From: an uncultured Dehalococcoidia bacterium
GTDB taxonomy: Bacteria > Chloroflexota > Dehalococcoidia > Lucifugimonadales > UBA3495
Length of the DNA stretch: 18,901 nucleotides
Direction of reading: 5' to 3'
Assembly (NCBI GenBank): GCA_950072105.1
Contig: CATMOE010000066.1
Location: 1 to 18,901 of the forward strand
The position numbers and the translations under genes were made by a program. Positions 1 through 18,901 of this stretch are shown piece by piece. The notes beneath the pieces are model-generated. The model was given only the letters and a program-made list of their open reading frames with translations, made no database searches and was not told where the DNA came from. Every line of letters begins with the position of its first letter. Position 1 is the stretch's first letter.

Positions 1-177
1 CCTATTTTTCTTGCTGAATTGCGGGGTAGACGCGACCTACTCCACCTCCCGATACCCTACTTTTGTTACCTTCCGGCATTAGGGTTTCCGGAGTCGAGTC
101 GTGGGTGCGGAAATTGGCCGATGTGTACAGGCGGTTAGGGAGAGTCATACTCGTCCATAAAAGCGTAGATATTCGAT

Positions 178-1806
178 CTATAACTCCAGCTTTTTTTCTG
201 CCAATTCACGGAGTTTGAATTTCTGGACCTTGCCACTAGGAGTCATGGGGTATCCTTCCATGAAAAGCACATGACGCGGCAGCTTGAAGCTGGCTAATTT
301 ACCACGGCAATAATCTATAAGGCTGCCCTCCGAGATCTCTTGCCCATCTATAGCAACTATGCAGGCGCATGCTACTTCGCTCAGGCGGTCATCCGGAACT
401 CCGACGACCTGCGCTTCAGCCACTGCCGGGTGACCCATCAGCAACACTTCGACCTCAACCGGGTCCACGTTTTCCCCTCCGACCTTCAACAGTTCTTTGT
501 AGCGGCCCATGAAACGGACGAAACCATCATCTCGGATAACAGCGACGTCACCCGTGTGCAGCCACCCGTCTTGGTCGATTGCCTGGGTGGTCTCCTCAGG
601 CTTCTTATAATACCCCTGCATCATTGCATAGGTTCGGACACACAACTCACCCATCTCCATAGGCGGCAGGTCGGCACCGGACCCTGGGTCTACGACCTTG
701 AACTCGTAGCCGGGTAGGGGATACCCGGACCCTAAGCAACGGTCTTCTTCATCGGAGTCTAGGAAAGACAGGGACGCCCCTACTCCCACCTCAGTCATCC
801 CCCAACCCGTCACGGTTGTACACAACATCTCCTGAGTGCGGCGAGCCACCGATTCGCTGCTGGCCATTCCAGCAGCTAACAGACCTGTACGCAGACTGCT
901 TCGATCGGTGGATTGGCAATCTGGATGAGAGACTAGCCCGTGAAAATGGGTGTCGAAGCCATGCAAGACAGTGATTTTTTCGCGCTGAATAAGTTGCAAT
1001 GCTTCGCCGGGGTCGAATGCGTTCGTAAGCACAGTACGAGCGCCAGTCATGGCAGACATGAGTGGTCCCTCGTAAAGCCCGAAGGCATGGAACAGCGGAA
1101 GGTACATCAATATAACATCCCGTGGGGTCATGCCCATTCTGTTCGCTTCATCGTTCACGTTACGCAGAATATTGTGCGTGTGAACTACTCCCTTGGGGAA
1201 GCCCGTCGTGCCGGAGGTGTACATGATTAAAGCAGGGCTATCCGGGTCAACCATTTGTTGACGTTGCTCCAATTCACGAGGCGGAGTCGCCCCGGAGGAA
1301 GATAATATTTCCTCCCATCTGACGGTTCCACGATAATTCGTGTCACCCAATACCACTATTCTTCTTAACTCTGGGAAGGCCTCGGGGCACAGGCGATTGG
1401 GGTCCCCAGTTTCTACCTCAGGGCATAACTCCCGAACCATCCCCAGATAATCAACCGGACCTGAACGGTCCACAGTAATCAGAGTCTCGGAGTCTGATTG
1501 TCGAACCACGTATTCCAGGTCGTTGGTGCGAAAGCGTGTATTGATGGGCACTAGAACCGCACCGATCTTTGCCACAGCGAAAAGCGAATGGATCCACTCT
1601 GGTCTGTTGGGCATCCAAAGCGCTACTTTTTCGCCTGGATGTATTCCAAGCTGTATCAGACCGCTGGCAACGCGATCCACCTCATCCTTGAGCTGACCGA
1701 ATGTCCACCGGTTGCCTTCATAGCACAGGGCCTCTTTGGTCTCGAATCGCCGGGCGGCCACATCCACTAGTTCGCCTATAGGTGTTTTCTCAAACCAATC
1801 CGGCAT
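178..1806 (-). CDS. AMP-dependent acyl-CoA synthetase/ligase (ANL superfamily), 542 aa
   Basis: P-loop YTSGTTGFPKG, GWGMTE, GWLHTGD, GGENV and the C-terminal SGKVQK motif are present. GGGAG RBS lies upstream of the ATG. The substrate cannot be determined. Confidence 0.93.
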   Translation of the reverse strand: MPDWFEKTPIGELVDVAARRFETKEALCYEGNRWTFGQLKDEVDRVASGLIQLGIHPGEKVALWMPNRPEWIHSLFAVAKIGAVLVPINTRFRTNDLEYVVRQSDSETLITVDRSGPVDYLGMVRELCPEVETGDPNRLCPEAFPELRRIVVLGDTNYRGTVRWEEILSSSGATPPRELEQRQQMVDPDSPALIMYTSGTTGFPKGVVHTHNILRNVNDEANRMGMTPRDVILMYLPLFHAFGLYEGPLMSAMTGARTVLTNAFDPGEALQLIQREKITVLHGFDTHFHGLVSHPDCQSTDRSSLRTGLLAAGMASSESVARRTQEMLCTTVTGWGMTEVGVGASLSFLDSDEEDRCLGSGYPLPGYEFKVVDPGSGADLPPMEMGELCVRTYAMMQGYYKKPEETTQAIDQDGWLHTGDVAVIRDDGFVRFMGRYKELLKVGGENVDPVEVEVLLMGHPAVAEAQVVGVPDDRLSEVACACIVAIDGQEISEGSLIDYCRGKLASFKLPRHVLFMEGYPMTPSGKVQKFKLRELAEKKLEL

Positions 1807-1885
1807 TACCTAACTCCCTCTAACCGGCTCCTATGCAGAGATTGCTATGAACAGGTTCAATGTGGTTTGGACGCAAATCTGTGCG

Positions 1886-3427
1886 CTAAAGCCCCTGTTT
1901 GATAAATTCGGCGGCCCGCTCGGCAATCATCATTGTAGTGACGTTAGTGTTGGCCCGGACCACGTTGGGCATCACCGACGCGTCCACCACCCGTAGGCCT
2001 TCCACCCCGCGCACTTTCAGGCGTTGGTCGACGACGGCTTCCTGGTCGCTATCTGGGCCCATCTTGCAGGTTCCCGAGATATGGAAAGAAGAACTCACAT
2101 TTCGGAGCAGCCAGTCGTCCAATGTTTGGTCCGAAACTAGGTCGGTATCTTGCGGGGCGGTCCGTTCTTCGATGATCCCAGAATACGCCGTGTCTTGTAA
2201 AAGGTCGACGCATTTTCGAATTGCTTCCCTCAGTCGCTCGCGGTCCCAAGGGTCCTCAAGGTAATGGTAGTCCATGCTGGGCTGAGCCTGGGGGTCGGCC
2301 GAAGTTAGGCGAAGCTCACCCTTTCCAACTGCCAGGTACAGTCCGCAGTTGACTGTATGGCTTGGGTCGTCGCCTTCTTTGATGACGGTGTTCATAGACG
2401 CCGGAGAGAGAATCATATCATTGGGGGTATTGGAGCCGGTGGCAGTAAAACGTAGGCGCAGTGCCCTCATCCCATTTGGATCGTCATAGGTGCCCGTTTT
2501 TACCAAAAATTTTACGGTCACATTTGGGTGGTCTCGCATGTTCTGCCCAACACCGGGACGGTCGGCTACCACTGGAATGCCAAAATCCGCAAGGTGACCT
2601 GCCGGACCTATTCCCGATAGCAACAACAACTGTGGAGAGGCTACTGCACCGGCACACAAGATAATCTCGTCGCCTTCTACAGTGAAGCGTTCGCCGCCAC
2701 TCTCCACCTCTAAGCCGGTGGCTCGGTGGCCGGAAAAGACGATCTTTAGCGCCTGTACCCCGGCCTTTACGGTTAAATTGAGCCGGTGACGACTGGGGTC
2801 GAGGTAGGTTAACGCCATGCTCATTCGAACCCCATCAACGTTGTTTTCGGCTCGGAGACCGATGCCTGTCGAATCTGGCTCGTGTATATCTGGGAAGTCC
2901 GGGTATCCGGCAGCAATGCAGGCTTGGTAGAATGCCTCTTGGGAGGGCGGCCACGTCTCGCGGTGGTGACGCCGTACCGGCACAGGTCCCTCGGTGCCGT
3001 GGAAATCACCAGAATAATCTTCGTCGCTTTCGAGCTTTCGGAAAAACGGAAGGCAGTTGATATAAGACCAATCGTCGTTGCCCAAGGACGCCCACGTGTC
3101 GAAGTCCTCGGGAGCCCCCCTTATAAAGGTCTGGCCGTTTATCGAACTGGTGCCGCCCATGGCCTTGCCGCGCGGCACTGGCATTGGTTCGGGTCGTTGG
3201 GAGGTGGCCCTACCGGAGTACGACCAGTTGAATGGGCCGCCGGCTTTCCTCGCTTCCAGATTGAGCATCCCCCAGCCGTATTTCAACGAGTCTGGCAACT
3301 GTTCAAAATCCGGATATTCGGGTCCTGCTTCCAGCAACAGAACTGAACGCTCCGTGTCCTCCGACAATCTGGAGGCCACGATGCAGCCCGCTGTTCCACC
3401 ACCGACAACTATTTGGTCGTACTTCAT
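1886..3427 (-). CDS. GMC family FAD oxidoreductase (choline dehydrogenase/MftG-like), ~513 aa
   Basis: N-terminal YDQIVVGGGTAG Rossmann motif, RGKAMGGTSSING, VGQNMRDH, catalytic His (FHISGTCKMG), VVDASVMP and RANTN. Start moved to ATG 3427 (MKYDQ), which follows an AAGGA RBS. Confidence 0.92.
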   Translation of the reverse strand: MKYDQIVVGGGTAGCIVASRLSEDTERSVLLLEAGPEYPDFEQLPDSLKYGWGMLNLEARKAGGPFNWSYSGRATSQRPEPMPVPRGKAMGGTSSINGQTFIRGAPEDFDTWASLGNDDWSYINCLPFFRKLESDEDYSGDFHGTEGPVPVRRHHRETWPPSQEAFYQACIAAGYPDFPDIHEPDSTGIGLRAENNVDGVRMSMALTYLDPSRHRLNLTVKAGVQALKIVFSGHRATGLEVESGGERFTVEGDEIILCAGAVASPQLLLLSGIGPAGHLADFGIPVVADRPGVGQNMRDHPNVTVKFLVKTGTYDDPNGMRALRLRFTATGSNTPNDMILSPASMNTVIKEGDDPSHTVNCGLYLAVGKGELRLTSADPQAQPSMDYHYLEDPWDRERLREAIRKCVDLLQDTAYSGIIEERTAPQDTDLVSDQTLDDWLLRNVSSSFHISGTCKMGPDSDQEAVVDQRLKVRGVEGLRVVDASVMPNVVRANTNVTTMMIAERAAEFIKQGL

Positions 3428-3524
3428 GATTAAATTCCTTCGCAGGCATTGCTTCAAGTGGCTAACACTATATCAGGTACTAGAATCAAATAATGAAGTG
3501 ATCATTACCGCTGGTTCAACAGTT

Positions 3525-3614
3525 AGTGACTGTGAAATCTATGTGATGGAGGCCGATAGGCCCGGTCATATATGTGTCACGTCTACAACAGCGGGAAACT
3601 CTTTCCCGATCTGG
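3525..3614 (+). pseudogene. Degenerate fragment of a TolB/PD40 beta-propeller repeat gene
   Basis: Translates to SDCEIYVMEADRPGHICVTSTTAGNSFPIW, matching the PD40-type pattern EIYVMxADG...LT......P.W. Only one isolated repeat, with no credible start. Confidence 0.5.
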
Positions 3615-3844
3615 AGGAACTCACTGGTTGTCCCATCAGAGAACACCGCCCGGTGAGTACCTGAAATCGTGTAACCTCGAGAGAGTGAATTTCGGCGCGG
3701 CGGCGATAGTCGTTTAAAAGGGTGCAAAACAATGAATGTCATACTCTGAGCGTCCTCTCATAGCTGTCGTCTCGCTCCGTCACTCTTGGGTCCGGGGCGA
3801 TTGTGAACCGCGAAAGCTTGAAGGCGATTTTTCCGTGTTCTTGG

Positions 3845-4274
3845 TGTAAATCATCAGCACATTTGGGAGAGTGTGGGTGAAGATCGGGATGGACGGTTGG
3901 GGGATATTGTCCCGACTTCAGAATCGATATAGAGTTTCGATTCCGAAGGAGCCAACATGGTCAACGCAAACACCAACTTTGATCGGGCAGACGCCAACGC
4001 CAGACAGGTCATACGCCGCACCAAGCAGATCACCCGGCGTCGGATTAGCCCAGAAGAAAAGGTGCGAATCGTCATTGAGGAAATCCGTGGAGAGATCAAG
4101 GTCACTTCCCTCTGGAGACGGGAAGACATTGCTAGCAACGTCTATTACAAATGGCTCAAGGATTTCATGGAAGCTGGGAAAGGCCGGCTCGAAGGAGCCA
4201 CCCTCTAGGAGGCCGGCCGGGCCGAGGTCCGATCCCTGCAGCGGAAGAACGAACGGCTGAAGGAACTGGTGGGG
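3845..4274 (+). mobile_element. Truncated IS3-family element: putative left end plus orfA with an internal stop; orfB absent
   Basis: A TGT-starting candidate left end (TGTAAATCATCAGCACATTTGGGAGAGT, 3845) is followed by an RBS and an orfA-like HTH protein. No DDE orfB is seen. Confidence 0.7.
3957..4274 (+). pseudogene. IS3-family transposase OrfA (HTH + leucine zipper), interrupted by TAG at 4206-4208
   Basis: TRRRISPEEKVRIVIEEIRGE...YYKWLKDFMEAGKGRL. The same frame continues past the TAG as EAGRAEVRSLQRKNERLKELVG, a typical OrfA zipper. AAGGAG RBS. Confidence 0.82.
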
Positions 4275-4463
4275 GCCTGGAACGCGGCGACACTGGAGGA
4301 GCGCCACCAACTGCTAACCATGATGCTGGACGCCGTATATGTGGACATGACCCAGGGCCTGGTACTGGGACTTAAACCCAAGCCCGAGTTTCTACTGCTC
4401 TTCAACCTGGGTGAGCCCGTCACAACGGGAGACTCGGCTTTAGTTACTGGAGGGGTGGAGTAG
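4275..4463 (+). pseudogene. Probable C-terminal fragment of a large serine recombinase/integrase
   Basis: AWNAATLEERHQLLTMMLDAVYVD...LKPKPEF resembles the W..AT.EER..LL..V.VD C-terminal segment of large serine recombinases (recognised by eye). It ends at the att-like repeat 4457-4485. Confidence 0.5.
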
Positions 4464-4485
4464 AGTCAAATTCCCCAGCAACTAA
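4457..4485 (+). repeat. Imperfect direct repeat copy 1 (25/29 identical to 17937-17965), att-like
   Basis: GGAGTAGAGTCAAATTCCCCAGCAACTAA versus GGAGTAGAGTCCAACCGCCCAGCAACTAA. Confidence 0.7.
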
Positions 4486-4726
4486 ATTTTTCAGACAGGC
4501 TTAAAAACACGGCCAGCGTCGCTTGGTTGGTAAAAGCCGCCTGAATAAGCTGGAATAAATAAACCCTTCTCCCATATTGCTGAGAGAATGCTATGCGGAT
4601 TAGGCTTGCCTGTGGCATGGCAGGGGAATATTGAAACAACTACTCGGAATAGCAGTAATCATGGTTCGACAACGGAGACCTAGTATCTTATAGTCGCCCA
4701 ATCTAGAAAAAAATTGGGAGGACATC

Positions 4727-4981
4727 ATGGAATTTCACATCTCGTGCCATCACACTCCTGACAATTGTGCCGTCCACCGAAGTGAGCCGCCAATCACTAA
4801 AAGCTGGGCTGAACACTGCAAAGAAGTCGGTGTGACATTCATCAAAGGTGGTGTTAACGCACCTCAGCATAACCATTTCATATTTGTGGAAACAGACGAT
4901 ATGGTTAAATTACGGAATTTGATGCAACCATTTATAGGGTATTGGGATGTTGTAATAACCCCCGTCATGGATTTACCCTAA
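4727..4981 (+). CDS. Small His/Cys-rich hypothetical protein, 84 aa (possible DUF3303/GYD-like alpha-beta barrel)
   Basis: Strong RBS GGGAGG just upstream of the ATG and a downstream terminator. The pattern H..F.FVETDD...L..L....G...V.ITPV suggests a ferredoxin-like barrel. Confidence 0.75.
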   Translation: MEFHISCHHTPDNCAVHRSEPPITKSWAEHCKEVGVTFIKGGVNAPQHNHFIFVETDDMVKLRNLMQPFIGYWDVVITPVMDLP

Positions 4982-5046
4982 CCGTAATTCCGTTTCAAAA
5001 ATCTCTTGTGTAGTTTCTCGTGCACTTTTTGAAAACCCTGGAAAAG

Positions 5047-5080
5047 AAAGCCCCCCGATTTACCGTCGAGGGGCTTTTTC
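5047..5080. terminator. Intrinsic terminator, probably bidirectional
   Basis: AAAGCCCCCCGA-TTTACCG-TCGAGGGGCTTT forms an 11/12-bp stem, with a T-tract on the right and an A-rich tract on the left. Confidence 0.8.
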
Positions 5081-5094
5081 CTCACTAGATTTGG

Positions 5095-5156
5095 TGGTGC
5101 CGAAGGTCATAGTCGAACCGCCACGGTGTTGCCCCACCGGTTTTTGAGTTCGTCGC
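5095..5156 (-). pseudogene. Degenerate 3' portion of tRNA-Leu(CAA), probable integration-site remnant
   Basis: The minus strand reads ...CTCAAAA-ACCGG-TGGGGCAACACCGTG-GCGG-TTCGACT-ATGAC-CTTCGGC-ACCA: CAA anticodon loop, long variable arm, TTCGA loop and ACCA end. The T-stem is broken and the 5' half is missing. Confidence 0.7.
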
Positions 5157-5516
5157 TGTGCCTAGTCATAAGTGAGGTTGACATTATGCCCCAAAACCAA
5201 TGATGCCCTATTTGTTAGTCTTACCTTCCCGCAAGAATGGCTATGCGCCGCCTTGCGGACCGGACATCCCGCTTAACCCTTCTCTCAGCAATATGGGAGG
5301 AGGGTTTTGCTGCCCCGGTTATTGGGCTATTTAGAGGGTACCTAGTTGATAGATGTTACGGTTTTGACCTCCCCCCGAAAACCGGCCCAGGTGTAAAGTT
5401 AGACATGGGCTGGATGAGCCGAACCCATCCCAGAACTTATAGGACTAACATAAATGCTGGTACAAAGATCTGGGTAGGTCACTATTCACAAACTCACCCA
5501 CACACTTAAGTGAAAA

Positions 5517-6059
5517 TTAACGGTCTGTTAAGTGTTCTATCGCCTGGGGGGTTGCTATATGGGCTCGCTCCAATAACTGCTCATGGGTTAAGATGACGAT
5601 TGGATGATCGATAATCGCCAATCCGTAGTCCGGGTTACCCCTCATGCGGGACATGGCCCTCGCTTGACTAACGAAAGGTCTGGTAGTCAGGACTACCGAA
5701 GGCGTACCCAGTAACTCGGTCTCCATCGCGTCGTGCACACTGCACGCGGTGCAGGACCCTCATTCGGCTGTGGCATGAATCGCCACATCACATTTGGCGG
5801 CGAACTCTTTCAGCGCCTCGGAGTTGGCGGGCCACTGGTGGCTGCCCTTGTTGTATTCCACGGTGCCCTTGATGCCGTATCTCTCTCTTATGTTAGTGGC
5901 TATCATCTGCAACAACTCTTCGGAGTGAGGTTTGTTATTGGACAGCAAGCCCAAGGTCTTTCCATCTAATGTATGGGGGCGCGGAGCCAAGAGAGCCGGG
6001 CCGTGATCGCTCTCGTCTCTGGGATCCAAGGTTACTAACTTATTCTCAAGGTTCGTCAT
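5517..6059 (-). CDS. UGSC-family selenoprotein, 180 aa, Sec at residue 100 (TGA 5760-5762)
   Basis: The ORF-track fragments 5760..6059 and 5517..5738 are in the same frame and join as ...HATAE-TGA-GSCTACSVHDA..., giving the U-G-S-C motif. The family-like segments LDGKTLGLLSNNK, G.P.V...T..F and HP are on either side. Confidence 0.88.
5727..5759 (-). promoter_or_regulatory. Putative bacterial SECIS element
   Basis: After the UGA the sequence is GGGUCCUGCACCG-CGUGC-AGUGU-GCACG-ACGCG. A hairpin at +14..+28 has a G in the first two positions of the loop. Confidence 0.55.
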
Positions 6060-6066
6060 ATTCCGG

Positions 6067-7098
6067 TCAGCTCCTTACCTCGATCTTTCTAGTCACTGGA
6101 CGACTGTTGCCCCAGGAACCGATAACGTCGACATAGACGCCAGCCGCACCTCCTGCGGCAAACAAGGTGATCCGGCTGGGGTCGGCTACGCAACCGACGA
6201 GTTGGTCTTTGTCTGGGAACCTGTCTGGATGTTCCACTCGCCTCCAGGCGATCCATTCCCTTGCAGGTAGCCGCGCTTTTTCCCATAGGAACTCTTGTAC
6301 CTGCTGCTTGGACCAGCCCGCTTCATCCACGTATTGCATCACTTCCGGACTCAGGGCCACGAATACCTCAGAGACAGACGGACCTAGACCGATCATGGCA
6401 TGTGCTACGCCGGCAAGAAATGATTCAGGGTCTTTACCACCGAAGACGCTGACTTGGAGTGGCGAGTAGGCGGCAACAACTGTAACTGCGCTGGAGCTGC
6501 CATCGAACCCCTTATCTACTGCCAATGATGGCCAGTTGCCCGCATCAAGGTTCTCAGCGAAGCAGAAAGTGTACTTGCCCGGGTGGCCGAAGGTACTGTT
6601 ATCCATCTCCTGTGGGATCGAGCCATAGAAGTTCGTCTTGACCAGGTTGACCGCCCTTCCGATTGATGCGTTGGCATGATTGCTTGGCCCCATAAGTCCG
6701 GTAGAGGAGTTCATACCGATCTCTTGAGCGTAATCTCCACTCACCAACACCAACACGGTAACTCCGTTGGTGGAGGTGCTACTAGCATGCAAGTTAAAGA
6801 CCGGTTCACAACAAGCTGCTATCGCTGATGTGACCACCGGAAAATATTCAGGGCGACAACCGGCCATGACGGCGTTGATGGCGACTTTTTCAGCGGTAAT
6901 GTGTTTCTGGCGGATCGATTCAAAGCCGATTATTTGGTCTGGGGGTAACCCCGAAAACTCCAACATAGCTCTTACCCGGTCTTCGGTAGGCGGCATTATG
7001 GGTAAGCCGTCAGTCAGGTTGGCTCCCAAGTAATATTCTTGGACTTGTTCCCAGTCCGCGAATTGGTGCTGTAGTGAGGTCAGGTTTTGGGATGTCAT
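6067..7098 (-). CDS. Conserved hypothetical protein with TDGLP..PPT motif (usual partner of UGSC proteins), 343 aa
   Basis: Motifs TDGLPIMPPT, EKVAINAVMAGC.PEYFPVV, ANASIGRAVNL and GHPGKY..CFAEN. Start revised to ATG 7098 (AAAGGAG upstream). Only 7 nt separate it from the UGSC gene. Confidence 0.85.
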   Translation of the reverse strand: MTSQNLTSLQHQFADWEQVQEYYLGANLTDGLPIMPPTEDRVRAMLEFSGLPPDQIIGFESIRQKHITAEKVAINAVMAGCRPEYFPVVTSAIAACCEPVFNLHASSTSTNGVTVLVLVSGDYAQEIGMNSSTGLMGPSNHANASIGRAVNLVKTNFYGSIPQEMDNSTFGHPGKYTFCFAENLDAGNWPSLAVDKGFDGSSSAVTVVAAYSPLQVSVFGGKDPESFLAGVAHAMIGLGPSVSEVFVALSPEVMQYVDEAGWSKQQVQEFLWEKARLPAREWIAWRRVEHPDRFPDKDQLVGCVADPSRITLFAAGGAAGVYVDVIGSWGNSRPVTRKIEVRS

Positions 7099-7463
7099 CT
7101 CAGGATGGGCTCCTTTCGAGCTTTTGGATATACCCCACAGTTCGGATAGAAGGACCGGGTAAGTACCGAGTTTTAATGATGCTGATGGTGACATTCTACA
7201 CGACACCAGTTTGGCGCGATCTGTGATGGCCCATGCCCGCGCCCGTAACTTATCGGTTTGATTCAAAAGGGTCTAGGCTTAAGCCAACAGCTCTCGCAGC
7301 CCTGTAATCACGTCGAACCTCCGGAGCCCGAGTTTCGGCCTATCTAGGCGGCTCTTGCCAGCCAAGCGACGCTGTTTGTCTCGGTAAGGGGACGGTGGTA
7401 AAAAGTTAACTGATGGCGCGCTAGAGTAGGCTTAAGCACACGGTACCCAAGTTTTGTCCGTTT

Positions 7464-7553
7464 ACCCGCGTGGCCCGTGACTATTATCCGGCTTCGAAGG
7501 CCGTGCTTACGCAACCGGAATGGGGCGAAGAGAAGCGGAAACTTCTGGGTCAT
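7464..7553 (-). pseudogene. N-terminal stub of an Old Yellow Enzyme/NADH:flavin oxidoreductase gene
   Basis: AGGAGG RBS plus MTQKFPLLFAPFRLRKHGLRSRIIVTGHAG, matching the OYE-family start (..P.LF.P..L....L.NRI). Similarity is lost after ~30 aa and the frame stops at 7344. Confidence 0.65.
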
Positions 7554-7723
7554 GGCTGGGCCTCCTAATACCTTGATATTTAATAATGGTTGTCTCCGTC
7601 CTGTCACCAAAATTACCCCCGAACGTTTTCCACCCCAGGTCCGGGCCCACGTTTATGTTCCTGGAATATTTCCACTATGTTCCCAGGTTCTACGGGGACG
7701 ACTTCGGATTTTAGCCCCTCCGG

Positions 7724-7752
7724 TTGACGCTGCATCTAGCCTCAGATACACT
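7724..7752 (+). promoter_or_regulatory. Sigma70-type promoter of the mgs-glnT-sox operon
   Basis: TTGACG (7724-7729), a 17-nt spacer, then TACACT (7747-7752), 82 nt upstream of mgsA. Confidence 0.7.
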
Positions 7753-7834
7753 TGGTCTCATTCAGCAATGCCTGTGATGGCGGCGTTCATGGTTGCTGAA
7801 TATTGATCCACCGGGCGGTCGAGGATAGTAATTC

Positions 7835-8749
7835 ATGTGCGGCGTTGGCGGCATTCTTTACAAGAAAATCGGGAACCAGGGCACATCCCCCGTAGGTAAG
7901 GACCTGGTCAAGATGCTGGAGTCCATGACCCATCGGGGTCAAGACTCCAGCGGTTTCACCGTGGTTGGTGAAGATATTGACGGCGATCTGGTGCTCCGCA
8001 TCTGGACGGATGACCCGGCTCAGGCTGCGGATGTACTGTCTATGGCAGAAGAGGCGCTGCAGAAGGCTGGCGGTGTGGTGAGAACCCGTAGCGCCTGGGG
8101 TCAGTTTTTGCGGCTGACAATCGATTACGAGGGAGAGATACCTGCTCTGGCGGAAGCGATTTTGAACACGCCAGGGGTAGCCCTACACAGCATAGGTGAA
8201 ACCTCCGAAGTCATCAAAGACGTGGGCACACCCGTCGCGATGGACGGCATCCACTCCTTGAGTCAGATGAGGGGCACCCACGGCATTGGACACGTTCGCA
8301 TGGCCACCGAGAGCCGAGTCGACGTTAACCACGCCCATCCTTTCTGGGCGTATCCTTTCACTGACGTTACCGTGGTCCACAACGGCCAGCTAACCAACTA
8401 CCACAAGCTAAAACGCATGTATGAAGACCAAGGCCACCGTTTTCAGACCGGCAACGACTCTGAGTTGATCGCCGTCTACCTCGCCGACAAACTTGCCAAC
8501 GGAGACACGTTGGACAGCGCTTTGCGGAGTTCGCTGAGCGACCTTGACGGAACGTTCACTTACCTGGTGTCCACCAAAGACGGCCTAGGCTACGCCAAAG
8601 ACCAATGGTCGGCCAAGCCGCTGGTGACCATGGAGACTGACGATATTATCGCTATAGCATCTGAAGAGATTGCGCTCCGGGGTGTTTTCAACCAGGAAAT
8701 CGACCGGGTAGAGCCTCAAAACAACGAGGTCATGACTTGGTTATTGTAG
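7835..8749 (+). CDS. mgsA: Class II glutamine amidotransferase-like protein; N-methylglutamate synthase subunit A (GlxB-like)
   Basis: N-terminal MCG nucleophile, HRGQDSSG, GHVRMATES, AHPF, HNGQ and NDSE motifs. It is the first gene of the glxBCD triad. Confidence 0.85.
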   Translation: MCGVGGILYKKIGNQGTSPVGKDLVKMLESMTHRGQDSSGFTVVGEDIDGDLVLRIWTDDPAQAADVLSMAEEALQKAGGVVRTRSAWGQFLRLTIDYEGEIPALAEAILNTPGVALHSIGETSEVIKDVGTPVAMDGIHSLSQMRGTHGIGHVRMATESRVDVNHAHPFWAYPFTDVTVVHNGQLTNYHKLKRMYEDQGHRFQTGNDSELIAVYLADKLANGDTLDSALRSSLSDLDGTFTYLVSTKDGLGYAKDQWSAKPLVTMETDDIIAIASEEIALRGVFNQEIDRVEPQNNEVMTWLL

Positions 8750-9420
8750 ACGCCGCAGGGCTGACCACCCGGGAACTGAACGGCCGCCTTAAGGAGTTGG
8801 CAGCCAGTGGCCAGGAAATCACTGTTCTGAACCCTCATGCAGGGCACAACATTGCCGTGGGGATATTCGAAAGTTGCAGAATACAAATAACCGGCAGTGT
8901 GGGTTACTACGCCGCAAGCCTGCTGGACGGTCCCGAGGTCGCCATCGATGGCAATGCGGGCTGGGCCTTGGGTGAGAACATGATGGCTGGCAAGATCACA
9001 CTGACCAAAGATGCCGGAGCCTCGGTAGGCTCGACCATGCGAGGAGGAGAGTTGTTCGTGGGCGGTAACGCCGGGGCCCGGGCCGGCATATCCATGAAGG
9101 GCGGCACCCTCATCGTTGGAGGCAACGCCGGGTTCCTCACCGGATTTATGATGCAGAAGGGCCGAATCATTGTTTGCGGCGACGTGGGTGAGGCGGTGGG
9201 GGATTCCATGTACGAAGGCGCGATCTACGTGGGAGGAGAAATCGGCTCTTTGGGCACCGATGCCAAGACCGAGGAAATTGGTGAGGATGAGTTGTTGGAT
9301 ATCCTGGCAACTTTGGAAAGTCACGGAATTAAACAGAGGTACACATTCACCAAAGTGGTTTCGGCCAAAAAGCTATATCACTTCGACTCCCTGGAACGCC
9401 TGGAAAAGACTGTTATCTGA
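8737..9420 (+). CDS. mgsB: GXGXG beta-helix protein; N-methylglutamate synthase subunit B (GlxC-like)
   Basis: Repeated G.AG...G.M.GG...V.G units (GltB C-terminal/FwdC-like) and SLGTDA. The TTG start overlaps the mgsA stop. Confidence 0.85.
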   Translation: MVIVDAAGLTTRELNGRLKELAASGQEITVLNPHAGHNIAVGIFESCRIQITGSVGYYAASLLDGPEVAIDGNAGWALGENMMAGKITLTKDAGASVGSTMRGGELFVGGNAGARAGISMKGGTLIVGGNAGFLTGFMMQKGRIIVCGDVGEAVGDSMYEGAIYVGGEIGSLGTDAKTEEIGEDELLDILATLESHGIKQRYTFTKVVSAKKLYHFDSLERLEKTVI

Positions 9421-9516
9421 CCACAAGTTCGCAATCTCACTGCAGAGTACGCAAATGCGCGGAAGAACACTACTTGAGTGCCCGGCGATGAGTATCGGTG
9501 CAGGCAAGGATCTTTT

Positions 9517-10812
9517 ATGGTAATGGGCAGCAGCCAGTTATGGCCACCCTGGGTGATGGAGGATATCCATGCCAAGTCGGAGCTTGGTCGCTACCGGATC
9601 CGGGGATTCAGCACCTTCCAGAAAGTAACCCACTTTGACGACCTCACCTTCCTGTCGACCGGCCTGACTCGCTTCCCACTGGAAGGTTACAAGGAACGCT
9701 GCAACACCCGGACGGTCATAGGCGCTCGTTATGCCGAGAACCCCTTGGTACTGGATACACCCATCTACATAAGCGGAATGAGTTACGGCGCCCTCTCGGC
9801 CAATGCCAAGACAGCCCTCGGCAAAGGCGCGGCCATGGTCGGTTCCGCCAGTTGCACCGGAGACGGAGGCCAGCTGCCCAGCGAAAGAGAAGCGGCGGAC
9901 AAGCTGATCTACCAGGTCTTGCCCAGCCGCTACGGTTTTAATCCCCACCACCTGGCCCAAGCCCAAGCCATTGAAATCGTGGTGGGCCAGGGCGCCAAGC
10001 CCGGCACCGGCGGTCTTCTCATGGGTGTCAAAGTGCTCGACGACATTGCCGACATGCGGGACCTGCCGCAAGGGATTGACCAGCGCAGCCCGGCCAGGCA
10101 TCCTGACTGGCTAGGACCTGACGACTTGGCTGTTAAAATCGAGCAACTGCGGGAGGCGACAGATTGGCGAATCCCCGTCCATGTCAAGTTGGGGGCGTGC
10201 CGCGTCGGCGACGACGTTAAGCTGGCTGCCAAGGCAGGGGCCGACGCCATAGTCATCGATAGCATGGTGGCGGGCACCGGCGCTTCGGCGGAGGTGTTAA
10301 TCGAGCACAGCGGCATTCCCACGGTCCCGGCCATCGTGATGGCCCGGGAAGCGCTTCGTGAATTGGGACTTTACGGCAAGGTCAGCCTAATTGCTTCCGG
10401 TGGCATCCGCCATGGGGCGGACGCCGCCAAGGCTCTGGCCCTGGGGGCCGACGCCGTGGCCATCGGCACTGCGGGCTTGATTGCATTGAATTGCAACAAG
10501 GAAATTACCGAATCGGACTTTGAATCGGAGGTAGGCGTGCCCGCTGGCTTCTGCCACCACTGCCATACCGGCAAATGCCCGGTGGGAATCGCCACCCAAA
10601 ACCCCGAATTGACCAAGCGCCTGGACCCAGACGAGGCGGCCGAGCGGGTGGCCAATTTCCTGAACTCCATGACCATGGAAATGGCCCTCCTCACCCGGTC
10701 TTTAGGCAAAAGTGATGTGCATAGCCTGGAGCCCGAGGACTTGGCCGCCCTCACCATAGAGGCTTCGGCCATGGCCCGCGTGCCCCTGGTTGGGACCAAC
10801 AAGGTTTATTGA
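9517..10812 (+). CDS. mgsC: FMN-binding glutamate-synthase-family protein; N-methylglutamate synthase subunit C (GlxD-like)
   Basis: GMSYGALS, GQGAKPG.GG.L, RHPDWLGPDDL..KI, SGGIR.GAD.AKALALGAD and the Fe-S motif CHHCHTGKCPVG. The ATG at 9517 follows AAGGA (the ORF track starts at GTG 9478). Confidence 0.88.
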   Translation: MVMGSSQLWPPWVMEDIHAKSELGRYRIRGFSTFQKVTHFDDLTFLSTGLTRFPLEGYKERCNTRTVIGARYAENPLVLDTPIYISGMSYGALSANAKTALGKGAAMVGSASCTGDGGQLPSEREAADKLIYQVLPSRYGFNPHHLAQAQAIEIVVGQGAKPGTGGLLMGVKVLDDIADMRDLPQGIDQRSPARHPDWLGPDDLAVKIEQLREATDWRIPVHVKLGACRVGDDVKLAAKAGADAIVIDSMVAGTGASAEVLIEHSGIPTVPAIVMAREALRELGLYGKVSLIASGGIRHGADAAKALALGADAVAIGTAGLIALNCNKEITESDFESEVGVPAGFCHHCHTGKCPVGIATQNPELTKRLDPDEAAERVANFLNSMTMEMALLTRSLGKSDVHSLEPEDLAALTIEASAMARVPLVGTNKVY

Positions 10813-10987
10813 GCGATCAGCCGTCAACGATCAATGGTGGCCATTTGCCCTTTAAACTTCGTCAATCCGGAGAGGGCCGAAATTCATATGCGGGCAATTC
10901 TGGGCAGGGCAAAAGTAATGGCAGGAGAGTTTCTTACCGGGAGTGTCTCTCAGCCGATGGCTAACAGGTCTCTAAAGGAGAAATTTC

Positions 10988-12346
10988 ATGGCCACCATTG
11001 AAGAAATTCGCCGGCGAATGGACGAAGACAAGATCGAGTATGTCCTGACCCAGTTCGTGGACATCAATGGCTCACCAAAGGTCAAGATGGTCCCAGCTTC
11101 CCATGTGGATGACGTGGTGGACACCGGCGCCGGGTTCGCAGGTGGGGCGCTTCCGGGCATGGGTCAGGGTCCCCACTCCCACGACATGCTGGCCCGAATC
11201 GACCTTGACACCTACACCCTGGTGCCTTGGACCGAAGGCGTCGTCCGCTTTGCCTGCGACCTGTACGTGGACAACGAACCCCACATGTTCTGCCCTCGCC
11301 AGAACTTCAAGCGGGTGCTTTCCAACCTGCGGGCCGATGGCTACGTCTTCAACGTAGGCATTGAGCCGGAGCATTTTCTGGTCACTAGGAATGGCGACGG
11401 CTCCATTAAAGTCTGGGACCCCAACGACGTGGACACTCTGAGCAAAGCTTGCTACGACTTCAAAGGCATCGCCAATGTCATGGACTATCTGAGGGACATG
11501 ATGGACGGCATAAAGCGGGTGGGTTGGGATACCTACCAATCTGACCACGAAGACGCCAACGGACAATATGAAATCAATTTCGTCTACGATGACGCCTTGG
11601 TAACGGCAGACCGCTACACCTTCTTCAAGATGATGTCCAGCCAGTACGCCCAGAAGTACGGGGCCATCGCCACCCACATGGCCAAGCCCTTTACAGACCG
11701 CACCGGCAGCGCAGGGCATATCCACTACCACCTGGCCGACGCCCTAACCGGGGAGAACGTGTTCCTTGACGAAGAAGATCCCAGAGGGCTGGGCCTCTCG
11801 GAGACGGCCTATCACTTTATCGGTGGCATCCTCGCCCACGCTCCGGCTCTATGCTGCGTGATGTCTCCCACCGTCAATTGCTACAAGCGCCTCCAAGTTG
11901 GCCCGGCGTTGATGGGTTCAACCTCAGGGTTTCTGTGGACACCAGCCTTCGTTTCCTACGGCGACAATAACCGGACTCAAATGATTCGCACCGCCGGTCC
12001 TGGGCATCTGGAAGACCGGACAATGTCAGCGGCCTGCAACCCCTATCTGTCGTTCGCCGCCTACGTTACGGCGGGCATGGACGGCATCCGGCGCAAGCTG
12101 GACCCGGGCGAACCTAACCTGGGCAACCTATACGACTTGGGGCTGGAGGAAATCCGGCGCCGGGGAATCCGCCTGCTGCCACAGACCCTAGCGGAAGCCC
12201 TGCAAGAGCTAAAGCAAGACGAACTAGTTCAGTCATCATTGGGCGTAATCTACGACGAGTTTACCATGGTAAAAGAGGGAGAATGGCGGGAGTATCACCG
12301 CCAGGTTACCCAGTGGGAGCTTGATCGATATTTGACGATGTTTTAG
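10988..12346 (+). CDS. glnT: Type III glutamine synthetase-like protein (GlnT), likely gamma-glutamylmethylamide synthetase (GmaS)
   Basis: QFVDING.PK.KMVP, GIEPEHFL, YQSDHEDANGQYEINF, MAKPF, PTVNCYKRL and YGDNNRTQMIR motifs. AAAGGAG RBS. Adjacent to mgsABC. Confidence 0.88.
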   Translation: MATIEEIRRRMDEDKIEYVLTQFVDINGSPKVKMVPASHVDDVVDTGAGFAGGALPGMGQGPHSHDMLARIDLDTYTLVPWTEGVVRFACDLYVDNEPHMFCPRQNFKRVLSNLRADGYVFNVGIEPEHFLVTRNGDGSIKVWDPNDVDTLSKACYDFKGIANVMDYLRDMMDGIKRVGWDTYQSDHEDANGQYEINFVYDDALVTADRYTFFKMMSSQYAQKYGAIATHMAKPFTDRTGSAGHIHYHLADALTGENVFLDEEDPRGLGLSETAYHFIGGILAHAPALCCVMSPTVNCYKRLQVGPALMGSTSGFLWTPAFVSYGDNNRTQMIRTAGPGHLEDRTMSAACNPYLSFAAYVTAGMDGIRRKLDPGEPNLGNLYDLGLEEIRRRGIRLLPQTLAEALQELKQDELVQSSLGVIYDEFTMVKEGEWREYHRQVTQWELDRYLTMF

Positions 12347-12360
12347 CGGTCTCCAGAGAT

Positions 12361-12609
12361 ATGGCTTTTCTTCTAAACTGCCCCAACTGTGGGGAACGAA
12401 ACGTCCATGAATTCCGCTTCGGCGGCGAAGCAACGTCCCGGCCTACGCCCAACAGCACGCCGGACGATTGGATCAGGTATTTCTACAACCGAGGCAACGT
12501 GGCCGGCGTGCAGCGAGAATGGTGGAACCACCGCTATGGTTGCCGTAAGTGGTTCTTCGCCCTGCGCGACACTGTGAGCAACCAGATACAAGAAACTTTG
12601 TGGCCGTGA
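12361..12609 (+). CDS. soxD: Sarcosine oxidase/NMG dehydrogenase delta subunit (Zn-binding)
   Basis: CPNCGER..EF.FGGE, RGN.AG..REWW.H.YGCRKWF...RDT. Confidence 0.92.
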   Translation: MAFLLNCPNCGERNVHEFRFGGEATSRPTPNSTPDDWIRYFYNRGNVAGVQREWWNHRYGCRKWFFALRDTVSNQIQETLWP

Positions 12610-12640
12610 GCAATCGCGTGCATTGTATTCGCCGAGGCGG

Positions 12641-12674
12641 AAATCCCCCCAACACCCCTTTAACAAAGAGGGGC
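12641..12674. repeat. REP-like palindromic element
   Basis: AAATCCCCCCAACACCCCTTTAACAAAGAGGGGC: a C-run plus a CCCCTTT/AAAGAGGGG hairpin in the soxD-soxA spacer. Single copy in this window. Confidence 0.45.
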
Positions 12675-12684
12675 TTCTAGAGCT

Positions 12685-15633
12685 ATGGCCGGCGATAGCC
12701 ACAACCAAAGACTCAAGCCCCAGCCCACTGAGTTGATTGACCGCAACAAATCTTTGGAGTTTCAGTTTGATGGCCGGCGAGTCAACGCCCATCAAGGCGA
12801 CACAGTTGCTTCCGCTCTCCACGCCGCAGGTGTGGCCATCCTGAGCCGGGGCTTCAAGTACCACCGGCCCAGGGGCTTTCTGTGCGGGGCGGGCCGCTGC
12901 CCCAACTGCCTGGTTAACGTGGACGGTGTGCCCAACGTTCGCGCATGCACTCAGCAGGTCCGGCAGGCCATGAATGTCCGGCACCAGAACGCTTGGCCTT
13001 CCCTAAACCTTGACTTCCTATCTGTCCTAGACCGCCTGCAATGGTTGATGCCGGTGGGCTTCTACTACAAAGCGTTTCACCGGCCGAAGTTCCTTTGGGG
13101 CCTGGCCCAACGAGTTATTCGCCGGGTCGGCGGGCTAGGGAGCGTCGACATTGATGCAGATCCGGTCACCACCTACCGCCACCGGTACCACCACTCAGAC
13201 GTGGCGGTGGTCGGCGGCGGTCCGGCTGGATTGGCGGCCGCATTAGGAGCGGCGGAGCAGGGCGTAGGGGTGACCCTGATCGACGACCAACCTGAATTGG
13301 GCGGTCACCTGCTCTTCAACTCCAAGGACTTCAGCGGTCTTCCAGACTTGGTTGACGGTTCCGGTCCGGAGGTCGCCAGCAGGCTGATTCAACGGGTAAT
13401 AGAGTCGGCCAATATCGAGGTTATTGCAGGGGCAACGGTATTTGCCCAATACCAGGACAATCTGCTGACCATTCTCCACGGCGATGAGCTAGTTAAGGTC
13501 CGGGCCAAGAGTGTCGTATTGGCCACCGGTACCTACGAAGTGCCTTTGCAGTTCCAGAACAACGACTTGCCGGGCATCATGCTGACCACAGCCGCCCAAC
13601 GCCTGATTCATCTTTACGGCGTCAAGCCGGGCAACACCGTGGTGGTGGCGACGGTTAACGACCAAGCTTACCAGGCTGCCCTGGACCTGCTGAACGCAGG
13701 CGTGGAAGTGGCTGCCGTCGTGGACGTGCGGCCAACATATTCCCACGGACTGGAAGCCGCCACTACCCTAATTTCCCGCGGAGTGCCGTTATTAACTGGT
13801 CACGCCATAACCCACGCCACAGGAAAGAAAAGAGTGAGGGCAGTGGTTGTGGCCAGTGTGAGTCCAAGAAGCCCTGATAGCCCTGCCCGCCGCATAACCT
13901 GCGATCTGGTTTGCATGGCCGGTGGCTTCCAGCCCGCCAACGCGTTGCTCCAACACGCTGGTGGTTCGCTGGATTACGACGAGAAATCGGGCGAGGGGAT
14001 TCCCCATGATTTGCCTAACGGCGTTTACGTAGCGGGCGAAGTAACAGGGGTCCACGATTTGGCAACCGCTTTGCTTCAAGGTAGGCTAGCTGGATTGGAG
14101 GCCGCAAGGCTGGTTTCAGGCCCGGGTTCCAACCAAGAAGAGATTGGCCGGGTCCGGCAGCGGCTAAACGGTTTGGAGACCGAACCAGGAATCATACCTT
14201 CATCGCCGGTCTCAGCTCCACCGGTCGAGGCTCCGACAGAAAGCCGGGGAAAGAAAATCTTCGTCTGCTTCTGCGAGGATGTGACAGTCAAAGACATCTC
14301 TCAAGCTATCGAAGAAGGGTTCGAGGACATCCAAATGCTAAAGCGGTACAGTACCGCTACCATGGGTCCTTGCCAGGGAAAGATGTGCCTGAAAGCCCTG
14401 GTTGGCTTATGCGCCCAACAGACCGGACGCACCATTGGCGACACGGGCGGCACCACGGCTAGGCCCCCGGTACAACCAGTACCACTAGCCGCCCTGGCCG
14501 GGCCCTCCCACATGCCGGTCAAGCGAACGCCCATGGACCAGAATCATCGAGACCTGGGCGCCTCAATGGTTGATCTTGGGCCCTGGCAGCGGGCCCACAG
14601 CTACGGCTCTCCCCAAGAGGAATGTCTGGCCGTTCGCCAACGGGTCGGCATCATCGACGTGACCACCTTGGGCAAGTTGGAGGTCACCGGCCGTGACGCC
14701 GGCGCATTATTGGATAAGGTGTATACCCACCACTTTTCCAACCTCCGAGTCGGCAGAATCCGTTACGGTCTGCTTTGCTCCGACAACGGCACCATCATGG
14801 ACGACGGCACTGTGACCAAGTTGGCCGAAGACCGTTACTTCGTGACCACTACCACGGGCAACGTGGACCTGATTGAAGAGTGGTTCAACTGGTGGCAGGC
14901 CGGTACCGGCTCCTGTGCCCACGTTACCAACGTCACCTCGGCCTACGCTGCCGTAAACGTAGCCGGCCCCCGGGCCCGGGATACTCTCACCAAACTAACG
15001 GACGTCGACCTCTCAGCGCAATCTTTCCGGTACATGAGATCGGCGCAAGGGGCCGTTGCCGGGGTACCAGCCATCTTATTGCGCATCGGTTTCGTGGGAG
15101 AAACGGGATGGGAGATTCACGTTCCCGCAGAGTACGGCCAACATGTTTGGGAAACCATCATGGAGGCCGGGAGGGAATTTGGCATCGCTCCGTTTGGACT
15201 GGAGGCACAGCGCATTTTGCGGCTGGAGAAGATGCACGTGATTGTCGGCCAGGACACCGATGCTGCCTCCAATCCGCTGGACAGCGGCATGGACTGGGTT
15301 GTGCGATTCGACAAGGAAGACTTCATAGGCAGAGAAGGCCTGAAATTGGCATCGGAACAGGGCCCGCGCAACAAACTTGTGGGCTTCATCATGCAAAATT
15401 GGCACGTGCCTGAGGACGGCGTGCCCGTGGTGTCGGGCGGCAAGCCGATCGGCAAGGTAACTAGCGCCCGTTTTAGTCCCACCATGAACAAGGGATTCGG
15501 CCTAGCCTGGGTTCCGGCAGAACTCGCCCAAGACGGTACGCAGATCAGCGTCCTGGTTAATGGCGTACCCCAGCCAGCTCAGGTCGCCCTTCAGCCCTTC
15601 TACGACCCGGAAGGGGAACTTTTGAGGCAATGA
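12685..15633 (+). CDS. soxA: Sarcosine oxidase/NMG dehydrogenase alpha subunit (2Fe-2S-like + NAD-binding + BFD-like + GcvT folate domain), 982 aa
   Basis: GDTVASAL, RGFKYHRPRG, GGGPAGL, NNDLPGIM, KRYSTATMGPCQG, DDGTV, RIGFVGETGWEIH and LRLEK motifs. Confidence 0.93.
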   Translation: MAGDSHNQRLKPQPTELIDRNKSLEFQFDGRRVNAHQGDTVASALHAAGVAILSRGFKYHRPRGFLCGAGRCPNCLVNVDGVPNVRACTQQVRQAMNVRHQNAWPSLNLDFLSVLDRLQWLMPVGFYYKAFHRPKFLWGLAQRVIRRVGGLGSVDIDADPVTTYRHRYHHSDVAVVGGGPAGLAAALGAAEQGVGVTLIDDQPELGGHLLFNSKDFSGLPDLVDGSGPEVASRLIQRVIESANIEVIAGATVFAQYQDNLLTILHGDELVKVRAKSVVLATGTYEVPLQFQNNDLPGIMLTTAAQRLIHLYGVKPGNTVVVATVNDQAYQAALDLLNAGVEVAAVVDVRPTYSHGLEAATTLISRGVPLLTGHAITHATGKKRVRAVVVASVSPRSPDSPARRITCDLVCMAGGFQPANALLQHAGGSLDYDEKSGEGIPHDLPNGVYVAGEVTGVHDLATALLQGRLAGLEAARLVSGPGSNQEEIGRVRQRLNGLETEPGIIPSSPVSAPPVEAPTESRGKKIFVCFCEDVTVKDISQAIEEGFEDIQMLKRYSTATMGPCQGKMCLKALVGLCAQQTGRTIGDTGGTTARPPVQPVPLAALAGPSHMPVKRTPMDQNHRDLGASMVDLGPWQRAHSYGSPQEECLAVRQRVGIIDVTTLGKLEVTGRDAGALLDKVYTHHFSNLRVGRIRYGLLCSDNGTIMDDGTVTKLAEDRYFVTTTTGNVDLIEEWFNWWQAGTGSCAHVTNVTSAYAAVNVAGPRARDTLTKLTDVDLSAQSFRYMRSAQGAVAGVPAILLRIGFVGETGWEIHVPAEYGQHVWETIMEAGREFGIAPFGLEAQRILRLEKMHVIVGQDTDAASNPLDSGMDWVVRFDKEDFIGREGLKLASEQGPRNKLVGFIMQNWHVPEDGVPVVSGGKPIGKVTSARFSPTMNKGFGLAWVPAELAQDGTQISVLVNGVPQPAQVALQPFYDPEGELLRQ

Positions 15634-16361
15634 GCATTACCGCCCAAAACCAGGCCCAGTTCAATCCGATCAGGCGTAGCGCCATGCACCATAAGCACTT
15701 GCTATTGGGTGCGTTAATGGTGGAGCGTGATGGTTGGCAGCAACCGGCACACTTCGGCTCGGCAGAGGCTGAAGCAAAGCACTTGCGGGAAGCGTTGGGC
15801 ATTTGCGACATCAGCCCACGGGCCAAGTTCGTCATAAAGGGGGACCAAGCGGAACAACTTGTCTCCCGGGTTTTCCCCACAGCCTTGATTCCGGACGTAG
15901 GCGAAATAAGCGTGGAAGCCCATGCTGGCGGAATCCATGGCGCGAATGCGGCATTATGCCGACTGGCCCAAGACGAAATTATATGCGTGGCAACTACCGG
16001 ATTGGCGACATGGTTGGCCGACGGCTTGAAAGACGATTCTGGGCAATGCGTTCATTCCCTGGACATATCGTCCGCTTTGGCTGGAGTGAGCATTGCCGGC
16101 CCCCAGGCCAGTCACTTGCTAGCTATGATCTCTGAGTTGAACACGTCTGACGCGGCATTCCCCAATCTGCGTTGCGCCCAGTCCAAGTTTGCCGATATCC
16201 ACGGCACCTTGCTCAGAATCGACCTTAGCAACCTGCCCAACTACCAATTGTACTTTGGGAGGGAGTTCGGAGATTACATGTGGGACGCCTTAGTGGAAGC
16301 TGCCGAGGTTTGCGGCGGCGCACCCGTGGGCTTTGAGGCAATGGATCAATTACAAGGCTGA
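15630..16361 (+). CDS. soxG: Sarcosine oxidase gamma-like subunit (GcvT N-terminal-like), 243 aa
   Basis: ATGA overlap with soxA. GcvT-like features: RRSAMH..H, DGWQQP, ICDISP..K, IAGP.A, REFGDYMWDAL. Confidence 0.75.
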   Translation: MSITAQNQAQFNPIRRSAMHHKHLLLGALMVERDGWQQPAHFGSAEAEAKHLREALGICDISPRAKFVIKGDQAEQLVSRVFPTALIPDVGEISVEAHAGGIHGANAALCRLAQDEIICVATTGLATWLADGLKDDSGQCVHSLDISSALAGVSIAGPQASHLLAMISELNTSDAAFPNLRCAQSKFADIHGTLLRIDLSNLPNYQLYFGREFGDYMWDALVEAAEVCGGAPVGFEAMDQLQG

Positions 16362-16401
16362 CGGAATTTCACCGCAGGGCACGCCGAGATGGAAGACATA
16401 T

Positions 16402-17619
16402 ATGTTCCAGATATTTGCAAAGAATAGGATGTGGCGGAAGCAGCCACTGAAGCACCGCTACGAGGTGGTCATTATCGGCGGCGGCGTCCACGGATTGTCT
16501 ACGGCCTACTACTTGGGAAAGCTGGGCGTGACCGATGTGGCGGTGTTGGACAAAGGCTACCTGGGCGGAGGGGCTAGCGCTCGGACCACCGCTATTATCC
16601 GCTCCAATTACCTGACGCCCGAAGGGATTCCCTTCTTCAACGAAAGCGTCAAGCTGTACGAGGGCTTGGCCAAGGAGCTGAACTTTAACCTGCTGTTCAA
16701 CCAAATGGGCCGTTTGGACTTGGGCCATACCGACTCGGCGGTCTACGGGTTGAGGATGCGCACCGAATTCAACCGTATCTTGGGGGTGGACAGCCGCCTG
16801 ATCGGCCCAAAGGAGATAAAAAAGCTTGTTCCATCCATAGATTTGAGGGAGGGCAAGCACTTTCCCATCTTGGCAGCCCTGTACCACCCGCCCTGCGGCG
16901 TTATCCGCCACGATGCCGTTGTTTGGGGTTACGGTCGTGGCGCCGACAGACAAGGTGCGGAGCTACACCCCTTTACCGAAGTTACCGGCATCGACCGCAC
17001 CAATGGCCGGGTAACCGGGGTGGAGACCAGCCAGGGTCTGGTAAAAGCCAACACCGTGATCAGTGCCACGGCGGGATGGAGCTCCACGATCGCCAAGATG
17101 GTCGATTTGGAATTGCCCATTACCACCCATGCGCTGCAAGCAATGGTTACCGAGCCACTAAAACCGTTCTTGGACAAGACCATATCTTCGGCCAATCTCC
17201 ACGCCTATGTGTACCAGACCGACCGGGGTGAGGTGGTAATCGGCGGAGGCGTGGACCCCTACCCCAGCTACAGCCAACGCTCCACCTTCCAACAAATGGA
17301 GGAACTGGCGGCCAACACTCTGGAGATGTTCCCTTGTCTGAAAAATGTCAACGTGCTACGCCAATGGGCCGGGCTGTGCGATATGACTCCCGACTACGCG
17401 CCTATCTTGGGCTCGGTGGACGGCATTGAAGGCTTCATCTTGTCCTGCGGTTGGGGAAGTTGGGGTTTCAAAGCCGCCCCGGTGGCAGGCAAACGTATCG
17501 CTGAGCTTATTGCCACTGGAGAGACGCCGGAGTTGATAAAACCTTTCTCTCTTTCCAGATTTCGAGAGGGAAATCTGGTCAACGAAAGGGCCGCCGCCCC
17601 CGCCGCAGCGATACATTAG
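16402..17619 (+). CDS. soxB: Sarcosine oxidase/NMG dehydrogenase beta subunit (FAD), ~405 aa
   Basis: IIGGGVHGLSTAYYL, GGGASARTTAIIRSNY, RHDAVVWGY (the FMN-His motif region), LQAMVTEP, RQWAG.CDMTPD and GWGSWGFKA. Start revised to ATG 16402. Confidence 0.92.
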   Translation: MFQIFAKNRMWRKQPLKHRYEVVIIGGGVHGLSTAYYLGKLGVTDVAVLDKGYLGGGASARTTAIIRSNYLTPEGIPFFNESVKLYEGLAKELNFNLLFNQMGRLDLGHTDSAVYGLRMRTEFNRILGVDSRLIGPKEIKKLVPSIDLREGKHFPILAALYHPPCGVIRHDAVVWGYGRGADRQGAELHPFTEVTGIDRTNGRVTGVETSQGLVKANTVISATAGWSSTIAKMVDLELPITTHALQAMVTEPLKPFLDKTISSANLHAYVYQTDRGEVVIGGGVDPYPSYSQRSTFQQMEELAANTLEMFPCLKNVNVLRQWAGLCDMTPDYAPILGSVDGIEGFILSCGWGSWGFKAAPVAGKRIAELIATGETPELIKPFSLSRFREGNLVNERAAAPAAAIH

Positions 17620-17936
17620 CCGGCGATTCCTCCTCCCTTCTTCTGGGCAAGAGTGTTGTGTCGATGCGCCCGATGCACCACTTCGGGCTACGTCGCTAAT
17701 GTGCATTACATGTGTTCAGACGGCCAAGTTTCATGCCGCCGCGCATCAGTGTCCCTGACAGGGCCAGCAGCCGCGAGGCCTGCTGTGCATCGAGGGGCTG
17801 GCTGGGGCAAGAAGGTAAGAGGAAAACACTAGTCTAACTCCCCGTCCACTAAGCGATATTAGCTAGGTTAATGATCCAATCATCGATCCCGATTACGGTG
17901 ATGCCGGATGCCAATAAAACTTGGGTATTGGGAGAC

Positions 17937-17965
17937 GGAGTAGAGTCCAACCGCCCAGCAACTAA
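17937..17965 (+). repeat. Imperfect direct repeat copy 2 (25/29 identical to 4457-4485), att-like
   Basis: GGAGTAGAGTCCAACCGCCCAGCAACTAA. Confidence 0.7.
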
Positions 17966-18081
17966 CTTCCCAGGAGTCTCGGTGGATTCAAATCGGTTCG
18001 ATCGCTTGGTTGAAAAGAGTGGCTTAGGAGTCAAGCTCCGCCGGTTACAAGCCCGATCTAACCAGTCGGATTGGGTATATC

Positions 18082-18157
18082 TAAGACGTAGCGCAGTGGC
18101 TAGCGCGCTTCGTTCGGGACGAAGAGGCCGGTGGTTCGAGTCCACTCACTCCGACCA
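18082..18157 (+). tRNA. tRNA-Pro(CGG) with a non-pairing 5' acceptor strand (possible pseudo-tRNA or att copy)
   Basis: D-arm GCGC-AGTGGCTA-GCGC, anticodon arm CTTCG-TTCGGGA-CGAAG (CGG at 18115-18117), T-arm GGTGG-TTCGAGT-CCACT and 3' CACTCCG-ACCA. Positions 1-7 are TAAGACG instead of the CGGAGTG needed for pairing. Confidence 0.8.
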
Positions 18158-18251
18158 TTTTTTTTACCTAATTTGTCGAGCACTAACAATATTCAATGAA
18201 CTCCGGGGCAAAACCCCAGCGTCGTCCCATGTTCAACGATCATCTTCGTTG

Positions 18252-18278
18252 GTCCCTCCACGTTTGGAGGGGCTTTTT
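18252..18278 (+). terminator. Intrinsic terminator downstream of tRNA-Pro
   Basis: GTCCCTCCA-CGTT-TGGAGGGGC followed by TTTTT. Confidence 0.7.
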
Positions 18279-18562
18279 ATACCTAAGAACCACTGCTGAT
18301 TAGTATCTAATGACACTGTGGGATCGAACCAAGGGCCTACTGATTAAGAGTTATTCGGTTAACGTGTTCAGGCGTGATACATAGTGCTTTTGGGTTTCAT
18401 CATGGAACCTGGGAACAGTTATAAACGCCCATGGACAGACTATAAACGAGGGCAAATCAAGGGCGTTTATGGGTCGCCAAGAGGGTCCCAAACAATACTT
18501 AAATCAGAAATACGTTATGGTCCCTCCGAAAGCGGGTTTCCAGTCAGTCTAACGATCCTCCG

Positions 18563-18901
18563 TCATATCAGTTCCTCGATATCAGGTGGTAGAACAGTAG
18601 GTGCATTATCCGAAAGATCCAACTCTTCAAGTTTGGCCAACCGATTCATTCTGACTGGCACCCCGGTCAATTGATTTTGACATATCTTCAATGTGGACAG
18701 CCCAGTTAAGTCGACAATCCCGGGCGGCAGCGCCGTCAGCTGGTTGTTGCCCAACTCCAGCCGTGTCAGGTTGGTCAGTTCAGCTATCCCGGGCGGCAAC
18801 GCCGTCAGCTGGTTGTCGGACAGGTACAGATAGGTCAGGTTGGTCAGTTCACCTATCCCGGGCGGCAGCGCCGTCAGCTGGTTGTCGGACAGGTACAGCC
18901 C
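18563..18901 (-). CDS. Leucine-rich-repeat protein, 3' part (the gene starts beyond the window end)
   Basis: The frame is open from 18901: GLYLSDNQLTALPPGIGELTNLTYLYLSDNQLTALPPGIAELTNLTRLELGNNQLTALPPGI..., made of 23-aa LxxLxLxxNxL repeats. Confidence 0.88.
   Translation of the reverse strand, partial: GLYLSDNQLTALPPGIGELTNLTYLYLSDNQLTALPPGIAELTNLTRLELGNNQLTALPPGIVDLTGLSTLKICQNQLTGVPVRMNRLAKLEELDLSDNAPTVLPPDIEELI
18716..18898 (-). repeat. 69-bp coding tandem repeat (LRR units), ~2.7 near-identical copies in the window
   Basis: CAACCAGCTGACGGCG(C/T)TGCCGCCCGGGAT recurs three times at 69-nt spacing. Confidence 0.9.

Follow-up and report, generated by a model that had tools for sequence, protein, structure and literature searches.

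A predicted UGSC-family selenoprotein gene, its conserved partner gene, and their multiplication in a probable SAR202-type genome

The stretch of DNA analysed here (the window, 18,901 nucleotides) carries on its minus strand a gene of the UGSC family at 5517..6059, which encodes 180 aa when an in-frame TGA is read as selenocysteine (Sec). The reading frame starts with an ATG at 6059, places the predicted Sec at residue 100, and ends with a TAA stop at 5517-5519. Upstream on the same strand lies a 343-aa gene (6067..7098), the 'Unknown_1' of Zhang and Gladyshev 2008 and hereafter the partner, which ends 7 nt before the UGSC start. On the downstream side of the UGSC gene and on the opposite strand are a DUF3303 gene (4727-4981) and a transposase HTH fragment (3957-4463), and beyond them is a minus-strand GMC oxidoreductase gene (1886-3457; mycofactocin dehydrogenase MftG, TIGR03970, 410 against a cut-off of 387), situated upstream of an acyl-CoA ligase gene. 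On the other side, a divergent plus-strand cluster (7835-17619) comprises genes for a glutamine amidotransferase, for GXGXG and glutamate-synthase domains, and for a type III glutamate-ammonia ligase (TIGR03105 above cut-off), besides soxD/A/G/B-like genes; it resembles the N-methylglutamate pathway of methylamine use. Beside an LRR gene at the contig end there is a plus-strand Rfam tRNA match (18088-18147; 44 bits, model positions 7-64) where ARAGORN finds none, which may be a tRNA or a tRNA remnant and possibly an integration site. A scan of promoters and terminators gave results at chance level.

The surroundings of the pair are not conserved. At three orthologous loci the UGSC and partner genes are kept together and no neighbour found on this contig is kept, so that context names no substrate; the N-methylglutamate-type cluster, considered as a substrate clue, was rejected, as it does not stand beside any of these three loci. 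The flanks of the 11 other copies in the same genome (64 of 107 ORFs scanned) hold mostly catabolic enzymes, which vary from copy to copy.

The UGSC gene appears in a conventional translation as two ORFs in a single minus-strand frame, one of 99 aa (6059..5760, beginning with ATG) and one of 73 aa (5738..5517, beginning with GTG), with only the TGA and the GSCTACS codons between them; read through, they give ...ATAE-U-GSCTACSVHD.... The strand is not stated in an earlier note on this DNA. The joined product matches PF24696 (UGSC) with 162.4 bits (cut-off 25, E 1.5e-47), residues 11-178 covering profile positions 3-171 of 172. Searched separately, the halves match the same profile side by side (3-90 and 94-171), which places the split beyond chance, and the suggestion of the earlier note that the two ORFs form one split UGSC-family protein is borne out by the shared frame, the profile score, and the adjoining halves. 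The narrower model NF041046, searched with U scored as C, is fully covered (profile 1-147) at 116.6 bits (E 9.2e-34), below its curated cut-off of 125; judged by sequence, the gene is filed under PF24696 and outside the NF041046 equivalog.

A 'UGSC-containing protein' was described by Zhang and Gladyshev in 2007-2008 (PMC1976440, PMC2398784). With that family the present gene has in common a whole-length profile match, the UGSC motif, exchange of Sec and Cys, a SECIS, and association with Unknown_1; it differs in scoring below the NF041046 cut-off and in having its partner as a separate, unfused upstream gene. We regard it as a genuine predicted UGSC selenoprotein, a member of an already catalogued family that lacks a function. 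All 120 of the near homologues listed end at ATAE, the residue preceding the TGA being their last, and these are gene-caller products; databases hold this gene in two pieces.

Behind the TGA, at +14..+28 (minus strand, 5732..5746), lies a stem-loop of six pairs with the loop GUG (CGUGC(A)/(U)GCACG), the candidate SECIS. Across 41 TGA copies (39 of them distinct), 98.3% of the cells of this stem are paired and six are compensatory, counts of cells and not of independent events, as kin share changes; none of 500 shuffles scored as high, and the best slid register reaches 76.9%. The pattern recurs in an independent set (genome_contigs; 75 motif matches from 80 loci), in which 71 of 71 TGA copies keep 5-6 of the six pairs together with the loop G and all four Cys copies keep just 3-4. 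Genome-wide, the full six-pair stem occurs in the SECIS register of 2 of the 1127 TGA-ended open frames of at least 200 codons. The SECIS-like hairpin proposed in the earlier note therefore stands, on covariation and on the difference between TGA and Cys copies.

The folding energy of this hairpin is unremarkable (z +0.67, -0.76, +0.67), and the case for the SECIS is made by conservation and covariation, not by energy. The minimum-energy fold of the 63-nt stretch that begins at the TGA is a competing hairpin, CUGCAC/GUGCAG (+6..+20; minus strand, 5754-5740), which overlaps the SECIS. The earlier note had recorded this structure too, and it is indeed present in the sequence; comparative support for it is absent (80.3% paired, without a single compensatory cell, and matched by all 500 shuffles), and it was rejected as the SECIS.

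The TGA itself (5760..5762, minus strand) falls after a predicted strand (residues 92-98) and at the start of a predicted helix (101-116). The residue aligned with it, where Trp or Arg would speak against Sec, was read from the best 150 cluster representatives of the homologues, 136 of which span the site, the 14 non-spanning ones being set aside. Cys occupies position 100 in 132 of the 136 and Trp in none, which agrees with the statement that the family has Cys homologues. Since most full-length representatives carry Cys, the family as a whole does not require Sec. Position 103 (codon 5751..5753, minus strand), the conserved second residue of U-x-x-C and a putative resolving thiol, is Cys in 133 of the 136 and, in a separate count, invariant in 41 of 41. 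The genome, of 4.08 Mb at 92% completeness and 6% contamination, contains selA (550 bits), selB (352) and selD (385), each above its cut-off and the last itself carrying a TGA, as well as tRNA-Sec(TCA) on contig C5, so that the Sec machinery sought was found throughout.

Further evidence comes from public sequencing runs, 18 of the 20 that hold the sequence being recorded as RNA, and the best RNA holders being marine. Marine metatranscriptome contigs from three of four runs show no alternative letter over 5739-5856, which indicates that the TGA is not an assembly error; these contigs extend just 21 letters beyond the TGA, below the bar for bridging. Contigs of all four runs examined cover the UGSC and partner genes, a sign of presence and no measure of expression, and an uncovered stretch at 7487-7780 with loose contig ends beside it proves nothing on transcription. 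The stretch 5723-5762, which includes the TGA and SECIS, varies so little between paralogues that contigs of the metatranscriptomes break and branch there; the loose ends run into other UGSC copies, and the stretch could act as a family-wide probe.

From the Cys homologues, the Sec machinery, and the covarying SECIS, we consider it nearly certain that the TGA is recoded as Sec in the SelB-type manner at a conserved SECIS, as the earlier note had proposed. The alternative, that there is no recoding and the TGA truly terminates translation (in a pseudogene or between two small genes), stems from a sequencing error, or encodes Trp under code 4, can point to the 120 gene-caller products ending at ATAE and to the ordinary stability of the hairpin; it is extremely improbable and already largely refuted, since the machinery is complete, the aligned position is Cys and never Trp, a TGA stands in all 150 matches listed from relatives, the SECIS is kept behind TGA and decayed behind TGC or TGT, the upstream partner gene terminates normally at a TGA, and three independent runs give the same letters.

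The partner has no Pfam or NCBIfam family match. Its AINAVMAGC stretch corresponds, by eye, to the Unknown_1 domain in Fig. S1A of PMC2398784, and a UGSC/Unknown_1 fusion is already published there (Fig. S1). Among 80 partner loci from many phyla, 76 have a UGSC gene within a flank of up to 7 kb, mostly directly adjacent. Conserved partner residues include DGLP, C81, T110, N143, R148, D166, K175, C179 and E182, with C81, C179 and the polar set kept in at least 90% of 108 aligned sequences. Pattern matching finds an upstream in-frame CxxC, atypical in one case, in 60 of the 80 frames and none in the partner at this locus; in the one example scanned, Pfam did not recognize the fused CxxC domain. 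The near-obligate pairing or fusion makes it very probable that UGSC and its partner act together, and the best reading of the two minus-strand genes is a single operon encoding a two-subunit selenoenzyme, whose subunits may be in physical contact. The AlphaFold2 model of the partner (pLDDT 93.0) has no clear structural match, a sequence search of solved structures returned no significant match for it, and the ESM Atlas returned unnamed clusters only, one of them auto-named 'Thioredoxin family protein'.

Two further arrangements of the pair were observed. At one orthologous locus (L103:7001-11317) the partner gene is broken by a transposase, which also sets it apart from a UGSC gene that is intact. 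Elsewhere selA adjoins the pair (L129:4686-6140); the selA cluster covers 3 of 77 distant loci, a lead only, as neighbour clustering of these loci is muddied by antisense ORF calls in GC-rich DNA.

Neither the adjacent partner gene nor the multiplication of the pair is in the earlier note. Twelve UGSC matches, with a single TGA apiece, were counted in the genome, as were 12 matches of the partner, of which 11 adjoin a UGSC gene (in either order) and one is fused. UGSC occurs in all 35 genomes searched from the same family, with 1-24 matches and a median of 6 (matches being distinct from copy numbers), in 12 of 24 genomes from other families of the order (1-5 matches), and in 7 of 79 genomes drawn from across the phylum (1-2 matches; one unpublished genome was left out). 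The 150 TGA-bearing matches listed from relatives are accompanied by 122 others. For 11 pairs, a comparison that leaves out C30 with its partner cut by the contig end, the paralogues show a median identity of 33% for UGSC (19-85) and 39% for the partner (32-93), from which we conclude that they are old. The distances of the two genes across these pairs correlate only weakly (rho 0.34, Mantel p 0.07), a point noted against the enzyme reading set out below.

The closest named relatives of the sequences are Dehalococcoidia and SAR202 records, and with the marine RNA holders they suggest a SAR202-type host. A pangenome study of SAR202 lists five major expansions on the basis of COG counts (PMC6946804), and UGSC resembles those of FMNO (COG2141), enolases (COG4948) and ring-hydroxylating dioxygenases in consisting of old, diverged paralogues within one lineage; unlike them, it is smaller (1-24 matches against up to 114 FMNOs), involves two genes, is predicted to depend on Sec, and is split by gene callers. 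The words 'selen' and 'UGSC' are absent from the main text of PMC6946804 and PMC10444878, whose supplements could list UGSC or partner genes as hypothetical, and the accessible text of the UGSC papers (PMC1976440, PMC2398784) describes no expansion comparable to 12 copies in a genome. In a literature search with most subscription papers and the SAR202 supplements outside its scope, no link between SAR202 and selenoproteins or between UGSC and Chloroflex was found, and the literature on SAR202 and selenocysteine was off this topic by title.

The AlphaFold2 model of UGSC (pLDDT 95.7) consists of alternating strands and helices with the Sec at a helix start behind the third strand. Its structural matches are generic and flavodoxin/Rossmann-like (Z up to 11.3, none outstanding), and no thioredoxin is found among the matches listed. 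As shown computationally, UGSC is modelled as an alpha/beta (flavodoxin/Rossmann-like) domain with U100-x-x-C103 at a helix start. The published reading of UGSC assumes a Trx-like fold, which may still hold although the model fits it badly.

Profile comparison (hhalign) aligns UGSC residues 75-155 with the Sec-bearing end of proteins of the GrdB/PrdB type, the two Sec positions coinciding. With 25 sequences the probability is 93.7 (score 50.9; E 2e-7, a pairwise and not a library-wide value), and with six sequences it is 89 and 88; among the controls, reversing the alignment gave a score of 14.4, three pairs of unrelated proteins scored 12.9-18.5, and none of 20 block shuffles exceeded 27.0. 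The likeness covers just 74-99 columns, a strand-Sec-x-x-Cys-helix-E..G.P-strand region, and extends to the apparent use of a larger partner subunit. Against it stand the first 70 residues, which do not align, the failure of UGSC to match PF07355 at E 0.01 (at E 1 the contig is absent among the 7 matches in the genome), and the partner, which is not the pyruvoyl subunit GrdE/PrdA (PF09338). In a sequence search of solved structures no match was significant for UGSC, and for the GrdB/PrdB alignment the best E was 0.011.

The genome carries GrdB-type proteins of its own. Its three PF09338 matches adjoin its three GrdB genes, and none of them is on this contig. Other selenoprotein candidates include these three TGA-bearing GrdB genes beside GrdE-type genes, a GrdA gene with a TGA, and four short PF07355 matches, three of which have TGA-P-x-C (GrdB, GrdA and PF07355 contigs: C45, C78, C13, C28, C105, C31, C25 and C140). 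The selenoproteome is large, and by sequence the Grd genes equip this marine Chloroflexota genome with a set of Stickland-type reductases. About 3 kb from one GrdB/GrdE pair, at G000:C45:3454-7263, are divergent two-subunit class I fumarase/tartrate-dehydratase-like genes together with an FrdA-like gene.

By analogy with these reductases, we tentatively propose that UGSC and its partner form a two-subunit Sec/Cys enzyme of reductive cleavage, a reading to which we give slightly less than an even chance. The Sec of PrdB in proline reductase acts on a substrate that PrdA binds, attacking its alpha-carbon, and replacing this Sec with Cys gave an inactive mutant (PMC11229817). As in PrdA/PrdB, the partner would bind and activate a small organic substrate; U100 would attack a substrate carbon, breaking a carbon-heteroatom bond; Cys103 would then release the product, leaving an Se-S bridge; and this bridge would be re-reduced by thiols, namely C81 and C179 of the partner together with a CxxC domain, which many bacteria have as a fusion with the partner and which would here have to be supplied in trans (Trx/TrxB). 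Of the 11 other copies, two have TrxB-like genes no more than about 4 kb away, in a scan that took in 64 of the 107 ORFs in the flanks. As regards substrate activation, it counts against this reading that the partner does not belong to the pyruvoyl subunits. The 12 old and diverged pairs would most likely serve different substrates, as in other catabolic expansions of SAR202. More broadly, and with more doubt, we suggest that UGSC and Unknown_1 could represent a pyruvoyl-free, two-subunit branch of glycine/proline-reductase chemistry that has expanded in one SAR202 family to up to about two dozen substrate-specific pairs per genome.

Three other functions were weighed. UGSC could be a general thiol or peroxide oxidoreductase, as the published reading has it, in which a selenol-thiol/Se-S cycle at U-x-x-C reduces disulfides, sulfoxides or peroxides and the partner is the reductant relay or the target. 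We consider this unlikely: the modelled repeating strand-helix architecture, with its Sec behind the third strand and its flavodoxin/Rossmann-like matches, does not favour it, UGSC has no thioredoxin-type Pfam match, and twelve diverged pairs would suit substrate diversity better than housekeeping redox.

An improbable further alternative is covalent catalysis of a non-redox kind, with Sec as a strong nucleophile forming a seleno-ester or seleno-ether intermediate in group transfer or hydrolysis (of acyl, CoA-linked or ring compounds, for example) and Cys103 merely tuning it. CoA-transferase III genes beside 2 of the 11 other copies and amidohydrolase genes beside 3 of them, as well as thiolases and lactonases, agree with such a role, though these enzyme families are widespread in SAR202 genomes. 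The near-invariance of Cys103 (133 of 136) tells against it, as do the CxxC fusions, which indicate an electron relay.

The third alternative, less probable still, is a metal or Fe-S site formed by U100, C103 and C106 or by cysteines of both subunits, the pair then being a lyase or (de)hydratase similar to class I fumarate hydratase. A redox or metal-binding site had also been suggested in the earlier note from the third Cys, C106 (codon 5742..5744, minus strand). The U-x-x-C-x-x-C spacing is present here and in 62 of the 71 TGA copies of the genome_contigs set, in which one subfamily is heavily represented, and the partner has two near-invariant cysteines. Yet position 106 holds Cys in only 34 of the 136 diverse spanning homologues (W 39, A 22, S 11, G 8) and in 5 of the genome's 12 copies (W 5, G 2), and the SECIS constrains its codon, whose third base pairs in the stem; the C21-G27 pair has become G-C in 5 of the 39 distinct sequences, which are the copies with TGC changed to TGG (Cys to Trp). 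The third Cys as part of a conserved site is not supported: what is conserved is U-x-x-C, and the case for a three-ligand metal site, which is not a family trait, is weak.

The partner model gives a structural lead in the same direction, its ten best Foldseek rows being Fe-S fumarate hydratase chains (E about 1e-5; class I alpha, PF05681; 7xky_A, 5l2r) and VIA-align matching 7xky_A over 187 residues (Z 5.6, rmsd 5.3). The Foldseek matches have a TM of 0.26-0.28 and an rmsd of 16, the Z is typical of unrelated folds, no beta subunit lies nearby, and profiles fail to support the relationship (hhalign probability 1.1-1.4 against 21 fumarase-alpha sequences). The resemblance to a fumarase alpha subunit is kept as a lead only.

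The gene by itself amounts to an annotation correction, and the broader picture weighs more. What is new here, as far as sequences indicate, is the lineage-wide and hidden UGSC expansion, the comparative support for the SECIS, and the demotion of the third Cys. Since 2007-2008 UGSC has counted among the function-less selenoprotein families that are most abundant in aquatic settings; with a fixed partner, a likeness to GrdB/PrdB, and a list of conserved residues, it becomes a defined two-protein assay. SAR202 strains are now cultured (PMC10444878), and expression and selenium dependence are thereby open to test. The expansion suggests that an abundant ocean group devotes many genes, and selenium, to UGSC chemistry in a way that is invisible in COG-based surveys. 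If the pyruvoyl-free branch proposed above is real, it would amount to a catabolic expansion that depends on selenium and has gone unrecognised, the reductive equivalent of the known oxygenase expansions; it would have been overlooked since gene callers truncate all copies at the TGA, and it would tie the breakdown of marine dissolved organic matter to the supply of selenium.
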